This document shows, one piece after another, positions 1 to 64,000 of a stretch of DNA of 64,000 nt. The position numbers and the translations under genes are program-made. The notes below the pieces were generated by a model, which saw only the letters and a program-made list of their open reading frames with translations, was not told the DNA's origin and did not search any database. Position 1 is the first letter of the stretch. The number at the start of each line of letters is the position of its first letter. This DNA comes from an uncultured virus (IMG/VR IMGVR_UViG_3300012665_000499) (lineage: Duplodnaviria > Heunggongvirae > Uroviricota > Caudoviricetes): IMG/VR virus record IMGVR_UViG_3300012665_000499; one strand, written 5' to 3'.

Positions 1-17
1 ACTGCTTAATTGATCTT

Positions 18-33
18 GGGGGCTTCGGCCCCC
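18..33 (+). other. GC-rich hairpin with UUCG loop (mRNA stabiliser or weak terminator)
   Basis: GGGGGC-TTCG-GCCCCC just before RBS AGGAG; no U-tract. Confidence 0.55.
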
Positions 34-52
34 GCATTACAGGAGATTGATT

Positions 53-541
53 ATGGTGCAGACAGACGTACAGTCGTATCACAACACAGTTACAGGTGTA
101 GCTGTGCCTTACCGCACTCGCCTCAAGGGTATTGTTTGTTCTCCGTCATCTTCAAGTACTTTGAACGTGTCTATTTGTGACAACAACCCAAAAACCGGAA
201 CTTACAACATTCCGGGCACCACGGTTTGTACGGTTACTCTGGCAAATCATGGGTTGGTTGCAGGCAGCAGTCGGGTCGTCCTTAACTTTACCTCCGGCAC
301 TGCTGTGCCTGACACGTACCTTGTTCAGACAACCCCTACAGCGAATACGTTTACTGTAACTACAGCTACACTGACAACAAGCGGAAACGTAACTGCGTAC
401 ACTGACCTTTTGATTGAGATTGATGTTGCAACGGCTACTGCGTTTTATACGTTAATCCCCGGGGAAGGTGTTTTGGCGACTAACGGCGTATACGTCTTTT
501 TGCCATCCACAACCGTGGCAACAACCATTTTTTACGGGTAA
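53..541 (+). CDS. Virion structural protein, beta-rich (Thr/Val)
   Basis: AGGAG at 41-45, ATG at 53; paralogous to next ORF (RTRLKG, EID, IPGEG, FYG end). Confidence 0.75.
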   Translation: MVQTDVQSYHNTVTGVAVPYRTRLKGIVCSPSSSSTLNVSICDNNPKTGTYNIPGTTVCTVTLANHGLVAGSSRVVLNFTSGTAVPDTYLVQTTPTANTFTVTTATLTTSGNVTAYTDLLIEIDVATATAFYTLIPGEGVLATNGVYVFLPSTTVATTIFYG

Positions 542-547
542 CGCATC

Positions 548-1036
548 ATGGCAATGCAATACGATGTAACGGCTGGCTATGTAACCGGTCCCGGTAAGCT
601 CGTTACAAGCGCTAGAACCCGGCTTAAAGGGTTAACAGTCACTTCACTTACTGTTTCTGCGCGTAACATGGCTGTGTGTGAGCCAACCACCAAGAAGTCT
701 GGCACTTACAGCCAGTCGCTACTCGTCATAACAGTTACCATTGCAGCGCACGGTTTGGTCAATGGACAACGTGTATTTTTGGAAATCCTGACAGGCGCTA
801 GTCGCGCTGGTGTGTACGCAATTACATACATTGATGCCAACTCATTTTCAGTCGCCGCACTTCCAAGCCAAACAGCGTCGGGCAACGTCAACATGTACCC
901 CGGCCTGATTGTTGAGATTGACACGTTTACTTCGGTTGGCTTGCCAATCAAAATTCCCGGCGAAGGTATTCTTTGCCCCAACGGGTTTTTTGTTGGGGTA
1001 GGCGCATCTGTAACCACATCGGTGTTCTATGGCTAA
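548..1036 (+). CDS. Virion structural protein, paralog of 53..541
   Basis: Same motifs RTRLKG / TVTxAxHGL / IPGEG / FYG*. Confidence 0.75.
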   Translation: MAMQYDVTAGYVTGPGKLVTSARTRLKGLTVTSLTVSARNMAVCEPTTKKSGTYSQSLLVITVTIAAHGLVNGQRVFLEILTGASRAGVYAITYIDANSFSVAALPSQTASGNVNMYPGLIVEIDTFTSVGLPIKIPGEGILCPNGFFVGVGASVTTSVFYG

Positions 1037-1283
1037 GAAAAACCCATCCCTTGCAGTAGGTCGCGGTGAGAAGTTGCCGGTCTCTAAGGGGGCTGGGCTG
1101 ACTGCCAAAGGCAGGGCTAAATACAATGCAGCCACAGGGTCAAACCTCAAAGCGCCACAGCCCGAAGGTGGGCCGCGCAAGAAGTCATTCTGTGCCCGTA
1201 TGTCCGGTATGCCCGGTCCGATGAAAGACGAAAAAGGCAAGCCTACCCGTAAGGCTGCTTCACTAGCAAGATGGAAGTGCTGA
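1029..1283 (+). CDS. Small basic phage protein (DUF6321-like)
   Basis: GLTAKGRAKYN...SFCARM...SLARWKC pattern typical of this phage family. Confidence 0.7.
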   Translation: MAKKNPSLAVGRGEKLPVSKGAGLTAKGRAKYNAATGSNLKAPQPEGGPRKKSFCARMSGMPGPMKDEKGKPTRKAASLARWKC

Positions 1284-1284
1284 T

Positions 1285-1530
1285 ATGAACGCCGAAATAC
1301 AAACCGCAAGGGAACTCGCCACACACGCGGCGGACATTGCCCATCTCCAAGAAGACATGGATAAGATGGCTAAAGACATGGCGGAGATAAAAGCTACGCT
1401 TAATAGCATCAACACTACACTTGCAGAGGCCAAGGGCGGCTGGAAAGTGCTCATGATGTTTGGTGGTGCAGGTGGCTTGGTAGGCGCAATGCTGGCCCAG
1501 ATTATTCACGCAATCCCCGGAGGCAAGTGA
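1285..1530 (+). CDS. Coiled-coil protein with C-terminal transmembrane helix
   Basis: Heptad N-terminus then hydrophobic GWKVLMMFGGAGGLVGAML. Confidence 0.65.
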   Translation: MNAEIQTARELATHAADIAHLQEDMDKMAKDMAEIKATLNSINTTLAEAKGGWKVLMMFGGAGGLVGAMLAQIIHAIPGGK

Positions 1531-1955
1531 TGCCCTCCACAAGCAAAAAGCAACACAATTTCATGGCCGCGATAGCCAATTCGCCATCGTTTGCTAAGAA
1601 AGTAGGAATCCCACAGTCCGTGGGAAAAGACTTCAGTAACGCCGATAAAGGCAAGAAATTCTCAAAAGGTGGTGATATGGCTACAAAAAAACTTCCCCCG
1701 TTCATGGGTAAAGAGACTAAGGCTGAAGAAGCCAAAGAAATGAAGATTAAGGCTGTTAGTCCCAAGATGTATCAAAAGGGCGAAAAGGCCGAAGGCATCC
1801 ACAAGATGGCTAAGGGTGGCATCTCTTCTTCATTGAAGGCCCATGCAGCAGCACCCGCGTCCAAAGCTCACGCTAGTATGGCTAAAGGCGGCGGCATTGA
1901 GACCAAGGGTAAAACCAAAGGTAAACAGATCGTAATGAAAAAAGGCGGTAAATAA
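1530..1955 (+). CDS. Small Lys-rich virion-associated protein with xxKGG motifs
   Basis: GGAGG RBS; MPSTSKKQHNFM start; FSKGG, MAKGG x2, MKKGG, GKTKGK. Confidence 0.75.
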   Translation: MPSTSKKQHNFMAAIANSPSFAKKVGIPQSVGKDFSNADKGKKFSKGGDMATKKLPPFMGKETKAEEAKEMKIKAVSPKMYQKGEKAEGIHKMAKGGISSSLKAHAAAPASKAHASMAKGGGIETKGKTKGKQIVMKKGGK

Positions 1956-1957
1956 TC

Positions 1958-2440
1958 ATGGCTACTAATCCAATCGTCAGCAAAAAAGAGCTAGAAGATT
2001 CTGGCTTTACAAACTTACGCGACTACCTCAATGACAAGCGCGGGCTTACCCGTCGCGGCTCTCCTATGGCCGTCAAACGTGCGGACCCGATTACTGCGGA
2101 CTCCGAAGCCCGTAACAGCCGTGGTAGCCGTGCTATGCCGCAAGACATGTCAGACCGCGACGCCTTGGGTAAACAGATGAGCGAATCTGGCACCGACATG
2201 GCCATGGCACAGCGCGATTCAGACGCTGTTCCTAAATTCCTTCGTGCCGGCGAGTCTGGCAATAGCCGTGGCTCAAGCAAGTATCGCGAAAGCGGACAGG
2301 CTATGGTTGATAAGCAAGACCGAGACGCCGCAGAGGTGCGCCGTGAGGCCCGTATGAAAAAAGGCGGTTCAGTATCGTCAGCTTCCAAACGTGCAGACGG
2401 TATCGCCACCAAAGGCAAAACTCGCGGAAAGATGTGCTAA
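1958..2440 (+). CDS. Small virion-associated protein with KKGG/GKTRG C-terminus
   Basis: C-term MKKGGSVSSASKRADGIATKGKTRGKMC. Confidence 0.7.
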   Translation: MATNPIVSKKELEDSGFTNLRDYLNDKRGLTRRGSPMAVKRADPITADSEARNSRGSRAMPQDMSDRDALGKQMSESGTDMAMAQRDSDAVPKFLRAGESGNSRGSSKYRESGQAMVDKQDRDAAEVRREARMKKGGSVSSASKRADGIATKGKTRGKMC

Positions 2441-2442
2441 TC

Positions 2443-2667
2443 ATGGCTGATGTTAAATACCCCAAAGATGTCCCAGTGGACGAGCCTGTGGCCAAGCCAA
2501 AGCAGTCAAAGGCTAAGATGTATCCTGACTACACTCCAGTGGATGAGCCAGTCGTAAAAAAGGCCAAGGGCGGGTCCATCCGTGGCGGCGGTATCGAGTC
2601 CCGTGGAAAGACCAAGGGTAAGATGGTCGCTATGTGCAGCGGTGGTATGACTAAGGGCAAGAAGTGA
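2443..2667 (+). CDS. Small basic protein with GG/GKTKG motifs
   Basis: PVDEPV twice; KAKGGSIRGGGIESRGKTKGK. Confidence 0.7.
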   Translation: MADVKYPKDVPVDEPVAKPKQSKAKMYPDYTPVDEPVVKKAKGGSIRGGGIESRGKTKGKMVAMCSGGMTKGKK

Positions 2668-2894
2668 TTGCCAGTCGCGGCATGGGGGCCATAAACCCCT
2701 CCAAGATGCCTAAAGGTGTGAAGAAGGCCCGCCGGGATGACACCGACTTCACACAATACGCCGAAGGTGGACCGGTAGGTCTTTATGCAAATATCAACGC
2801 AAAGCGTAAGCGCGGGGATAAAATGCGTAAAAAAGGCGCTAAGGGCGCACCTACCGAGCAAGCGTTCATCAACTCTGCGAAGACGGCTAAATAA
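2664..2894 (+). CDS. Small basic protein
   Basis: GTGA overlap; YAEGG and GLYANINAKRKRG. Confidence 0.7.
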   Translation: MIASRGMGAINPSKMPKGVKKARRDDTDFTQYAEGGPVGLYANINAKRKRGDKMRKKGAKGAPTEQAFINSAKTAK

Positions 2895-3820
2895 TGGCAA
2901 CCTCCGGCACCTCCTCGTTTAACCTAGACCTCACAGAAATTGTTGAGGAGGCGTTTGAACGTGCGGGTTCCGAGTTGCGTTCGGGCTACGACCTCCGCAC
3001 TGCGCGACGGTCTCTGAACCTGATGTTCGCTGAGTGGGCCAACCGCGGTATCAACATGTGGACGTTCGAGCAGGGGACCATTAATCTGGTTCCCGGCCAA
3101 GCCACTTACGCACTTCCTGTAGACACTGTTGACCTCTTGGAGCACGTCATTCGCACGGGCGCAGGAAATGTATCTACACAGGCTGACCTGACTATTTCGC
3201 GTATCAGCGTATCCACCTACGCTACGATCCCAAACAAACTCTCCCAAGCCCGACCCATCCAAGTATGGTTTCAACGGCTTGACGGCGAGCGCTCTGCAAT
3301 AGGAACCACCCTTGCAAGCACAATAACAGCCACAGACACGACGATAACCGTTGCGTCAACAGTTGGCCTAGGTACAGCAGGTTTTGTCCTTATTGAGGGC
3401 GAAACAATCAACTACGGGTCAGTCTCAGGAAATCAGCTTTTGTACTGCTCACGCGGGCAGGCAAACACTACGGCTGCCGCCCATACCGCAGGAGTACCCG
3501 TATACCCACAAAACCTCCCATCAGTGACCGTCTGGCCAGTGCCAGATAACAGCGTTGCGTACCAGTTTGTGTACTGGCGCATGCGCCGAATTGATGATGT
3601 TGGCGGCGGTGTAAATACCATGGACGTCCCGTTCCGTTTCCTACCAGCTATGGTGGCCGGCTTGGCATACCAATTGGCCATGAAGATACCCAATGGCGCA
3701 GACCGCTTGCCTATTTTGAAGGCCCAATACGACGAGGCATGGCAGCTTGCTGCTGACGAGGACCGGGAAACCGCTCCCATACGATTTGTGCCCCGCCAAA
3801 TGTTTATTGGTAGCACTTAA
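2894..3820 (+). CDS. Head-tail adaptor/connector protein with inserted beta domain
   Basis: Helical N-term (EEAFER...ARRSLNLMF..W.NRG) and C-term (AGLAYQLAMK...YDEAW) resemble podovirus adaptors; Thr-rich insert. Confidence 0.6.
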   Translation: MATSGTSSFNLDLTEIVEEAFERAGSELRSGYDLRTARRSLNLMFAEWANRGINMWTFEQGTINLVPGQATYALPVDTVDLLEHVIRTGAGNVSTQADLTISRISVSTYATIPNKLSQARPIQVWFQRLDGERSAIGTTLASTITATDTTITVASTVGLGTAGFVLIEGETINYGSVSGNQLLYCSRGQANTTAAAHTAGVPVYPQNLPSVTVWPVPDNSVAYQFVYWRMRRIDDVGGGVNTMDVPFRFLPAMVAGLAYQLAMKIPNGADRLPILKAQYDEAWQLAADEDRETAPIRFVPRQMFIGST

Positions 3821-4203
3821 TGGGTAATCGGTACGCGTCCGGCAAAAAGGCGATTGCGGAGTGCGATCGCTGCGGGCAACAGTTCTTGCTGAAGAAGTTA
3901 AAGACTGAGATAATCAAGCAACGGAAATACGAATTGTTAGTATGTCCTGAGTGTTGGGACCCGGATCAGCCACAGTTAATGTTGGGTACGTTCCCGGTAG
4001 ATGACCCACAGGCATTGCGCAACCCACGTAGGGATACGACATACGTGGTATCTGGAGTAAATTCAGATGGTAGTTTGTCCGGTGGATCGCGGGATATCCA
4101 GTGGGGTTGGGGCCCGGTAGGCGGGGCTTCATTTTTTGATGTTGCGTTGACGCCAAATAATTTGGTTGCAATCGCGGGTGTTGGTACAGTATCGGTTTCA
4201 TAG
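3820..4203 (+). CDS. Zn-ribbon-containing phage protein
   Basis: CDRC...CPEC, DPQALRNPR. Confidence 0.65.
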   Translation: MGNRYASGKKAIAECDRCGQQFLLKKLKTEIIKQRKYELLVCPECWDPDQPQLMLGTFPVDDPQALRNPRRDTTYVVSGVNSDGSLSGGSRDIQWGWGPVGGASFFDVALTPNNLVAIAGVGTVSVS

Positions 4204-4212
4204 GAGTTAATC

Positions 4213-4401
4213 ATGGCATTTACAAAATCCGCAGACGGTATTGCTTCAAAAGGCAAAACCAAAGGCAAGAATCTTGGTGATAGTGGTCCTTCCGTTGGCA
4301 TCCAACATGGTGGCAAAGGCAGCAAGGGCGGCAAGACCAACGAAGAAATGCTGAAGCTGGGCCGTGGCCTTGCTAAAGTAGCTAACCAAAAGCGAGGCTA
4401 A
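4213..4401 (+). CDS. Small basic protein
   Basis: AGGAG RBS; ADGIASKGKTKGK motif shared with 1958..2440. Confidence 0.7.
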   Translation: MAFTKSADGIASKGKTKGKNLGDSGPSVGIQHGGKGSKGGKTNEEMLKLGRGLAKVANQKRG

Positions 4402-4402
4402 T

Positions 4403-4669
4403 ATGGCAACCTTTAGTAAAAAACTGATGGGCAAGGAAGTTGGCGACGCTAGCGTTTACGCTGCTCCACACACTATGTCTGGCAAAGCGGTGGCTATTTC
4501 TGGTAACCCCGGCAAAGAACCCAACCATAGCAAGTTGGACTCGTATGACGTAAGTGTAGGCAATATCAGCAAGTCCGCTGGTAACGAGCCGACCAAAACC
4601 TCTGGAATCAAAGTTCGTGGAACTGGCTGTGCTACCAAAGGTGTGATGGCCCGGGGACCAATGGCCTAA
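4403..4669 (+). CDS. Small basic protein
   Basis: Tightly packed; C-term KVRGTGCATKG..ARGPMA. Confidence 0.7.
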   Translation: MATFSKKLMGKEVGDASVYAAPHTMSGKAVAISGNPGKEPNHSKLDSYDVSVGNISKSAGNEPTKTSGIKVRGTGCATKGVMARGPMA

Positions 4670-4671
4670 GT

Positions 4672-5352
4672 ATGAACTACGCTGCTCTTGTTACTGCAAT
4701 CTCTGATTACACGGAGAACACATTTCCAACTACGGATATGAATACGTTCATAACGCAGGCGGAGCAGCGCATATACAACACCGTTCAGTTCCCATCGTTG
4801 CGCAAAAACGTAACAGGTCTTCTAACATCCGGTAATAGGTACTTATCGTGCCCCACTGATTTCCTGTCCTCATACTCTATTGCAATAATCGAAGGGTACG
4901 CTACTCCCAACGAGACGTATCACTACATGCTGAACAAGGATGTCAACTTCCTCCGGGAGGCATATCCAAACCCTACAGATATAGGGTTACCTAAATACTA
5001 CGCATTGTTCGGGCCCACCACAACCGCAGGAATTCCTCCGACGCTCACCAACGAGTTGTCGTTTATTTTGGCTCCCACACCTGATGCCGCGTACTACGCA
5101 GAGCTTCACTATTACTACTACCCAGAGTCCATTACTACTGCGCTAACCACTTGGTTAGGGGACAACTTTGACACCGTATTGCTCTACGGCGCGCTGGTGG
5201 AGGCGTACACCTACATGAAGGGTGAGGCCGATATGGTAGCTCTGTACACTGCTCGTTACCAAGAAGCGCTCGCACTTGCTAAACGTCTGGGTGATGGTCT
5301 TGAGAAGCAGGATAGCTACCGCAGTGGAACTTACCGAGTACCTGTACGATGA
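4672..5352 (+). CDS. Tail adaptor (tubular protein A-like)
   Basis: FITQAEQRIY...GLPKYYA...LAPTPD...LLYGALVEAY..MKG pattern of podovirus adaptor proteins. Confidence 0.65.
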   Translation: MNYAALVTAISDYTENTFPTTDMNTFITQAEQRIYNTVQFPSLRKNVTGLLTSGNRYLSCPTDFLSSYSIAIIEGYATPNETYHYMLNKDVNFLREAYPNPTDIGLPKYYALFGPTTTAGIPPTLTNELSFILAPTPDAAYYAELHYYYYPESITTALTTWLGDNFDTVLLYGALVEAYTYMKGEADMVALYTARYQEALALAKRLGDGLEKQDSYRSGTYRVPVR

Positions 5353-5762
5353 TTGTCCAAACACAGACCACTTCGTTCAAAGCAGAGTTGTACCAAGGGG
5401 TTCATAACCTGTTGACCGATACGATTAATATTGCCCTTTACACGGCAAGCGCTAACCTTGACGAGACTACCACGATATATACCACCCTCAATGAGGTTGT
5501 AGCGTCCGGATATGCAGCAGGCGGAGCCACCCTGACTGGGGTAACACTTGGTACTTCTGGGTATACCGCTTACGTCAACTTTGCCAATGTGTCGTGGGCT
5601 GCTTCGTTGACATCCCGATGTGCCCTAATTTACAATGCCAGCAAGGGGAATAAAGCCGTTGCGGTGTTAGATTTTGGGTCGGATAAGACCACAAATGGGT
5701 CCTTCACGATTACAATGCCCGTCAATACACCCACTTCTGCGCTGATCCGCAGTTCAAACTAG
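5349..5762 (+). CDS. Tail/virion structural protein
   Basis: SFKAEL...IALYT...GY.AGG.TL...ALIYN...VLDFGSDK; position in tail cluster. Confidence 0.65.
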   Translation: MIVQTQTTSFKAELYQGVHNLLTDTINIALYTASANLDETTTIYTTLNEVVASGYAAGGATLTGVTLGTSGYTAYVNFANVSWAASLTSRCALIYNASKGNKAVAVLDFGSDKTTNGSFTITMPVNTPTSALIRSSN

Positions 5763-5771
5763 GAGTTTCGC

Positions 5772-6350
5772 ATGTCCAATGAAGTAGCAAAATCTACAGA
5801 TTCCGTAAGCGCCGGTATGGTCGCAGGAGCACAGTCTGTACAACAAGCCAGTGGTGGCGGTGTATTTACCATTCAGTGCTTCGACAAAGACGGAAACTTG
5901 AAATGGGAAGACTCCAAGCACAACCTAGTTGTAAATACAGGTTTGCAAGATATGAACACCCAGTACTTCAAAGGCTCTAGCTACACCGCCGCGTTGTACA
6001 TGGGCTTGATTACTGGCCCCGGCTCTGGTACAACTTATTCTGCACTGGACACACTGGTGTCCCACGCCGGATGGACTGAGTTTACAAACTACACAGCCTC
6101 ACGAAAACAAGTCGTGTTTGGAACTGCTACTACAGCAAACCCATCCGTAATTGCGAGCACTGCGTCTCCCGCAGCGTTTACTATTTCTGGCGCTGGCGGT
6201 ACTGTAGCTGGTGCGTTTTTATGCACCGTGGCTAGTGGCACATCAGGAACTTTATTCTCTGAGGCAGACTTCCAGTCTCCCGGTGACCGTGTAGTTGTAG
6301 CTGGGGACACACTGAATGTGGTTTACACGTTCAGCCTTACTGCTTCCTAA
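5772..6350 (+). CDS. Tail/virion structural protein
   Basis: AGGAG RBS; NLVVN.GL...GDTLNVVYT beta-rich. Confidence 0.65.
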   Translation: MSNEVAKSTDSVSAGMVAGAQSVQQASGGGVFTIQCFDKDGNLKWEDSKHNLVVNTGLQDMNTQYFKGSSYTAALYMGLITGPGSGTTYSALDTLVSHAGWTEFTNYTASRKQVVFGTATTANPSVIASTASPAAFTISGAGGTVAGAFLCTVASGTSGTLFSEADFQSPGDRVVVAGDTLNVVYTFSLTAS

Positions 6351-6364
6351 AAAAGTGGTGCCGA

Positions 6365-6853
6365 GTGTTTGGCTCCAGCCCCTTTGCTAGTGCTCCATTT
6401 GCGTCTGGGTCCGACGAGGTAACTGCTTACGTCAGTAGTGCGGAAGAGCTAGCAGATGCGTCGGATGCGTTTACTGCGCTTGTTACTTGGCTTGGGGCTT
6501 ACGCAGACTCTACGTCAGTAGCCGACTCAATTGCAGTAGCAGCGTCCGTGTTTAACGCGGTAGAGGCAGAGGTAGTATTTGGCGAAGTAACAACGGGTAG
6601 CCAAGGGGACTTTGTACCCTACTACAGTGAAAACGCATCTGGAATTGATACACCTACTGTGTCCGCCTCGGACTTTAGCGCGGCTGCAGTTGAGGGCATA
6701 AGCGGGGTAGACACACCCTCCGCTATTGCAACGCTCGCATCCAACATACAAGAAGCTGCCGCAGCCCTCGACAACATGCACGGCTTGGCTCCTTGGGAAA
6801 TCATAGATGATACGCAAACTGCTACATGGCAGGTAATTAAGGCTAGAACATAG
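6365..6853 (+). CDS. Acidic Ala/Ser-rich tail-associated protein
   Basis: GTG start; FGSSPFASAPFAS N-term; W...IDDTQTATW C-term. Confidence 0.55.
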   Translation: MFGSSPFASAPFASGSDEVTAYVSSAEELADASDAFTALVTWLGAYADSTSVADSIAVAASVFNAVEAEVVFGEVTTGSQGDFVPYYSENASGIDTPTVSASDFSAAAVEGISGVDTPSAIATLASNIQEAAAALDNMHGLAPWEIIDDTQTATWQVIKART

Positions 6854-6862
6854 GGGATTTAT

Positions 6863-9211
6863 ATGGCGCTCGTAGTAAAAGACAGGGTAAAAGTAAGTAC
6901 TTCCACCACAGGAACGGGCACTATTTCGCTCGGCACTGCTGCTACGGGGTTCCAAAGTTTTAGCGTTATCGGTACAGGTAATACCACGTACTACGCAATC
7001 TCCTCTGCTACCAGCACAGAGTGGGAAGTCGGTATTGGTACGTATACTTTGGCAGGCAGCACCCTTTCCCGCGACACTGTGCTGTCCTCTAGCAATGGTG
7101 GGTCGCTGGTTAATTTCTCCGCTGGCGCAAAAGACGTAATCTGTACATACCCATCTGAGCGGGCTATCTACTTGGATTCCGCAGGTTCGTATCCGGTACA
7201 GAACACATTTAACGCGCTCACCGCAGCTACAGCTACATTGACGGCGGGCACCATCACCACTGCGCCTTCTGTGGGCGATGATCTGGTAAATAAGACCTAC
7301 GTGGACACAGTAGCTGCGGACGGTGTTCACTACCACGCGCCTGTATTTGTTGAGTCTCCTGACTCTGCAGGTAACCTAAATGCTACTTACAACCAACCCG
7401 GCGGTGCTGGTGTGGGTGTCGGGGCTACGCTTACTAACGCTGGTACACAAGTCGCCCTTACCTTAGACGGTATCCTGATGACAACAGGCAAGCGGGTATT
7501 GATATACGCGCAGACAAACGGGGTGCAGAACGGTGTGTACACGGTAACTACCGTAGGTAGTGGCTCGACAAACTGGGTGCTAACTCGTGCTACAGACGCG
7601 GATACATACGCTCCTTCAAGCCCTAATTCGCTTGGAGCAGGCGATGCGTTCTTTGTTACCAACGGTAATACCGGCGCTGGTGAGACCTATGTATGTAACA
7701 CCCCCGGGGTGATTGTTTTTGGCACGACCGCAATTACGTTTGTCCAAATCTCCTCAGCAGCCGTGTACACCGCTGGTACTGGACTAAACTTTAATCCTTC
7801 AACCACGATCAATATCTCGAACACAGCGGTAACTGCTGGAAGCTATGGGCTTGCAAACTCAGTACCCACGTTAGCTGTAAATGCCCAAGGGCAAATTACG
7901 TTAGCTTCCAACACGCCTATCGCCATTGCCGTTGCTGCAGTTTCTGGTTTGGCGGCTTCAGCTACAACAGACACAACCAACGCATCAAACATCTCCTCTG
8001 GAACCCTTCCAGTAGGTCGGCTGTCTGGCAGCTACACAGGCATTACCGGGGTCGATACGTTGACTGTCGGAACTTGGAACGCAAACACTGTAGCGGCTCC
8101 ATATGGGGGAACTGGTTTCTCTTCCTACGCGGTAGGCGATCTTCTGTACGCTGACACCACAACCTCGCTGGCTAAACTTGCCGATGTAGCCGTTGGTAAT
8201 GCGTTAATTTCTGGCGGTGTTGCTTCCGCCCCTAGCTGGGGCAAGATCGGTCTAGCTACCCATGTAAGCGGGACACTCCCAGTCGCCAATGGTGGTACAG
8301 GTGCAACTTCATCTACAGGTACAGGCGCGGTGGTATTGGATACCAGCCCAACCATTTCTAGCCCTACATTAGTAACTCCGGCACTGGGTACACCTGCTTC
8401 TGGTAACTTCAGCACAGGCACATTTACATGGCCTACGTTTAACCAAAACACTTCGGGCACTGCCGCGGGGCTTTCCGCTACGCTTGCTGCTACTTCCGGT
8501 GGTACAGGACAGTCTTCAGCCTTTGTAGCTGGCGGCGCGGTGTACGGGGCATCTACAAGTGCGTTGGGTATTACTGCCGCTGGTACTACTGGGCAGATTC
8601 TGACTTCTGCTGGAGCTAGCGCCCCTGCTTGGTCAAATACCATAACAAGCCCAACGCTTGTAACCCCTGCTTTAGGAACACCGGTCTCAGGTGATTTCAG
8701 CACAGGCACATTTACATGGCCTACCTTTAACCAGAATACCTCTGGAACTGCAGCAGGGCTTTCCGCTACGCTCGCAATTGCCTCGGGCGGTACAGGCGCT
8801 ACAACTTTGGCTGGGGCTTCGATTGCTACTTACACGGGCACAGAGACCCTAACCAACAAGACCCTGACCAACCCAACGGTAACTGACTACGTTGAATCTG
8901 TAGTTGCAATTGGAACCGTAACCAGCGCATCAACTATTGCTCTGACCAATGGTACGGTACAGACTGCTACCTTAACGGCATCCACAGCATGTACATTTAC
9001 AATGCCGACAAACGTAGCGGGTAAGTCTTTTGTGTTGCTGCTTAAACAGGCGGCGTCTACAGGCGGCGGTACAGCTATATTTACAGGCGTTAAGTGGGCA
9101 CTTGCGGGGGCTCCAACAATCACTGCGGCTGCTGGTAAGATGGACATACTGACATTCGTTGCTGATGGTACGAATTGGTACGGTTCCTACGTGCAAGGAT
9201 ACACCCCATAA
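6863..9211 (+). CDS. Tail fibre protein 1
   Basis: MALVVKDRVK N-term, Gly/Thr-rich xxGGTG shaft repeats, internal duplication, beta C-terminal domain. Confidence 0.85.
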   Translation: MALVVKDRVKVSTSTTGTGTISLGTAATGFQSFSVIGTGNTTYYAISSATSTEWEVGIGTYTLAGSTLSRDTVLSSSNGGSLVNFSAGAKDVICTYPSERAIYLDSAGSYPVQNTFNALTAATATLTAGTITTAPSVGDDLVNKTYVDTVAADGVHYHAPVFVESPDSAGNLNATYNQPGGAGVGVGATLTNAGTQVALTLDGILMTTGKRVLIYAQTNGVQNGVYTVTTVGSGSTNWVLTRATDADTYAPSSPNSLGAGDAFFVTNGNTGAGETYVCNTPGVIVFGTTAITFVQISSAAVYTAGTGLNFNPSTTINISNTAVTAGSYGLANSVPTLAVNAQGQITLASNTPIAIAVAAVSGLAASATTDTTNASNISSGTLPVGRLSGSYTGITGVDTLTVGTWNANTVAAPYGGTGFSSYAVGDLLYADTTTSLAKLADVAVGNALISGGVASAPSWGKIGLATHVSGTLPVANGGTGATSSTGTGAVVLDTSPTISSPTLVTPALGTPASGNFSTGTFTWPTFNQNTSGTAAGLSATLAATSGGTGQSSAFVAGGAVYGASTSALGITAAGTTGQILTSAGASAPAWSNTITSPTLVTPALGTPVSGDFSTGTFTWPTFNQNTSGTAAGLSATLAIASGGTGATTLAGASIATYTGTETLTNKTLTNPTVTDYVESVVAIGTVTSASTIALTNGTVQTATLTASTACTFTMPTNVAGKSFVLLLKQAASTGGGTAIFTGVKWALAGAPTITAAAGKMDILTFVADGTNWYGSYVQGYTP
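8353..8800 (+). repeat. Internal duplication (~50 codons) in fibre 1
   Basis: PTLVTPALGTPxSGxFSTGTFTWPTFNQNTSGTAAGLSATLA twice; identical DNA TTCAGCACAGGCACATTTACATGGCCTAC at 8408 and 8696. Confidence 0.9.
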
Positions 9212-10014
9212 TGTTTGCCGCCGTCAATTTCTTCCTTGCGGGAAATGCGCGTCTTCGGTCTACGATTACGATAAGCGCTGACACCCTAAACTATGTTCTT
9301 AACACAGCTAAAGTGTCTGGATATGTGGCGGGAATTACGGATGTAACTTTGGTAATCAACAGCGGGGTTTACGTAGGTTCATCATCTACGGGTTCACCGG
9401 CCCTACAAATTGACACCTCTTGGTCTGCATTTGACACGGTAACGATTATCAATAACGGGTACATAGTTGGTTGCGGAGGTGGCGGCGGAATCGGTGGAGA
9501 ATACTCTGCAACAGCAGGTGGCGGCGCAGGCACTGCGGTTGATGCCCAAAGAGCCGTTACGTTTACCAATAACGGTACCGTCGGTGGCGGGGGTGGCGGT
9601 GGTGGCGGTGGTGGATATGGGTATTACTACTACAGCTACATAGCAGGTTATGTCAAAGGCTCTCCGTTCTACGCTACAGCTACAACTTACTACGGTGGCG
9701 GCGGTGGTGGCGGTGGGCAAGGTTTCAATGGCGGCGCTGGGGGTCGAGGCGGGGTACTAGCAAGTGGAACAGGCGGCGCGGGTAGCGCAGGGACAAAAAC
9801 AACGGCTGGTTCTGGAGGCGCAGGTTCAGGTGGCCCTTCTGTAAATGCCGGGGCAGGTGCTAGCGGCGGTACATTCGGAGCCTCTGGTGGTACTGGCGTG
9901 GCTGGTGCTGGCGGCGCAGCGGCTGGTGGCTCGGGTGCTGGCTGTTTAGTAGGCAAGTCTTTTGTTAACGCAGGTGCAGGTATTACAGGAACAACTTTTG
10001 GAGGTCAGTCGTAA
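9211..10014 (+). CDS. Glycine-rich receptor-binding adhesin (T-even gp38-like)
   Basis: TAATG overlap with fibre stop; TIINNGYIVGCGGGGG and NNGTVGGGGGGGGGGG polyglycine motifs. Confidence 0.7.
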   Translation: MFAAVNFFLAGNARLRSTITISADTLNYVLNTAKVSGYVAGITDVTLVINSGVYVGSSSTGSPALQIDTSWSAFDTVTIINNGYIVGCGGGGGIGGEYSATAGGGAGTAVDAQRAVTFTNNGTVGGGGGGGGGGGYGYYYYSYIAGYVKGSPFYATATTYYGGGGGGGGQGFNGGAGGRGGVLASGTGGAGSAGTKTTAGSGGAGSGGPSVNAGAGASGGTFGASGGTGVAGAGGAAAGGSGAGCLVGKSFVNAGAGITGTTFGGQS

Positions 10015-10397
10015 TGGACTATAGAATCACAGCCGCTGATGCGGCACTTGGGCAAATCGAAGTAACTTACTTAAAAGACGGGGTTTCCGTTGCCGCTTAT
10101 ACGATTGATGTGCCTATCGTTGATGGGCAGTACATTACCGGGGATGCTTTAGCGCAGGAAATTATGCGGAGAGCACCTCTATGGCTTGTAGAACGCCAGC
10201 AAGCAGCAAACGCTGCGCCTAACTTTGCCAATATACAAGCACTTGTGCAGTCAGTAGCAGTTGCGGATGTAGTAGACCCAAATGGTTCCTCAGAGCGTCA
10301 GGCGACAATAGTAGACCAGTCAGATGCACTTGTTGAATCACGCGCTAATATGGCTGTACCTTCTGATAACGTCCAAACAATAGTTACAACACTGTAA
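10014..10397 (+). CDS. Hypothetical protein (possible fibre accessory)
   Basis: TAATG translational coupling to the adhesin. Confidence 0.6.
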   Translation: MDYRITAADAALGQIEVTYLKDGVSVAAYTIDVPIVDGQYITGDALAQEIMRRAPLWLVERQQAANAAPNFANIQALVQSVAVADVVDPNGSSERQATIVDQSDALVESRANMAVPSDNVQTIVTTL

Positions 10398-10403
10398 TAC
10401 GAT

Positions 10404-10934
10404 ATGGCACATCTTGTATCTAAACCTGTAGTTTTCGAGGCGTTACATCTTAGGGTGGCTACTACAGTGTGGGAGTACGCTGGAGATGTTCAGGTTACAG
10501 CACTTAAAGGTCCGTTGGGTAGCGATGACCCACACATAAAAACGGTTCTGATAAAAGGGTCTGTACGTGTAGAGTACCCCGGTACCGATGCCCCAGATGT
10601 TACTGAGTCTGCCCCAAACTGCCGTATTTTTCCATCGCCAAATGCTGTTGGTAAGGTGATGTTTAGGCATATAACCTTAGAAGATAATACACAGTCACAA
10701 TGTGTGCAGCCGCTTACAGGGTACAGGATCATTACAGAAAAAGACGTTACCCTTAATGCAGGTGATACGTTAGCAATAGCCAAAGGTGTGATGGTTTTTG
10801 TGTTTGGTGACAGCTACACAATTAATGGGGACGTTCAGGAAGGTTTTCACACGTTCGCGGTGCAGAACAACGACATCGTAGTAAACGCAAATGCAACCTG
10901 CCGGGGTATAGTTTTTAAATCAATCCCTGTATAA
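10404..10934 (+). CDS. Hypothetical beta-rich (cupin-like?) protein
   Basis: 176-aa ORF filling the gap; alternating hydrophobic strands. Confidence 0.55.
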   Translation: MAHLVSKPVVFEALHLRVATTVWEYAGDVQVTALKGPLGSDDPHIKTVLIKGSVRVEYPGTDAPDVTESAPNCRIFPSPNAVGKVMFRHITLEDNTQSQCVQPLTGYRIITEKDVTLNAGDTLAIAKGVMVFVFGDSYTINGDVQEGFHTFAVQNNDIVVNANATCRGIVFKSIPV

Positions 10935-10997
10935 ATATGCTCTACACCTTAGCGGTATTCTTTTTTTACAAATATAGGTTGCGTAAGGATAAACGTA

Positions 10998-11924
10998 ATG
11001 CAAGTTAAGTACACGTCACAACCCCTGCGGCAAAACTGGGACAAAGAGCTTCCTAGGTATTGGTTTGATAACAGCCCGTTTAAGACACACTATCTCAACG
11101 CAGTCAGTATTATTATTCCTGCGGCGGAGAACGTCGTAATCCACGTTATTAAAGAAACTAGCCCGCTTTTAACTGACCCGGTACTTAAAGCGCAGGTAGG
11201 GGAAATGCTCGCGCAGGAAAATTGGCACTCGTTTTCGCATAGGAAATACAACGAGTGGCTTACCCGTATTGGGCTACCCGCACATGAAATAGCTTCGGAA
11301 TACGTACGCGGCGTACAACATATAAAGTACTATGTGGATAAGTACATTGGGCAAAAAGTTTGGCTCCCATTGGTTATTTGTGGTGAACACATGTTTTCTG
11401 CCACGATGGAGTATTTCTTAGAGCGCCCCAAGTTGTTAGCGCAGATGCACCCACATTTCCGACAAGCATGGGTATGGCATTTTCTTGAAGAGCTTGAACA
11501 CAAAGGTTCTTCTATGGATATGTGGAATGACACTAAGCACATATACAACTACAAACGGTGGCGGATACATGTTGCTTTTGCTTTATACATGATTAGGTTT
11601 AAAGTAAGGCACTTTGGGATGGTTGTTAAGCTGTTAAAACACGATAAGCAGCTATGGAAGTGGAAGACCTTTAAAGATGCAGCCGTGTTTCTTTTTGGCT
11701 GGGACGGGATAAACGTCCAAACATTTCTACCGCTGGTTAAAATCTTTAAGCCTAACTTCCATCCTTGGGACCATGACACGCGGTATCTACTTACTCAGTA
11801 TGCAAAAATTGCCGGGGAAGAACATATTGACGAGTTACAGGTGGTGCAGATTGACGCGGAATTTCAAGCTTGCATTTCTGATATTGAGGCCACTATTGAG
11901 GCGAACAACATTAAGAAATACTGA
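10998..11924 (+). CDS. Ferritin-like diiron protein (predicted metal-dependent hydrolase family), copy 1
   Basis: PRYWF, PAAE, QENWHSFSH, GEH, HFLEELEHK, FHPWDHD. Confidence 0.8.
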   Translation: MQVKYTSQPLRQNWDKELPRYWFDNSPFKTHYLNAVSIIIPAAENVVIHVIKETSPLLTDPVLKAQVGEMLAQENWHSFSHRKYNEWLTRIGLPAHEIASEYVRGVQHIKYYVDKYIGQKVWLPLVICGEHMFSATMEYFLERPKLLAQMHPHFRQAWVWHFLEELEHKGSSMDMWNDTKHIYNYKRWRIHVAFALYMIRFKVRHFGMVVKLLKHDKQLWKWKTFKDAAVFLFGWDGINVQTFLPLVKIFKPNFHPWDHDTRYLLTQYAKIAGEEHIDELQVVQIDAEFQACISDIEATIEANNIKKY

Positions 11925-11926
11925 CC

Positions 11927-12778
11927 ATGCACATAAATGAGTTTGCTTCAGTGCCAATGAAACAGGATTGGAATCAGGAGCTCCCGCGATATTGGTTTGG
12001 CGGGAGCCCAGTTAGGACGCATTTCATGAATGCGTTTGGCATTGCAATTCCGTCAGGGGAACGAGCCCTACTGCACATAATCAAAGAATTTCAACCGCTT
12101 GTTTCTGATCCCCAGATACTCGAGCAGTCAAAAACGCTGGTGGCGCAAGAGCATTGGCATACACATTCCCACGATAAGTACAACGAGTGGCTCGCAAAAC
12201 TCGGTTTTCCTTCAACTGAGATTGACGCACGGACTTGGGGAAACATGCAACGTAGGTTAAAGTTCATCCCTAAAAAAATGTGGATGGCTATAGCTACCGT
12301 TGCGGAACACAACTCGGCTGTGTTTTTTGAGTTTCTTTTTTCACGACCCGAACTGCTTGAGCAGATGCACCCACACTTCCGGCAGATATGGCAATGGCAC
12401 GGCGTAGAAGAGATTGAGCATAAAGGCGTCTCTCTAGATATGTGGAACAATATGAAAGCTCGTCTTGGGCTTAGCGAGTTTTTACTGCGGACGGTCGGCC
12501 TATTTTTTGTTACAAGCGTAATCAATGGGCGCATACTGCGGCTAACCTGCAAACTGCTGCTACAGGATAAACAGTTTTGGAAATGGCGCACCTTACGGGA
12601 CGGCCTGAGTTTTCTCTTTGGGCGCAGGGGGCTCGTATATGCTACGTTCCTACCTTGGCTTGCATTTATGAAGCCCGGGTTCCACCCTTGGGATCACGAT
12701 ACTCGCCCGTTGATAGCTAAGTTCCCAAAAACACTTGGCACAGGTACAATGCCACCACCACATAAGGAAGCCCTATGA
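11927..12778 (+). CDS. Ferritin-like diiron protein (predicted metal-dependent hydrolase family), copy 2
   Basis: PRYWF, PSGE, QEHWHTHSH, AEH, HGVEEIEHK, FHPWDHD. Confidence 0.8.
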   Translation: MHINEFASVPMKQDWNQELPRYWFGGSPVRTHFMNAFGIAIPSGERALLHIIKEFQPLVSDPQILEQSKTLVAQEHWHTHSHDKYNEWLAKLGFPSTEIDARTWGNMQRRLKFIPKKMWMAIATVAEHNSAVFFEFLFSRPELLEQMHPHFRQIWQWHGVEEIEHKGVSLDMWNNMKARLGLSEFLLRTVGLFFVTSVINGRILRLTCKLLLQDKQFWKWRTLRDGLSFLFGRRGLVYATFLPWLAFMKPGFHPWDHDTRPLIAKFPKTLGTGTMPPPHKEAL

Positions 12779-13755
12779 CTACGGCAGCAACATCACTTTT
12801 AGGCTTAGCCCTACCAGTATCCGGCGAACTGTCTGGTACATGGGGCGATACGGTCAATAACTCCATTACATCCCTGCTTGACGAGGCAGTTGCCGGAACC
12901 ACAACTCTTAGCACAGATGCAGATGTAACGCTATCTGCCACAACCCTAGCAACAAACCAAGCACGACAGGCTGTTTTATTGCTTACTGGGGCTCGCGCTA
13001 CGATCCGTACAATTACCGCCCCCTCGCAAAGTAAAACGTATGTAGTCGTAAACCGCACAACGGGCGGCTTCCCTTCAGTCATCAAAGGCGCTGCAACAAC
13101 CGGCGTATCTGTAGCAAGTGGAACGGCTTCCTTAGTAGCTTGGAACGGCTTAGACTTTGCCATCATATCGACTATGAGTTCAGTTGGCGTCGTACCCGTT
13201 CTTAGCGGAGGCACCGGGGTAACAACCTCAACAGGCTCGGGCAACAACGTGCTGTCCACAAGCCCTACGTTGGTAACTCCAATTCTTGGTACACCCACTT
13301 CTGGGACGCTGACAAATGTTACTGGACTCCCTCTTACCACTGGCGTAACAGGAACTTTACCGGTTGCCAACGGCGGAACTGGGGCTACTGCGGCTTCTGG
13401 TACAGGCAACGTAGTGTTGGCTACCGCACCAACTATTTCAAATCTAACTTTCTCAGGCAGCGCAACCGAGCAGGTTTACGCATTGTCTGGCACAACCCCC
13501 GGCTTATCTCCAGCCAACGGGACCATCCAAACATGGACGCTGACAGGGAACTCCACCCCAACAAGTTCTTTGACTACCGGCCAGTCCATTACTCTTATGA
13601 TCGACGACGGCACGGCCTACACAATCACATGGCCATCGGTAGTATGGAAGACCAACGGCGGCACAGCGCCCGCGCTAAACACATCAGGCTTTACGGCGAT
13701 CCAACTATGGCAGGTTGGCAGTACGCTGTACGGCGCTCGCGTGGGGAATAACTGA
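12775..13755 (+). CDS. Tail fibre protein 2
   Basis: LGLALP...GTWGDTVN N-term; GTLPVANGGTGAT shared with fibre 1; related C-terminal domain. Confidence 0.8.
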   Translation: MTTAATSLLGLALPVSGELSGTWGDTVNNSITSLLDEAVAGTTTLSTDADVTLSATTLATNQARQAVLLLTGARATIRTITAPSQSKTYVVVNRTTGGFPSVIKGAATTGVSVASGTASLVAWNGLDFAIISTMSSVGVVPVLSGGTGVTTSTGSGNNVLSTSPTLVTPILGTPTSGTLTNVTGLPLTTGVTGTLPVANGGTGATAASGTGNVVLATAPTISNLTFSGSATEQVYALSGTTPGLSPANGTIQTWTLTGNSTPTSSLTTGQSITLMIDDGTAYTITWPSVVWKTNGGTAPALNTSGFTAIQLWQVGSTLYGARVGNN

Positions 13756-15827
13756 TGCTGTCGGGCAAACTTCGTTCAGCCACCGGCGGAGGTGCCGTTG
13801 GAGAGGCTTGGACGTATGTAGAAGATTTATCTAAAAACCAAACAGTTTATGGAAATGGGTTATGGCCGTATGTGCCATGGCAGGGCGCATGGAATGGAAC
13901 TGAATTTTGGATACTAAGTAGACAAGGTGGTTTTGCTACAAGTACTGATGGGCTTACATGGTCATACTGGGTAAACGCACCCGCTCAAAGTAACTATAGA
14001 AGTGTTGCGTTTAATGGAACCCAATACATAATGGGGACCCTTAATCCTGTAGACTTACTTTACACCACAACAGATAAGATTACATGGACTGCATGTGGTA
14101 CACCTTTAAGTGATGCTTTTGTTGCTGCAGGGTGGACATACAACACTGGTGGCGGTGTACCAGCTGTACTTTGGAACGGCACTCAATGGGTGGCAATGAA
14201 CTCCCAAGGTTATGTAGCCAAAAGTACTGATTTAGTAACATGGACTGCAACCAATAGTTTAGTTACCGCACTGAGCACCCAAACTACTGACCCGACTACA
14301 ATTTTAGCCTACAGCGGGACTATGTATGTAGCATGTGTTGCAGACACTGGAACTACAGCCATGTATTCAAGCCCAGATGCGGTAACTTGGACCTCTAGGG
14401 TTCTTGTTAATGGAGCGTATGGGATTAGCAGTATTGTATGGACAGGAACAAAATTCGTAGGAGTAACATACCAAGGAATTATTTGGATAAGCATTGACGG
14501 AATAACATGGACGTCAAATACAAATGCAAGAACAGCAACAGGATATGTAGATAGTACGCCTTATTACTACATAGTATGGGACGGTACCAAATTAATCGTT
14601 ATGCGTCAGTCTGCTTATGGTAATTTTAGTTCTACGGATTTAGCTGCAAATAACGCATGGGCAGCTACGAGCACTGATGGAGTTACTTGGACTTCCAATA
14701 CCACATTAAAAAATAATGCAACATGGAATCAAAGAAAACCCGGGGTATTAATGTATGGGGCATCTAGATATGTGAGCGTAGGAAGTAGCATTTATACAGG
14801 CGCAATTTATCCAATGCTTGAAGCAACAAGTACAGATTTTAATACTTGGACATTCCCTACAAATTTAACTCAGTTCGACACTACTTTTAGCACAAACGGA
14901 ATTTATAAAATGTATTGGACTGGATCGCAATACATAGCAGTAGGTACTTATAACTGCAGTTTTGCTACTAGCCCTAATGGATACAATTCATGGACAAATA
15001 ACGTATCTTTATTTTATAACACTAGTTTTAATATAGGCGAAGCAAGAATTGAGCAGTCTGCATATGGTTTTGGTAAGTATATAGTCTGCAGAAGACAAGG
15101 ACAGGGTACTTCAGCAGTTGCATATTACACAACGGATTTTGTTAACTTTACTGCAATACCATCATTTGCAACAGCGTTTGGTACATTAAGCGGTTCTATA
15201 TTGGGTATGTGGTTTGCTGGTTCGTATTTTTACGCGGCTGGGGGTGCTTCTCCTTATAAATTTGTATATAGCCCTGATGGAATAAATTGGGTAGCATCTG
15301 CAACCGGGCCTTCTTCTGTATGGAGTGGTGGAAGTGCGTCTGTTTTACATGTTGTTTGGAATGGGTCAATATATTTAGCATGGGGCAGTTCAAATAATTT
15401 TTCAGCTACAAGCACCGATGGACTTACTTGGACAAACAGACCAAGTTCTGTATCTTTAGGGGTTGCTGTTGGGTACTTAACTTGGGCTGGTAATCAGTTT
15501 GTAGCTTTGGATACCAACGGAAGAATTGGAACTAGTCCTGATGGTGTTACGTGGACATATAACGCATCTTTATACAATATTCTTCTTGGCACTTCACGTC
15601 GTGTATATAACATAACATGGTGCGATTCTTTTTGTATTGTTATGGGTGATTATGGGTATTCGTATAAAACATATGATTTTGTTAATTGGACCCAAAATAA
15701 TAGTTTAATGTCTACTACATGGGGCACATACAGAGCTTCATATAACGGAGGAGCTCCATTTTCAAGTAATTGGAATGGGTATCAATTAATACTTGGCGGC
15801 TTTGATGGTAGGGTTGCAATTTCATAA
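13755..15827 (+). CDS. Beta-propeller (BNR/Asp-box-like repeat) receptor-binding protein
   Basis: Many SxDGxTWT / WNG / WTG repeats; TGATG coupling to fibre 2. Confidence 0.75.
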   Translation: MLSGKLRSATGGGAVGEAWTYVEDLSKNQTVYGNGLWPYVPWQGAWNGTEFWILSRQGGFATSTDGLTWSYWVNAPAQSNYRSVAFNGTQYIMGTLNPVDLLYTTTDKITWTACGTPLSDAFVAAGWTYNTGGGVPAVLWNGTQWVAMNSQGYVAKSTDLVTWTATNSLVTALSTQTTDPTTILAYSGTMYVACVADTGTTAMYSSPDAVTWTSRVLVNGAYGISSIVWTGTKFVGVTYQGIIWISIDGITWTSNTNARTATGYVDSTPYYYIVWDGTKLIVMRQSAYGNFSSTDLAANNAWAATSTDGVTWTSNTTLKNNATWNQRKPGVLMYGASRYVSVGSSIYTGAIYPMLEATSTDFNTWTFPTNLTQFDTTFSTNGIYKMYWTGSQYIAVGTYNCSFATSPNGYNSWTNNVSLFYNTSFNIGEARIEQSAYGFGKYIVCRRQGQGTSAVAYYTTDFVNFTAIPSFATAFGTLSGSILGMWFAGSYFYAAGGASPYKFVYSPDGINWVASATGPSSVWSGGSASVLHVVWNGSIYLAWGSSNNFSATSTDGLTWTNRPSSVSLGVAVGYLTWAGNQFVALDTNGRIGTSPDGVTWTYNASLYNILLGTSRRVYNITWCDSFCIVMGDYGYSYKTYDFVNWTQNNSLMSTTWGTYRASYNGGAPFSSNWNGYQLILGGFDGRVAIS

Positions 15828-15838
15828 AGGAAAAAATA

Positions 15839-16285
15839 ATGTACGCACGTATTGAAAACGACCAAATTGCTGAGTGGCCTATTGTCAACATCTACCAGCG
15901 CCTGCCGCAGGTAAGTTTCTCCGAGCCAATCAACCACGCCAACCTGCCAAACGGGTTTGTCTATGTAGCGCCACCCGCAATGCCGGAGTACAACCCTGCC
16001 TCACAGGCTGTTGTACTAAACGCTCCGGCTATGGTAGCGGGCTCATGGCAGCAGGTTTACAGCGTGGTTAACCTATCTGCCGAGCAACTGCAATCAAACG
16101 TAGATAGCGCTGCCTCTGCCGCACGTAGCACCCGGGATGCAAAAATAGCTGCATCTGATTGGACGCAAGTGGCTGACGCTCCTGTAGACCAAGCGGCATG
16201 GGCAACCTACCGCCAAGCACTGCGAGACATCCCGTCGCAGTCAGGGTTTCCCGCAGACATTCAGTGGCCTACAGCGCCCGTATAA
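15839..16285 (+). CDS. Tail fibre assembly chaperone
   Basis: RDAKIAASDWTQ..DAP...WATYRQALRDIP.Q.GFP..I.WP signature. Confidence 0.85.
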   Translation: MYARIENDQIAEWPIVNIYQRLPQVSFSEPINHANLPNGFVYVAPPAMPEYNPASQAVVLNAPAMVAGSWQQVYSVVNLSAEQLQSNVDSAASAARSTRDAKIAASDWTQVADAPVDQAAWATYRQALRDIPSQSGFPADIQWPTAPV

Positions 16286-16286
16286 C

Positions 16287-17036
16287 ATGTTCAGCTTCTT
16301 TCGTCGCAAGACCAAGATGGAGTTCATCCAGCGCATAGAGGGCGTAATGGAACTCATGCCTATTATTCCTGCATCGCAGTACAAGCATCCGTGGGTTGGT
16401 CGGCTAATAGCGGACCTTAAAAAGCAACGCGCACAACCTGATTACGGCATGAAGCAAGAAGTACATACAGCCAAGTGCCCCGGCATATTTGGCGTACTGC
16501 AAAACGGATGGATATTACGTGCGTGGCAGGACATAACTATTGAGACCACAGGGGATGGCATAACTTGCAATTGGACTTCTGCAGTAGACCAGACGCCTTT
16601 GTGTGGGGTAGATGCTATCGGGTTTCACCCACCAATACAGCTAACAGATTTCTTGGAAAACTGGGACGGAGTAATACGCCAAGCGCTTAAATTCCAAACC
16701 GGGTGGTCCTGCAAAGTACCAAAAGGTTACTATTTACTTGAAATGCCTGTTGCATATTCGGACGACGACCGCTTTGAGGTACTGCCCGGGATGCACCACG
16801 TTGGGGGATATACAGAACTCAACCCGCAGACCAAGTGGAAGGTTAAATCGGGGAAAACCATCATAAAAGCCGGTACCCCTATAGCGCAGTATGTGCTGGT
16901 GAAGCAAGAAGAATTCGATATGACTATGCGTCTTGTAACGAACAAAGAGCTACGACTCTCCCAGTTAATCCATGACCACGTTTTTGTGCGAAGCGTAAAG
17001 AACTTCAAAGAGTTCCACCAAAAACACCTAAGTTGA
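16287..17036 (+). CDS. Conserved phage protein (DUF6065-like)
   Basis: TAKCPGIFG.LQNGWIL...W...PKGY...IKAGTPIAQY. Confidence 0.55.
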   Translation: MFSFFRRKTKMEFIQRIEGVMELMPIIPASQYKHPWVGRLIADLKKQRAQPDYGMKQEVHTAKCPGIFGVLQNGWILRAWQDITIETTGDGITCNWTSAVDQTPLCGVDAIGFHPPIQLTDFLENWDGVIRQALKFQTGWSCKVPKGYYLLEMPVAYSDDDRFEVLPGMHHVGGYTELNPQTKWKVKSGKTIIKAGTPIAQYVLVKQEEFDMTMRLVTNKELRLSQLIHDHVFVRSVKNFKEFHQKHLS

Positions 17037-17037
17037 T

Positions 17038-17577
17038 ATGACTGAAGTAACGCACAGTATCCGCATACTTGACAACGTGGTTCCTATACACCATAGGGCG
17101 ATGGTGTATAACTATGTCAGTAATTCACACTACTGTATAGGTTGGGGCGACAGACCGCTGGTACAGGGCCACACATATTCCTACTTGCATTCTAGGTACT
17201 CAGACGAGGATGTAAAAAACATAGGGCTACTGCCATTGCTAGACGGCACGGAGTTTGGCGAGGTGTTAAAAGATTATGACTTAACGGGCACAACAGTGAA
17301 CATGACTGTCCCAACTAACGTGCATTTTGCTCACGGGCATTTTGAAGATTTAGTCTTGCTGTACTACGTAAATCTGGATTGGCAACCGCATTTTTACGGG
17401 GAGACAGTCTTCTTCAACGAAGATTGTTCCGATATTGTGCGGGCGGTGCCGTTTACGTCGGGTAGGTTTGTTCTGTTTAACGGACATATACCGCACTCGT
17501 TACGCCCACAGTCGTCCGCAGGGCCGGATTACCGGTTTACTATATCGTTTATGTACACAAAGAAGGTTGAATCATGA
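17038..17577 (+). CDS. 2OG-Fe(II) oxygenase-like protein
   Basis: LLYYVN.DW...YGETVF...GRFVLFNG.IPH...RFTIS; first metal motif HGH. Confidence 0.8.
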   Translation: MTEVTHSIRILDNVVPIHHRAMVYNYVSNSHYCIGWGDRPLVQGHTYSYLHSRYSDEDVKNIGLLPLLDGTEFGEVLKDYDLTGTTVNMTVPTNVHFAHGHFEDLVLLYYVNLDWQPHFYGETVFFNEDCSDIVRAVPFTSGRFVLFNGHIPHSLRPQSSAGPDYRFTISFMYTKKVES

Positions 17578-17765
17578 TTGATATATACGTAGAACGGTTC
17601 ATGTACTTCTTGTGGACAAATTCCCCATTGGAGTCACTCCCAGTAGAGATTACGTTCTTCGGGGGTTTAATAATTGTTTCCGTTGCGGCCTACGTAGCTT
17701 TTGTTTCTGCGGTAACGCTGTGGGATAAGACGCAGGAGTGCTTGGACACTCTTTGGCATGCTTGA
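17574..17765 (+). CDS. Small membrane protein
   Basis: ATGA overlap; one hydrophobic helix. Confidence 0.5.
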   Translation: MIDIYVERFMYFLWTNSPLESLPVEITFFGGLIIVSVAAYVAFVSAVTLWDKTQECLDTLWHA

Positions 17766-17931
17766 TGCAATTGCTTCTGCTCAGATTCAATGGCCCAACA
17801 CCGAGACAAAAATCGTGTTGGTGTGCCGTGTCGTGCTGCCGAGCGAGAAGTATGGCTCAAATGAGTTTTTAGACAAAGACGGGAGGGTGTGCCGTTGGGT
17901 TCTGGAGGTCAAAAATGATCGACCCAATTAG
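17758..17931 (+). CDS. Small hypothetical protein (57 aa, below ORF-track cutoff)
   Basis: MLDAIASAQ...VCRVV...GRVCRWVLEVK...; fills the gap and overlaps both neighbours. Confidence 0.5.
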   Translation: MLDAIASAQIQWPNTETKIVLVCRVVLPSEKYGSNEFLDKDGRVCRWVLEVKNDRPN

Positions 17932-18388
17932 CGCATTTGCCATAGCACAGGGTGCTATAAAAGGCATCCAAGCTGCAATCAAAATGGGCAAGGATGTCCA
18001 AGGCATCACGAACGACGTGATGAAGTTTTTTGACGCAAAGGATAAGGTAGCTAAGGAAGCTGTAAAGGACCCGAAGAAAAAGTACAGTTCGGATACTAGC
18101 CAAGCGATGTCCACGGTCATGCAACTGCATGAGTTAAACCGGGCTGAGGAAGAACTGAAGTGGCACTTTATTAATCAGGGCCAATCGGCGTTGTGGACGC
18201 AGATCGTATTAGAGCGCAACAGCATAGTGCAGCGCAGGCGGACACAGGAGATACTGGATGCTAAAGCGGCAAAGAACCGCAAGGCAGAGATTGACGAAGC
18301 CATCACAATGGGGCTTTGTGTTTTAGTGGCTGCTGCCATATTTTTCTTGGTGGCGTGGGGTGTAATTGCAATGAAAGGAAAATTCTGA
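17915..18388 (+). CDS. Helical protein with C-terminal TM segment
   Basis: GGAGG RBS; MIDPISAFAIAQ start; hydrophobic C-term. Confidence 0.7.
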   Translation: MIDPISAFAIAQGAIKGIQAAIKMGKDVQGITNDVMKFFDAKDKVAKEAVKDPKKKYSSDTSQAMSTVMQLHELNRAEEELKWHFINQGQSALWTQIVLERNSIVQRRRTQEILDAKAAKNRKAEIDEAITMGLCVLVAAAIFFLVAWGVIAMKGKF

Positions 18389-18798
18389 TGTTTGATATTA
18401 CTGGACTGTTGCAAGTAGGCGGCAAGTTAATCGACAAACTTATTCCTGACCCCGAAGCCAAAGCACGGGCGCAGCTTGAACTCGCCACACTTGCCCAAAG
18501 CGGTGAACTGGCAAAGATGGCTAACGAGACTGAAATTTACAAGACGGAGCAAAACAATGTTACAGAGCGCTGGGCTGCGGATGCAAATACTGATAGCTGG
18601 CTTGCTAAAAATATCCGTCCTCTTAGCCTTGTTGCTATCTTTGTTGGGTATTTTCTGTTTGCGCTTATGTCAGCTTTTGGCTATGACGCTAAAGAATCTT
18701 ATGTACAGCTTTTGGGTCAGTGGGGTATGCTTATCATGTCTGCTTACTTTGGCGGCAAAACGCTTGAGAACATCATGGAAATGAGGACCAAGAAATGA
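18388..18798 (+). CDS. Holin (3TM/GTA-type)
   Basis: KLIDKLIPDPEAKA..QLEL, SWLAKNIRP, TM helices, AYFGGKTLE; directly upstream of endolysin. Confidence 0.75.
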   Translation: MFDITGLLQVGGKLIDKLIPDPEAKARAQLELATLAQSGELAKMANETEIYKTEQNNVTERWAADANTDSWLAKNIRPLSLVAIFVGYFLFALMSAFGYDAKESYVQLLGQWGMLIMSAYFGGKTLENIMEMRTKK

Positions 18799-19223
18799 AT
18801 CTGACCAACAACTTTACCCTCGAAGAACTGACGCACACTGACCACCGCGAGCTGGACAACACGCCCAATGCCGAGGAGACTGCCAACCTAACCCGTTTGG
18901 CGCTGGTGCTGGAGCAGGTGAAATACACACTAGGTGGCAAGCCCATCATGGTGAACTCCGCCTTCCGTAGTAAGGCCGTCAATGACGCAGTGGGCTCCAA
19001 AGATACTAGCCAGCACCGCCGTGGTTGTGCTGCCGACATCCGGGTTCCGGGCATGACCCCTGACGAAGTGGTACGATACATCATCGCCTCAGATATTGGC
19101 TACGACCAAGTGATCCGTGAGTTTGATCGCTGGACGCACATTAGCATCCCCAATACCGTCATGGCTGCGCCCCGGAAATCCGCGTTGATTATTGACAAAT
19201 CAGGTACTCGACCTTTCGCCTGA
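18795..19223 (+). CDS. Endolysin, peptidase M15A family
   Basis: NFTLEEL, SAFRS..VN..VGS..TSQH..G.AAD, WTHIS Zn ligands. Confidence 0.9.
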   Translation: MNLTNNFTLEELTHTDHRELDNTPNAEETANLTRLALVLEQVKYTLGGKPIMVNSAFRSKAVNDAVGSKDTSQHRRGCAADIRVPGMTPDEVVRYIIASDIGYDQVIREFDRWTHISIPNTVMAAPRKSALIIDKSGTRPFA

Positions 19224-19241
19224 TTCATGGGAAAATGAGCT

Positions 19242-21593
19242 ATGCCCTTACAAAAAGTCGTCCTAAAGCCCGGTGTTAACCGCGAAAACACTCGTTACAC
19301 CAACGAGGGCGGCTACTATGAATCGGACAAAGTTCGGTTTCGTCAGGGCACACCAGAAAAAATTGGAGGGTGGTCACGTTTTTCCGCCAACACTTATTTA
19401 GGCATTTGCCGTTCCTTATGGAACTGGGTTACGTTGGCAGGTGCAAACCTTATGGGTGTAGGTACTGACCGAAAGTTCTATATCGAGCAGACGGGGATTT
19501 ACTACGATATAACCCCTATCGTTTCCAGCCACATACTCTCACCCAACCCGGTAACTACGATTAGCGGGTCCAACTCAGTCACCGTAGTGGATGCAAGCTA
19601 CGCCCCTGTAACCGGGGACTTTGTAATTTTTTCAGGAGTTGCAACAGTAAACAACGTGACGCTTAGTGGAGAGTATGAAGTTACGACACTGGCTACCGTC
19701 ACTACTACCGGAAGTATTGCTGGGTATACCTTAACAGTAACCGTGGTGGCCGGGGGAGCCTTAGCCGTTGGTCATGTGCTATCTGGTACAGGTGTTACTG
19801 TAGGAACCAAGATCGTTGCCTTTGGCACAGGTACTGGGGGTACTGGTACTTACACAGTCAGCGTTTCGCAGACGGTAGCCTCTACCACTATTACAGCTAA
19901 TCCCGTAGCTAATTCTTTTCAAGTAACGTCCGCTACCGTTGCAAACGCCGCTGGGTCAGGTGGGGGTTCTGTAGCCTATGCGGCATATCAACTGCACTTC
20001 GGTACTGCAATCTCCACCACTGCTGCTGGTTGGAGCGCAAACACATGGAGCAGCGGAAACTGGGGTGGCGTAGGGTACAACGCAACGGCTACTTTAAGTA
20101 TCTGGAGCCAATTTAACTTTGGTGAAAATCTTCTGCTCGGTCCAAAATTGGGCCCATTGTATTACTGGAACGCCACCACCGCACCAACACTACTCGCGCC
20201 GACACAGATTACTATTTCAAACGCAAGTCCCGCAGTGGCTACCTTAGCCAGCAACTCAACTACGCCAATACTTAGCGGTACCGCGATCATGTTTGAGACT
20301 ACGGGGGCACTGCCGCTGCCGCTTGCGCCGTTTATTGTGTATTACGTTACATACGTTACAGCTACTACGTTTAAGCTGTCCACCAGTTACGCAAACTATG
20401 TAGCGGGTACTTTTATAGACACGTCAACTGCAGGGTCGGGTACACAGTCGTTATCTATACGGGCAATCCCTGTGGCCGCACTGGCGGGAGCTAGTGATGT
20501 ACCGCTTCTACAGAATACTTTACTAGTGTCGGATGCCAGCCGATTTACATTTTGCTTTGGGGCTAACGACTTTGGAAGCACTACGTATGACCCGATGTTG
20601 GTTCGTTGGTCTGACCAAGAGAGCGTCACAAACTGGACCCCTGCAGTAACTAACCAGTCCGGTAGCATACGTTTATCACACGGCTCATTAATCCAAGCCG
20701 TTTTGCAAGCTCGCCAAGAGATTTTGGTTCTTACTGACGCGGCCATTTACTCCTTGCAATACCTCGGAGCTCCGTATGTTTGGGGCTCCCAACTGCTCAG
20801 CGACAACATTTCAATTACCAGCCTTAACGCTGCGGCATACACCAACGGCACTGCGTATTGGATGGGACAGGATAAGTTCTATAAATACGACGGACGAGTT
20901 CAAACCCTCCGCTGCGATTTGCGGCAGTTTGTGTATAACGACATTAACCGCGCACAGTTTTCTCAAATATTTTGTAGTTCCAATGAAGGTTTTAATGAAG
21001 TCTGGTGGTTCTACTGTACGGCAGCCAGCAGCACAATTGACCGATATGTGGTGTACAACTACGCCGAGGACATCTGGTATTACGGCAGTATGGCCCGCAC
21101 CGCATGGCTAGACACATCGCTCAGAAACTACCCAACAGCCGCTACATACGTTAACAATTTGGTTTATCACGAGAACGGTGTAGACGACGGTTCTTTGGCT
21201 GTCCCCGTACCAATACTTGCAAGTGTCACGACATCCCAGTTTGATATTGGCGACGGACACAACATGGCGTTTGTGTGGCGTATGCTGCCTGACTTAACGT
21301 TCCGGGGGTCTACAGAAGGGACTACGCCTAGATTGGTAATGCAGCTTTTGCCCTTGCAAAACTCTGGTTCTGGGTATAACACTCCTCCTTCGGTTGGTTC
21401 AGACACCCCGCAAGCGGCGGTCTATGTAACAGCTACGCAGACTTACCCAATTGAGTTAGACACCTACACAGGACAAGTCAATATTCGGGTTCGTGGTCGG
21501 CAGATGTCTATGCGTATTATTTCAAACGATTTGGGTACGCAGTGGCAAATGGGAAGCCCTCGTATTGACATTCGTCAGGACGGAAGACGCTAA
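19242..21593 (+). CDS. Tail nozzle / DNA stabilisation protein (P22 gp10/T7 gp12-like)
   Basis: 783 aa beta-rich; KVRFRQG.PEKIGGW, VRWSDQE, RVRGRQ; followed by ejection-type genes. Confidence 0.75.
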
Positions 21594-21594
21594 C

Positions 21595-21894
21595 ATGTCC
21601 CAAAAGAATGTAGTTGCACCTCGGCTGCCTAGCGCCCCTCCTGCGTACGATCCGTCGTACCAAGATAAGTTTACTAATTTGTTGCGTTTGTATTTTAACC
21701 AATTGGATAACCAAAGCCCAATTAATATCTCCACACAGCGTATTGGTGCAGAAATAATTGCCGCCCTAAGTGCGCCCCCTACCCCCGGTACATCTGTTCC
21801 GAGCATGCCAACACAAGCGGATGTAGCCAACCTGCGCATAGGTGATGTCTATTACGATACGACCGCCGGCAATGTACTCAAGGTAAAAGTATGA
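21595..21894 (+). CDS. Small tail protein
   Basis: APRLP.AP..YD...LRLYFNQLD; follows nozzle. Confidence 0.6.
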   Translation: MSQKNVVAPRLPSAPPAYDPSYQDKFTNLLRLYFNQLDNQSPINISTQRIGAEIIAALSAPPTPGTSVPSMPTQADVANLRIGDVYYDTTAGNVLKVKV

Positions 21895-23270
21895 TTGATA
21901 TATTCAAACTCCTTGAATCACAAGGCTACCGCCACGGGGGTCCAATCCGCTATTTTGATACCGGCGGTGGCGCAGATGGCAGTGGAGGGCGAGATGGCCC
22001 AGCGGACGGTGGAGATGGCGGTGGAGATACTAGTCACGATACAAGCCCCCAGAGCGAAAGAGGCCCATTGAGCGGCGATGCGTTTTCAAATTTATCTACT
22101 CCTGATGTAGGCCGTATAGATGCTGGCGGAACTACGTCTACCAACGGAGATGATGGAAGTGCTACTAGTGAACCTGCAAGCGTAACTTCTGTTACCAGTA
22201 CACCTTCAGCGTATGCCAATGTCAAACCCGGTGAAGAAGCGTTTGCGCAATATGGCTCTACCATAGGTACCAACATTCACAACCAAGCAGAACAAGCAAA
22301 AGCAGAAGGAACCACCCTTGCGTCCATCCTTGGACGGGAACCAAATTACGGCGAGCTCTCGCAGCTAAGCGACTCTGGTATGGGGTCTATGGAGGGGGTA
22401 AACCCTAATAATCTGACGGGCCAAACCGTAGACCAGATGCTGGCTACCCAAGACTTTGCCGCCGTCGTAGATAAATACGCCATACCCGCGCTGTCGGCCA
22501 TGGTGCCTAACTTTGCCATTGCGTACAACCTTGCTAAGGTGGCTAGCGGCGATATAACCGTTGGGCAGGCGCTTACTTCGTTTGCTACCTCATACGCAGC
22601 AAAAGCCCTTGGGGTGAGCCCATCTGTACTTAGCTCAATGGTTGCTGGTAATTTTGGCCAAGCCGTTGCATCGCAGGCGTTAGGTAGCATTACACAAGGT
22701 ATTGCAAAGGCTTCAAGCGTACCCGGCGGCTTAGTAGCATTTGGGTTAAAAGAATCAGGTGCTGGGCAAGCTATTGGTAATGCTATTAACAGCACAATCG
22801 GCAATACAGGCATGGGAATTTCTACGTCTTCTATTGCAAAATCAATTGACAATGCTGTTTCAGGTATTGGCGGGGCTATTACGGGTTCCGCTACAACTGC
22901 AGGGACTACAGGCACCGGAGCGCAGCCTTTAAGTTTAGACCCTATAGACAATATTCTTAACAGTTCGTCCAATACACCTACCATAGATGATTTAGTAATG
23001 ACGAGTACGCCAACTGCACCCATTGCATCTACTCCTTCGGTACCCAATCCATCCGCTAGCAGTTTTGCTATCCCGGTTAACACCGCAGCAGCTACCCCAT
23101 ATAACGGCGCGGAAATCGATTATCTGTATGACGTGGGCGGGAGCAATATATTTGCGCCCCAAAAAGCTGGCACTCCAAAGCCAGATGTCCTAAAATACTT
23201 GCAAACCAATGTGGCAACTGCCGCGCAGGGCGGGTCTATTACCGACCTTTTAGATTACGTAAGGAAATAA
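21891..23270 (+). CDS. Internal virion/ejection protein
   Basis: Low-complexity Gly/Ala/Ser with hydrophobic helices; position after nozzle. Confidence 0.6.
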   Translation: MIDIFKLLESQGYRHGGPIRYFDTGGGADGSGGRDGPADGGDGGGDTSHDTSPQSERGPLSGDAFSNLSTPDVGRIDAGGTTSTNGDDGSATSEPASVTSVTSTPSAYANVKPGEEAFAQYGSTIGTNIHNQAEQAKAEGTTLASILGREPNYGELSQLSDSGMGSMEGVNPNNLTGQTVDQMLATQDFAAVVDKYAIPALSAMVPNFAIAYNLAKVASGDITVGQALTSFATSYAAKALGVSPSVLSSMVAGNFGQAVASQALGSITQGIAKASSVPGGLVAFGLKESGAGQAIGNAINSTIGNTGMGISTSSIAKSIDNAVSGIGGAITGSATTAGTTGTGAQPLSLDPIDNILNSSSNTPTIDDLVMTSTPTAPIASTPSVPNPSASSFAIPVNTAAATPYNGAEIDYLYDVGGSNIFAPQKAGTPKPDVLKYLQTNVATAAQGGSITDLLDYVRK

Positions 23271-23271
23271 T

Positions 23272-25152
23272 ATGGCTTGGTATAAATCTTATGACGACGA
23301 ATACGGCGAACAGGATTACTGGGTAGACGACCCTGCGAAAATTCTAGATACACAAGCCATCTATCCGGAGCAGGTTGATCCTGAGTACCGCTCATCGTTT
23401 ACTTACACTGAGCCACAGTCTGTAAAGTTTACTCCAGCGGAAGAAGCGCAGATTGCTAAAAACTACCCCTCAAGTGTGTATGAGACGATTACAAATGCGG
23501 CGTCTACGCTTGGCAAGTCAGCATGGGACGCTGTTGTTTCTCGATACACAAAGCCAGACGGTAGTACAGATTGGGGTAAAGTAGCTACAGATGGCGCTGC
23601 TGTATACGCTGCAAAACAAGCGTACGACCAAGCAAACAAACCCGTTACCCCCACAGGCTACCAAGGTGGAATCCCAAGCTACACAGGTGTGCGTGAACAA
23701 GTAACACCTACCCAAGGATTACGTGCGGGCCAAGGTGGTCAACGGTATTTCACAGACATGAAGTACGCTACTGAGGGTGGGCTTCCCGCCGCTCAGGCAG
23801 CTACCGCAGCGCAAGCTACCGCATTAACCGAACGAAACGCAACTCGCCCAGTGGCTCCTGCAGCGCCAGTAAATCCCGATCCTAATTCCAATACATTTTT
23901 TGGACGGGCACCTGCGGTACAAGCTGCTGAAGGTGGGCTCATGGGTTACGCCAAGGGTGGGGTTCCTACCAAGCCTGAAGGCACCTATTTAAGTGGAGAT
24001 ACAGACGGTATGGCAGATCAAATTAAGGCAACCATTGACGGTAAGCAGCCTGCTCGCCTAGCGCACGGAGAGTTTGTAGTTCCTGCAGACGTTGTATCTC
24101 ATTTAGGGAACGGCAACTCCGACGCCGGCGCTAAGCAACTCTACAAGATGATGGACCGTATCCGTATGGCCCGCACTGGTAACAAGAAGCAAGGCAAAGA
24201 GATTGACCCCAACAAGTTTGCACCGGGCGGAATTGCCGCCTATGCAGAGGGTGGGCATATCCCCGGGTACGCGGGTACTACCGACGGGTCACTTGTAGCG
24301 TCTGGCGTTACAGGAACCGAGTCCAACCTATCTAACTGGGCGGGTCCATATGTAACCGATATGCTGGGAAAAGGTAAAGCTCTAAGCGAGCAGCCGTACC
24401 AAGCGTACCAAGGGCCTCTTACTGCTGGTCCATCTGCATTGCAAGAAACTGGCTTCCAGAACGCTGCCAACATCTCAACCCCTATGGGTATTGGGCAAGC
24501 CGCAGAAACCGCTGGCGGTATTGCCGGACAGAAGCAGACTTCTAGTTTCCTAGCACCGGGTACTACTCAATCGTACATGAACCCCTACATGCAGAATGTA
24601 GTAGACGTCCAGCAAAAAGAAGCCCAGCGTACTGCAGATATTGCTGCAACCAATCGACAAGGACAGCAGACGCAAGCTGGGGCTTTTGGCGGTTCGCGCG
24701 CGGCCGTTATGGATGCAGAAGCTGCTCGTAACTTAGCGTTGCAACAAGGACAGATTCAGGCTACCGGGCTACAGTCCGCCTACGACGCGGCCGCTAAGCA
24801 GTTCAACACCGAGCAGACTACCGGTCTAGCAGGGGTCAATACCCAACTACAAGCCGCACAAGCGCAAGGCAATTTGGGCGCTACCCAGAACGCTGCTGGA
24901 CTGGCAAACCTCAACGCACAACTGGGCGCAGGTGCTACACAACAAGGCATCGAGCAAGCCGGCGTTACCGCAGACAAGGCAGCGTTTGAAGCAGAGCGCG
25001 ATAATCCATACAAGATGGCGCAGTACCAGCAGTCATTGCTGCAAGGGTTGCCACTGGCGGCTCAGAGCTACAACATCACAAACAATCCGTATGCCGCAGC
25101 AGCCAACGCTGGAAGTGGTGTCTACTCTATGTTCAATACCGCAGCCAAATAA
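23272..25152 (+). CDS. Internal virion/ejection protein
   Basis: YAKGG...ARLAHGEFVVPADVV domain; YMNPY, GAFGGSR and Gln/Ala coiled coil. Confidence 0.7.
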   Translation: MAWYKSYDDEYGEQDYWVDDPAKILDTQAIYPEQVDPEYRSSFTYTEPQSVKFTPAEEAQIAKNYPSSVYETITNAASTLGKSAWDAVVSRYTKPDGSTDWGKVATDGAAVYAAKQAYDQANKPVTPTGYQGGIPSYTGVREQVTPTQGLRAGQGGQRYFTDMKYATEGGLPAAQAATAAQATALTERNATRPVAPAAPVNPDPNSNTFFGRAPAVQAAEGGLMGYAKGGVPTKPEGTYLSGDTDGMADQIKATIDGKQPARLAHGEFVVPADVVSHLGNGNSDAGAKQLYKMMDRIRMARTGNKKQGKEIDPNKFAPGGIAAYAEGGHIPGYAGTTDGSLVASGVTGTESNLSNWAGPYVTDMLGKGKALSEQPYQAYQGPLTAGPSALQETGFQNAANISTPMGIGQAAETAGGIAGQKQTSSFLAPGTTQSYMNPYMQNVVDVQQKEAQRTADIAATNRQGQQTQAGAFGGSRAAVMDAEAARNLALQQGQIQATGLQSAYDAAAKQFNTEQTTGLAGVNTQLQAAQAQGNLGATQNAAGLANLNAQLGAGATQQGIEQAGVTADKAAFEAERDNPYKMAQYQQSLLQGLPLAAQSYNITNNPYAAAANAGSGVYSMFNTAAK

Positions 25153-25161
25153 GGACTGAAA

Positions 25162-26757
25162 ATGTATAACACACGCGAAGCAGCAGCGTACAGCGGCCAT
25201 TTGCCCCAAGCTGGGGTTACCCCACAATTGCTTGATCTGTTAGCGATGCAGAAAGTTGATGCTGACAAAAAAGCGGCAGCCCAACAAATGGCTATACAGG
25301 CGGGCCAAGCCAATATGCCCACTGTTGCGCAGGGCCTCGAGCAGCAAGCCCTTAATTCCGCCCGTGGCGAGATTGCACAGAAACTAGGTTTGGCTGGGTT
25401 GGCTCAGCAGCAAGCACCTCAAGGCCCCCAAGGGCCTGCGCCCCAGCAGCCGCCTGCACAGGGTTTAGAGAACGCGCCTTCAGCATTACCTCAGACTTAC
25501 CAAGAAGGCGGGATTGTTGCGTTTGCCAAGGCCGGTGCAGTTCCAGAAGCTGAAGAAGACGTGTACAGCCCTGAAGGGGTGTTGGTTTCAGGACCCGGCC
25601 TTGACAGAGTAGGCGCGGAAGACATGACCCTTATGGAGCGGTTAGGGATTTTCAACAGAGAAAACCGTAAGGCAAATGAAAGAGGAGAGGCCGCAGCAGC
25701 GGCACGAACCCAACCTGCAGCCCCCCGTGAAGTCCCCGCCGCTGCACGAGTAGACGATCGTAAATACGTACGTAATATAGGAACGTCTTCCGCAGCAGAC
25801 CCACAAGTCCGCGCCCCTGTGGATAAACCAAAGGCTGGGTTGGCTGGCGTGGCTGACGCATCTGCCGCTCCTCCACGGACTGCACCTGCTACATACGATC
25901 CGAACTCGTTTATGGGCATGGCTATGAAGGCTCAAAAAGATACAGCCGCCCTCAAGCCGCAAGACGCTTATGTAAAAGGCAAAGAAGAGTACCAAACTGA
26001 AATTGGCGCAGGTTTAGACCGCGACATGGCAAACCAACAGGCGCGTATTGCAAAGCGCGAGGAACTGTTTGCCCGTCAGGCTGCTGAGCGCCCATCCAGT
26101 TTTCTTCGCGGTTTGCAATTAATGGGTAAGAACACCCGTGGTATCGGCCTCGGCGGGGCTTTTGAAGGCGTGTCCGAGGGCATTGACAAAACCAATGCCG
26201 GTTACACCACTCAAGATATTGCCAACCAAACCGCAATAGACGGCTTGAATGAGGCTATGGAAAAAGCTCGCCAGTCTAAGGACATCGGGGCATACACCGC
26301 GGCTAAAGGGGCCCGTGACGCAATCGTTACCCAGCAAAAAGACTCCAACAAAGAGTTGTCCCAACTTGCAGGTTATGAGAATCAAGCTGCAACTAGCCGG
26401 TACACTGCGCAACTCCAAGCCAGCACCTCCATGGCGGTAGCTAAACTGCAGGAAAAAGCAGCGGATAACCGGCTTAGCGCACAGCAGCAAAATGATGCGC
26501 GGAAAGACCTTGCTCAAGCCGCAGCTTCCATAGACAAAGACCTGAAAGACTTTGCGCAGGATAAGAAACTTTTGATGGAGCTACCAAGTGCTGCAAACAT
26601 GGCCAAGGTAGCGGAGTTGGATGTTGCAATCGGCAATGCCCGTAGGCTAAAACAACAGATTATGAGTAAATCGTATGCGGCGCAAGGCGCTGAGGTTCCT
26701 GCCGCAGCCCCTACAATGGCCCCACCTCCCCCCGGAGCGGTCCGCCTTAAAAAATAA
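25162..26757 (+). CDS. Internal virion/ejection protein
   Basis: Ala/Gln-rich helical; YQEGGIVAF motif. Confidence 0.65.
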   Translation: MYNTREAAAYSGHLPQAGVTPQLLDLLAMQKVDADKKAAAQQMAIQAGQANMPTVAQGLEQQALNSARGEIAQKLGLAGLAQQQAPQGPQGPAPQQPPAQGLENAPSALPQTYQEGGIVAFAKAGAVPEAEEDVYSPEGVLVSGPGLDRVGAEDMTLMERLGIFNRENRKANERGEAAAAARTQPAAPREVPAAARVDDRKYVRNIGTSSAADPQVRAPVDKPKAGLAGVADASAAPPRTAPATYDPNSFMGMAMKAQKDTAALKPQDAYVKGKEEYQTEIGAGLDRDMANQQARIAKREELFARQAAERPSSFLRGLQLMGKNTRGIGLGGAFEGVSEGIDKTNAGYTTQDIANQTAIDGLNEAMEKARQSKDIGAYTAAKGARDAIVTQQKDSNKELSQLAGYENQAATSRYTAQLQASTSMAVAKLQEKAADNRLSAQQQNDARKDLAQAAASIDKDLKDFAQDKKLLMELPSAANMAKVAELDVAIGNARRLKQQIMSKSYAAQGAEVPAAAPTMAPPPPGAVRLKK

Positions 26758-26768
26758 AAGGGTAATTT

Positions 26769-29700
26769 ATGCCAACGTATGAAGTTGATGTCCAAGGCAA
26801 AACCTATGAAGTGGACGCCCCGGACGCAAACACTGCATGGCAATGGGCGAACTACACGCATAAACAGCCCCCCGCCCCGGCACCTAAAGCTGCTGGGTTC
26901 TCCCTTGCGGATACTGCGTTAGGGTTGGGTCAAGGCGTCATTGGAGCCGGCAAGTCGCTGACTGATGTATTTGGTGCGGACAATGCGGTATCTGAAGCCC
27001 TAGGACGCGGACAGGCCGCGTTGGGTGAGATGAAAACTCCTGAGCGCCAAGCCGAGCAGGCCGCACGTCAGGCCAAGATTAAGGCCGCAGAGGGTACGGG
27101 TTTCCTAAACGAGATTGGTGCCGAGTTGGGCGCTGTTAAAGACGCGCCTATCCAAGCTACTGCCCAAGCCCTTGGGTCGTTTGCGCCCTACTTACTGACT
27201 GGTATTGTTGGCGGCGTAGCCAAACTTCTACCTGCTACGGTAAGAGTAATCAACGGAATCGTAGGCGCTGCGCAAGGCGCGGGCTCCATAAAAGGTTCCA
27301 TATACGACGCTGTATATGACGAGCTAAAAGGCAAAATGCCCGCGGACAAAGCCAAAGAGCAAGCCGCTATAGCCCAAGAATACAACGCTGCAAACGCTTT
27401 GGATATTGCTGGCGGTGCAGCCTTGGGCGCATTAGGCGCTCGCACGGGTGTGGAAAGCCAGTTAATTAAAGGCGCGGGCGCAAACGCTCCCGCTAAGTTC
27501 TTACCCCGGATAGGCCAAGCAGTATTAAAAGAATCCCCACTGGAAGGTGCCCAAGGAGGCCAAGAAAAGGTTGCGCAGAACCGGGCCTTACAACGCGCTG
27601 GATTCGATGTACCTACATTCCAAGGTGTTGCCGGACGGGCTGCAGGGGATGCGGCTATGGGTGCGTTGGCTGCTGGTGCAGTCAGTACAGTTCAAGGTGG
27701 TAAAGCAACAGACGAAGCCGACCCATACGCAGGGCTCTCAACTATTAAAGATACCGGTGCAACCGAGCCTACTGCACCTGAAGCGCCAGCTACACCTGCT
27801 GCGGAAGTATCTGAGTACGTCCAGTTGCAGCGCCGTAAAGCAGAACTGTTATCCGAGCCACGTAACCCAGAAAACAAGGCTGAGCTATCTGCTATCAACA
27901 AACAGATTGAAGTACTCAACATTAAGCTCTTTGACAAAGAACAGGCGAAAATAGCGGCCGTAGCTACAGACGAAGCAAAAGCTAAGCAGTCTGCGTTTAG
28001 TTTGCCCCCCGAAGGCTCACAGATGGAGATGGCCGGCGTCGGTACCACGGACCGATTGCCCCCTGAAGTAGATGCCAATGGCAACCCATTACGCCCTTTT
28101 GTTGGACCCGATAGAGATGTAGGTCTAGGCGACGTAATTGCTGCGGACTTCCCACCTACAACGGAAATCCTAAACGAGGCAGGTATCGCGCCTACCCAAG
28201 CAGAGTTAGAAGCTGCAGGTCAACAGCAGCTTGGATTCCCCAACCCTATATCCGAGGCGGAAGTAACTGCCTTTGGGGCATCTATGTCCAAGCCCAACCG
28301 GCAATGGTTGGCAGATAACCTCCTAGGGAAAACCCCTGACCAAGTTCGAGACGAGATTGCTGCCAAGCAATTGGTAGTGCCAGAGAACAAAGGGATACAG
28401 AAGGTAATCAAAGAGATCGTTGCCAATGTAACGCCCAAGGAGCCTCAAAATGCGCCCAATACGCAGCCTACAATTCAGCCGACCCCTCGAGCCAGAGGAC
28501 GTAAGCCAAGCGTGGATGTATCTGTTCCACCTACAGATGCCAACGCAGCAGCCACCACCGAGCAACCTAAAGGACCTGTCGGACAGCGACTGGTTCCTCC
28601 TGAGCAATCTACTGCTACAGGAAATGAACAGCAAGGACGAAAGCCTCTTACACTGAAGCCCCGGGTTGAAGTAGACACCGCTGAGATTGCCCGTCGCCAA
28701 GAAGCCGCCGACATTGCAGCACGGCTCGCTGAACAAGCCCAAGCCAGTGCGTTGGGTAAACCTGCGGTTGAGCAGCGTATGGTTGTGGAAGACCAGAGCA
28801 AAGCAACTCGTGAGGCAGCCGTGCGCCGTGCGGAAGAGGCCGCTCAGAAATTGGAAGCGGTAACCGATGAAACAGAAAAAGCATCTATAAAACAGCAAGC
28901 GCCGGTAAAGGGGCTACCCTCCAATGCACAAATTATTGGGGCGCTGAACGAGGTTATAAAAAGCCCACGGTTTACTGAAAATGTTAAGAACGACGCTCGT
29001 CGGCATATAAAAGCCGTACAAGAGAAAAAAGGAAAAGATGTTGCTGCAGGAAAAGAAGATGACCTGAGCGACGAGATGGCGTATAACTTCTTAGTTGCGC
29101 AAGCAAACAAGCCTCAGTACGCAATTGGAACTCCCCGTACTCCAGTGTCTGCGGAAGAAGCCTCAACTATCACCAAAGCCATCAGCGGAAAATCTTTGTT
29201 GGATGTAGCCGATTGGGCGGCTAAGAACATGACCTCCCCAGACTACCGCATCATCGCGGAGCGGGTAAGTGCAACATTGCGGGAATTGCAGAAGGCAGGA
29301 GTGCGTATTGGAACCCTGTCGGTAACTCCAGAAAACCAACGGCTAACGTCCGGTGCGCTGGGGGTAACCATCTATGACTTGCCAAAGGCAGGTAAGTCAT
29401 CTGAAGTAAAAATTACGCTAAATAACCACAGCAATGGAGCAAGCAGTGGAATACACCCAGAAGTCATACTGCATGAGTTAGTTCATGCCGCTACTATGGC
29501 TACCATCCGCGCGGGTAACTGGAAGTCTGCTGCGGGAACTCGAATGGGTGCGCTCAGCAAAAACTTATACGACGTAACCAATGCGGTACGGGCTCACTTT
29601 AACGCACGGGTAAAGTCGGGCGAACCCCTGACCGAATTTGAGCAAGCTATATATGCGCGGGGCAACAACGCGCTAGCCGATGCAAATGAGGTGTTAACGT

Positions 29701-32555
29701 GGGCAATGACCAACCGGGATATGCAAGCCTACATGGAGTCCATCCCGTACAAGAACGCTACGCTTTGGGATAGGTTTACTACGCTTATCCGCGACGTGCT
29801 TGGGCTGTCTCCTAAGTTCGATACCGCACTTAGCGAACTCCTGCGTATTGGCGGAGCCCTTACTGAACTACAAAGCAGTGAGATGATGGATGTAGCTGCC
29901 ACTACAGGTAAGCAAATGGCGGTAGCCCCGTCCGTAGAGGCTTTGGTTGATGGCGCGGGAGACTTGAGCCCCGAAGAGCGCGGCATGTTCACCAAGTTCA
30001 TGGATGCGTTTGCGACAGTACCGGGGGTAGATCGGACGACTGCGTTCCGTACGCAAACTGCTGATATTGCAGCTACGGTTGAGAGCCGCCTACGCGCTAA
30101 GTTCGATGGCAAGGTTCGAGATGCGGTAGGTAACCTGAACCCTATGGGCTTGTACCGTCAGGCGCAAGACCAAGCCAAGATGCTGCTGCAGTACCTGCAG
30201 GTCGGCAACATAGAAAAAGAAGCCTCTACGGGCTTGTGGAAAGTAACACCCAAAGAAGGTATCCGCGCTCCCGCGGAGGTGTACACCATGCTCGAAGCGT
30301 GGGGTAAGAAGAACGGGTATTCCTTTGATATGGCCAAGAGGGTTGCAAGCCGTATCCTTGAAGGCGTTCGCCTGAACCAAATGCGTATATCCAACCGCGC
30401 GGGCAAGACAAACTTCCAACTGCATGCTATTGACAAGACGTCTTCCCTATCCCTTGACCAGCAGATCAACGAGATGCTCAAGGAGTACAACGCACAGCCT
30501 GACTTGCAGGAAATCTCTAAGGTTATGGATGCTGCACGTATCGCCATGGTAGACCACATGGTTGAGGTAGGCCGTCTGACCCCTGAGATGGGCAAGGAAT
30601 GGCGCGAAGTTGTCGGGTATGTTCCGTTCGACCGGATGGATAAGTTCGCTGAGGCGTACACCAAAATCAAGCGTTCTGGGTCGCGTGGTATTGCACAGGT
30701 CGGCAAGCTGCCTGAGTTGGTCGGCTCATTTACTAAACCTGTGGGCGACGTGTTCGGTAACTACATGAACACCTTGGGCTGGATGATGCGTCAGGTGATT
30801 CACACGGATGCCACTGTGCGTACGTTGGGCGCTTTAGAAGACATTAACTTTGCAAAGCCGTTAGGGCTTACCAACCAAGGCAAGGATTACGCAGTACCCG
30901 CGTATGTAAACGGTGAGGTGAATTACTGGCAGTTGCATACTAAATATGATGAGATGGCGTTTAAGGATTTGAATATCCCACAGGCGACTTGGATTCGTAA
31001 CCTCGGAGCGTTCTCCAACGTACTGCGTACTACCGTTACTGCGCTGCCTCCCTTTGCGTTGAAGCAGGTAACAGACGACGTGCAGCGCGCCATCATGACT
31101 TCGGGAGTGAAGAACCCTGCAGCACTGGTGCGTATGACCCTGACGAACTTCCCTAAGCTGGCGCTGGCTGAGCTGCGGGGTATCGAGCATCCAATGGTAA
31201 AGATGTTTGGTGCGTACGGGCTATCCGGCGAGTATGATTTCCAACAAGCCAAACCTGCGGACTCGCTCTTAAAGGACATGAAGCTCGTAAAGCGTTCTGT
31301 GTTCCGGAACCTGCTGCATAAGTTGGACGGCATAACCCGGGCCTCGGACTTGGCGGTTCGTGTGGCTATCTATGAGCAGACGATGAAAGAGTCACAAGGG
31401 GATACCCTGTTGGCACAAACTCGGGCTCGTGAGTTTATTAATTTCCGCCGCCGTGGTGCAAGTGAGGCGGTAGGTGCGATGGTTACAACCATCCCGTTCT
31501 TTAATGCGTATGTACAAGGTATGGATGTTCTGTACCGCGCTGCATCAGGCAAGGACGCTAGCGCATCCTCCGGTCGTGCAATGGCACGGAGTATGTTCGT
31601 TAGTCGCGCGGTTACCGTGGCGTTCATCAGTTCCCTATATGCGTTGAGTAAGAGCGATGATGACGACTACAAAGACATGGACTTGCGCCAGCGGGACAGC
31701 AACTGGATATTCCCCGGCGGGTTCAAACTGCCTGTGCCCGGTGAGTTGGGCGCGATCTTTAAGGTAGTCCCTGAGCGTGTAGTAGAGTACATGCGTCGTC
31801 AAGGCACACCCGAAGAGCAGACTGCGTTTGAAGCTGTGCGTACCGCACTGGCGTATATGTATGAGCAGTATCTAGGCCGTGTTAACCCGCTACCACAGGC
31901 AGTTAAGCCATTGCTGGAAGCATGGGGGAACAAGTCCTTCCTGACTGGTAGAGACCTCGAAGGGTTCCACCACCTGCAGTTAGACCGCAGCATGCGCCGT
32001 ACAGACGCTACCTCGGAGATGGCCATTGCGATTGCAAACTTTAGCCGCGATACCGTAGGCGTCGAGGTGTCTCCGATCATGATTGACAACACCCTGCGGG
32101 GTTATTTTGGTTCGACTGCTGCTATGGTGACTATGTTCACGGACTCTCTGTTGAACCCCACCAAGGTAGACCGTCCGTTGAACAAGTGGGCGCTACTCAG
32201 CAACTACATGACCGACCCGGTAGGCACCCGCAAAATCACGGAGTTCTACGACGAACGTGATACCGCTATGGCTGCCAAAAATACTTTGCAAGAGTTAATG
32301 AAGGTTGACGTAGACCGTGCGGTAGCGTACGCAGAAGCGCACCAAGACGAGTTGATAATGGCCAAGGGTGTGCAGTCTACTTTGAACATGCTTGAGCGAA
32401 CCCGGGCGTACCGTAAGTATTTGAATGGCGCGGAAGCTGCACGGGATATGACTTCGGAAGAGCGAGAGACAGCGTTGAAAGAAGTCAAGAAGATGGAAGT
32501 GCAAGCCGTGTCGTGGCTGCGTGAGGCAAAGACGGCGATAGCTCAAAACCGTTAG
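26769..32555 (+). CDS. Large polyvalent (ejected) protein with zincin metallopeptidase and LPD38-like C-terminus
   Basis: 1928 aa; ILHELVH (HExxH); C-term IPFFNA..QG, N.SF.TGR, SP..IDN..RGYFG. Confidence 0.75.
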   Translation: MPTYEVDVQGKTYEVDAPDANTAWQWANYTHKQPPAPAPKAAGFSLADTALGLGQGVIGAGKSLTDVFGADNAVSEALGRGQAALGEMKTPERQAEQAARQAKIKAAEGTGFLNEIGAELGAVKDAPIQATAQALGSFAPYLLTGIVGGVAKLLPATVRVINGIVGAAQGAGSIKGSIYDAVYDELKGKMPADKAKEQAAIAQEYNAANALDIAGGAALGALGARTGVESQLIKGAGANAPAKFLPRIGQAVLKESPLEGAQGGQEKVAQNRALQRAGFDVPTFQGVAGRAAGDAAMGALAAGAVSTVQGGKATDEADPYAGLSTIKDTGATEPTAPEAPATPAAEVSEYVQLQRRKAELLSEPRNPENKAELSAINKQIEVLNIKLFDKEQAKIAAVATDEAKAKQSAFSLPPEGSQMEMAGVGTTDRLPPEVDANGNPLRPFVGPDRDVGLGDVIAADFPPTTEILNEAGIAPTQAELEAAGQQQLGFPNPISEAEVTAFGASMSKPNRQWLADNLLGKTPDQVRDEIAAKQLVVPENKGIQKVIKEIVANVTPKEPQNAPNTQPTIQPTPRARGRKPSVDVSVPPTDANAAATTEQPKGPVGQRLVPPEQSTATGNEQQGRKPLTLKPRVEVDTAEIARRQEAADIAARLAEQAQASALGKPAVEQRMVVEDQSKATREAAVRRAEEAAQKLEAVTDETEKASIKQQAPVKGLPSNAQIIGALNEVIKSPRFTENVKNDARRHIKAVQEKKGKDVAAGKEDDLSDEMAYNFLVAQANKPQYAIGTPRTPVSAEEASTITKAISGKSLLDVADWAAKNMTSPDYRIIAERVSATLRELQKAGVRIGTLSVTPENQRLTSGALGVTIYDLPKAGKSSEVKITLNNHSNGASSGIHPEVILHELVHAATMATIRAGNWKSAAGTRMGALSKNLYDVTNAVRAHFNARVKSGEPLTEFEQAIYARGNNALADANEVLTWAMTNRDMQAYMESIPYKNATLWDRFTTLIRDVLGLSPKFDTALSELLRIGGALTELQSSEMMDVAATTGKQMAVAPSVEALVDGAGDLSPEERGMFTKFMDAFATVPGVDRTTAFRTQTADIAATVESRLRAKFDGKVRDAVGNLNPMGLYRQAQDQAKMLLQYLQVGNIEKEASTGLWKVTPKEGIRAPAEVYTMLEAWGKKNGYSFDMAKRVASRILEGVRLNQMRISNRAGKTNFQLHAIDKTSSLSLDQQINEMLKEYNAQPDLQEISKVMDAARIAMVDHMVEVGRLTPEMGKEWREVVGYVPFDRMDKFAEAYTKIKRSGSRGIAQVGKLPELVGSFTKPVGDVFGNYMNTLGWMMRQVIHTDATVRTLGALEDINFAKPLGLTNQGKDYAVPAYVNGEVNYWQLHTKYDEMAFKDLNIPQATWIRNLGAFSNVLRTTVTALPPFALKQVTDDVQRAIMTSGVKNPAALVRMTLTNFPKLALAELRGIEHPMVKMFGAYGLSGEYDFQQAKPADSLLKDMKLVKRSVFRNLLHKLDGITRASDLAVRVAIYEQTMKESQGDTLLAQTRAREFINFRRRGASEAVGAMVTTIPFFNAYVQGMDVLYRAASGKDASASSGRAMARSMFVSRAVTVAFISSLYALSKSDDDDYKDMDLRQRDSNWIFPGGFKLPVPGELGAIFKVVPERVVEYMRRQGTPEEQTAFEAVRTALAYMYEQYLGRVNPLPQAVKPLLEAWGNKSFLTGRDLEGFHHLQLDRSMRRTDATSEMAIAIANFSRDTVGVEVSPIMIDNTLRGYFGSTAAMVTMFTDSLLNPTKVDRPLNKWALLSNYMTDPVGTRKITEFYDERDTAMAAKNTLQELMKVDVDRAVAYAEAHQDELIMAKGVQSTLNMLERTRAYRKYLNGAEAARDMTSEERETALKEVKKMEVQAVSWLREAKTAIAQNR

Positions 32556-32782
32556 GATATTCTCCACACGCGGACGCCGTAGCGTCCGTACTCACATCGG
32601 GTACGGACTATGAAAGCATAAGGCAGGTCTTTGCAAGTCTCATGAAGGACTGACTTGACCTGCCTGATCGTGGCTACGGTTGGGATGAAGAAGGAGTTAC
32701 CGGGGGCAACCTGCCCCCAGTCAAGGAAGTACTCGACCCCTACAAGGGTGAATACCTGCGGTATATCAAGGAGCGTCTTCAC
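32552..32782 (-). CDS. Small hypothetical protein
   Basis: DW..V.PG.SFFIP...GVRVWR; last gene of the - strand block. Confidence 0.6.
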   Translation of the reverse strand: MKTLLDIPQVFTLVGVEYFLDWGQVAPGNSFFIPTVATIRQVKSVLHETCKDLPYAFIVRTRCEYGRYGVRVWRIS

Positions 32783-35600
32783 TTGTCAGCGGGGTCAGGT
32801 CAATCCCAAGCGCCTTAGCGTCCAAGATGTAGCACCGAACCAAGACGCCGCTCATACCACCTAGCGCCCCTGCGCCGATACGGGTAGGGTGAGACTTGCC
32901 GTCATGCTTGAGAAAGTTGGACTTCTGCAGTCGGTGCAGTGCATCCTTAACGTCCACCTGCTTACCAGCAAAGTAACTACGGAATTCACCCGCAGGGATT
33001 GCAAGCTCTTGCAGGTCAGGGTAGTACCGTAGCTTCAGCGTACCGCTTGGCTCTCTGATCGGAGCCTCGGGAGCCCCGCTCTTGCTGACGCTGTTGGCCA
33101 CCAGTGCGTTGCGGATGTTGTCATTAATGTAGCCAGCCAGCGTCTCTTGCACCACAAGGTCTGCATCGCCCACAGTGCTTTTAGTAGCTGAGCGGTTTGC
33201 TTCGACTACCTCCAACAGGTACGCATAGATGTTGCGTAGGTTGATATCGTGCAAGCCCAACTTCTGCGCTATGTACCCACCCGCCATTACGCATGCACCG
33301 TAGCATGAATAGAACCGGTCAGACGCATCGAGGCTCAAGTCTTTGTCGATCTTGGCTTGGAACTGCTTCAGCAGGGCGATCACCTCATCGAGGTTCTTCA
33401 TGACGTACTCAATGAATATCGGGCCGGCCACACCGTAGTTGTCCGAGAGAGCGCCAAACACCCGATCAATCTCATCCTTGGTTGCGCCCTTGTACTGCGG
33501 CACAGAAATCTCCAGCGTCCTGCGTAGCTCGCCATCGGCTGTACTCTTGATGGAAAGTAGCTTGTCAACGATTGACGCATTGCCCGAAGTAATAGTGAAG
33601 TTGCACCATGAGGTAAGGTTGGCTCGCAGTTGGTTGGTCTGGGATTCCATGCGGTGCTTGCCCCTACCGTTCGTGACGCTGTACGACAGATGGGACAGGT
33701 TCTCCGCTTTCTCATTGGTAATCTCATCAATCGTGAATACGATACTGTTCATCATCCCGAGCATGTGCATCTTGGAAGCAAAGGTATCGTCCTGTTTCAT
33801 CAGCAGGTCATCAGGGTGCCCGAATATCGAGTTAGCCATCATCTGTGCCGTGGACTTGCCGGAGCCTGAACCGTTGTGCTTCAGATGAATCAACGCGCCC
33901 TTGACTGTATTGCCCCCGATAAACTTCAGCAGTGGGGAGCCAAAGCCTGTGAACAGGGTCAACGCGTGGGGCTCGAGGCCGGGGCGGTCATAGAAGTTTG
34001 CAATCTCCTTCCACGCGGACAGGGTGCCCGTGGGTTTGAAGTGAGATGCTAGCTGTCGTGTGCCGCTGGCGGGGGGCGCGATCTTCGGACCGGCGGTCGT
34101 GTATTCCAATTCACCAACTACAAAGCCAGTGTTATCCGAAGTCCACCCCATTTGGCTCCGGGTCTTGTTCGCAGTGAACTGCGTCTGCAGCTTGCGAAGG
34201 GTTGATGCAAAATATGCCATGAGTACATCCACATGTTTGCCGTAGGCAACGACCCCGTTCTTCACGAGTACGTCCCGTAGCTTGTCCTTGGTAAAAATAG
34301 TTGTGACAGGGGCATAGAACCTCCGCACACCGTCTCGCTTCATGTGTAGGTTGATACCTACCATTTCTCCATCCCCGCCGTTTTGCTCGTCACCGTCGAA
34401 GAATCGTTCTGTCAGATACAGGTCATCTTTATAGATTTCAACCTCTACCACCTCACCATCTGCCTTCTCCTCTTTCCTAAATACGCCGCCATGAATGCCA
34501 CGGAAGTAGGGGTAAGGGTAGGCAGGAACACTAAGTAGGACGGCTGGAGACTCATCGTCCTCGGGCTTTTCGATGATGTACTGGTCGTTGACGACCTCTG
34601 CCTCTAAGACAATGCGCCCAAGAATAAGAGGGGACGATACCTTCTGTGTGCAGCCCTTACAGACATCGCCGTTATTGTCACGGTACCACTCGCAGGTGTA
34701 CGGGCCTTTGGTTTCTGCAGCTTTAGCCTCAGTAGCCGCCGCATCGTAGCCGGGGTGTTTCTCTGACAACTTATGGATAGCCTTAGCGCCATCCTCGCAA
34801 CGAGTTGCAATCGACAAAGCCCCACGCCACAGCGGCTCCTCTAGGGTAGCTGCGTTCTCAAGCGCATGCTTCATCTGTGCGCAGCCGTTGCCGTTCATAC
34901 TGCGGATGACGATACGCCGGAACTCACACTTAGGGTAATCCCCAGTAAGCTCAGCCATCGCCGCATCTGCTCCAAACATCTTAGCAGCGGACAAGTCCAC
35001 AGGCGCTTCCGGTAGTAAGGCGATAAACCCTTCTAACGAAGTAGGTACTCCAGCTACCATTATTGACACCGGACGCGACACGCCGTTCTTGAAATTGGTA
35101 GTGCCGGGTACCCGCAAGATGCGTACAGTATCCGCAGTCACCGCAGGGTCAGCGTGAAGGTTGTGCAGTACACACAAACGCTTCAAAGATTTGGCATGGG
35201 TCGCCCACACATCAGCGGGGATATCCTCAGTCATAGGCCAGTACACATGCAGCCCACCACCGGAGTTAACGATGTATGGGATGGGCAGCTTGGTGACCTG
35301 TACGAAGGCTTTAAGGGCTTGCGCAGCGGCGGCTTGGTCTGAGTAGGGCTTACCAGTGCCGCAGTCTAAATCTAAGAAAAATGAACGCAGAAACGCTGCG
35401 TTTTCCGCCTTACGGCTTGAGGCATCATGGAACGACGCGAGAGCATAATAAGCATCAACCCCTTTGGTTGGATAGGCTGAACTGGCAGCCTCAAGGTCAT
35501 CAAGGGTGGAATGAAAATTCTGTCGAACGACGCCGCCCCGAATACCCACCGTGCAGTACGTGCCTGTTGTTGGCAGTACGGATGATAAAAAATCAGTCAT
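32766..35600 (-). CDS. Primase-helicase (AEP/RepB-like primase + DUF927/Cch-like helicase)
   Basis: FLDLD, NSGGGLHVYW, RILRVPGT.N primase motifs; GSGSGKST Walker A; TIDE Walker B. Confidence 0.85.
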   Translation of the reverse strand: MTDFLSSVLPTTGTYCTVGIRGGVVRQNFHSTLDDLEAASSAYPTKGVDAYYALASFHDASSRKAENAAFLRSFFLDLDCGTGKPYSDQAAAAQALKAFVQVTKLPIPYIVNSGGGLHVYWPMTEDIPADVWATHAKSLKRLCVLHNLHADPAVTADTVRILRVPGTTNFKNGVSRPVSIMVAGVPTSLEGFIALLPEAPVDLSAAKMFGADAAMAELTGDYPKCEFRRIVIRSMNGNGCAQMKHALENAATLEEPLWRGALSIATRCEDGAKAIHKLSEKHPGYDAAATEAKAAETKGPYTCEWYRDNNGDVCKGCTQKVSSPLILGRIVLEAEVVNDQYIIEKPEDDESPAVLLSVPAYPYPYFRGIHGGVFRKEEKADGEVVEVEIYKDDLYLTERFFDGDEQNGGDGEMVGINLHMKRDGVRRFYAPVTTIFTKDKLRDVLVKNGVVAYGKHVDVLMAYFASTLRKLQTQFTANKTRSQMGWTSDNTGFVVGELEYTTAGPKIAPPASGTRQLASHFKPTGTLSAWKEIANFYDRPGLEPHALTLFTGFGSPLLKFIGGNTVKGALIHLKHNGSGSGKSTAQMMANSIFGHPDDLLMKQDDTFASKMHMLGMMNSIVFTIDEITNEKAENLSHLSYSVTNGRGKHRMESQTNQLRANLTSWCNFTITSGNASIVDKLLSIKSTADGELRRTLEISVPQYKGATKDEIDRVFGALSDNYGVAGPIFIEYVMKNLDEVIALLKQFQAKIDKDLSLDASDRFYSCYGACVMAGGYIAQKLGLHDINLRNIYAYLLEVVEANRSATKSTVGDADLVVQETLAGYINDNIRNALVANSVSKSGAPEAPIREPSGTLKLRYYPDLQELAIPAGEFRSYFAGKQVDVKDALHRLQKSNFLKHDGKSHPTRIGAGALGGMSGVLVRCYILDAKALGIDLTPLTSEDAP

Positions 35601-35620
35601 ATAGCTTCACGGTGTAGCTA

Positions 35621-35653
35621 AAAAGAAAAGGACGGTAGGTCTCCCCACCGTCC
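35621..35653 (-). terminator. Rho-independent terminator before primase-helicase
   Basis: GGACGGT...ACCGTCC stem followed by a T-rich run on the - strand. Confidence 0.55.
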
Positions 35654-35665
35654 CACCGGGCGGGA

Positions 35666-35914
35666 TTACTTTCGCTTGTTAAGGCGTGAGGTAATCTTGG
35701 GCATGATCTCAAGCTGCGCGGCACGAGGCACCGACACTCCATTCAGCCAGTTGTAAACTGTAGCGCGTGACACGTCGAACATCCCCGCAACTTCCGCTAT
35801 GGAAGCCTCGCTAGAGATACACGCCATGGCAAGCATGCGTACCACATGAGGTACGTCACTGCGGTTTACCCTGCGAATGAACTGGGTGCTATGACCCCGA
35901 GCAGCTTGAACCAT
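35666..35914 (-). CDS. Cro/C1-type HTH regulator
   Basis: SIAEVAGMFDVSRATVYNWLNG..VPR; TAATG coupling to SSB. Confidence 0.8.
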   Translation of the reverse strand: MVQAARGHSTQFIRRVNRSDVPHVVRMLAMACISSEASIAEVAGMFDVSRATVYNWLNGVSVPRAAQLEIMPKITSRLNKRK

Positions 35915-36825
35915 TACTCGTCTACCGACCAATCACTGAGGATATCGGCCACGTTTTTAGTCGCGACAGGTTCCGCAGGTGCTGCAGCTTTAGGCCGTTT
36001 AACGGGCTCTGCCACAGGTGCTACATCCGCAGCAGGTGCTGCCTTGGTTGACTCCGCAAACGCAGGGGTTTCCACAAAGGCGGATGGCAATGCCAACGTA
36101 GCCGATGAATCCTTACCGCCAGTCATCTTGAAGTCAACTGCTTGCTTGGCATCCTCAGTCTCGCTCTGTGCCTTGGCTAATTCCCACTCACCTTGAGTCA
36201 ATGGGCGCACTGCACGGAACTTCAACACGGGGACTGCTTCGCTTGTATCGAAACGCGCTTCGGTTACGAGGCCGGAGAGGGTCTTAATACCGTGACCCAA
36301 TAAAAACTTACCGTAGGCTTGCAATGGCATCTTGTCGCCCACTGCGTTACCAAAGTAAGACTTAGCTGGAATCTGCAAGCGGTAGATGTTGCCACCGATA
36401 TCGTTGTCGAGAACCACAGCCAAGCGTTTGCTATATCGGCATGCACGAGACTTGCCGTCACCGGAGCCTTCGATGTTCTGCTTGCATGTAGCGCAGCTAG
36501 AGCTTTGTGGGTTTGTCACTTCGGTGTTAGGAACCACACCTTCAGCCGACCAGCACGATGGCTTGACGACTGCGCCTTCTTCATACTTACCAGCGTAGAA
36601 CGTACGGGATACGCCTTTGCTTGCAGAGATGATGACGAAGTTCATGGAGCGGTCTTCGTTTTTAGCGACTTCCTCACCACCGACCATCATGCGCCATACG
36701 CCACCTTTGATGGAGATTTGCTTGCCGCCTGAGTTACCGGCAATGTCCTTGAGGGACGGGTCTGTCGCATCGCGCAGAAAGTCAGGGAGGGCTTCGCCCG
36801 AAGTGAAAAGAGTTAAATTGCTCAT
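35914..36825 (-). CDS. Putative ssDNA-binding/annealing protein
   Basis: Cys cluster (CWS, C..C..N, KSRAC), Pro/Ala linker, acidic tail DWSVDE; replication context. Confidence 0.6.
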   Translation of the reverse strand: MSNLTLFTSGEALPDFLRDATDPSLKDIAGNSGGKQISIKGGVWRMMVGGEEVAKNEDRSMNFVIISASKGVSRTFYAGKYEEGAVVKPSCWSAEGVVPNTEVTNPQSSSCATCKQNIEGSGDGKSRACRYSKRLAVVLDNDIGGNIYRLQIPAKSYFGNAVGDKMPLQAYGKFLLGHGIKTLSGLVTEARFDTSEAVPVLKFRAVRPLTQGEWELAKAQSETEDAKQAVDFKMTGGKDSSATLALPSAFVETPAFAESTKAAPAADVAPVAEPVKRPKAAAPAEPVATKNVADILSDWSVDE

Positions 36826-36839
36826 ATATACCTTTGAAG

Positions 36840-37229
36840 TTATTTAGAAGAACGACGAACGAGAATCGAGTATTTCGACTCGACATTGACACCAGCGGGC
36901 ATGACGTCCGGCTTCTCTTTGAGGAACTGCGAGAAATTACCCTGCGCAATTCGACGTTCAAGAAGTTCGGGTGCATCATGCTCACGGATGAACTTGTACA
37001 TACTGTCCCAATCGGAAGTCCAGTATCGGGTCTTTACAGACCGTGTGAATGAGCCATGTGCGGTCTTGCCGCCATCTTGGCCTGTAGTCTTGCAGATGTT
37101 GAGTAGCTCTTGTGCTACTGCATCGAGTTGGTCTTCCAACACTTTTATTTCTTCTTCCATCTGCTTTGTTTTGATTTCTTTGGCATCGCGTATCTTGATA
37201 TACACTGCCACGAGTTTGTCAGCGTCCAT
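36840..37229 (-). CDS. Conserved coiled-coil replication-region protein
   Basis: YIKIRD...DWDS.YKFI...LLERRI. Confidence 0.7.
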   Translation of the reverse strand: MDADKLVAVYIKIRDAKEIKTKQMEEEIKVLEDQLDAVAQELLNICKTTGQDGGKTAHGSFTRSVKTRYWTSDWDSMYKFIREHDAPELLERRIAQGNFSQFLKEKPDVMPAGVNVESKYSILVRRSSK

Positions 37230-37265
37230 TGTGTTTTCCTTTTGTTGTTGATGTCAACGATTCAA

Positions 37266-37293
37266 ATTATACACTGTCAAATTTATTCGTCAA
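37266..37293 (-). promoter_or_regulatory. Sigma70 promoter for the 37229/SSB/HTH genes
   Basis: TTGACG-N16-TATAAT on the - strand. Confidence 0.6.
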
Positions 37294-38836
37294 GCACTTG
37301 TTTGTATAAATCCACCAAACTTAAATGTAAATCGATGTTGCTTTGCAGCATTGTGTACATGCGGCGCTCCACGGGACTACCTTGTAGGTGCGTAACCGTA
37401 ACGTGATTTACCTGTCCCGCTCGGTGGGCGCGGGAGTTAGCTTGTAGATAGATTTCAGTGGAGGATACCGGACCCCACCATACAACTTGATCGGCACGAG
37501 TAAGGGTAATCCCGTGTGCCGTAGCCTGTGGACTTAGCAACAGAATCCTAGGGTTGTCCTCAGTCTGAAAGCGCTTGATAATCTCCGCACGTTGTGATGG
37601 AGGTACACCACCTTGGATGGCCTCGACTGTGTGCCCTGCCTTAATTAGCTCCTCTCGCAGCATGCTCAGTGTGTGTCGGTACGGTACGAAGATCAACACC
37701 TTGTTGTCCGTCTCGTCAATGACGTTCATGAGTTCTGCTACACGATTACTTACGTCGAACTCCACCACATCCCCATCATCCGTATACACTGCACCTTGGG
37801 ATACCTGCAGGAGTTTGTTGAGCATGGCGGCGGCGTTAACTGCGGTGATCTCTGCTCCTGCTGCGATGGTCATCATCTGCTTGCGTAGTGCTTCGTAGTA
37901 CTTCATCTGCTGCGGAGTAAGCGGTACCTCACGGGTGGAGTACAACAGGTCAGGCAGGTCTAGGCACTCGGCTTTGGTGAAGCGTATCGCTGGCTGCAGA
38001 ACTTGATGTACTACCTGCTGTGACTCCCTGCGTGGTGCCCACTTGTATTGGGAAATCTTGAGCATCACCTTGTCGCGCCACGCGCCGAAGAACCTAGGTA
38101 CTGTGTCAGGGCTAACGAGCTTGGCTAAGCCGTAGGCATCCAGTGGTGACTGCGAAGCAGGTGTGCCCGTCATCATCCACAAACGAGTCGAGGGTTTGAT
38201 TAACGAGGCAAGGGCTTTCCACCTGTCGGTCTGCACCGACTTAACTGCGTTGGCTTCGTCCACAATGATGAGGTCAAAGCCGCCTTCTAGAAGTTCTTTG
38301 TTAACGACCTTCACGCCGTCGAAGTTAATGATGATGAACTCGTAGCCCTTGGCGATGATGGCTTGGCGTTGGGTGCGTGTGCCTTGGGCGATGGATACCG
38401 TGCGGTGCATCACCGTCTTGAACAAGTCCGACCGCCACGCTGTCTCCATGATGGACACAGGGCACACCACCAGTACTCGTTTGACTTTACCCAAGCGCAT
38501 GAGGTAGTCCGCTGCCCATGCTGCAGCACTTGTCTTGCCTGTGCCAGCCTCGTTAAATACGAAGCACCGTGGGTACACTGTTAGGAAGTCTGCAGTGGTG
38601 CGCTGGTGGTCGAATGGGGTGAACATACCCGGCCAGTCGTAGCGTCCCAAGATGGGGCTAGGTACGTCTTTGATACCTAGGTTGCGCAGGAGTTGCGCTT
38701 CGTCAAACCCCCAGTTAACCAGCACTCTATCTACATCCCCTTTGGTTTCAACCACCTTGCTTTTGGGGATTAGGGCGGTGATCTGTGCTGCCTTTCTCGT
38801 ATTAAAAAGCAGTGCTTTGTTGTCGATTATTTGCAT
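37283..38836 (-). CDS. SNF2-family SF2 helicase
   Basis: EAGTGKT, IIVDEAN, MTGTP, GITLT, QANSRAHRAGQ. Confidence 0.9.
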   Translation of the reverse strand: MQIIDNKALLFNTRKAAQITALIPKSKVVETKGDVDRVLVNWGFDEAQLLRNLGIKDVPSPILGRYDWPGMFTPFDHQRTTADFLTVYPRCFVFNEAGTGKTSAAAWAADYLMRLGKVKRVLVVCPVSIMETAWRSDLFKTVMHRTVSIAQGTRTQRQAIIAKGYEFIIINFDGVKVVNKELLEGGFDLIIVDEANAVKSVQTDRWKALASLIKPSTRLWMMTGTPASQSPLDAYGLAKLVSPDTVPRFFGAWRDKVMLKISQYKWAPRRESQQVVHQVLQPAIRFTKAECLDLPDLLYSTREVPLTPQQMKYYEALRKQMMTIAAGAEITAVNAAAMLNKLLQVSQGAVYTDDGDVVEFDVSNRVAELMNVIDETDNKVLIFVPYRHTLSMLREELIKAGHTVEAIQGGVPPSQRAEIIKRFQTEDNPRILLLSPQATAHGITLTRADQVVWWGPVSSTEIYLQANSRAHRAGQVNHVTVTHLQGSPVERRMYTMLQSNIDLHLSLVDLYKQVLDE

Positions 38837-38856
38837 ATTAAAAATTTAGAAAATGG

Positions 38857-38885
38857 AAAAAAGCCGGGTAGCTAAACTACCCGGC
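38857..38885 (-). terminator. Rho-independent terminator
   Basis: GCCGGGTAG/CTACCCGGC 9-bp stem plus T6 on the - strand. Confidence 0.75.
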
Positions 38886-38935
38886 AAATCAAGGAGAAAC
38901 AATGAACACCGATTGCTCGGCGGGGAAATCTTACC

Positions 38936-39220
38936 TTATTTTTTAGCTTCGCGCTTGGAAATTTGTGACTTCAATGCACCTGTTTTGGTACGGGAGAAGC
39001 TGGTATTTGAGGACTCTGAGGATGCTCGCAGGTTCCCTAGGGCTGACTTGCCCCCCTTACTCATGGGCTTGATATGGTCTACGTCCGTGGTAGTGGGGAG
39101 ATCGCCATTGGCTTTCTCGTAGTCGCTACGCGCCTTGTTACGGGCGGCACGGTTCTTAATCTGTTCGGGTTTGCCTTGATACTTATCGTACTCGGCACGG
39201 TAGTTACGTTTAGTTGCCAC
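38936..39220 (-). CDS. HNH-like endonuclease
   Basis: DVDHIKPMSKGG....NLR......N. Confidence 0.75.
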   Translation of the reverse strand: MATKRNYRAEYDKYQGKPEQIKNRAARNKARSDYEKANGDLPTTTDVDHIKPMSKGGKSALGNLRASSESSNTSFSRTKTGALKSQISKREAKK

Positions 39221-39875
39221 GATGGTTCTCGCATGAAGATACTGGGCAGAATTTACACAGTGCGGAGCTACGTGGGTTCCATACCCCGAGGTCTACCGCT
39301 TTCTCAATCGCATCAGCCCTACCCGCCCATTTCGATAGGATTGTTGGTAAGTCGGCACGAGCGAACTCGGCCTTAATAACGTCGTTGATAACTACAAATA
39401 AAAGGACGCCCTTGACGGTGTTCACCTCGGGGTGATGCAACATCACCATAGCAGCCATAAGCTCAAGCTGCGCCGTATCTGCGTACCGACTGGACTTCCC
39501 TGTCTTGTAGTCAGCTACCCTTGCAATTCCCTTTTCATGGTTGATCGCGAGGTAATCCGGAATACCCCTGAACCATACAGCTTTGTCGAAGAACTCGCAA
39601 GGGGTGAAGTCTGCCTTGATGGCCATTCTTTCTTCGCAACGGATGTCGCCTTCTGCGTTGGCAAGAGGTTCCACGAATGGCTTGTAGTTTGCAAAACTTT
39701 CTGGTAATGGTTTCTTATCACGGATGTGTTCTTCAAAGGCTTTGTGTACGGCTGTGCCATATAGTGTTGCCTCGGTGTCTTTCGATTTGAATTTTTTAAG
39801 GATACGAACTTCATGGTACCTGCGGGGGCAGCCCTCGAAGTCTTTGATTGACGAATAGGAATGAGCAAGTGCCAT
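39210..39875 (-). CDS. PD-(D/E)XK exonuclease, Cas4-like with Fe-S cysteines
   Basis: SYS....F..CP, GTAVH, PD, DYKTGK, QL, CKFCP...C. Confidence 0.85.
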   Translation of the reverse strand: MALAHSYSSIKDFEGCPRRYHEVRILKKFKSKDTEATLYGTAVHKAFEEHIRDKKPLPESFANYKPFVEPLANAEGDIRCEERMAIKADFTPCEFFDKAVWFRGIPDYLAINHEKGIARVADYKTGKSSRYADTAQLELMAAMVMLHHPEVNTVKGVLLFVVINDVIKAEFARADLPTILSKWAGRADAIEKAVDLGVWNPRSSALCKFCPVSSCENHRGN

Positions 39876-39907
39876 GAGTTTCTTTGGTTGGTTTGGGTGT
39901 CAGTATT

Positions 39908-41806
39908 TTAACAGTCTCCATAACTCGCCCCTATACCTGATTCGCATGCTAAGGGTAAACCCTGCGCCCACTTGGGTCGCCACGACATACATTCCTCGAC
40001 GTACGCCTTAGCCTCCGCAGCTTCTTCAATCTTGGCTATGCAAGCCACCGCATCGTGTACGGTAAGCACCACTTTGTATCTTTGAGAAATCTTCAGCATC
40101 TGCTCAGCCACCACGCAGCGCGCTACCGCTTGGGTGAAGTTCTCCACGACCTTGCCGCCGTAGATGTTCGTGGTCACGCCCTTGGATGTGTAGAGCCACT
40201 TGGCTTTGCCGTTCTCATCAAACTCTTTGCGTAAGTCAGGGTATTGAATGAACAGGCCGTTAGGAAGTGATAGTCCCTTCCCCGGTACAGCGTGAATAAT
40301 CCCCGTGGCATCCACCTGCTTACCGTTATTGCTAGCCAAGGCAGCTAGCGCATCTTCCGCACTACGCCATAGCGCCGGGATTCGGCTGTACGTATTCCTG
40401 TACGTATTGATAATGCGCTTAGCCTCATCCTCGGTCACGTCCACACCCGCCATAGTTTTCAGGAACAGTTTCAGCTTGGCGTGACCTACCCCATACCCTG
40501 CCCCAAGCACTACGGTCTTACCTACCTGACGCTGACTACCTGCACCCTGCGTAACTTGTATCTGCGGGATACCGTAAATCTGCGATGCCATGATGGTGTA
40601 CACATCGTCTTTATTCTCAAACGCCTGTACCAAGTCCGCTTGCCCTGCAAGCCAAGCCAACGTACGCGCTTCGATCTGCGCAGAGTCACAGTCAATAACT
40701 ACATGCCCGGGTGGGGCTAGCATGGACTTCTTAATACGCCCTGCGTTCTCGCCACGGGACGGTAGGTTCTGCAGGTTAACCGAGTCCTGTCCGCTCCACC
40801 TGCCGCTGTGGGCACCGTAGTAGCGTAGTGGCACTGGGAACTTGCCCCGCTGCGCCATCTCTATAAATCGTTGTGTACGGGTTTCCTCGAGCGTAGACTT
40901 GTTCCCAAGCCGTGCTGCCACGATTGTCTGCACACGCTCATCCGTACTTTCCTGCAAGGCTTTGAGCCCCTCGTCTGTCTTGGCAAATGCAAACGCTACC
41001 TTGCCTGTAGTAGGGCTGATCTTGGTGGGCGGCTCTACTCCATACGAACTCAACAGCGTAGCGAACTTGTCGTTAGACATCAGCAGCTTCTTGATACCCG
41101 CCATGCCGTCACTAAAGATTGCGTGTACATAGTCAGGGTCAGCAGTTGCAAGCATCGTGTCGCGTACCGATTCCATCAGGGCTTGCTTGCGGTCTTGTAC
41201 CTCAGTCAGATGTTTGCGTAGCATGGGCTCGTCTAACACCAGCACAGGGTCGATGAACATACGCAGGGTTAGGTCGAGTAGTCGCAACTCAATCTTAGGG
41301 AACCCCATTGCCATGTACTTATCAAACAGCAGCTTGGTCAGGTCGGTATCGTTGCAGCAGTAGTTACCGTACACAGCCAAGTCCAACTCACTGAAGTCCT
41401 TGTAGCGCATGCCGATAGCCTTCGCTACCTCGTTACCCTTGACTCCCACACCCATACGCTCCGCTTGGGACTTGAGACTATGTGACCGCTCATGCGGGAA
41501 CAACGCACGGGACATACCCATGATGTCAATCCACAGCAGCGGGTTCACATCGTACCGCCAGTTAAGTATGGCTCCATCAAACGCAGTGTTCTGACAGATG
41601 ACCAGCTTATCCGACCAGTCCGTCTTACGCAGCACCTTGTCTACCCTAGGCTGCGGCACCCATACCGTAGGGTTGTCGTCTAGCTTGAGCGAGATACCGA
41701 TGGTCTCAAACTGCGGAGAGCGCACGTACTCTTCCGTAGTAGATTTGGAGAGTGAGAAGTCCTTGCTGTAAAACGTCTCAAGGTCACAGGTTACTAAGTG
41801 TGTCAT
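39908..41806 (-). CDS. polA: Family A DNA polymerase with 3'-5' exonuclease
   Basis: DLET, NTAFD, YCCND exo motifs; NLQNLP, DSAQIEAR (A), RQVGKTVVLGAGYG (B), VHDA (C). Confidence 0.92.
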   Translation of the reverse strand: MTHLVTCDLETFYSKDFSLSKSTTEEYVRSPQFETIGISLKLDDNPTVWVPQPRVDKVLRKTDWSDKLVICQNTAFDGAILNWRYDVNPLLWIDIMGMSRALFPHERSHSLKSQAERMGVGVKGNEVAKAIGMRYKDFSELDLAVYGNYCCNDTDLTKLLFDKYMAMGFPKIELRLLDLTLRMFIDPVLVLDEPMLRKHLTEVQDRKQALMESVRDTMLATADPDYVHAIFSDGMAGIKKLLMSNDKFATLLSSYGVEPPTKISPTTGKVAFAFAKTDEGLKALQESTDERVQTIVAARLGNKSTLEETRTQRFIEMAQRGKFPVPLRYYGAHSGRWSGQDSVNLQNLPSRGENAGRIKKSMLAPPGHVVIDCDSAQIEARTLAWLAGQADLVQAFENKDDVYTIMASQIYGIPQIQVTQGAGSQRQVGKTVVLGAGYGVGHAKLKLFLKTMAGVDVTEDEAKRIINTYRNTYSRIPALWRSAEDALAALASNNGKQVDATGIIHAVPGKGLSLPNGLFIQYPDLRKEFDENGKAKWLYTSKGVTTNIYGGKVVENFTQAVARCVVAEQMLKISQRYKVVLTVHDAVACIAKIEEAAEAKAYVEECMSWRPKWAQGLPLACESGIGASYGDC

Positions 41807-42270
41807 GTGGAACTGCCGCCGGTTGGGTATATGTTTTGTGCTGCGTTTGCATACTGGGCGTGGTTTTGCTGATTTAGGGCTCGCATTTGTTGCAGTTCCG
41901 ATTTAGTCATGGAGGCCACCAACGAGCTACCCTGCTGTCCCATCAGCGCACCGGGAAGCATGTTTGTTATCTTGCCTTTTTGTGGGGATGCTCGCCCCAA
42001 CCTTGAGTCTCGTTGTGGGTCTTCATCATTCACAAGTAGTTTGCGCAACACATACTCCATCAACTTGTTCTCATGCAGTTGTTGTGAGGCAGCCATAATG
42101 GCTTCTACGTCCCGCTTGGACATAATGTGGAAGCCACCTATATCGTCGCCCTCAATAAGGTATTTCATAACTCCCCAAAAGCGTTCGCCCGGTTCAAAGT
42201 CTTCAGGGTGTGTTGCCATTCTCTCGATCAGCATCTTCGCGGCGTCGGAGCAGTTCAGTTCTTGTGTCAT
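41803..42270 (-). CDS. Hypothetical protein
   Basis: ATGA overlap with polA; LIERM.THPEDF. Confidence 0.65.
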   Translation of the reverse strand: MTQELNCSDAAKMLIERMATHPEDFEPGERFWGVMKYLIEGDDIGGFHIMSKRDVEAIMAASQQLHENKLMEYVLRKLLVNDEDPQRDSRLGRASPQKGKITNMLPGALMGQQGSSLVASMTKSELQQMRALNQQNHAQYANAAQNIYPTGGSST

Positions 42271-42409
42271 TGGTTGTTCCTTGAATTTTCTTAGCGTACG
42301 CTGCGCGTTTACGCAGCACGTTTTTTACGCGTTGGGCTTCCCGTTGTCTCATCGGTTCGATGTGCGCGTTCAAAAAGTCTGTAATTGGATCGTCGGGTTC
42401 CGAGGTCAT
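42203..42409 (-). CDS. Possible small protein overlapping both neighbours
   Basis: GGAGGA RBS before ATG 42409, but long overlaps. Confidence 0.35.
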   Translation of the reverse strand: MTSEPDDPITDFLNAHIEPMRQREAQRVKNVLRKRAAYAKKIQGTTNDTRTELLRRREDADRENGNTP

Positions 42410-42671
42410 TGAGTTCCTCCAAGTTAGTTTCATTGATTACTAAGGCAAGCCCTCCCGCCTCCTCGATGCGGCGCAGGTTATGTATCTGCAAGTCCGTGGG
42501 TTTGTTCGTACCTGCCTTAGCCTCGATACCAATGAACCGTCCACCAAGGCATGCAAGGATATCAGGTGTCCCGTTGTTGGCATGCAAGCCGCCTATGTAG
42601 TTCACAGCATACGCACCCTGCGCTTTGAGCGCAGCATGAATCTTCACTTTGACTTTGGCTTCGGGGGTCAC
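42309..42671 (-). CDS. VRR-NUC nuclease / putative Holliday junction resolvase
   Basis: TPE.KVK, GTPD, FIGIEAKAG, TDLQ, AGG.A.VI. Confidence 0.85.
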   Translation of the reverse strand: MTPEAKVKVKIHAALKAQGAYAVNYIGGLHANNGTPDILACLGGRFIGIEAKAGTNKPTDLQIHNLRRIEEAGGLALVINETNLEELNDLGTRRSNYRLFERAHRTDETTGSPTRKKRAA

Positions 42672-42865
42672 TTCTTAGCCCTCGCCTTTGGCTTGATGGC
42701 AGCTATCCCTTCCTCGACTTTAGGTTGTCGGGCTTCCATGAATTCATCAGCGTAAGCAAGTGCATATTTCACTAAGTCTACGCCCCCCTCTCGGTCACGC
42801 ATCAGTAGCCCTGCCATAGCGAACATGGCAGCTAAGTCTCGTAGGTTTGTGTCGTGTTCAGTCAT
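42668..42865 (-). CDS. Small hypothetical protein
   Basis: LRDLAAMFAMAG, related to 44348..44530. Confidence 0.65.
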   Translation of the reverse strand: MTEHDTNLRDLAAMFAMAGLLMRDREGGVDLVKYALAYADEFMEARQPKVEEGIAAIKPKARAKK

Positions 42866-43032
42866 TTGCTAGCCTCCCATATTAGTCGGCGTATCTCTAC
42901 CATTGCATCCTTGAGGTCGCCTTGGAGTTGCTCGATGTGGTCGTGTTGCTCCTGCATCTTGCGGTATGACTCAGTAGCGAACTGCGCTAGGTTCTCGTTG
43001 TTCCATGCTGCGAAGTTTGGTATGTCGTTCAT
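42862..43032 (-). CDS. Small coiled-coil protein (56 aa, not in track)
   Basis: MNDIPNFAAWNNENLAQFA...; ATGA overlap with the next gene. Confidence 0.6.
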   Translation of the reverse strand: MNDIPNFAAWNNENLAQFATESYRKMQEQHDHIEQLQGDLKDAMVEIRRLIWEASK

Positions 43033-43273
43033 CGTTATCTTTCGTGTTAGGTCTAGGACAATCTTCAGGGGGTACTACTGCACACCATACGGCATGCGGC
43101 GGTTCGTTGGCTACAGGTTTCCATCGGTCAATGTAAGTGTCGGGCATTTCCTTCAACGCATTTCTGACGGAATCAGACTTTAACTCAAGCCGCTCGGATA
43201 ACTCAACAGAGGTGAGTCCATCATGATACTGGTGCAGCATCCTGCGGATGTCGGGATGATTTGACTTACTCAC
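42971..43273 (-). CDS. Winged-HTH-like protein
   Basis: DGLTSVELSERLELKSDSVRNAL. Confidence 0.6.
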   Translation of the reverse strand: MSKSNHPDIRRMLHQYHDGLTSVELSERLELKSDSVRNALKEMPDTYIDRWKPVANEPPHAVWCAVVPPEDCPRPNTKDNDERHTKLRSMEQREPSAVRY

Positions 43274-43551
43274 GTTGGGTAACCCCGGCTCGGTAACTTC
43301 AAAGCATCCGTTGCCCCCGCCCTCACAGGCTCATGCTTCTCAGGCACATACACCTGCCCATCCTTGACATGGTTAAACGTCCGTGGCATTGCTGTGTGTT
43401 CAGTGCGCTCCATAAGAATCGGACCGTCCCCAAAGTGCTTGTATCTATTCTTGTTGTTTGGCGTAAAAGGAATTGCCCCAAGGGATGCGGTTCTATTTAC
43501 ACGCGTGGCTTGCTTCTTCATGAGGTTGGGGTTACCTGCTGCTAGTTTCAT
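43270..43551 (-). CDS. Hypothetical protein
   Basis: C-term RAGATDALKLPSRG; overlap coupling. Confidence 0.6.
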   Translation of the reverse strand: MKLAAGNPNLMKKQATRVNRTASLGAIPFTPNNKNRYKHFGDGPILMERTEHTAMPRTFNHVKDGQVYVPEKHEPVRAGATDALKLPSRGYPT

Positions 43552-43560
43552 TTCAGTTCC

Positions 43561-43668
43561 TTAAAACGGTGCAGCGGGTAGCTGCTCTTGCTTCTGTTGT
43601 TGGTATGCCTTCTCTTGTTTCTTAGTCCAAGGGACGGCTCCGGTGGCTGGTGGGAAAGGCCATGTCAT
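43561..43668 (-). CDS. Very small protein (35 aa)
   Basis: MTWPFPP...LPAAPF; ATGA overlap; fills the gap. Confidence 0.5.
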   Translation of the reverse strand: MTWPFPPATGAVPWTKKQEKAYQQQKQEQLPAAPF

Positions 43669-43877
43669 TCCACCACCTCCTGCTTTGCGGTCAAGGATTC
43701 CAAGCGTTTAATCCGTGCCACGTTGTAGGCAACAATGGCTGCGTGGTACTCCTGTGCGGACTGGTGGCGCAGCTTGCTACGCTGCGCGTGTATCAGTTCC
43801 TCTGCGATTAGTTCCGCAGGGGTCGGCATTACCCAGTGGTTTATTAACCATTCCCATGCTTGTTTTAAGTGGTTCAT
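43665..43877 (-). CDS. Small coiled-coil protein
   Basis: GAGG RBS; packed ORF. Confidence 0.6.
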   Translation of the reverse strand: MNHLKQAWEWLINHWVMPTPAELIAEELIHAQRSKLRHQSAQEYHAAIVAYNVARIKRLESLTAKQEVVE

Positions 43878-43886
43878 TCTGCTACC

Positions 43887-44351
43887 TCACTTCAACGCAG
43901 TGGTTATCTTGCCTAACTTGCCTTCTTTCTCTAGCTCCGCAAGGGTAGCTAAAGCAGTCGCAGCACGTTCAAGTAGGGTGACGTAGCGTTCTAGGTTTGC
44001 GAAGTTTGCGGTCTTCTCCATCTTGACTAGCCCTGACGCTAGGTCGTCTGCTGCCTTACGCACGTTGCCTGATACCTTCTTTACGTTGGCTTGCAATTCG
44101 TCTGCGGTCTCCATCAACTTACTGACATTGCGCTTAAACATTTTCTCCGCAGTCTCGGTTATCTCTGTGGCTTTTTCGTAATCTGTTGAAATCATTTTTG
44201 CTTTCCTTGTAATGTATGTACCTGACTCTGTTGTCAATTCGTCTGCTATGGCTCTAGTGATTCTGCCCACCGACCAACCCGGTCCATTTTTATCTATTAC
44301 GTCGGGCTTAGACTGTGTGAACCCGGGGTTCACGCCTATGTAGTAACTCAT
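43887..44351 (-). CDS. Coiled-coil hypothetical protein
   Basis: Heptad-rich C-half; ATGA overlap. Confidence 0.6.
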   Translation of the reverse strand: MSYYIGVNPGFTQSKPDVIDKNGPGWSVGRITRAIADELTTESGTYITRKAKMISTDYEKATEITETAEKMFKRNVSKLMETADELQANVKKVSGNVRKAADDLASGLVKMEKTANFANLERYVTLLERAATALATLAELEKEGKLGKITTALK

Positions 44352-44530
44352 GTCTCCCTCGCTTTCATCATTGCGTCTGCCATTTGATACGCTTGTACCG
44401 CTACTCTAGTCCAGTTAGCCCCATCGTAGCCAGTCAAGTCTGCTTGCATAGCCTTGGCTGCAAAGTAATCACGCAGGGTCATGCTCACCGCATGGTCTTG
44501 GGTAAAGTATTGAAGTGGTGCTTGTGTCAT
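44348..44530 (-). CDS. Small conserved phage protein
   Basis: MTLRDYFAAKAMQA...AYQMADAM..AR. Confidence 0.75.
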   Translation of the reverse strand: MTQAPLQYFTQDHAVSMTLRDYFAAKAMQADLTGYDGANWTRVAVQAYQMADAMMKARET

Positions 44531-44739
44531 TTGAAAACTCCTTTGGCTAATACAACCTTGGTAGGTTCACATTGCACTGTCTGCGACTGCTTGCTAACGA
44601 AATATCCCAAGCAAAAGCAGACGACAAAAAAGATACCAACGCACTTAAAGAACGTCATCAAGTAACCCCACATCCTGTCGAACACGGGGCGCGTTTCATC
44701 TTCTGTAACGTCGATCAGGTCAATTTTTATCTTGCTCAT
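44527..44739 (-). CDS. Small membrane protein
   Basis: AGGAG RBS; single TM helix. Confidence 0.55.
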   Translation of the reverse strand: MSKIKIDLIDVTEDETRPVFDRMWGYLMTFFKCVGIFFVVCFCLGYFVSKQSQTVQCEPTKVVLAKGVFK

Positions 44740-44971
44740 TCTCATCTCCTTCTTCAAACTGAACTTCATACATTTCGGCAAGGTTACGCACCACGCTAGC
44801 AAACGTAACCTCCGCCTCGATTGCAGAAAACACTAGGGCGTAGCTAAGCGCAGTCAGTCTCATGCTCGGGTCTTTGCCACACATACTCATGATGAATTCC
44901 ACCTTAGCCTGTACTGCCTTAGCCTCTGCTTCGCTAGCACCTTTCGCCGCAATACTGGGCTTGTCGCTCAT
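44720..44971 (-). CDS. Hypothetical protein
   Basis: Packed ORF, ATGA overlap. Confidence 0.55.
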   Translation of the reverse strand: MSDKPSIAAKGASEAEAKAVQAKVEFIMSMCGKDPSMRLTALSYALVFSAIEAEVTFASVVRNLAEMYEVQFEEGDENEQDKN

Positions 44972-45507
44972 ACAGCTTCCCCGAAGATTGTCTTGAGTTT
45001 CTGCATAAGAATCTTGGCTTGGCGTACATTGAGTGTGTCGATGTACTTGTCCATGTCGTCCGCTGTGCGGTGCATGATTAACTGCGCTCGCTTCTCAACT
45101 GGTGGGTCTAAGTCCATGTGGACAACAGGGATTGCTTCAACACGCTCTCGAGCTTTTGTCTTGGGCTTAACCTTAGAATACTTTTTCTTCTGACTCTGCA
45201 TAAGCGGTTTGTACTCAGCGACATTGGCGTACATCGTCCCATCGGGTTCTTGCCGAAACAGCCGTTGCTTAATCATTATTGATAGTAGTGATGTGGTAGA
45301 GGCTTGCTTGAACCCTTGCGCGTCAAGTGCTCGAATTGCCTCTTGCCGAGTGCAGCCGGGGTTGTCACGCACATAGTTAAATGTGGTGCGCGTTACGTTG
45401 TTGGTAATGCCGAACCGGTTTGTGAGTGTGGGTGTGGGCGCAGGTGTGGGTTTAGTTTCCCAGCTAGTGATGGCTTCTTGCAATTTTTGTCCTAGTAGTG
45501 ATGTCAT
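44968..45507 (-). CDS. Winged-helix-like hypothetical protein
   Basis: TFNYVRDNPGCTRQEAI..L...G......SLL. Confidence 0.6.
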   Translation of the reverse strand: MTSLLGQKLQEAITSWETKPTPAPTPTLTNRFGITNNVTRTTFNYVRDNPGCTRQEAIRALDAQGFKQASTTSLLSIMIKQRLFRQEPDGTMYANVAEYKPLMQSQKKKYSKVKPKTKARERVEAIPVVHMDLDPPVEKRAQLIMHRTADDMDKYIDTLNVRQAKILMQKLKTIFGEAV

Positions 45508-45508
45508 G

Positions 45509-45652
45509 TTAGTCCTCGTATTTGGTTAGTTCTTCAATAGTTCGCTCAGCCATCTCTAGCCTTTCGGCTAGGAGTACGACCAGTTGGCTCTTCTCGTTTT
45601 GCAGGTAGACCTCCCGAAGGAGTTCCTCGTTGGTTAGGTTGTCGTAATTCAT
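45509..45652 (-). CDS. Small protein (47 aa, not in track)
   Basis: MNYDNLTNEELLR...LAERLE; fills the gap. Confidence 0.55.
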   Translation of the reverse strand: MNYDNLTNEELLREVYLQNEKSQLVVLLAERLEMAERTIEELTKYED

Positions 45653-45897
45653 AGTCCTTCTTTCAGGTTGATAAAGTCAATCAGGTTGTATTGGTCATCC
45701 GTAGCAAAGTACAGCAACTTTTCCGGCGGTGGTTGCGCCGCCATCACTATGTGCCCACCTACCGTAGCCACGGCGAGTACATCTTTGAGCCACTGCGCCA
45801 TGTGCGCCACAGGGCGGGTGATATGGGTTTTTTCTTTCCCCTTCCATGTAGTAAGCATGAACTCACCGCCTTGTTCTTGGTATCTAAACTCCATCAT
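45649..45897 (-). CDS. Hypothetical protein
   Basis: Packed ORF. Confidence 0.5.
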   Translation of the reverse strand: MMEFRYQEQGGEFMLTTWKGKEKTHITRPVAHMAQWLKDVLAVATVGGHIVMAAQPPPEKLLYFATDDQYNLIDFINLKEGL

Positions 45898-46768
45898 TGC
45901 CCCAATCAAATGCAGAGAGAATCTCATCGACCTTCTGCTTGGTTAATACACGGGTACCATCTTCCTCCCGCAGTTCTTTGGGAGTTACTCCGGACAATAC
46001 CCCCTCAAGCTTACGCCTAGCTTTCTCCAACTCAGGGTCGTTGGTTACATTCATGGCGGTCAGCAACCCACACAACTCCAACGCTCCAGTCACCACGGTG
46101 TCGTGGAACACCGCCTTCTTGCCGTCCTCATCTACGGTCAAGCGTGTGCTTAGTCGGGTCAGTGCCTCATGCAGTCGTGACCATGAATCTTGGGTAGCCG
46201 TAGCCAACTGGTCAGCGAGGCGTTTGTCGTACTGCTCCATTAGTTCTCGCTGTACCTCGCTCTCTACATCTAACCGAAAGTCTCCCGAAGTTGGTAGCGG
46301 TACGAACGCAATGTCCATACGAAACCTACGCGCCACCTGATGACGGTCAGGGTATTCCTCACGGTCGAACAGCGTACCCAACTGGAACGCAGCAGCAGCC
46401 ACCAAGGTCTCGTACTTGTCAAGGAACGCATCCACCAACATCTGAAACTCGTTTTGGTATCTGTTCATCACGCCCTTGTAGTCGAGCAATGACGCAGTAG
46501 GCAGCAGCCGTGCGCCCCTATCGTTCCAAGGTAGTGTGAGTCTGTAATGCTCGCTACGGGCACGGGCTTGGAACTTAGTCACCGCCTCCAATTCCTTACA
46601 CTCAGCGAACAGGTTCTTGTAGACAGACGCAGCCTTCTTACTGCCTGAACCCTTGGAGAGCGTGACCTCTGCCTGAGTACTCTTGTCCTGCTTGCGCCCC
46701 GAGTAGGTAGCGATATTTAAGTCAACGAGCATGGCAGCCCGAGCAACACCTGCAATATGTGTAGTCAT
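45884..46768 (-). CDS. DUF3150-like helical protein
   Basis: MLVDL.I....GRK.D, TLPW...G.RLLP, N.TNDP.LE. Confidence 0.65.
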   Translation of the reverse strand: MTTHIAGVARAAMLVDLNIATYSGRKQDKSTQAEVTLSKGSGSKKAASVYKNLFAECKELEAVTKFQARARSEHYRLTLPWNDRGARLLPTASLLDYKGVMNRYQNEFQMLVDAFLDKYETLVAAAAFQLGTLFDREEYPDRHQVARRFRMDIAFVPLPTSGDFRLDVESEVQRELMEQYDKRLADQLATATQDSWSRLHEALTRLSTRLTVDEDGKKAVFHDTVVTGALELCGLLTAMNVTNDPELEKARRKLEGVLSGVTPKELREEDGTRVLTKQKVDEILSAFDWGNDGV

Positions 46769-46804
46769 GATTTTCTTTCTGGTTAAAACTTATACCGGTA
46801 TAAG

Positions 46805-47050
46805 TTAGAGTTTAGGAATTAGTTTCAGCGTGTCGTAGTAGTCTTGGCTCATGACAGTAGTCTTTAGCCATCGTGCATCGAGAGGTTTAATCTCGTAGAT
46901 GTATTGCATGCGGTCACCCCGCGTACCTTTGTTGTCCCCCTTGTATGTCTGCTCAATGTGTTCGCAGGTATCCAACAGTTTGTATACCGCCTCCAGCGTG
47001 TGCGTGTCTAGGATTAGGGTACGCCCATCAATATCAAACAAGTGCTTCAT
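46805..47050 (-). CDS. Hypothetical early protein
   Basis: Packed ORF ending at a palindrome. Confidence 0.55.
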   Translation of the reverse strand: MKHLFDIDGRTLILDTHTLEAVYKLLDTCEHIEQTYKGDNKGTRGDRMQYIYEIKPLDARWLKTTVMSQDYYDTLKLIPKL

Positions 47051-47633
47051 CTTCAATCTCCTCAAAAGTTATTTCATTACATTCACACGAATCAATAAAC
47101 GCTTCTTCACTGGTCAGGCTGTCGTACTCATCACGCAGGGACTTGAACAAGTCTTTCGCTAAGTCATTACAGTAGGTGAGAATCTCTGACTCGACACTCA
47201 TGGCATCGAACTGCTCCTCCACCAACTCATGCCACTCATCCACATCGAGTTCTTCAAACAACCCTTCGGGCTCGGTGTAACAGAGTTGCTCTTCCAAGTT
47301 GGATAGCATGTAGTAGCCACCACCTTTACGCACAGTTACATAACTACCGTCTGACTTGCATGCTAGGTACGCAATGGGGTACTGCTCATCGAGTTTCATA
47401 ATCTCCATCCACTCGTACACATACACCTTACCTGCGAACGCAGCCCCATCACCCTGCGAATAGAACCCGCTGAAAACAATGTCGTCCACACGCACCCCCT
47501 TGAGGGCGCAGTCAGCCTTGAAGTTGTCGTAGATAAAGTCCCACCACTCCCATTCGGTAGCGTACCCAGTCCACTTCCAATACTCATCCCTGAAACGCTT
47601 GGGGTAGCGTTCCTTTAGTTCTTTAGCGTCCAT
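47034..47633 (-). CDS. Acidic conserved phage protein
   Basis: GGAG RBS; FSGFYSQGDGA motif; Asp/Glu-rich C-half. Confidence 0.7.
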   Translation of the reverse strand: MDAKELKERYPKRFRDEYWKWTGYATEWEWWDFIYDNFKADCALKGVRVDDIVFSGFYSQGDGAAFAGKVYVYEWMEIMKLDEQYPIAYLACKSDGSYVTVRKGGGYYMLSNLEEQLCYTEPEGLFEELDVDEWHELVEEQFDAMSVESEILTYCNDLAKDLFKSLRDEYDSLTSEEAFIDSCECNEITFEEIEDEALV

Positions 47634-47859
47634 ATTGCTCTCCAATAAGTAGTGCCGTACAAATACCCTCGAGTTCAGTCTTTGCTTCCTCTTGGGTACG
47701 ATAGATAAATATCGCGGGGCTGTCCATTGCCTCACGCAGTTTGGGTGCTACGACTGCACGAACAGCATCGCCATAGGGTTGTATCCAACCCACCCGCATA
47801 TCGTTGATATACAGGTTGCCATGAACAAGTTCCTCTGAGTGGTTCCAAAAGATTTTCAT
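47623..47859 (-). CDS. Hypothetical early protein
   Basis: ATGA overlap with the upstream gene. Confidence 0.5.
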   Translation of the reverse strand: MKIFWNHSEELVHGNLYINDMRVGWIQPYGDAVRAVVAPKLREAMDSPAIFIYRTQEEAKTELEGICTALLIGEQYGR

Positions 47860-48236
47860 ATATTTATGTCCACTACACGGCTGACACAAATAACATTTGC
47901 GGTGTATTCCCCGCCTTCGGTGAATTCAATGTCATCTGTATCCTCACCGAGGCGCACCATCTCGTAGTTGTAGCCCGCGATACCTCCATCGGTATCGTTC
48001 TCTAACATACTAAGCATACGCAGGAACGCTTGAACATCAGGGTAGGAGTCGTACCATTTCACATCCACGATGTTGAATATCAACGCACATCCCTCGTCAC
48101 GCCACTCCATGTTCGCATCGAATAGCGCAACCGTATCTTTGAATGTGGTGCCCATCAACACCTTGAGCATGTCGTACTTTTCTTGGTTGCACTCGTCAGG
48201 GTAGATAACCACGCTTACATCTGAACGGTATCCCAT
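47856..48236 (-). CDS. Acidic conserved phage protein
   Basis: MGYRSDV...VKWYDSY.DV...RLGED..D. Confidence 0.7.
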   Translation of the reverse strand: MGYRSDVSVVIYPDECNQEKYDMLKVLMGTTFKDTVALFDANMEWRDEGCALIFNIVDVKWYDSYPDVQAFLRMLSMLENDTDGGIAGYNYEMVRLGEDTDDIEFTEGGEYTANVICVSRVVDINI

Positions 48237-48237
48237 A

Positions 48238-49383
48238 TCATTCTCCTAAGTTAATAGTCACACCGTATGGTGCTTTAAGGTCAGTCGTCAACGCCCACAT
48301 AGTCGGGCAGTCGCTACGCCCCCAGTCGCCTACATACCCATCGCTGAACTGGATGATGGCTTGGGGATGGATGTTCTTCTCACGCAGGTAGTCAAACAAC
48401 ACCGCACCATTGGTACCCCCACCCCCCTTGGGCTTGAGGTCTTGGATAGCAAACTGCCCATCCTCGAATGTCTGATGACCTACCACATCGGTGTCCCAAT
48501 ACACCACATGCACTTTGCTTGGCTTGACATCCTCAATCACTCGAGTAGTCTCCGATGCAAACAGCGTCATCTCATGGCTGCCAAACACCGAGCCTGATGT
48601 GTCGAACCCGATGACCAACTCGGTCATAGTCATACCCAACATAGTCGGCATGTAAATGTCCTCACTCAGGAACCTACGATTAGGTCTAGCCCACGATGAT
48701 TCATCACGCCCCGCACAGGTCTCTTGGATGAAGTCACGCAACACTTTGCGCCAGTCCACCTTGGGAGAGAGCAGGTCACCGAACGCACCATCCTCACCCC
48801 CCGAACCATTTGCGCTACGCTTCTTACGCATAATCTCGCCTTGTCGCAGGGCACGACCAATCTCGTTCTCCATCTCTTGCTCGGTAGGTGTGCGCCCATC
48901 GCCATCCCAGTCATGCTCATCGGTACCTTCCTCACCGCCATCCTCATCCTCTTGCTCGAGGTCGGTATAGATTTGCAGTACTGACCAACCCTTGTACTTA
49001 GGCTTAGGTTTAATACCAACCTTGGGCATCTTGACAAAGCCCTCACCCGCATCGGTATCGTGCAGTACGCCATTGACAAAGTAGTCAGCAGCCACATTCG
49101 CAAGTCGAGCGTTTGATTTGTGCAACTCTTTCCATACAGTCAGGTGTCGGTATGCTTTGTGTGTCGCCTCATGCAATACAAGGAAACGCAACTCGGCATC
49201 GTCTGCCATGTTCTCTTCGATGAACTTGGGGTTGTACATGACATTCCACCCATCGGTACAGGCGGTTGGTACATCCTCAGTCACAGTCACTTTGCCACAC
49301 GCTAGCACCCCTGCAAATACGCAGAACTTTTTGTGCTGCATCACAGCGATGTGGGCTTTCTTGATACGGTCGGCTACATTCAT
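48238..49383 (-). CDS. Metallopeptidase-VWA protein (DUF2201-like)
   Basis: PTACTDG, LHEATH (HExxH), DTSGS MIDAS, GGGGT, FSDG. Confidence 0.85.
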   Translation of the reverse strand: MNVADRIKKAHIAVMQHKKFCVFAGVLACGKVTVTEDVPTACTDGWNVMYNPKFIEENMADDAELRFLVLHEATHKAYRHLTVWKELHKSNARLANVAADYFVNGVLHDTDAGEGFVKMPKVGIKPKPKYKGWSVLQIYTDLEQEDEDGGEEGTDEHDWDGDGRTPTEQEMENEIGRALRQGEIMRKKRSANGSGGEDGAFGDLLSPKVDWRKVLRDFIQETCAGRDESSWARPNRRFLSEDIYMPTMLGMTMTELVIGFDTSGSVFGSHEMTLFASETTRVIEDVKPSKVHVVYWDTDVVGHQTFEDGQFAIQDLKPKGGGGTNGAVLFDYLREKNIHPQAIIQFSDGYVGDWGRSDCPTMWALTTDLKAPYGVTINLGE

Positions 49384-49469
49384 AGTGGTCTCCATGCGAA
49401 TAAATCAAAGGCTAAAACGATAACGGCTAAAACATATACCGTTATAAGTATTTGTGTAATGGGTCTCAT
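49380..49469 (-). CDS. Very small membrane peptide (29 aa)
   Basis: MRPITQILITVYVLAVIVLAFDLFAWRPL; ATGA overlaps at both ends. Confidence 0.5.
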   Translation of the reverse strand: MRPITQILITVYVLAVIVLAFDLFAWRPL

Positions 49470-49609
49470 GATGTCCCCTTCGCTTCGGCTTGTTGCCTGC
49501 GATACACAAAGTCGGGTAACTTGGGCACACCCAGTGCTTTCTGCGGATGCCAAGTTTTATGTAGACGGACGATGGTGCGCCCGTTTGAAGTGCGTTCAGT
49601 AATCAACAT
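49466..49609 (-). CDS. Small protein (47 aa)
   Basis: Preceded by the shared leader AAGGACTTCTATC; MLITERTSNGRTIVRLH. Confidence 0.5.
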   Translation of the reverse strand: MLITERTSNGRTIVRLHKTWHPQKALGVPKLPDFVYRRQQAEAKGTS

Positions 49610-49620
49610 GATAGAAGTCC

Positions 49621-50682
49621 TTAGAAGAATTTGCCGAGTTTGGCTGCGGCTGCGGTGAACTTGCGGTTCTTACACGCCATGCCCACCTTGGCTTTGTTGG
49701 TAGCCACGGACATAACGAACAGGCTGTATGCCTCGAACGATTCCACACCCATGCGGTCGGCGTACTCCATCACCGCATCCATAGTCGTCTCGGTCACACG
49801 CCCCGCCAACATGAAGGCAAGAATGAACAGCGCACCTGCACCATCAGGCACCTTGGCTTTATCGGGTGACTTAACGATGGTCTCGAACATGGGCAACTGG
49901 TCAGCGAGATTAACCAACGCATCCATCTGCCGAGCAGCCGCTTCACCTACTGTACCCGCCAATGCAGGGAGGGTCGCCGCACCCAGTACATCACGCTGAC
50001 TCACGATGTGACCTGCCTTAGTAAGTGAGCGAAGGGAACAGTACGCCTTGGTGTTGCCAGTCAAGGGATTGAAGATGTAGGGGTTCTTAACCTTGGGGTC
50101 GAGGTCGGTGTAGCAGTCGAATACCTCGGGGGTCTGCTTGCCGAACACAATCACCTCGGGTGCTACGCCATTGTTGGTAGCCCACGGCAGCCATTCCTCA
50201 AAGGTCGGGTTACTTATGTCCACCACAGTCATACGATTGAACGCATGGGCAGGGATGTTGTCACCCACGCCATCGGTGTCGAGGTTGGTAGTGCCGAACA
50301 CAATGCTGCCCTTGGGCAGGGGTACATCCCCAATGCGATGCTCCAAGATTACAGGCAGCAGCATATTCATCACAGGTCGGCTCGCCTTACCCAACTCATC
50401 GAGCATGAGTACGACAGGCTTTGTTTGGTCACGCCCCACACCGAACCGAGTATTCGGTGCATACGATGTGGTCATGTTGTCTCGGTCGATGACAGGCATA
50501 CCCAAGTCACCGAGGTCGAGGTTGGCTACATCTATGTAGCAGATATGGTAGTCAGGGAGATTCTCACGCATCACCTCAAGGATGCTTGACTTACCGATGC
50601 CGGGCTGACCACGCAGCAAGATTGTGTTGGTGGTGCCAATTGTGCAGACCATGTTGGCTGCTTGAGAGAGAGTTACATTCAT
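49621..50682 (-). CDS. MoxR-like AAA+ ATPase
   Basis: GQPGIGKS Walker A, LMLDE Walker B, TTN sensor, FNR arginine finger. Confidence 0.88.
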   Translation of the reverse strand: MNVTLSQAANMVCTIGTTNTILLRGQPGIGKSSILEVMRENLPDYHICYIDVANLDLGDLGMPVIDRDNMTTSYAPNTRFGVGRDQTKPVVLMLDELGKASRPVMNMLLPVILEHRIGDVPLPKGSIVFGTTNLDTDGVGDNIPAHAFNRMTVVDISNPTFEEWLPWATNNGVAPEVIVFGKQTPEVFDCYTDLDPKVKNPYIFNPLTGNTKAYCSLRSLTKAGHIVSQRDVLGAATLPALAGTVGEAAARQMDALVNLADQLPMFETIVKSPDKAKVPDGAGALFILAFMLAGRVTETTMDAVMEYADRMGVESFEAYSLFVMSVATNKAKVGMACKNRKFTAAAAKLGKFF

Positions 50683-50736
50683 GATAAAAGCCTTGTATTA
50701 AATATAAAGAAAGAGAAAGTTATAACAGGTATAAGT

Positions 50737-51486
50737 TTAGAGTTGGTCTGTGTGGGTCACCTCCGTTGCTATTGTGTCGTACATGGCGCGTTTGTATTCC
50801 TTCATGATGCGTGACCACGCACCCTTGGCATCGTCTCGCTCCACCCATATCCATTTGTGTCCTGCAACATTGTCCCACTTGCCCTTCTGCTCGACCTTGG
50901 CTTTCTGCACAACAGCCGACCAATGGTCAGCGTCATCAGGGTCAGTCAGGTCAGGGGTATTCCTAAACCCAGCAATAAAACTCACAGCCTCAAGGGGAGC
51001 CGTTGCGTACAACAAAGGAAACATATCCTTGAATCCCGAGGTCTTGATACCCTCCATGAATTCCTTGCTCTCAGCCTTGTTGATACGCCGTGCTTCAAAG
51101 GTTCGGGGTTTGGTCAGCAGGTTGCCCAACGCATCGAATGTGATGCCATCGTAGTATGCGTACCCATTGCATGTCGTCTGACTTATACCCATTATAACTT
51201 TGTTGTATATGCTGAGCCGATGCGGGATAAATTTACGGGCTGCGATTCCCAGTTGGGTCTTGGTGGTCATCGAGTTCACCCACCCATTGCAATGCACAGT
51301 CAGTTTGCCATCGGGGTACACCCTGAAAATATCGCTATGGTGAAACACCACAGCCACATGGTCGCCTCGGTCGGCTACCCTGAATTGGCATTTGCTGCGT
51401 CTGTCTACTGGTGCATCACCTTTGTAGTGCCCCTTTGAGTAGGCATGGATGCGAATGTGTTCTTTGATTTTGTCGTACGAGTTCAT
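50737..51486 (-). CDS. Hypothetical early protein
   Basis: 249 aa; AAGGA RBS; GW..S.TTK motif. Confidence 0.7.
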   Translation of the reverse strand: MNSYDKIKEHIRIHAYSKGHYKGDAPVDRRSKCQFRVADRGDHVAVVFHHSDIFRVYPDGKLTVHCNGWVNSMTTKTQLGIAARKFIPHRLSIYNKVIMGISQTTCNGYAYYDGITFDALGNLLTKPRTFEARRINKAESKEFMEGIKTSGFKDMFPLLYATAPLEAVSFIAGFRNTPDLTDPDDADHWSAVVQKAKVEQKGKWDNVAGHKWIWVERDDAKGAWSRIMKEYKRAMYDTIATEVTHTDQL

Positions 51487-51514
51487 GATAGAAATCCTTA
51501 AAAAGTTATACCGG

Positions 51515-51787
51515 TTATAAGTTTGTTGCGTTTTCTGTAAAGTCGGTCTCTTGCAATGGGGGCAACTCCATCGCCTTATTCATCATTGCCCACACATCCT
51601 TCAAAGACTCCATGTCCTCTGAGCCTGTGCATGGTGAGCCGTACCCAGTCGGCTTGTTGTCCTTGCCGTAACACACTTCCTGTAAGCAGTACCAGTCTTC
51701 ACCGCCATTCTCTGACTTGGTATTTACAATGCGGTAGTTCCATGTGAACCCGCCGTCATCATTTAGTTCGTTTAGTTCATCAGTCAT
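51515..51787 (-). CDS. Small conserved phage protein
   Basis: TWNYRIV...L.EV.Y. Confidence 0.65.
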   Translation of the reverse strand: MTDELNELNDDGGFTWNYRIVNTKSENGGEDWYCLQEVCYGKDNKPTGYGSPCTGSEDMESLKDVWAMMNKAMELPPLQETDFTENATNL

Positions 51788-51788
51788 A

Positions 51789-51998
51789 TCATGTCCTCTT
51801 TGGGTTAAGTTGTTTCAACATCTCAGGGTCGGTGAAGAGCATGTAGTTGCTCTTGTTCATAGGTGCAATCGTGTGCTTGACACGCTGCGCCAGTCTCTCC
51901 CCACACTCAGCACAGGTGGGGCGTAGTGCCTTGGCTCTCTGTGGTTCTACCCTTACTGCGTAGCAGCAGGTACAGATTGGTAGGTATCGCTCGTTCAT
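51789..51998 (-). CDS. Small Zn-finger protein
   Basis: CTCC...CAECG; PMNKSNY. Confidence 0.65.
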   Translation of the reverse strand: MNERYLPICTCCYAVRVEPQRAKALRPTCAECGERLAQRVKHTIAPMNKSNYMLFTDPEMLKQLNPKRT

Positions 51999-52177
51999 TG
52001 CACATCCTCCACTTGTTTGACATTGATGATGTCCGAACTACCCAAGCCGTAGTTCACAGGGTTGAACTTCTGCCAAGCGAGTAACTCGGCTTCCTTGCGG
52101 TTCTCCGCTTCCACAAACACAATCGTCACTTCAACACGCTCAATGGTTACTTCGTACGAGTTCATATATTTCTCCAA
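51995..52177 (-). CDS. Small hypothetical protein
   Basis: VEAEN..EAE..A; likely true start ATG 52165. Confidence 0.55.
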   Translation of the reverse strand: MEKYMNSYEVTIERVEVTIVFVEAENRKEAELLAWQKFNPVNYGLGSSDIINVKQVEDVQ

Positions 52178-52196
52178 AAGTTATAACAGGTATAAG

Positions 52197-52490
52197 TTAG
52201 TTCGACTCATACCCAAGGGCGGCTAATACTTCTAGCCGTTTCGCTGCCAAGGTGAACGCTTCCGCTATCGCCCTAGCCAACTCGAGGGGGGTATATCCTG
52301 CGTTTGTACCCCCTGCACCATACGAGAAACTTACTCGTGGTTTGCCTGTGTAGTCAAAGTCCACACCAACTCGGCAAATACCACTGGTCGCCCAATGTGT
52401 GTCCGAGTGATACTGGTAGGTCATCTGTCCCACCACCTTGCCATCTTTGATGTAGGTGTAGTCGTCTGTCTTTTCGTATACATGTGCCAT
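52197..52490 (-). CDS. Hypothetical early protein
   Basis: Shared 17-nt leader; ends at a palindrome. Confidence 0.6.
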   Translation of the reverse strand: MAHVYEKTDDYTYIKDGKVVGQMTYQYHSDTHWATSGICRVGVDFDYTGKPRVSFSYGAGGTNAGYTPLELARAIAEAFTLAAKRLEVLAALGYESN

Positions 52491-52501
52491 GATAGAAATC
52501 C

Positions 52502-52717
52502 TTACTTAAAGTCGATTGCGAATTCGTTGCCGTTAAAACTTGCCTCTATGTTGCAGTACAGCATTTGTTTCAGTTGCTCTACCACGCGGTCAATGTCCCG
52601 CGCCTGATACCCATCGTCCCCACGGACAAACAAAGTACCGTTGCAGAAATACGCACAGTCAGCGATGACGGCGTTGAGGTCTTCTAACTTGTCCAAAACA
52701 ATTTTCTCTAGTCCCAT
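52502..52717 (-). CDS. Small hypothetical early protein
   Basis: GGAG RBS; F.NGTLFV...GNEFAIDF. Confidence 0.6.
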   Translation of the reverse strand: MGLEKIVLDKLEDLNAVIADCAYFCNGTLFVRGDDGYQARDIDRVVEQLKQMLYCNIEASFNGNEFAIDFK

Positions 52718-52757
52718 TTTCATTCTCCGGTTATGGAAGTTATACCAGTTATAACTT

Positions 52758-53234
52758 ACCGCAGAGGGCACGGAAATGCCCAATGCGCTAAGCCCTCTTT
52801 TAGTGAGGACTGTCGCCCTGCTATACATAGCAGTGGACTACGATAGGGCTTGTCGTTCACACATATTCCCCCGAGGGGGTTTGCGTTCCTAACACGGCAT
52901 CAACGGCGGTCGCTACGCGCCATAATCTCCGTGCATTAGCGGGTCTAGGTCATTACCCTAGATACCCACGCCCAGTTAAGTAGTATCGGTTTGATTTGCA
53001 TGATGCTGTAACCACATCATGTCAGGACTACACCTAACGCCTATTCGCCAAGGGAGGGTTCTCATGTCTGCTTATGGGTGTGCCGTGGTAGCCTCGGTGG
53101 GGTCTGGCATAAATGCTACTGCTACTGAGTAGTCATCGACCTTCACCTAATCTACCGCGTGTCCTCTTGTTGTCAGCGCAATTCATCCTATTGGTTTCTG
53201 CATTGTTGCAGCGGCGGTTTCATGGGGGGCTTGA
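52758..53234 (-). ncRNA. Candidate large structured non-coding RNA (unclassified)
   Basis: No credible ORF; seven local hairpins plus nested long-range helices; G-U pairs valid only on the - strand; downstream of promoter + boxA. Confidence 0.55.
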
Positions 53235-53289
53235 AAGTTATACTGGTATAACTTATGGTTAGATATAATCAAACCCCTTGAGTACAGAT

Positions 53290-53301
53290 TGTTAAAGAGC
53301 G
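53290..53301 (-). promoter_or_regulatory. boxA antitermination element
   Basis: CGCTCTTTAACA on the - strand, ~60 nt after the predicted start site. Confidence 0.8.
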
Positions 53302-53366
53302 ATGCCCCCATAGGTGTAGGTGGTAGGCGGTACAGTTCAGAGCGATATCTCAACTGACTAGCCATC

Positions 53367-53395
53367 AGTATAGCAGGTATAGGGGGGCTTGTCAA
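53367..53395 (-). promoter_or_regulatory. Strong sigma70 early promoter
   Basis: TTGACA-N17-TATACT. Confidence 0.85.
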
Positions 53396-53410
53396 GCCCC
53401 TTTTGGAGAG

Positions 53411-53692
53411 TTATACCGGGTATAACTTCTTAGCCTTAGCGATGATTTGGTGAACCCTGATTTCGGATAGGTTGTACGCCTTGGCTACATTGGCACGGGT
53501 TTCGTGCTTCTGCAACACACGCTCCACAATCTCCGCATCTCGTTTGGCTAGGTCGGGTTTCATGTATTCAGGTTTGCGTTTCACCCATGCCATCAGGGCA
53601 GCCGCAGCAGCCATGTGCAGGTCTTTGGATTCGTGGGAGTTGGTGAGCGCGTCCGCGAAAGTGTCAGGTAGTTCAAGTGATAGTTTTTGCAT
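53411..53692 (-). CDS. Small HTH DNA-binding protein
   Basis: RDAEIV......TRANVAKAYNLSEIRVHQII; the upstream in-frame extension runs through iterons and is unlikely. Confidence 0.65.
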   Translation of the reverse strand: MQKLSLELPDTFADALTNSHESKDLHMAAAAALMAWVKRKPEYMKPDLAKRDAEIVERVLQKHETRANVAKAYNLSEIRVHQIIAKAKKLYPV

Positions 53693-53740
53693 AGTTATAC
53701 CGGTATAAGTTGAGGGAGTTGTAGTATATATCATATTTCT

Positions 53741-54087
53741 TGTTACGGGTGTTACGAGGGTAAAAAGGGTGCTGTAACGCTGGAGGGCGCATGGATGCTC
53801 ATTTGTTACGCTGTTACAGATGTTACAGGGTTTTTGGGGTGTTTCCGGAAAAACACGAATGTATGAACGCCAATCCAAAATATTTCGTGATACCGACTAT
53901 ACCTGCGCCCAAAAACCGATATTTGGATTCGAGAGCCAAAAAGCCTGTAACAGCGTAACATACACTAAAAATAAAAAAATATAATATATATACTCTCTCT
54001 AACTCATTGATTTCATTAGCTTTTTTATTTTGGATTTTGCCTTTGCTTTGTTACAGGCAAATTGTAACAGCCTGTAACACCTGTAAC
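53741..54087. repeat. Iteron-like TGTTAC/TGTAAC cluster with AT-rich core (putative origin)
   Basis: About 12 GTTAC/GTAAC copies flanking AT-rich 53960-54040. Confidence 0.6.
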
Positions 54088-54284
54088 ATATACCGGTATA
54101 AGTTTGCCGAAAATGATAGTCGTGCCGCGCTGCGATGCCTCGAAGTTATACTGGGTATATGTTTGCCGTGTCTGTCAAGGCGGCGTTGGTTCGGTGGCTC
54201 GACTCTCCCTCTCCCGTTCGAGCCCACGCGCGCACGCTCTCCCGCTCGGTCGTGCTACTATCACCAGCCCCAAAATTGGGGCGC

Positions 54285-54308
54285 AAAAAAACCCCGCCGA
54301 GGCGGGGT
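54285..54308 (-). terminator. Rho-independent terminator
   Basis: ACCCCGCC/GGCGGGGT stem plus T6 on the - strand. Confidence 0.8.
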
Positions 54309-54326
54309 AGTTATACCGGTATAGGT

Positions 54327-54512
54327 TTATGCGGTTCGTTCCGCGATTTCTTCCAAAATTATTTCGGCCCAAATTTCAGCGGCCATCAGGGTATTGCAGG
54401 CTTCAACTTCGGCCGTGGTGGCTTCCATCAAAATTTCGGCCAATTCATCGATGTTCAAAATTTGGCCATGTTGGCACAATCCATCGATATCGCATTTTGC
54501 TACAAAGTACAT
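54327..54512 (-). CDS. Small acidic early protein
   Basis: AAAGGAG RBS; Glu-rich. Confidence 0.6.
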   Translation of the reverse strand: MYFVAKCDIDGLCQHGQILNIDELAEILMEATTAEVEACNTLMAAEIWAEIILEEIAERTA

Positions 54513-54533
54513 TTTAATTTCTCCTTTAGATTT

Positions 54534-54559
54534 AACCCTAGGCGTTTCCGCCTAGGGTT
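54534..54559. terminator. 11-bp hairpin (GAAA loop on -, T-run on +)
   Basis: AACCCTAGGCG-TTTC-CGCCTAGGGTT. Confidence 0.55.
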
Positions 54560-54566
54560 TTTGGTT

Positions 54567-55142
54567 TTACTTCGCTTCGGTAAACTTAGGGTTTACTTCG
54601 ACAATCAAATCCAACAAGGCCGCGGCCGTTTCGTTTTTCTGCAAAACCCGTGCGATGGCCAGGGTTTTAATCAACGCGCTTTCCAGCGTTTCGATTGTCG
54701 TGGTTTTCGCGCTGGCCTTTTCTACCGCTACGCCATCGGCTTCGGCCGCGGCCTTTTCCGCGGCCTTGATTTTGCGCGCCATCGGGTCAAAGGCTTTTCC
54801 CTCTTCGTAGCAAAGCCAGTAACTAGATGCGTACATTGTGGCCGTGTTTTTCTTCATCAAGCCATCGGCCGCAAATCCCGCGAACATATCCGCAATGTCG
54901 CGCTTGGCTTGATTATTCACCGCGGTACCGGCCAAGAATACGGCCATTTTGGTTTTCTGCGCGGCACGCATAGAATCCATCACCATTTGCACGCCATCGT
55001 TGCGCGCTTGAACCGCATCGGCCGCGGCTTTGTCCAAGCCTTGGATTTTGTCCGCCATGGTTGACCATACTTTGCCCAATACCGCGGGAGAAAAGGTAGC
55101 GGGAGACAATGCGCCAGTGGCGCTTTCATTAAACGATGTCAT
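54567..55142 (-). CDS. First early gene, Ala-rich helical protein
   Basis: GGAG RBS and own promoter. Confidence 0.7.
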   Translation of the reverse strand: MTSFNESATGALSPATFSPAVLGKVWSTMADKIQGLDKAAADAVQARNDGVQMVMDSMRAAQKTKMAVFLAGTAVNNQAKRDIADMFAGFAADGLMKKNTATMYASSYWLCYEEGKAFDPMARKIKAAEKAAAEADGVAVEKASAKTTTIETLESALIKTLAIARVLQKNETAAALLDLIVEVNPKFTEAK

Positions 55143-55192
55143 AAGATACTCCAGTTTATCGGGTCATTGAAATAATGCTTGCCGATGACTGA

Positions 55193-55221
55193 ATTCTACA
55201 TGGTTGGTTAGAATTAAGCAA
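55193..55221 (-). promoter_or_regulatory. Sigma70 early promoter
   Basis: TTGCTT-N17-TAGAAT; palindrome copy directly upstream of the -35. Confidence 0.6.
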
Positions 55222-55454
55222 GCATTTTATACCGGTATAACTTACCCCACCCCGCCCCCACCAAGCCTTTGTGGCTATGGGACTCCGCCCGTCCCGCTAC
55301 GCTGGGCGCGACATTAACGAACACAACCACAATAAAAAGTATAGCTCCTATACCCCCACCCCCCTCAATACAGAGACCCCCCGGGTACCAAAATAAAACA
55401 CACCTCGAAAAAAATACTATACAATCCGCCCAACTTAGGCTGCACAACTTCGCC

Positions 55455-56000
55455 ATGTACCCTGTCTCTATAGATACTGATGTTCCGCTTGCTGAATTCG
55501 CCCCGACTTTCGAGTCCCTAGATACCCGTGTGGCTGCTGCTCTCGCCTCGCTTGTAGATACCGACTCACTGCCGAACGAAATCTCCGACGAGAACATGAA
55601 TACGTCCCGGGCTATTTTTACCGGGCAACAACTTGCGTCTGATATAGACTTGGCCAAGCCAGAGGTCATCGCTCACCTTGGAGCGCTCCTGCAAGAATAC
55701 GACCACATCGTAGTTAAGTCTGCTGCGCAGCTACGTACATATATAACCAACAAGCTCATTTTGGATTCCGCCAATGCAGACCCACGGGTTCGTCTGAAGT
55801 CACTTGAGATGCTGGGCAAGATCAGCGACGTTGGGTTGTTTACAGACAAGACCGAGATTACGATGCGCCACCGGCCCACGGAAGAGTTGGAGCAGTTGCT
55901 GCGCGAGCGCCTCACCCGGGTAGTCGAAGCAGAAGCCGCCACCCCCTACCAGCCCACCCAGAAAGTTAGCTTAGATATTACAGAGGTGGTTGGCCGGTGA
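55455..56000 (+). CDS. terS: Putative terminase small subunit
   Basis: Directly upstream of terL with GTGA overlap; RLKSLEMLGK...GLF. Confidence 0.55.
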   Translation: MYPVSIDTDVPLAEFAPTFESLDTRVAAALASLVDTDSLPNEISDENMNTSRAIFTGQQLASDIDLAKPEVIAHLGALLQEYDHIVVKSAAQLRTYITNKLILDSANADPRVRLKSLEMLGKISDVGLFTDKTEITMRHRPTEELEQLLRERLTRVVEAEAATPYQPTQKVSLDITEVVGR

Positions 56001-57526
56001 ACAACATGCTCGAGCTAACCCCCGAGATCATCGAAAAGATCATAAAGGGCATGCCACGGCATGAAGCGGCCGAGCTCCTGATAATGTTTGACGAGTTGGA
56101 GGAGCGCAAGCGGGTGACTATGGCCCAGACGGACTTCCTTGCGTTTATAGCGGCTATTGATAAGACGTATAAGTTCGGTGTTCACCTGAAAAAGCTGGGC
56201 AATCTGCTGATGGACGTGGAGCAGAACACCAAAAACCGGATCGCCGTGAGCATGGCACCGCGTATGGGCAAGTCCCAGATGATTTCGATCTACTACCCTG
56301 CATGGTATTTAGGCAAACACCCCGATCACAAGGTCATTGTGGCCTCCCACACGGCTGATTTGGCGCTGGTTATGGCTAGAAAAGTGCGAAATTTGATTAA
56401 TACTGCCGAATACAAGGCAATTTTCCCCCAAACGGCGATCGCAAGTGACGCTAAGGCCGCTGGACAGTGGAATACGACCAAGGGAGGCGAGTATTTCTCC
56501 ATTGGTGTGGGTGGTGCGCTGGCTGGACGGGGTGCTCACCTCATAATTGCCGACGATCCGCTGTCTGAGCAGGACATTAAGTCCGGAAACACCAATTCTT
56601 TGGACAATACGTACGAGTGGTTCAGTGCTGGACTGCGTACCCGCTTGATGCCCGAGGGGAAAATCTGTGTTTTGCATACCCGGTGGCACCAGAGGGACCT
56701 GATCGGCCGGCTGCTCAAGGATTCCGCCATGAATGAGGGCGGGGACAACTACGAAGCCTTTGATTTCCCAGCTATCCTGAACGAGAACACACCTGAAGAG
56801 AAGTCCATCTGGCCAGAGCAGTGGACATTGGAGGCACTGCAGCAAACCCGGGCGTCAATGCACCACATCATGTGGCAGTGGTTCGCTCAGTACCAACAAA
56901 ACCCGACAGCATCGGAAGCTGCGATCGTCAAACGGGAGTGGATTAAGTGGTGGCCCAAGGACGACCCGCCTCCGATTAACTTCATTGTGCAGGCATACGA
57001 TACGGCGCTTACTACGAAGCAGCGGTCTGACTTCTCTGTGTGCCATACGTGGGGTACGTGGACAAACGAGGAGGACGGGACGGAGAACGTCATCCTGCTC
57101 AACAAGGTCAAGGGGAAGTACGAGTTCCCGGAGCTCAAGAAGATGGCCCACGAGCAGTTCGAGGAGTGGCAGCCAGACAGTGTGATCGTCGAGGCGAAAG
57201 CCAGTGGGCAGCCGCTCATTGACGAGATGCGCAGGTCAGGTATATTCGTGCAGGACTTCAGCCCCGGGAAAGGGCAGGACAAGATCGCGCGGTTGAACGC
57301 GGTGACGGACATGTTCGCCTCTGGCCATGTGTGGTTCCCTGAGAGCGCATGGGCAGCAGCCACGGTCGAGGAGATTCTGGCGTTCCCCGCCGGCGAGCAC
57401 GACGACGAGGTGGATACAATGACGCTGGCCTTAATGCGTATCCGCAAGGGTGGGCTATTGCGCTTGAGCACCGACCACGAGGATAATGAGTTATTTCGGA
57501 AACCCAACCGAATGTCTTTCTACTAA
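55997..57526 (+). CDS. terL: Terminase large subunit
   Basis: APRMGKS Walker A, IIADDP Walker B, TRWH, YQQNP, AYDTA, HDDEVD. Confidence 0.93.
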   Translation: MNNMLELTPEIIEKIIKGMPRHEAAELLIMFDELEERKRVTMAQTDFLAFIAAIDKTYKFGVHLKKLGNLLMDVEQNTKNRIAVSMAPRMGKSQMISIYYPAWYLGKHPDHKVIVASHTADLALVMARKVRNLINTAEYKAIFPQTAIASDAKAAGQWNTTKGGEYFSIGVGGALAGRGAHLIIADDPLSEQDIKSGNTNSLDNTYEWFSAGLRTRLMPEGKICVLHTRWHQRDLIGRLLKDSAMNEGGDNYEAFDFPAILNENTPEEKSIWPEQWTLEALQQTRASMHHIMWQWFAQYQQNPTASEAAIVKREWIKWWPKDDPPPINFIVQAYDTALTTKQRSDFSVCHTWGTWTNEEDGTENVILLNKVKGKYEFPELKKMAHEQFEEWQPDSVIVEAKASGQPLIDEMRRSGIFVQDFSPGKGQDKIARLNAVTDMFASGHVWFPESAWAAATVEEILAFPAGEHDDEVDTMTLALMRIRKGGLLRLSTDHEDNELFRKPNRMSFY

Positions 57527-57532
57527 GGATAT

Positions 57533-57808
57533 ATGGCGACTTCACAATTTATGGGGGCAAATAGTTTGATCGACCGCTTGGCCGCACAAGTTGGGTCGAG
57601 AGAGACTGCCATTAAATTACTGCGTAGCCGTGGACAGATGGAGGAGCACTCCGAGAACTTGACCGCCGCAGGTAAAGCGCGTGACGCGATGACTGCTGAG
57701 GAGAGAGCCAAAGACCGCGCGTCTAAACTCTCAGGCAAGAAACCTACCGCGTATTCATACGATCCGAAAACTAACCGAGCTACGCTAGCGCGAAGCGGAA
57801 AGAAATAA
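57533..57808 (+). CDS. Small basic hypothetical protein
   Basis: AAGGA RBS between terL and portal. Confidence 0.65.
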   Translation: MATSQFMGANSLIDRLAAQVGSRETAIKLLRSRGQMEEHSENLTAAGKARDAMTAEERAKDRASKLSGKKPTAYSYDPKTNRATLARSGKK

Positions 57809-57809
57809 T

Positions 57810-60338
57810 ATGGCAACCAACAGCATGAGCCCCGCCCTGTACCAAGCCCCCATGGGTATCGACGCAGGAGAAGCTGAACCCGATTTGGAGATTGAGATCG
57901 AAGACCCAGAAGGGGTAACGATTAAAGCGGGCGGCATGGAGATTGAGATTCTCCCTCATACTGAAGAAGAGTTCGACGCAAACTTAGCCGAGGAGATGGA
58001 CGACGGTGAGTTGCAGAAGCTGGCCAGTGAGTTGATTGATCTGGTGGATACGGATATCCAGTCGCGCAAAGATTGGGTGGAGATGTATGTCAAGGGCCTT
58101 GAGGTCTTGGGCATGAACTACGAAGAGCGTACCGAGCCGTGGCTAGGTGCCTGTGGTGTGTACTCCACAATCCTCACAGAAGCGGCCATCAGGTTCCAGT
58201 CAGAAACTATTACTGAGAGCTTCCCCGCGCAGGGCCCCGTCAAGACTCGGATCATTGGGGAAGAGAACCCAGAAACCACCGAGGCTGCAGAGCGTGTCCG
58301 CGACGACATGAACTACCAGTTGACTGAGGTGATGCTCGAGTATCGCCCGGAGCATGAGCGCATGCTGTACAGCTTGGGCTTGGCAGGATCGGCGTTCAAG
58401 AAGGTCTACTACGACCCAGCACTGGGCCGGCAGGTGTCGATGTACATCCCTGCAGAGGATATTATTATTCCTTATGGAGCGTCTAGCACTCAGACGGCCG
58501 AGCGTGTTACCCATGTGATGCGCAAGACAAAAAACGACATTCGTAAGCTGCAGGTGGCAGGGTTCTACCGCGACATCGAGTTGTCTGACCCAGAACCGAT
58601 CCACACTGACGTGGAGAAGAAGAAAGCGGAAGGCCAAGGCTATACGCTGACTGACGACGAGCGCTATCAGATTCTTGAGATTCACGTTGACTACAACCTG
58701 CCCGGGTATGAGGACGACGATGAGATCGCACTGCCTTACATTGTTACGATTGACCGGGGCACCTCAGAGGTGTTGGCCATCCGCCGTAACTGGAACAAAG
58801 ACGACGAGCTCGAGCAGAAACGCCAGCACTTCGTGCAATACACCTATGTGCCCGGGTTCGGAGCCTACGGCCTTGGCCTGATTCACTTGATCGGTGGCTA
58901 CGCGCGCGCAGGTACATCTCTGATTCGTCAGTTGGTGGACGCTGGCACATTGTCGAACTTGCCCGGTGGTATGAAGACCAAGGGTATGCGCGTCAAAGGA
59001 GATGACACTCCTATCGCTCCCGGCGAGTTCCGAGATGTGGACGTTGCCTCCGGCACGATCCGCGACAACATCATGGCGCTCCCATACAAAGAGCCAAGCC
59101 AAGTTCTGTTGGCATTGCTGAACCAGATCACTGAAGAAGGTCGTCGCTTAGGCTCGATCTCCGACATGAACATCAGCGACATGGGCGCGAACGCTCCGGT
59201 AGGTACAACACTTGCGCTGCTTGAGCGTCAGTTGAAAACTATGTCGGCCGTACAGGCGCGTGTCCACTACTCGATGAAGCAGGAGTTCAAGCTCCTCAAA
59301 GAAATCATCCGTGACTACACACCTGAAGATTACAACTACACACCTGAAGGTGGAGACCGTAAAGCGAAGCAAGCGGACTACGACCTCGTAGAAGTTATTC
59401 CTGTGTCGGACCCCAACAGTTCGACAATGGCCCAGCGGATCATGCAGTACCAAGCTGTTATTCAGTTGGCCCAGAGCGCACCACAGATTTACAACCTCCC
59501 ACATCTGCACCGTCAGATGATTGAGGTGCTCGGTGTTAAGAACGCCGACAAGTTGGTGCCCATCGACGACGACCAGAAGCCCCGCGATCCGATCTCGGAG
59601 AACATGGCGTTCCTCAATGGCAAGCCCACGAAGGCGTTCATCTACCAAGACCACGAAGCACACATTGCGGTACACAGCACGTTCATGCAAGACCCGATGA
59701 TCGCAGCCTCTATTGGCCAGAGCCCGATGGCCGCGCAGATGCAGGCCGCCATTCAGGCGCACATTGCAGAACACCTTGGCTACGCATACCGCGTGAAGAT
59801 TCAAGAACGCCTTGGCGCGCCGTTGCCCACTCCTGACGTGGAGCTCTCACCTGAGTTGGAGGTCCAGTTGTCCCGCGTGGTCGCACAAGCCGCGCAGCAG
59901 TTGCTCACCATCAACAAGGCCCAAGCTGCTCAACAGCAAGCGCAGCAGCAAGCCCAAGACCCGATCCTCCAGTTGCAGATGCAGGAAGTTCAGATCAAGA
60001 AGCAAGACGCGGATACTAAGGCCCGCAAGGTGGACGCTGACATCGCGAACAACCGCGAGAAGCTGGCGCTCGAGGCGGACAAGGGCGGTATGGACCCCAT
60101 GCAGCTAATGCAAGAGGCCCAACAAGCTGAACAGCAGCACCAGCAGCAGCTACAGATTCAAGCCCAGCAGGCGCAACAGGCCGCGCAAGTTGCCCAACAG
60201 CAGCAGGGTATGAAACAGCAGCAGATGGCACAGGCTGCACAACACAAAAATCAGGCCCACCAGCAGGGGCTCACCCACAAACAACAACTGCACGAGCAGC
60301 GGCTGGCCACGCCCCAACCCCCAAAGGAAGGAGCGTAA
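57810..60338 (+). CDS. Portal protein (P22-like, Gln-rich C-terminal extension)
   Basis: 842 aa after terL; GSAFKKVYYD, LPYKEPS; long Q-rich helix. Confidence 0.85.
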   Translation: MATNSMSPALYQAPMGIDAGEAEPDLEIEIEDPEGVTIKAGGMEIEILPHTEEEFDANLAEEMDDGELQKLASELIDLVDTDIQSRKDWVEMYVKGLEVLGMNYEERTEPWLGACGVYSTILTEAAIRFQSETITESFPAQGPVKTRIIGEENPETTEAAERVRDDMNYQLTEVMLEYRPEHERMLYSLGLAGSAFKKVYYDPALGRQVSMYIPAEDIIIPYGASSTQTAERVTHVMRKTKNDIRKLQVAGFYRDIELSDPEPIHTDVEKKKAEGQGYTLTDDERYQILEIHVDYNLPGYEDDDEIALPYIVTIDRGTSEVLAIRRNWNKDDELEQKRQHFVQYTYVPGFGAYGLGLIHLIGGYARAGTSLIRQLVDAGTLSNLPGGMKTKGMRVKGDDTPIAPGEFRDVDVASGTIRDNIMALPYKEPSQVLLALLNQITEEGRRLGSISDMNISDMGANAPVGTTLALLERQLKTMSAVQARVHYSMKQEFKLLKEIIRDYTPEDYNYTPEGGDRKAKQADYDLVEVIPVSDPNSSTMAQRIMQYQAVIQLAQSAPQIYNLPHLHRQMIEVLGVKNADKLVPIDDDQKPRDPISENMAFLNGKPTKAFIYQDHEAHIAVHSTFMQDPMIAASIGQSPMAAQMQAAIQAHIAEHLGYAYRVKIQERLGAPLPTPDVELSPELEVQLSRVVAQAAQQLLTINKAQAAQQQAQQQAQDPILQLQMQEVQIKKQDADTKARKVDADIANNREKLALEADKGGMDPMQLMQEAQQAEQQHQQQLQIQAQQAQQAAQVAQQQQGMKQQQMAQAAQHKNQAHQQGLTHKQQLHEQRLATPQPPKEGA

Positions 60339-60539
60339 ATGGAACAGAACGTAATGGACCTGCTGACGAAGCAGCTTAACGAGGATCGAGACATGCTTAT
60401 TTCCGCTATTGCGGGCGGGAAAGTAGCTGATTTCGCGGAGTACAAAGAGCTATGCGGGCAAATCCGGGGTATCTCCCGAGCACAAATCCGTGTATCTGAG
60501 ATGGTGTCGCGCCTGCGACAGGGAGAGCAGGACGACTGA
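60339..60539 (+). CDS. Small conserved head-region protein
   Basis: DFAEYKELCGQIRG. Confidence 0.7.
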   Translation: MEQNVMDLLTKQLNEDRDMLISAIAGGKVADFAEYKELCGQIRGISRAQIRVSEMVSRLRQGEQDD

Positions 60540-60610
60540 GTTTGGATGGGTTTATCTGGGGTTACCCGCCGAAATACGCTAAACCCCATGCGTGAAAGTA
60601 AGGAAGTCAA

Positions 60611-61012
60611 ATGTCAGAATTTAATGTTAACGCCGTAGATTTGTCTGGGGTACTCAACGCCACAGATGAAGAAAAGGCCCGACAAATTCCAGACCCGGTT
60701 ACGTACCACTTGCTGTGTATGTTGCCCAAGGCCGAGGAAGAAATCGGAGAGAGCGGACTGATTAAAACCAGCCAAATGATGCACCACGAGGAGCTTTTGT
60801 CCCCCGTGTTGTTCGTAGCCAAAATGGGCCCTGACGCCTTTACCGACGAAAAACGCTTCCCCAGCGGCCCAAGCTGCAAGGTAGGTGACTTTATCTTGGT
60901 ACGTCCCAACAGCGGTACACGGATGAAAATCCACAATACCGAGTGGCGACTCATCAATGATGACTCGGTTGAAGCAGTTATCCAAGACCCACGAGGAGTA
61001 CAACGGCCATGA
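60611..61012 (+). CDS. groES: GroES-like co-chaperonin
   Basis: EE....SGLI, MGPDA, CKVGDFIL, G......WRLINDDSVEAVI. Confidence 0.8.
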   Translation: MSEFNVNAVDLSGVLNATDEEKARQIPDPVTYHLLCMLPKAEEEIGESGLIKTSQMMHHEELLSPVLFVAKMGPDAFTDEKRFPSGPSCKVGDFILVRPNSGTRMKIHNTEWRLINDDSVEAVIQDPRGVQRP

Positions 61013-61962
61013 GCATCGAACAAACTGAATTTGAGTTTCCCGACGAGGAAGGTACCAAAAACGCTCGCGCAGGCGGACGTGTGGTTGAACCTGAGTCTGA
61101 GCCAGAGATCGAAATCGTTGACGACACCCCTGAAAAGGACCGCCACCGCACTCCCCTAGGCGAAGCCCCCAAGCCTGTAACGGAGGAAGAACTCTCCAAA
61201 TATAGCGATCAGAAGCTAAAAGACCGCCTTGCCCACATGAATAAGGGGTATCACGAAGAGCGTCGGGCCAAAGAAGTGGCCTTGCGGGAACGTGAAGAGG
61301 CCGTACGGGTCGCTCAGTCTGTAGTGGAGGAGAACAAACGCCTGCAAGGGTCGCTGGCCTCCAACCAAACGGCACTGATTGACCAAGCTAAGCTGGTAGT
61401 AGCTTCGGAAATCGAAGATGCTAAGCGGGCTTACAAGGACGCCTACGAGGCTGGGGATGCTGACGCGCTCACAAAAGCGCAAGAAAAGCTGACTTCTGCA
61501 TCAATTCGTGCAGATAAAGTACAGAATTTCAAGCCGGCACCTTTACAAACTACAGAATATCCTGTACAAACGCAACAACAGGTTCCTCAAGCGCCTGAAG
61601 TTGATGCTAAAACACGCGACTGGTTAGACAAAAATTCGTGGTTTGGTACCAACCGAAAGATGGCAGCTTACGCTCTCATTTTGCACGAGGACCTAAAGGA
61701 TTCTGGTGTGCCTGTGGCTAGTGATGAATATTACGAAGCTATCGACGCCGATATGAGAAAACGGTTCCCTGAGTCATTTGCAGAGGAACCCGCTGATGCT
61801 AAAACTTCTCAGCGAACAAAATCAAATGTAGTTGCACCCGCATCACGTAGTACAGCGCCTCGAAAGATCGTACTTACACAAACGCAGGTAAACATCGCCA
61901 AGCGGCTCGGCGTTCCTTTGGAACTCTATGCTCGTAAGGTTGCGGAAGAAATGAGGAAATAA
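61009..61962 (+). CDS. Capsid scaffolding protein
   Basis: Acidic N-term, coiled coil, W...N.WFG, LT..Q..IAKRLGVPLE.YA C-term. Confidence 0.75.
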   Translation: MSIEQTEFEFPDEEGTKNARAGGRVVEPESEPEIEIVDDTPEKDRHRTPLGEAPKPVTEEELSKYSDQKLKDRLAHMNKGYHEERRAKEVALREREEAVRVAQSVVEENKRLQGSLASNQTALIDQAKLVVASEIEDAKRAYKDAYEAGDADALTKAQEKLTSASIRADKVQNFKPAPLQTTEYPVQTQQQVPQAPEVDAKTRDWLDKNSWFGTNRKMAAYALILHEDLKDSGVPVASDEYYEAIDADMRKRFPESFAEEPADAKTSQRTKSNVVAPASRSTAPRKIVLTQTQVNIAKRLGVPLELYARKVAEEMRK

Positions 61963-61965
61963 ATT

Positions 61966-62418
61966 ATGACTGAACAAATTCGTAAGAGCCGTGAGCTTGA
62001 TACCCGCGCAACCACAACTCGCCCAGCGAAGTGGCTGCCACCCCAGCTTCTACCTGATCCCACACCGGAGGAGGGTTATGCGTTTCGCTGGATTCGTACC
62101 TCGACTCTTGGCAAAGATGATCCGACAAATTTATCCTCGAAGCTACGTGAAGGCTGGGAGCCTGTAAAGGCATCTGACCATCCTGAGATTAGATTGTTTG
62201 GTACGGCCGATGGCCAGTTTCCAGACAGTGTTGTCGTAGGTGGATTGATGTTATGCAAAACACCCGTGGAATTTACGGAACAACGTGACGAGTACTACCG
62301 CCAACAAGCGGAAACTCAAATGAATTCTGTAGATAACACGTACATGCGCGAGAGTGACCCACGTATGCCGCTTTTTAAAGAGCGTAGTACCAAGGTAACT
62401 TTCGGTAAAGGTATTTAA
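61966..62418 (+). CDS. Conserved head-region protein
   Basis: FRWIR...REGWEPV...GGLMLCK. Confidence 0.7.
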   Translation: MTEQIRKSRELDTRATTTRPAKWLPPQLLPDPTPEEGYAFRWIRTSTLGKDDPTNLSSKLREGWEPVKASDHPEIRLFGTADGQFPDSVVVGGLMLCKTPVEFTEQRDEYYRQQAETQMNSVDNTYMRESDPRMPLFKERSTKVTFGKGI

Positions 62419-62435
62419 TTTTTAGGAGACCTTAA

Positions 62436-63059
62436 ATGGCATCTACCGCTTCTCCCTACGGCCTCCGTGCCGTAAACGAGTTGGGTGGCCTACCTTATGC
62501 AGGTAGCACTCGCTCGTTTGCAATCAACCCCGCTGGTTACGGCACAAACATCTATAACGGAAGTTTGGTGTATGTTACAACCTCGGGTTACATCGAAATC
62601 GTTACCGCTACTGGCGCTGACGCAACCACAAACGGCTTCCCTGTTGGCACTGCTAACACCGGCGCTGTTGGTGTGTTTGTTGGATGCTCTTACGTTAACG
62701 CACAAGGTCAAACCGTTTTCTCTCAATACTACCCAGCCAGCGCGTTGAACGCAGTAGCATTTGTGATTGACGACGACCGTACCGTGTTCCAAGTTCAGTC
62801 TGCTGGTACTGTTACCATCGCTGCTCTGGGTGCAAACGTGTTCTTCTCCACTGGTGCAGTGGCTACTGGTAGCACAACTACTGGTAACTCCACCGCTTCC
62901 GTTGTGGCTGGAGCTTCCGCTGTTGCTACTACCGCCGCTTTCCGCGTCGTTGGTTTTGTAAACATGGTTGGCTTCTCCACAGTAGGTGACGCATATACTG
63001 ATATTCTGGTGAAGTTCAACCCCGGATACCACTCTTACAGCAACGCTGTTGGTCTGTAA
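62436..63059 (+). CDS. Capsid decoration/minor capsid protein
   Basis: PYGLR, GVFVGCSY; beta-rich, directly before the capsid gene. Confidence 0.6.
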   Translation: MASTASPYGLRAVNELGGLPYAGSTRSFAINPAGYGTNIYNGSLVYVTTSGYIEIVTATGADATTNGFPVGTANTGAVGVFVGCSYVNAQGQTVFSQYYPASALNAVAFVIDDDRTVFQVQSAGTVTIAALGANVFFSTGAVATGSTTTGNSTASVVAGASAVATTAAFRVVGFVNMVGFSTVGDAYTDILVKFNPGYHSYSNAVGL

Positions 63060-63072
63060 AAGGAGCTAAATC

Positions 63073-63984
63073 ATGGCTATTTCACGCGCACAACTACTTA
63101 AAGAACTCTTGCCCGGTCTGAACGCTTTGTTTGGACTTGAGTACGCCAAATATGGTGAAGAGCACAAAGAAATCTACGAAACAGAAGCGTCTGAGCGTAG
63201 TTTTGAAGAAGAGACCAAGCTGTCTGGCTTCTCCGCCGCTCCGGTGAAGAACGAGGGCTCTGCCATTGCTTATGACAATGCGCAAGAAGCTTGGACTGCA
63301 CGTTACAACCACGAAACAATCGCGATGGGTTTCTCCATCACTGAAGAAGCCGTGGAAGATAACTTGTATGACTCTTTGTCAGCACGTTACACCAAGGCTT
63401 TGGCCCGTGGTATGGCGTACACCAAACAGGTCAAGGCTGCCTATGTATTGAACAACGCGTTCAACACTGCGGTTACCTACGGCGACGGCGTTACCTTGTG
63501 TAACACTGCTCACCCCCTGATCTCTGGTGGCACCAACAGCAATCGTCCTACGACCGGCGCTGATTTGAACGAAACTTCGTTGGAAAACGCAGTTATTCAG
63601 ATCGCTGCTTGGACAGACGAGCGCGGTTTGCTGATCGCTGCTAAGCCTAAGAAATTGGTCGTTCCTCCTGCTTTGATGTTCGTTGCTACCCGTTTGTTGG
63701 AAACTAACCTCCGTGTTGGTACTGCTGACAACGATATCAACGCGTTGAAGAACAACGGTTCGATCCCTGAAGGCTACACAGTCAACCACTTCTTGACCGA
63801 CACAAACGGTTGGTTCTTGTTGTCTGACGTGCCTAACGGCTTGAAGCACTTCGTCCGTATGCCTTTGGCTAACTCCATGGACGGTGACTTTGATACTGGT
63901 AACGTCCGTTACAAGGCTCGCGAGCGTTATTCGTTCGGCGTGTCTGACCCACTTGGCATCTTCGGATCGCCCGGTTCGTCCTAA
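63073..63984 (+). CDS. Major capsid protein
   Basis: MAISRAQLLKELLPGLNALFG...SERSFEEE...KARERYSFG; AGGAG RBS. Confidence 0.9.
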   Translation: MAISRAQLLKELLPGLNALFGLEYAKYGEEHKEIYETEASERSFEEETKLSGFSAAPVKNEGSAIAYDNAQEAWTARYNHETIAMGFSITEEAVEDNLYDSLSARYTKALARGMAYTKQVKAAYVLNNAFNTAVTYGDGVTLCNTAHPLISGGTNSNRPTTGADLNETSLENAVIQIAAWTDERGLLIAAKPKKLVVPPALMFVATRLLETNLRVGTADNDINALKNNGSIPEGYTVNHFLTDTNGWFLLSDVPNGLKHFVRMPLANSMDGDFDTGNVRYKARERYSFGVSDPLGIFGSPGSS

Positions 63985-63997
63985 GCCCTCGGGCTTA
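63982..63997 (+). other. Hairpin at the capsid stop codon
   Basis: TAAGCC-CTCG-GGCTTA; downstream context cut by the window edge. Confidence 0.4.
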
Positions 63998-64000
63998 TTA

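What the first reader, a model, noticed from the sequence alone, without database searches (positions are those of the whole stretch)
52737..53395. Candidate ~480-nt structured ncRNA with an rRNA-like expression unit (promoter, boxA, enclosing stem)
Seen: ~600 nt lacking a credible ORF in an otherwise tightly packed genome. On the - strand it follows TTGACA-N17-TATACT (53395-53367) and boxA CGCTCTTTAACA (53301-53290). Local hairpins lie at 53198-53211, 52999-53021, 52941-52967, 52868-52879, 52818-52833, 52792-52810 and 52766-52781. Nested long-range helices are ACCGC/GCGGT (53214-53218 with 52758-52762), UGCGCUGA/UUAGCGCA (53173-53180 with 52784-52791), GAGGAC/GUCCUC (53161-53166 with 52805-52810, competing with a local hairpin) and CACGGCA/UGCCGUG (53081-53087 with 52893-52899). 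Two helices need G-U pairs that exist only on the - strand. The flanking palindromes (53235-53254, 52737-52757) can pair with each other over ~20 bp with one bulge. Known: rRNA operons use boxA and RNase III stems, and phages encode large RNAs of unknown function (GOLLD, ROOL). Inference: an abundant, processed early RNA of a class I do not recognise.
Basis: partly seen in the sequence, partly recalled or inferred. Interest (0 to 1): 0.85.

Follow-up and report, generated by a model that had tools for sequence, protein, structure and literature searches.

The report
New large structured phage leader RNA
An elaborately folded RNA of about 300-700 bases, matching no RNA family in the database searched, sits at the very start of the early genes of a group of uncultured freshwater phages, behind a near-perfect host promoter and a ribosomal-RNA-type anti-termination signal; its job is still unknown.

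Summary
The untranslated stretch 52718-53410 (- strand) is one member of a conserved RNA family. I found it on 74 IMG/VR phage contigs, one 9-kb contig binned in a MAG, and the window, giving about 60 distinct sequences. None of 4227 Rfam families matches. Members share a TTGACA-N17-TAnnnT promoter with TG, a 5' hairpin, a boxA (GCTCTTTAA..) and a multi-domain core of 278-715 nt. Every member with a complete 3' end runs into the ribosome site of a variable first gene, and I found no terminator there. For 42 base pairs defined on 24 sequences, 88.4% of cells pair against 73.5% in shuffles (0/500). The same pairs hold in 34 sequences found later (87.5% against 73.7%). Its long-range helices and the "enclosing palindrome stem" are not family features. 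They lie in clade-specific insertions, or occur in only 6 of 25 members. Expression level, ends and processing could not be tested. My best reading (0.45) is a cis-acting, Nus/boxA-protected operon leader. The main rival (0.33) is an excised, trans-acting RNA. It is a new RNA class of high interest.

The parts
53367..53395 (-). Immediate-early sigma-70 promoter: TTGACA, 17-nt spacer, TG, TATACT
   Evidence: 11 of 12 with TG. The regex TTGAC[AT]-N16-18-TAnnnT is found in 11 of 11, 23 of 24 (the miss is a truncated locus) and 32 of 34 homologues.
53333..53356 (-). 5'-proximal hairpin a few nt after the inferred start, loop UAUCGC
   Evidence: The loop letters AUCG are invariant in the 12 sequences of A3. 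The stem changes with compensation (e.g. L056, L078). About 20 of 27 show the same hairpin (by eye).
53304..53328 (-). C-rich/G-run hairpin just before boxA (GCCUACC...GGGGGC)
   Evidence: Read by eye. A copy of the motif recurs inside insertion V3 of L058, L063 and others. Its role is unknown.
53289..53301 (-). boxA (CGCTCTTTAACAA)
   Evidence: Columns G67 T69 C70 T72 T73 A74 A77 are invariant in A3. The regex G.TC.TT[AG]A is found in 22 of 24 and 29 of 34. That it equals the rrn boxA consensus is recalled, not tested by a call.
53256..53272 (-). Small hairpin after boxA (UGAUUA..UAACCA)
   Evidence: by eye. It is kept in the window clade, L053 and L054, and varies elsewhere.
53235..53254 (-). 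Upstream copy of the phage-specific palindrome
   Evidence: Each phage has its own palindrome at this place.
53038..53221 (-). 5' domain: three-way junction. It comprises P-b (53216-53213 with 53041-53038), hairpin P-a (53211-53198), P-c (53195-53192 with 53050-53047) and P-d (53189-53187 with 53057-53055). These enclose insertion V1 (53184-53058).
   Evidence: P-b pairs in 96 of 96 cells, with a double compensatory change in L054. P-c has 3 of 4 pairs with changes on both sides. P-d (AGR/YCU) was read by eye because MAFFT puts it out of register. V1 is 0-265 nt long in other members.
53022..53037 (-). Hairpin H3 with a conserved loop (family consensus UAGUCAGU; short form here)
   Evidence: 95% of cells paired, 3 of 5 pairs changed on both sides; 161 of 163 cells paired in new sequences.
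52999..53021 (-). Hairpin H4. In most members it is long, with GGUGUAG..GAUAGC and a variable apex.
   Evidence: 78-80% of cells paired; misaligned in one clade; 161 of 192.
52837..52984 (-). Central domain. Long-range helices P-x (52984-52980 with 52841-52837) and P-y (52973-52971 with 52848-52846) enclose H5 (52967-52941), insertion V3 (52934-52892) and the two-tier hairpin H6 (52885-52858).
   Evidence: in the four core P-x pairs, all 92 cells with letters pair, and 3 of the 4 pairs show changes on both sides (ACUAC/GUAGU becomes AGUGC/GCACU, ACUGC/GCAGU). P-y pairs in 91% of cells. P-x 157 of 159, P-y 99 of 99. The H6 architecture appears in 19 of 24 isolated-segment folds.
52792..52833 (-). 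Hairpins H7 (52833-52818) and H8 (52810-52792)
   Evidence: They are present, with different stem sequences, in about 9-10 of 24 members. Other clades have an A/C-rich unpaired linker instead.
52760..52787 (-). Long helix H9 (CGCAUUGGGCA / UGCCCUCUGCG)
   Evidence: 11 pairs, 9 with changes on both sides, 84% of cells paired. A hairpin forms in 24 of 24 segment folds; 267 of 357 cells.
52737..52757 (-). Downstream palindrome copy. It stands where about 17 of 24 members have the terminal hairpin H10.
52715..52728 (-). Ribosome site GGAG and the ATG of the first gene (71 aa, 52502-52717)
   Evidence: The first gene differs between phages.

Best explanation
SHOWN. This is a member of a conserved family of large structured RNAs in uncultured phages. 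No Rfam family matches it and my literature searches found no description. The core is 278-715 nt from its first conserved base to the next ATG. The RNA is always the first thing read from a near-consensus, extended -10 host promoter. It always follows a short leader with a 5' hairpin and a boxA. It always continues without a terminator into the ribosome site of a variable first gene at the head of a long early/replication gene array.

INFERRED. Host RNA polymerase starts here immediately after DNA entry. boxA loads NusB/NusE and the other Nus factors, as on rRNA operons. This keeps Rho from aborting transcription on 0.4-0.8 kb of untranslated RNA, and helps helices that span up to about 330 nt to form during transcription.

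MOST LIKELY ROLE OF THE FOLDED CORE (0.45 for this class of role). It stays attached as the 5' domain of the early transcript and works in cis at the level of the operon. My specific guess is that it acts together with the boxA-bound Nus complex on the transcribing polymerase. That would make it a much larger relative of nut or put sites, letting the polymerase finish the >=14-kb array. Help with ribosome loading or protection of the 5' end are weaker options within the same class.
For: Family and structure: homologues were found through neighbouring genes and through two core motifs. All 28 and all 54 motif hits in viral contigs are true homologues (nhmmer E<1e-15 and <=3.5e-12). Covariation on a sequence-only alignment of 24: 88.4% of 988 cells pair against 73.5+-0.8 in shuffles (0/500). 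28 of 42 pairs change on both sides, against 17.6+-1.8. Partners slid by 1-3 columns give 31-44%. The same 42 pairs were tested on 34 sequences found afterwards: 1136 of 1299 cells pair (87.5%), against 73.7% in shuffles (maximum 75.7). Cells with changes on both sides number 198, against 77.5 (maximum 99). Strand: G.U exceeds A.C by 77 to 37 and by 135 to 41.

Position tied to the operon head: the promoter and boxA counts are given under parts. The RNA runs into an SD plus ATG in 23 of 24 members (the 24th is cut by its contig end) and in 22 of 22 later members. None of those 22 has a terminator-like site. The first gene varies, so the RNA is not a regulator of one gene.

Downstream array: there are no strong intrinsic terminators for 6-8 kb in 8 of 9 loci. 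In the window the first lie about 14 and 17 kb downstream, at 38885-38863 and 35654-35629.

Tertiary-fold signs, read by eye with motif names recalled: GNRA-type loops cap H5 in at least 12 of 24 members, and a UAA/UAU internal loop lies between P-x and P-y.
Against: No antitermination RNA that I recall is this large or this complex. As I recall it, rrn-type boxA needs no such RNA. No N-like arginine-rich protein was identified, though I did not search for one systematically. Terminators inside the downstream array are few, so the need for processive antitermination is not evident. Size, modular insertions and tertiary motifs are equally typical of free-standing RNAs such as ROOL, GOLLD, OLE or RNase P. 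In the out-of-sample set, one measure did not exceed shuffles: further pair types were 54 against 54.5. No expression data exist. Nus binding, Rho protection and any action on polymerase are inference only.
Confidence: 0.45

Rival explanations
1. Excised or persisting trans-acting RNA. The structured part is cut from the early transcript, or outlives it, and accumulates. It then acts as an RNA-protein scaffold, a decoy for a host factor or defence, or a ribozyme. As the first product of infection it would work before any phage protein exists.
For: The expression unit resembles an rRNA operon (strongest possible promoter plus boxA). There is a conserved complex core with peripheral insertions of 0-265 nt. 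Hairpins stand at both ends: the 5' hairpin and H10, often with AUC-containing loops. Phage-specific hairpins are grafted onto the apices of H5/H6, as if to recruit a partner. As I recall, 6S RNA is also cut from the 5' part of a transcript that continues into a gene.
Against: None of the 45 members with a complete 3' end has its own terminator or a different genomic place. No conserved leader-trailer helix for excision exists (6 of 25). No transcript data are available.
Confidence: 0.33
2. Sensing leader of the riboswitch or T-box kind. The core binds a metabolite, ion, tRNA or host signal and sets how much of the early operon is made.
For: It lies in the 5' leader. It has a conserved multi-helix junction core. 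H9/H10 end 25-110 nt before the start codon.
Against: No terminator/antiterminator or SD-sequestering alternative was seen. The spacing to the SD is variable. boxA would blunt Rho-based control. No Rfam riboswitch or T-box matches. The core is larger than the usual aptamers (recalled).
Confidence: 0.08
3. One reading: the two flanking palindromes pair into a stem of about 20 bp that RNase III cuts to release a 480-nt RNA.
For: Both palindromes exist and can pair. The same arrangement occurs in L002, L003, L058, L060 and L062.
Against: It is absent in 19 of 25 members. Each palindrome can fold on itself with as many pairs as the two would form together. The same palindrome occurs at 9 places in the window's early region, mostly just before genes. 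The proposed inner long-range helices fail in homologues.
Confidence: 0.08
4. A DNA-level element: hairpins in single-stranded DNA at an origin or packaging site. It would not be an RNA.
For: GTTACAG iterons and an AT-rich stretch lie about 400 bp upstream. The + strand folds as well as the - strand.
Against: G.U exceeds A.C by 77:37 and 135:41 on the promoter strand. The promoter and boxA are fixed in orientation and distance. The iterons are not adjacent in all members.
Confidence: 0.03

Closest known systems
rRNA operon leader (boxB-boxA-boxC) with the Nus/SuhB/S4 antitermination complex
   Same: Strong sigma-70 promoter. Hairpin(s) next to a boxA of the same letters. A long untranslated, highly structured RNA follows, with helices between distant segments. 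The complex is described as both anti-Rho and an RNA chaperone (abstracts of PMC10250234, PMC4807359, PMC6614797 and PMC8632103 in the listing).
   Different: The RNA is not rRNA (no Rfam rRNA match). It is followed by protein genes. A leader-trailer helix occurs in only 6 of 25 members.
Lambda nut sites (boxA + boxB, N protein) and HK022 put RNA
   Same: A promoter-proximal RNA element at the head of a phage early operon. A boxA stands next to a hairpin whose sequence is specific to each phage.
   Different: nut and put are tens of nt long (recalled), against 278-715 nt here. No N-like protein was identified. put has no boxA (recalled). The phage-specific hairpin also occurs at many other places.
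GOLLD, ROOL, OLE and raiA: large ornate bacterial/phage RNAs of unknown function
   Same: Size, modular build, phage association and a freshwater source (the GOLLD name includes 'Lake'; abstract of 10.1101/2024.12.08.627333 in the listing). Function is unknown.
   Different: No match to their Rfam models. As I recall, those RNAs are free-standing and often near tRNAs, not boxA-led operon leaders.
csRNAs of Fremin, Bhatt & Kyrpides 2023 (PMC10690425): 10,006 candidate structured RNAs from IMG/VR
   Same: Same data source. Single hairpins of this RNA may be among them.
   Different: Their candidates are 29-151 nt long (section 2.1, read). The spreadsheets and document that could be searched hold none of my motif or contig strings. 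The alignment archives could not be read, so overlap of parts is not excluded.

Membership tests
Any Rfam 15 family (4227 models, including rRNA, RNase P, tmRNA, group I/II introns, riboswitches, T-box, GOLLD, ROOL, OLE, HEARO, 6S) | Covariance-model score at or above the family's gathering score | tested here: not met
   The window scanned at gathering score gave 0 matches. The region scanned at E<=10 gave 4 matches of 15-16 bits, with gathering scores of 33-75. 37 loci scanned at gathering score gave only one tRNA, elsewhere. 13 member loci scanned at E<=5 gave only one match overlapping an RNA: 19 bits against a gathering score of 167, in L085.
tRNA / tmRNA | ARAGORN detection | tested here: not met
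   0 genes in the window.
rrn-type boxA antitermination site | boxA sequence in the nascent RNA shortly after the promoter | tested here: met
   GCTCTTTAACA lies 66-76 nt after the -10 element and is conserved in the family. Its equality with the rrn consensus is recalled. Two papers searched did not print the letters in searchable form.
rrn-type boxA antitermination site | Binding of NusB-NusE and resistance to Rho | not testable with these tools
   Needs binding or transcription assays. The host is unknown.
rRNA-like precursor with an RNase III leader-trailer helix | Conserved long duplex between the sequences flanking the mature RNA | tested here: not met
   A shared flank palindrome (>=8 nt) occurs in 6 of 25 members.
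Lambda-type nut site | boxA plus an adjacent boxB hairpin bound by a phage N protein | tested here: inconclusive
   A hairpin or palindrome with arms of >=7 bp lies between boxA and the core in 15 of 25 members. No N-like protein was looked for beyond Pfam/PHROG scans of neighbouring genes.
Riboswitch / T-box leader | Aptamer plus an expression platform (terminator/antiterminator or SD sequestration) | tested here: not met
   0 of 22 members have a terminator-like site after the RNA. The distance from H9 to the ATG is variable. No Rfam match.
Protein-coding gene or pseudogene | A conserved open frame | tested here: not met
   The longest sense ORF is 28-79 codons, median 44.5. Insertions of many lengths occur. 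Base-pair covariation is present.

The most novel reading that the evidence does not exclude
This is a new class of large RNA with a defined three-dimensional fold that is the very first product of infection. It is released from the early transcript and acts in trans. It might act as a decoy or inhibitor of a host defence or a host RNA-handling factor, as a catalytic RNA, or as a self-assembling RNA in the manner of ROOL/GOLLD. The phage-specific hairpins on its periphery would recruit a phage-specific partner.
Probability: 0.33. Interest if true: 0.92.

Novelty: categorically new. Interest (0 to 1): 0.82.

Why it matters
Large, conserved, tertiary-structured RNAs are rare. Each class found so far has opened new biochemistry. 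This one has about 60 distinct natural variants. It has a well-supported secondary structure and a fixed, interpretable context: the strongest host promoter, boxA, and the head of the early operon. That context makes direct tests possible. If it acts in cis, it would be a new, RNA-heavy way for phages to control elongation or expression of their early genes using the host's rRNA antitermination machinery. If it acts in trans, it would be an RNA weapon or tool deployed before any phage protein is made. Either way it also marks, and could be used to find, the immediate-early promoter in a widespread group of uncultured freshwater phages.

Tried and rejected
1. Known RNA. Rfam scans at gathering score and at permissive E-values and ARAGORN found nothing.

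2. Cultured relatives. blastn of the region against 50,697 phage records gave no match. The neighbouring ATPase reaches at most 27% identity there and the terminase at most 44%. No isolate carrying the RNA was found.

3. Whole genome and earlier notes. No genome is held for this window. There are no earlier notes on it.

4. Exact 18-20-mers of the window clade returned only the same four sequences. The other 31 metagenome hits were chance matches with no homology and no Rfam family at the match.

5. Relatives of the 71-aa downstream protein at about 40% identity (L005-L009) have no gap upstream. The RNA is not linked to that gene.

6. Expression. One metatranscriptome run (X20) holds a 9.5-kb contig of a relative spanning the whole region. 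Contigs give no ends, strand or level, and DNA carry-over is possible, so there is no verdict. Runs with small shares that I did not lay say nothing about habitat.

7. MAFFT columns for P-d, H6, H8 and H10 are out of register between clades. I left them out of the counted structure. I judged them instead from folds of isolated segments and by eye.

8. I did not build a covariance model. I did not test pseudoknots or tertiary contacts.

9. Resemblances I considered from memory and dropped: RNase P conserved regions, group I intron P7, and a 16S rRNA 9-mer. None is backed by an Rfam score, and the 9-mer is at chance level by my own estimate.

10. The upstream HTH protein as binder of the palindromes is unlikely. 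Its recognition helix (..IRVHQI..) is the same in phages with different palindromes. A homologue is found upstream in only 11 of 26 loci besides the window.

11. Supplements of PMC10690425. The archives with the alignments could not be read. The readable spreadsheets and document had no hit.

12. Literature searches found no description of such an RNA.

Full report
WHAT IS AT THE SITE

On the - strand, the 93-aa gene 53411-53692 has a weak match to KorA and sigma-70 region 4 helix-turn-helix families. It is followed by 693 nt without a credible ORF, up to the ATG at 52717 of a 71-aa gene of unknown family.

The stretch opens with TTGACA-17 nt-TATACT preceded by TG (53395-53367). This scores 11 of 12 and is the best promoter-like site in 51500-56000. 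GCTCTTTAACA lies at 53300-53290 and is the only exact copy in the window.

The window is a phage-like sequence. It carries terminase, portal, DNA polymerase A, helicase and primase genes. Its best match to any cultured phage is 44% identity for terminase. No whole genome is held.

IS IT A KNOWN RNA? No.

- The whole window scanned at Rfam gathering scores gave nothing.
- The region scanned at E<=10 gave four matches of 15-16 bits against gathering scores of 33-75.
- There is no tRNA or tmRNA.
- Thirteen diverse family members scanned at E<=5 gave only one match overlapping an RNA: 19 bits against a gathering score of 167, in L085.

FOLDING ENERGY

Energy alone is only suggestive. With the two palindromes z is -4.95. 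For the inner 477 nt z is -2.50 on the - strand and -2.89 on the + strand. For the short homologues L002 and L003, z is -2.09 and -2.50.

HOMOLOGUES

- Relatives of the upstream protein gave three IMG/VR loci. L001 carries an RNA region 89% identical to the window's. L002 and L003 carry a version about 200 nt shorter, which lacks three blocks.
- Relatives of the ATPase 2-3 kb downstream gave 14 loci. A sequence profile found the RNA upstream in 12 of them. The other two lack the upstream flank.
- A degenerate 24-nt core motif hit 28 viral contigs, and all 28 are homologues.
- In 185,579 species genomes the same motif hit 5 places. Only one is a homologue: a 9-kb contig binned in an Alphaproteobacteria MAG.
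- A second motif hit 54 viral contigs. All 54 are homologues, and 34 are new distinct sequences.

In total I count 74 IMG/VR contigs and about 60 distinct sequences (12 + 17 + 34). My de-duplication removes little more than exact copies. Pieces near-identical to the window occur in riverine and other metagenome runs that I laid.

THE SHARED UNIT

Every member with enough flank shows the following, in order.

- The promoter: 11 of 11, 23 of 24 and 32 of 34 by regex.
- A hairpin a few nt after the start, often with an AUCG loop.
- A boxA: 22 of 24 and 29 of 34 by a strict regex, with visible variants in others.
- A hairpin or a phage-specific palindrome.
- The core, which starts at AAACCGCCGCUG.
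- After the last helices, a ribosome site and the ATG of a gene that differs from phage to phage.

None of 22 later members with a complete 3' end has a terminator-like site there. From the first conserved base to that ATG the length is 278-715 nt.

STRUCTURE

Reading 12 and then 29 aligned sequences block by block gave a consistent architecture.

- 5' domain: a three-way junction of P-b, hairpin P-a and P-c, with P-d inside it, closing a variable insertion V1.
- Hairpin H3, with a conserved loop.
- A long hairpin H4.
- Central domain: two long-range helices P-x and P-y enclose H5, a second variable insertion V3 and a two-tier hairpin H6.
- 3' domain: optional H7 and H8 (replaced by an A/C-rich linker in some clades), a long helix H9 and a terminal hairpin H10.

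I counted the 42 pairs that lie in consistently aligned columns of a MAFFT (sequence-only) alignment of 24 RNAs.

| measure | observed | shuffles | shuffles reaching observed |
|---|---|---|---|
| cells paired (of 988) | 88.4% | 73.5 +- 0.8% | 0/500 |
| pairs changed on both sides (of 42) | 28 | 17.6 +- 1.8 | 0/500 |
| cells changed on both sides | 141 | 44.9 | 0/500 |
| covariation score | 0.422 | 0.161 | 0/500 |

Sliding the partners by 1-3 columns gives 31-44% pairing and covariation scores of at most 0.10.

This structure was derived from these same sequences. So I repeated the count on the 34 sequences found afterwards, added to the same columns by sequence alone.

- 1136 of 1299 cells pair (87.5%), against 73.7% in shuffles (maximum 75.7 in 500) and 26-46% when slid.
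- 198 cells change on both sides, against 77.5 in shuffles (maximum 99).
- One measure did not exceed shuffles there: further pair types were 54 against 54.5.

Folds of isolated segments show the H6 architecture in 19 of 24, H9 in 24 of 24 and H10 in about 17 of 24.

The RNA strand is the promoter strand. G.U cells outnumber A.C cells by 77 to 37 and by 135 to 41.

By eye, H5 is capped by GNRA-type loops in at least 12 of 24 members. H4 carries an AGUA/GAA-type motif in about 10 members. The internal loop between P-x and P-y has UAA opposite UAU. The names and meaning of these motifs are recalled. They suggest a compact tertiary fold but were not tested.

All seven local hairpins are family helices. 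The four long-range helices are not.

- Three have a strand in V1 or V3, which only the window and L001 share.
- In L001 one of them is broken at 3 of 7 positions, while a local hairpin in V3 is kept by compensatory changes.
- The outer ACCGC/GCGGU helix is replaced in the family by P-b and by the base of H9.
- The "enclosing stem" rests on two copies of a palindrome. That palindrome occurs at 9 places in the window's early region: 6 by pattern against 0.04 expected, and three variants by eye.
- Each phage has its own palindrome.
- The same palindrome flanks the RNA on both sides in only 6 of 25 members. In three others it sits inside the RNA, at the apex of H6; in two further members, by eye, it caps H5.

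HOW IT MOST LIKELY WORKS

Shown: the order promoter, boxA, structured RNA, genes, and its constancy.

Inferred from the known role of boxA (abstracts listed): the Nus complex makes the polymerase resistant to Rho over this long untranslated RNA, and may chaperone its long-range helices.

For the core I see two serious readings.

(a) It remains the 5' domain of the early transcript and acts in cis on the elongation complex or on its own message (0.45).
- In favour: in all 45 complete members it keeps exactly this place, with no terminator, whatever the first gene is.
- Against: its size and complexity far exceed nut or put (recalled). Strong terminators downstream are scarce, with one in 9 loci within 6-8 kb, and the first in the window about 14 kb away.

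(b) It is cut out or outlives the message and acts in trans (0.33).
- In favour: its ornate, modular, rRNA-like character and its terminal hairpins.
- Against: no member stands alone.

Expression data could not decide between these readings. The only RNA run is held as contigs.

NOVELTY

No Rfam family matches. Four full-text searches found no description. The IMG/VR-wide catalogue of Fremin et al. lists only candidates of 29-151 nt. Its alignment archives could not be read, so single hairpins of this RNA may be listed there. I rate the RNA as a new class. Which known kind of mechanism it belongs to remains open.

Noticed in passing
window 46790-46803, 52741-52755, 53238-53251, 53415-53429, 53695-53708, 54088-54101, ~54145-54160, 54311-54324, 55227-55240: A 14-15-bp palindrome (core TATACCGGTATA) occurs 9 times, all in the early region, mostly 0-25 nt before start codons or next to the promoter or terminator. 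Related phages carry a different palindrome at the same kinds of places, and even on the apices of RNA hairpins H5/H6. The centre varies by +-1 nt between copies. That fits an RNA (or ssDNA) hairpin better than a dimeric operator. Its binder and role are unknown.
   Followed up: partly
window 53740-54100: About a dozen GTTACAG/CTGTAAC repeats flank a very AT-rich stretch. This resembles iterons of a replication origin or a regulator-binding array. The same GTAACA repeats lie upstream of the RNA promoter in L058/L059 and L060.
   Followed up: no
window 54291-54308 (- strand): A strong intrinsic terminator follows a palindrome copy. It ends a first small leftward operon (genes 54567-55142 and 54327-54512) that precedes the HTH gene and the RNA unit.
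   Followed up: no
window 53411-53692 (- strand): A 93-aa protein with a weak KorA / sigma-70 region 4 helix-turn-helix match lies directly upstream of the RNA promoter. Besides the window, homologues sit in the same place in 11 of 26 loci. Its recognition helix is conserved although the palindromes differ.
   Followed up: partly
L058 2670-2710; L063 2440-2480; also L066, L086, L087, L088, L096 (insertion V3): The variable insertion V3 of several members contains a second copy of the pyrimidine-rich/G-run motif that precedes boxA in the leader (..CCUACCAC.UAC...GGGGCA..). This suggests a duplicated binding or pairing element.
   Followed up: no
window 52490-52714, 53064-53187, 54308-55156: A relative assembled in run X20 (about 90-95% alike) has these three blocks replaced by 226, 52 and 601 other letters. 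These are the first gene after the RNA, part of V1, and the first small operon. This shows cassette-like mosaicism around and inside the RNA.
   Followed up: no
L004 1-625 (same metagenome as L001): Between the downstream palindrome and the 71-aa gene, this contig has about 200 nt that the window lacks. I did not examine it.
   Followed up: no
window 38863-38885 and 35629-35654 (- strand): Two strong intrinsic terminators lie inside the leftward gene array, just before the helicase and primase genes. A TTGACG-16-TATAAT site lies at 37293-37266. These are possible boundaries of temporal classes.
   Followed up: no
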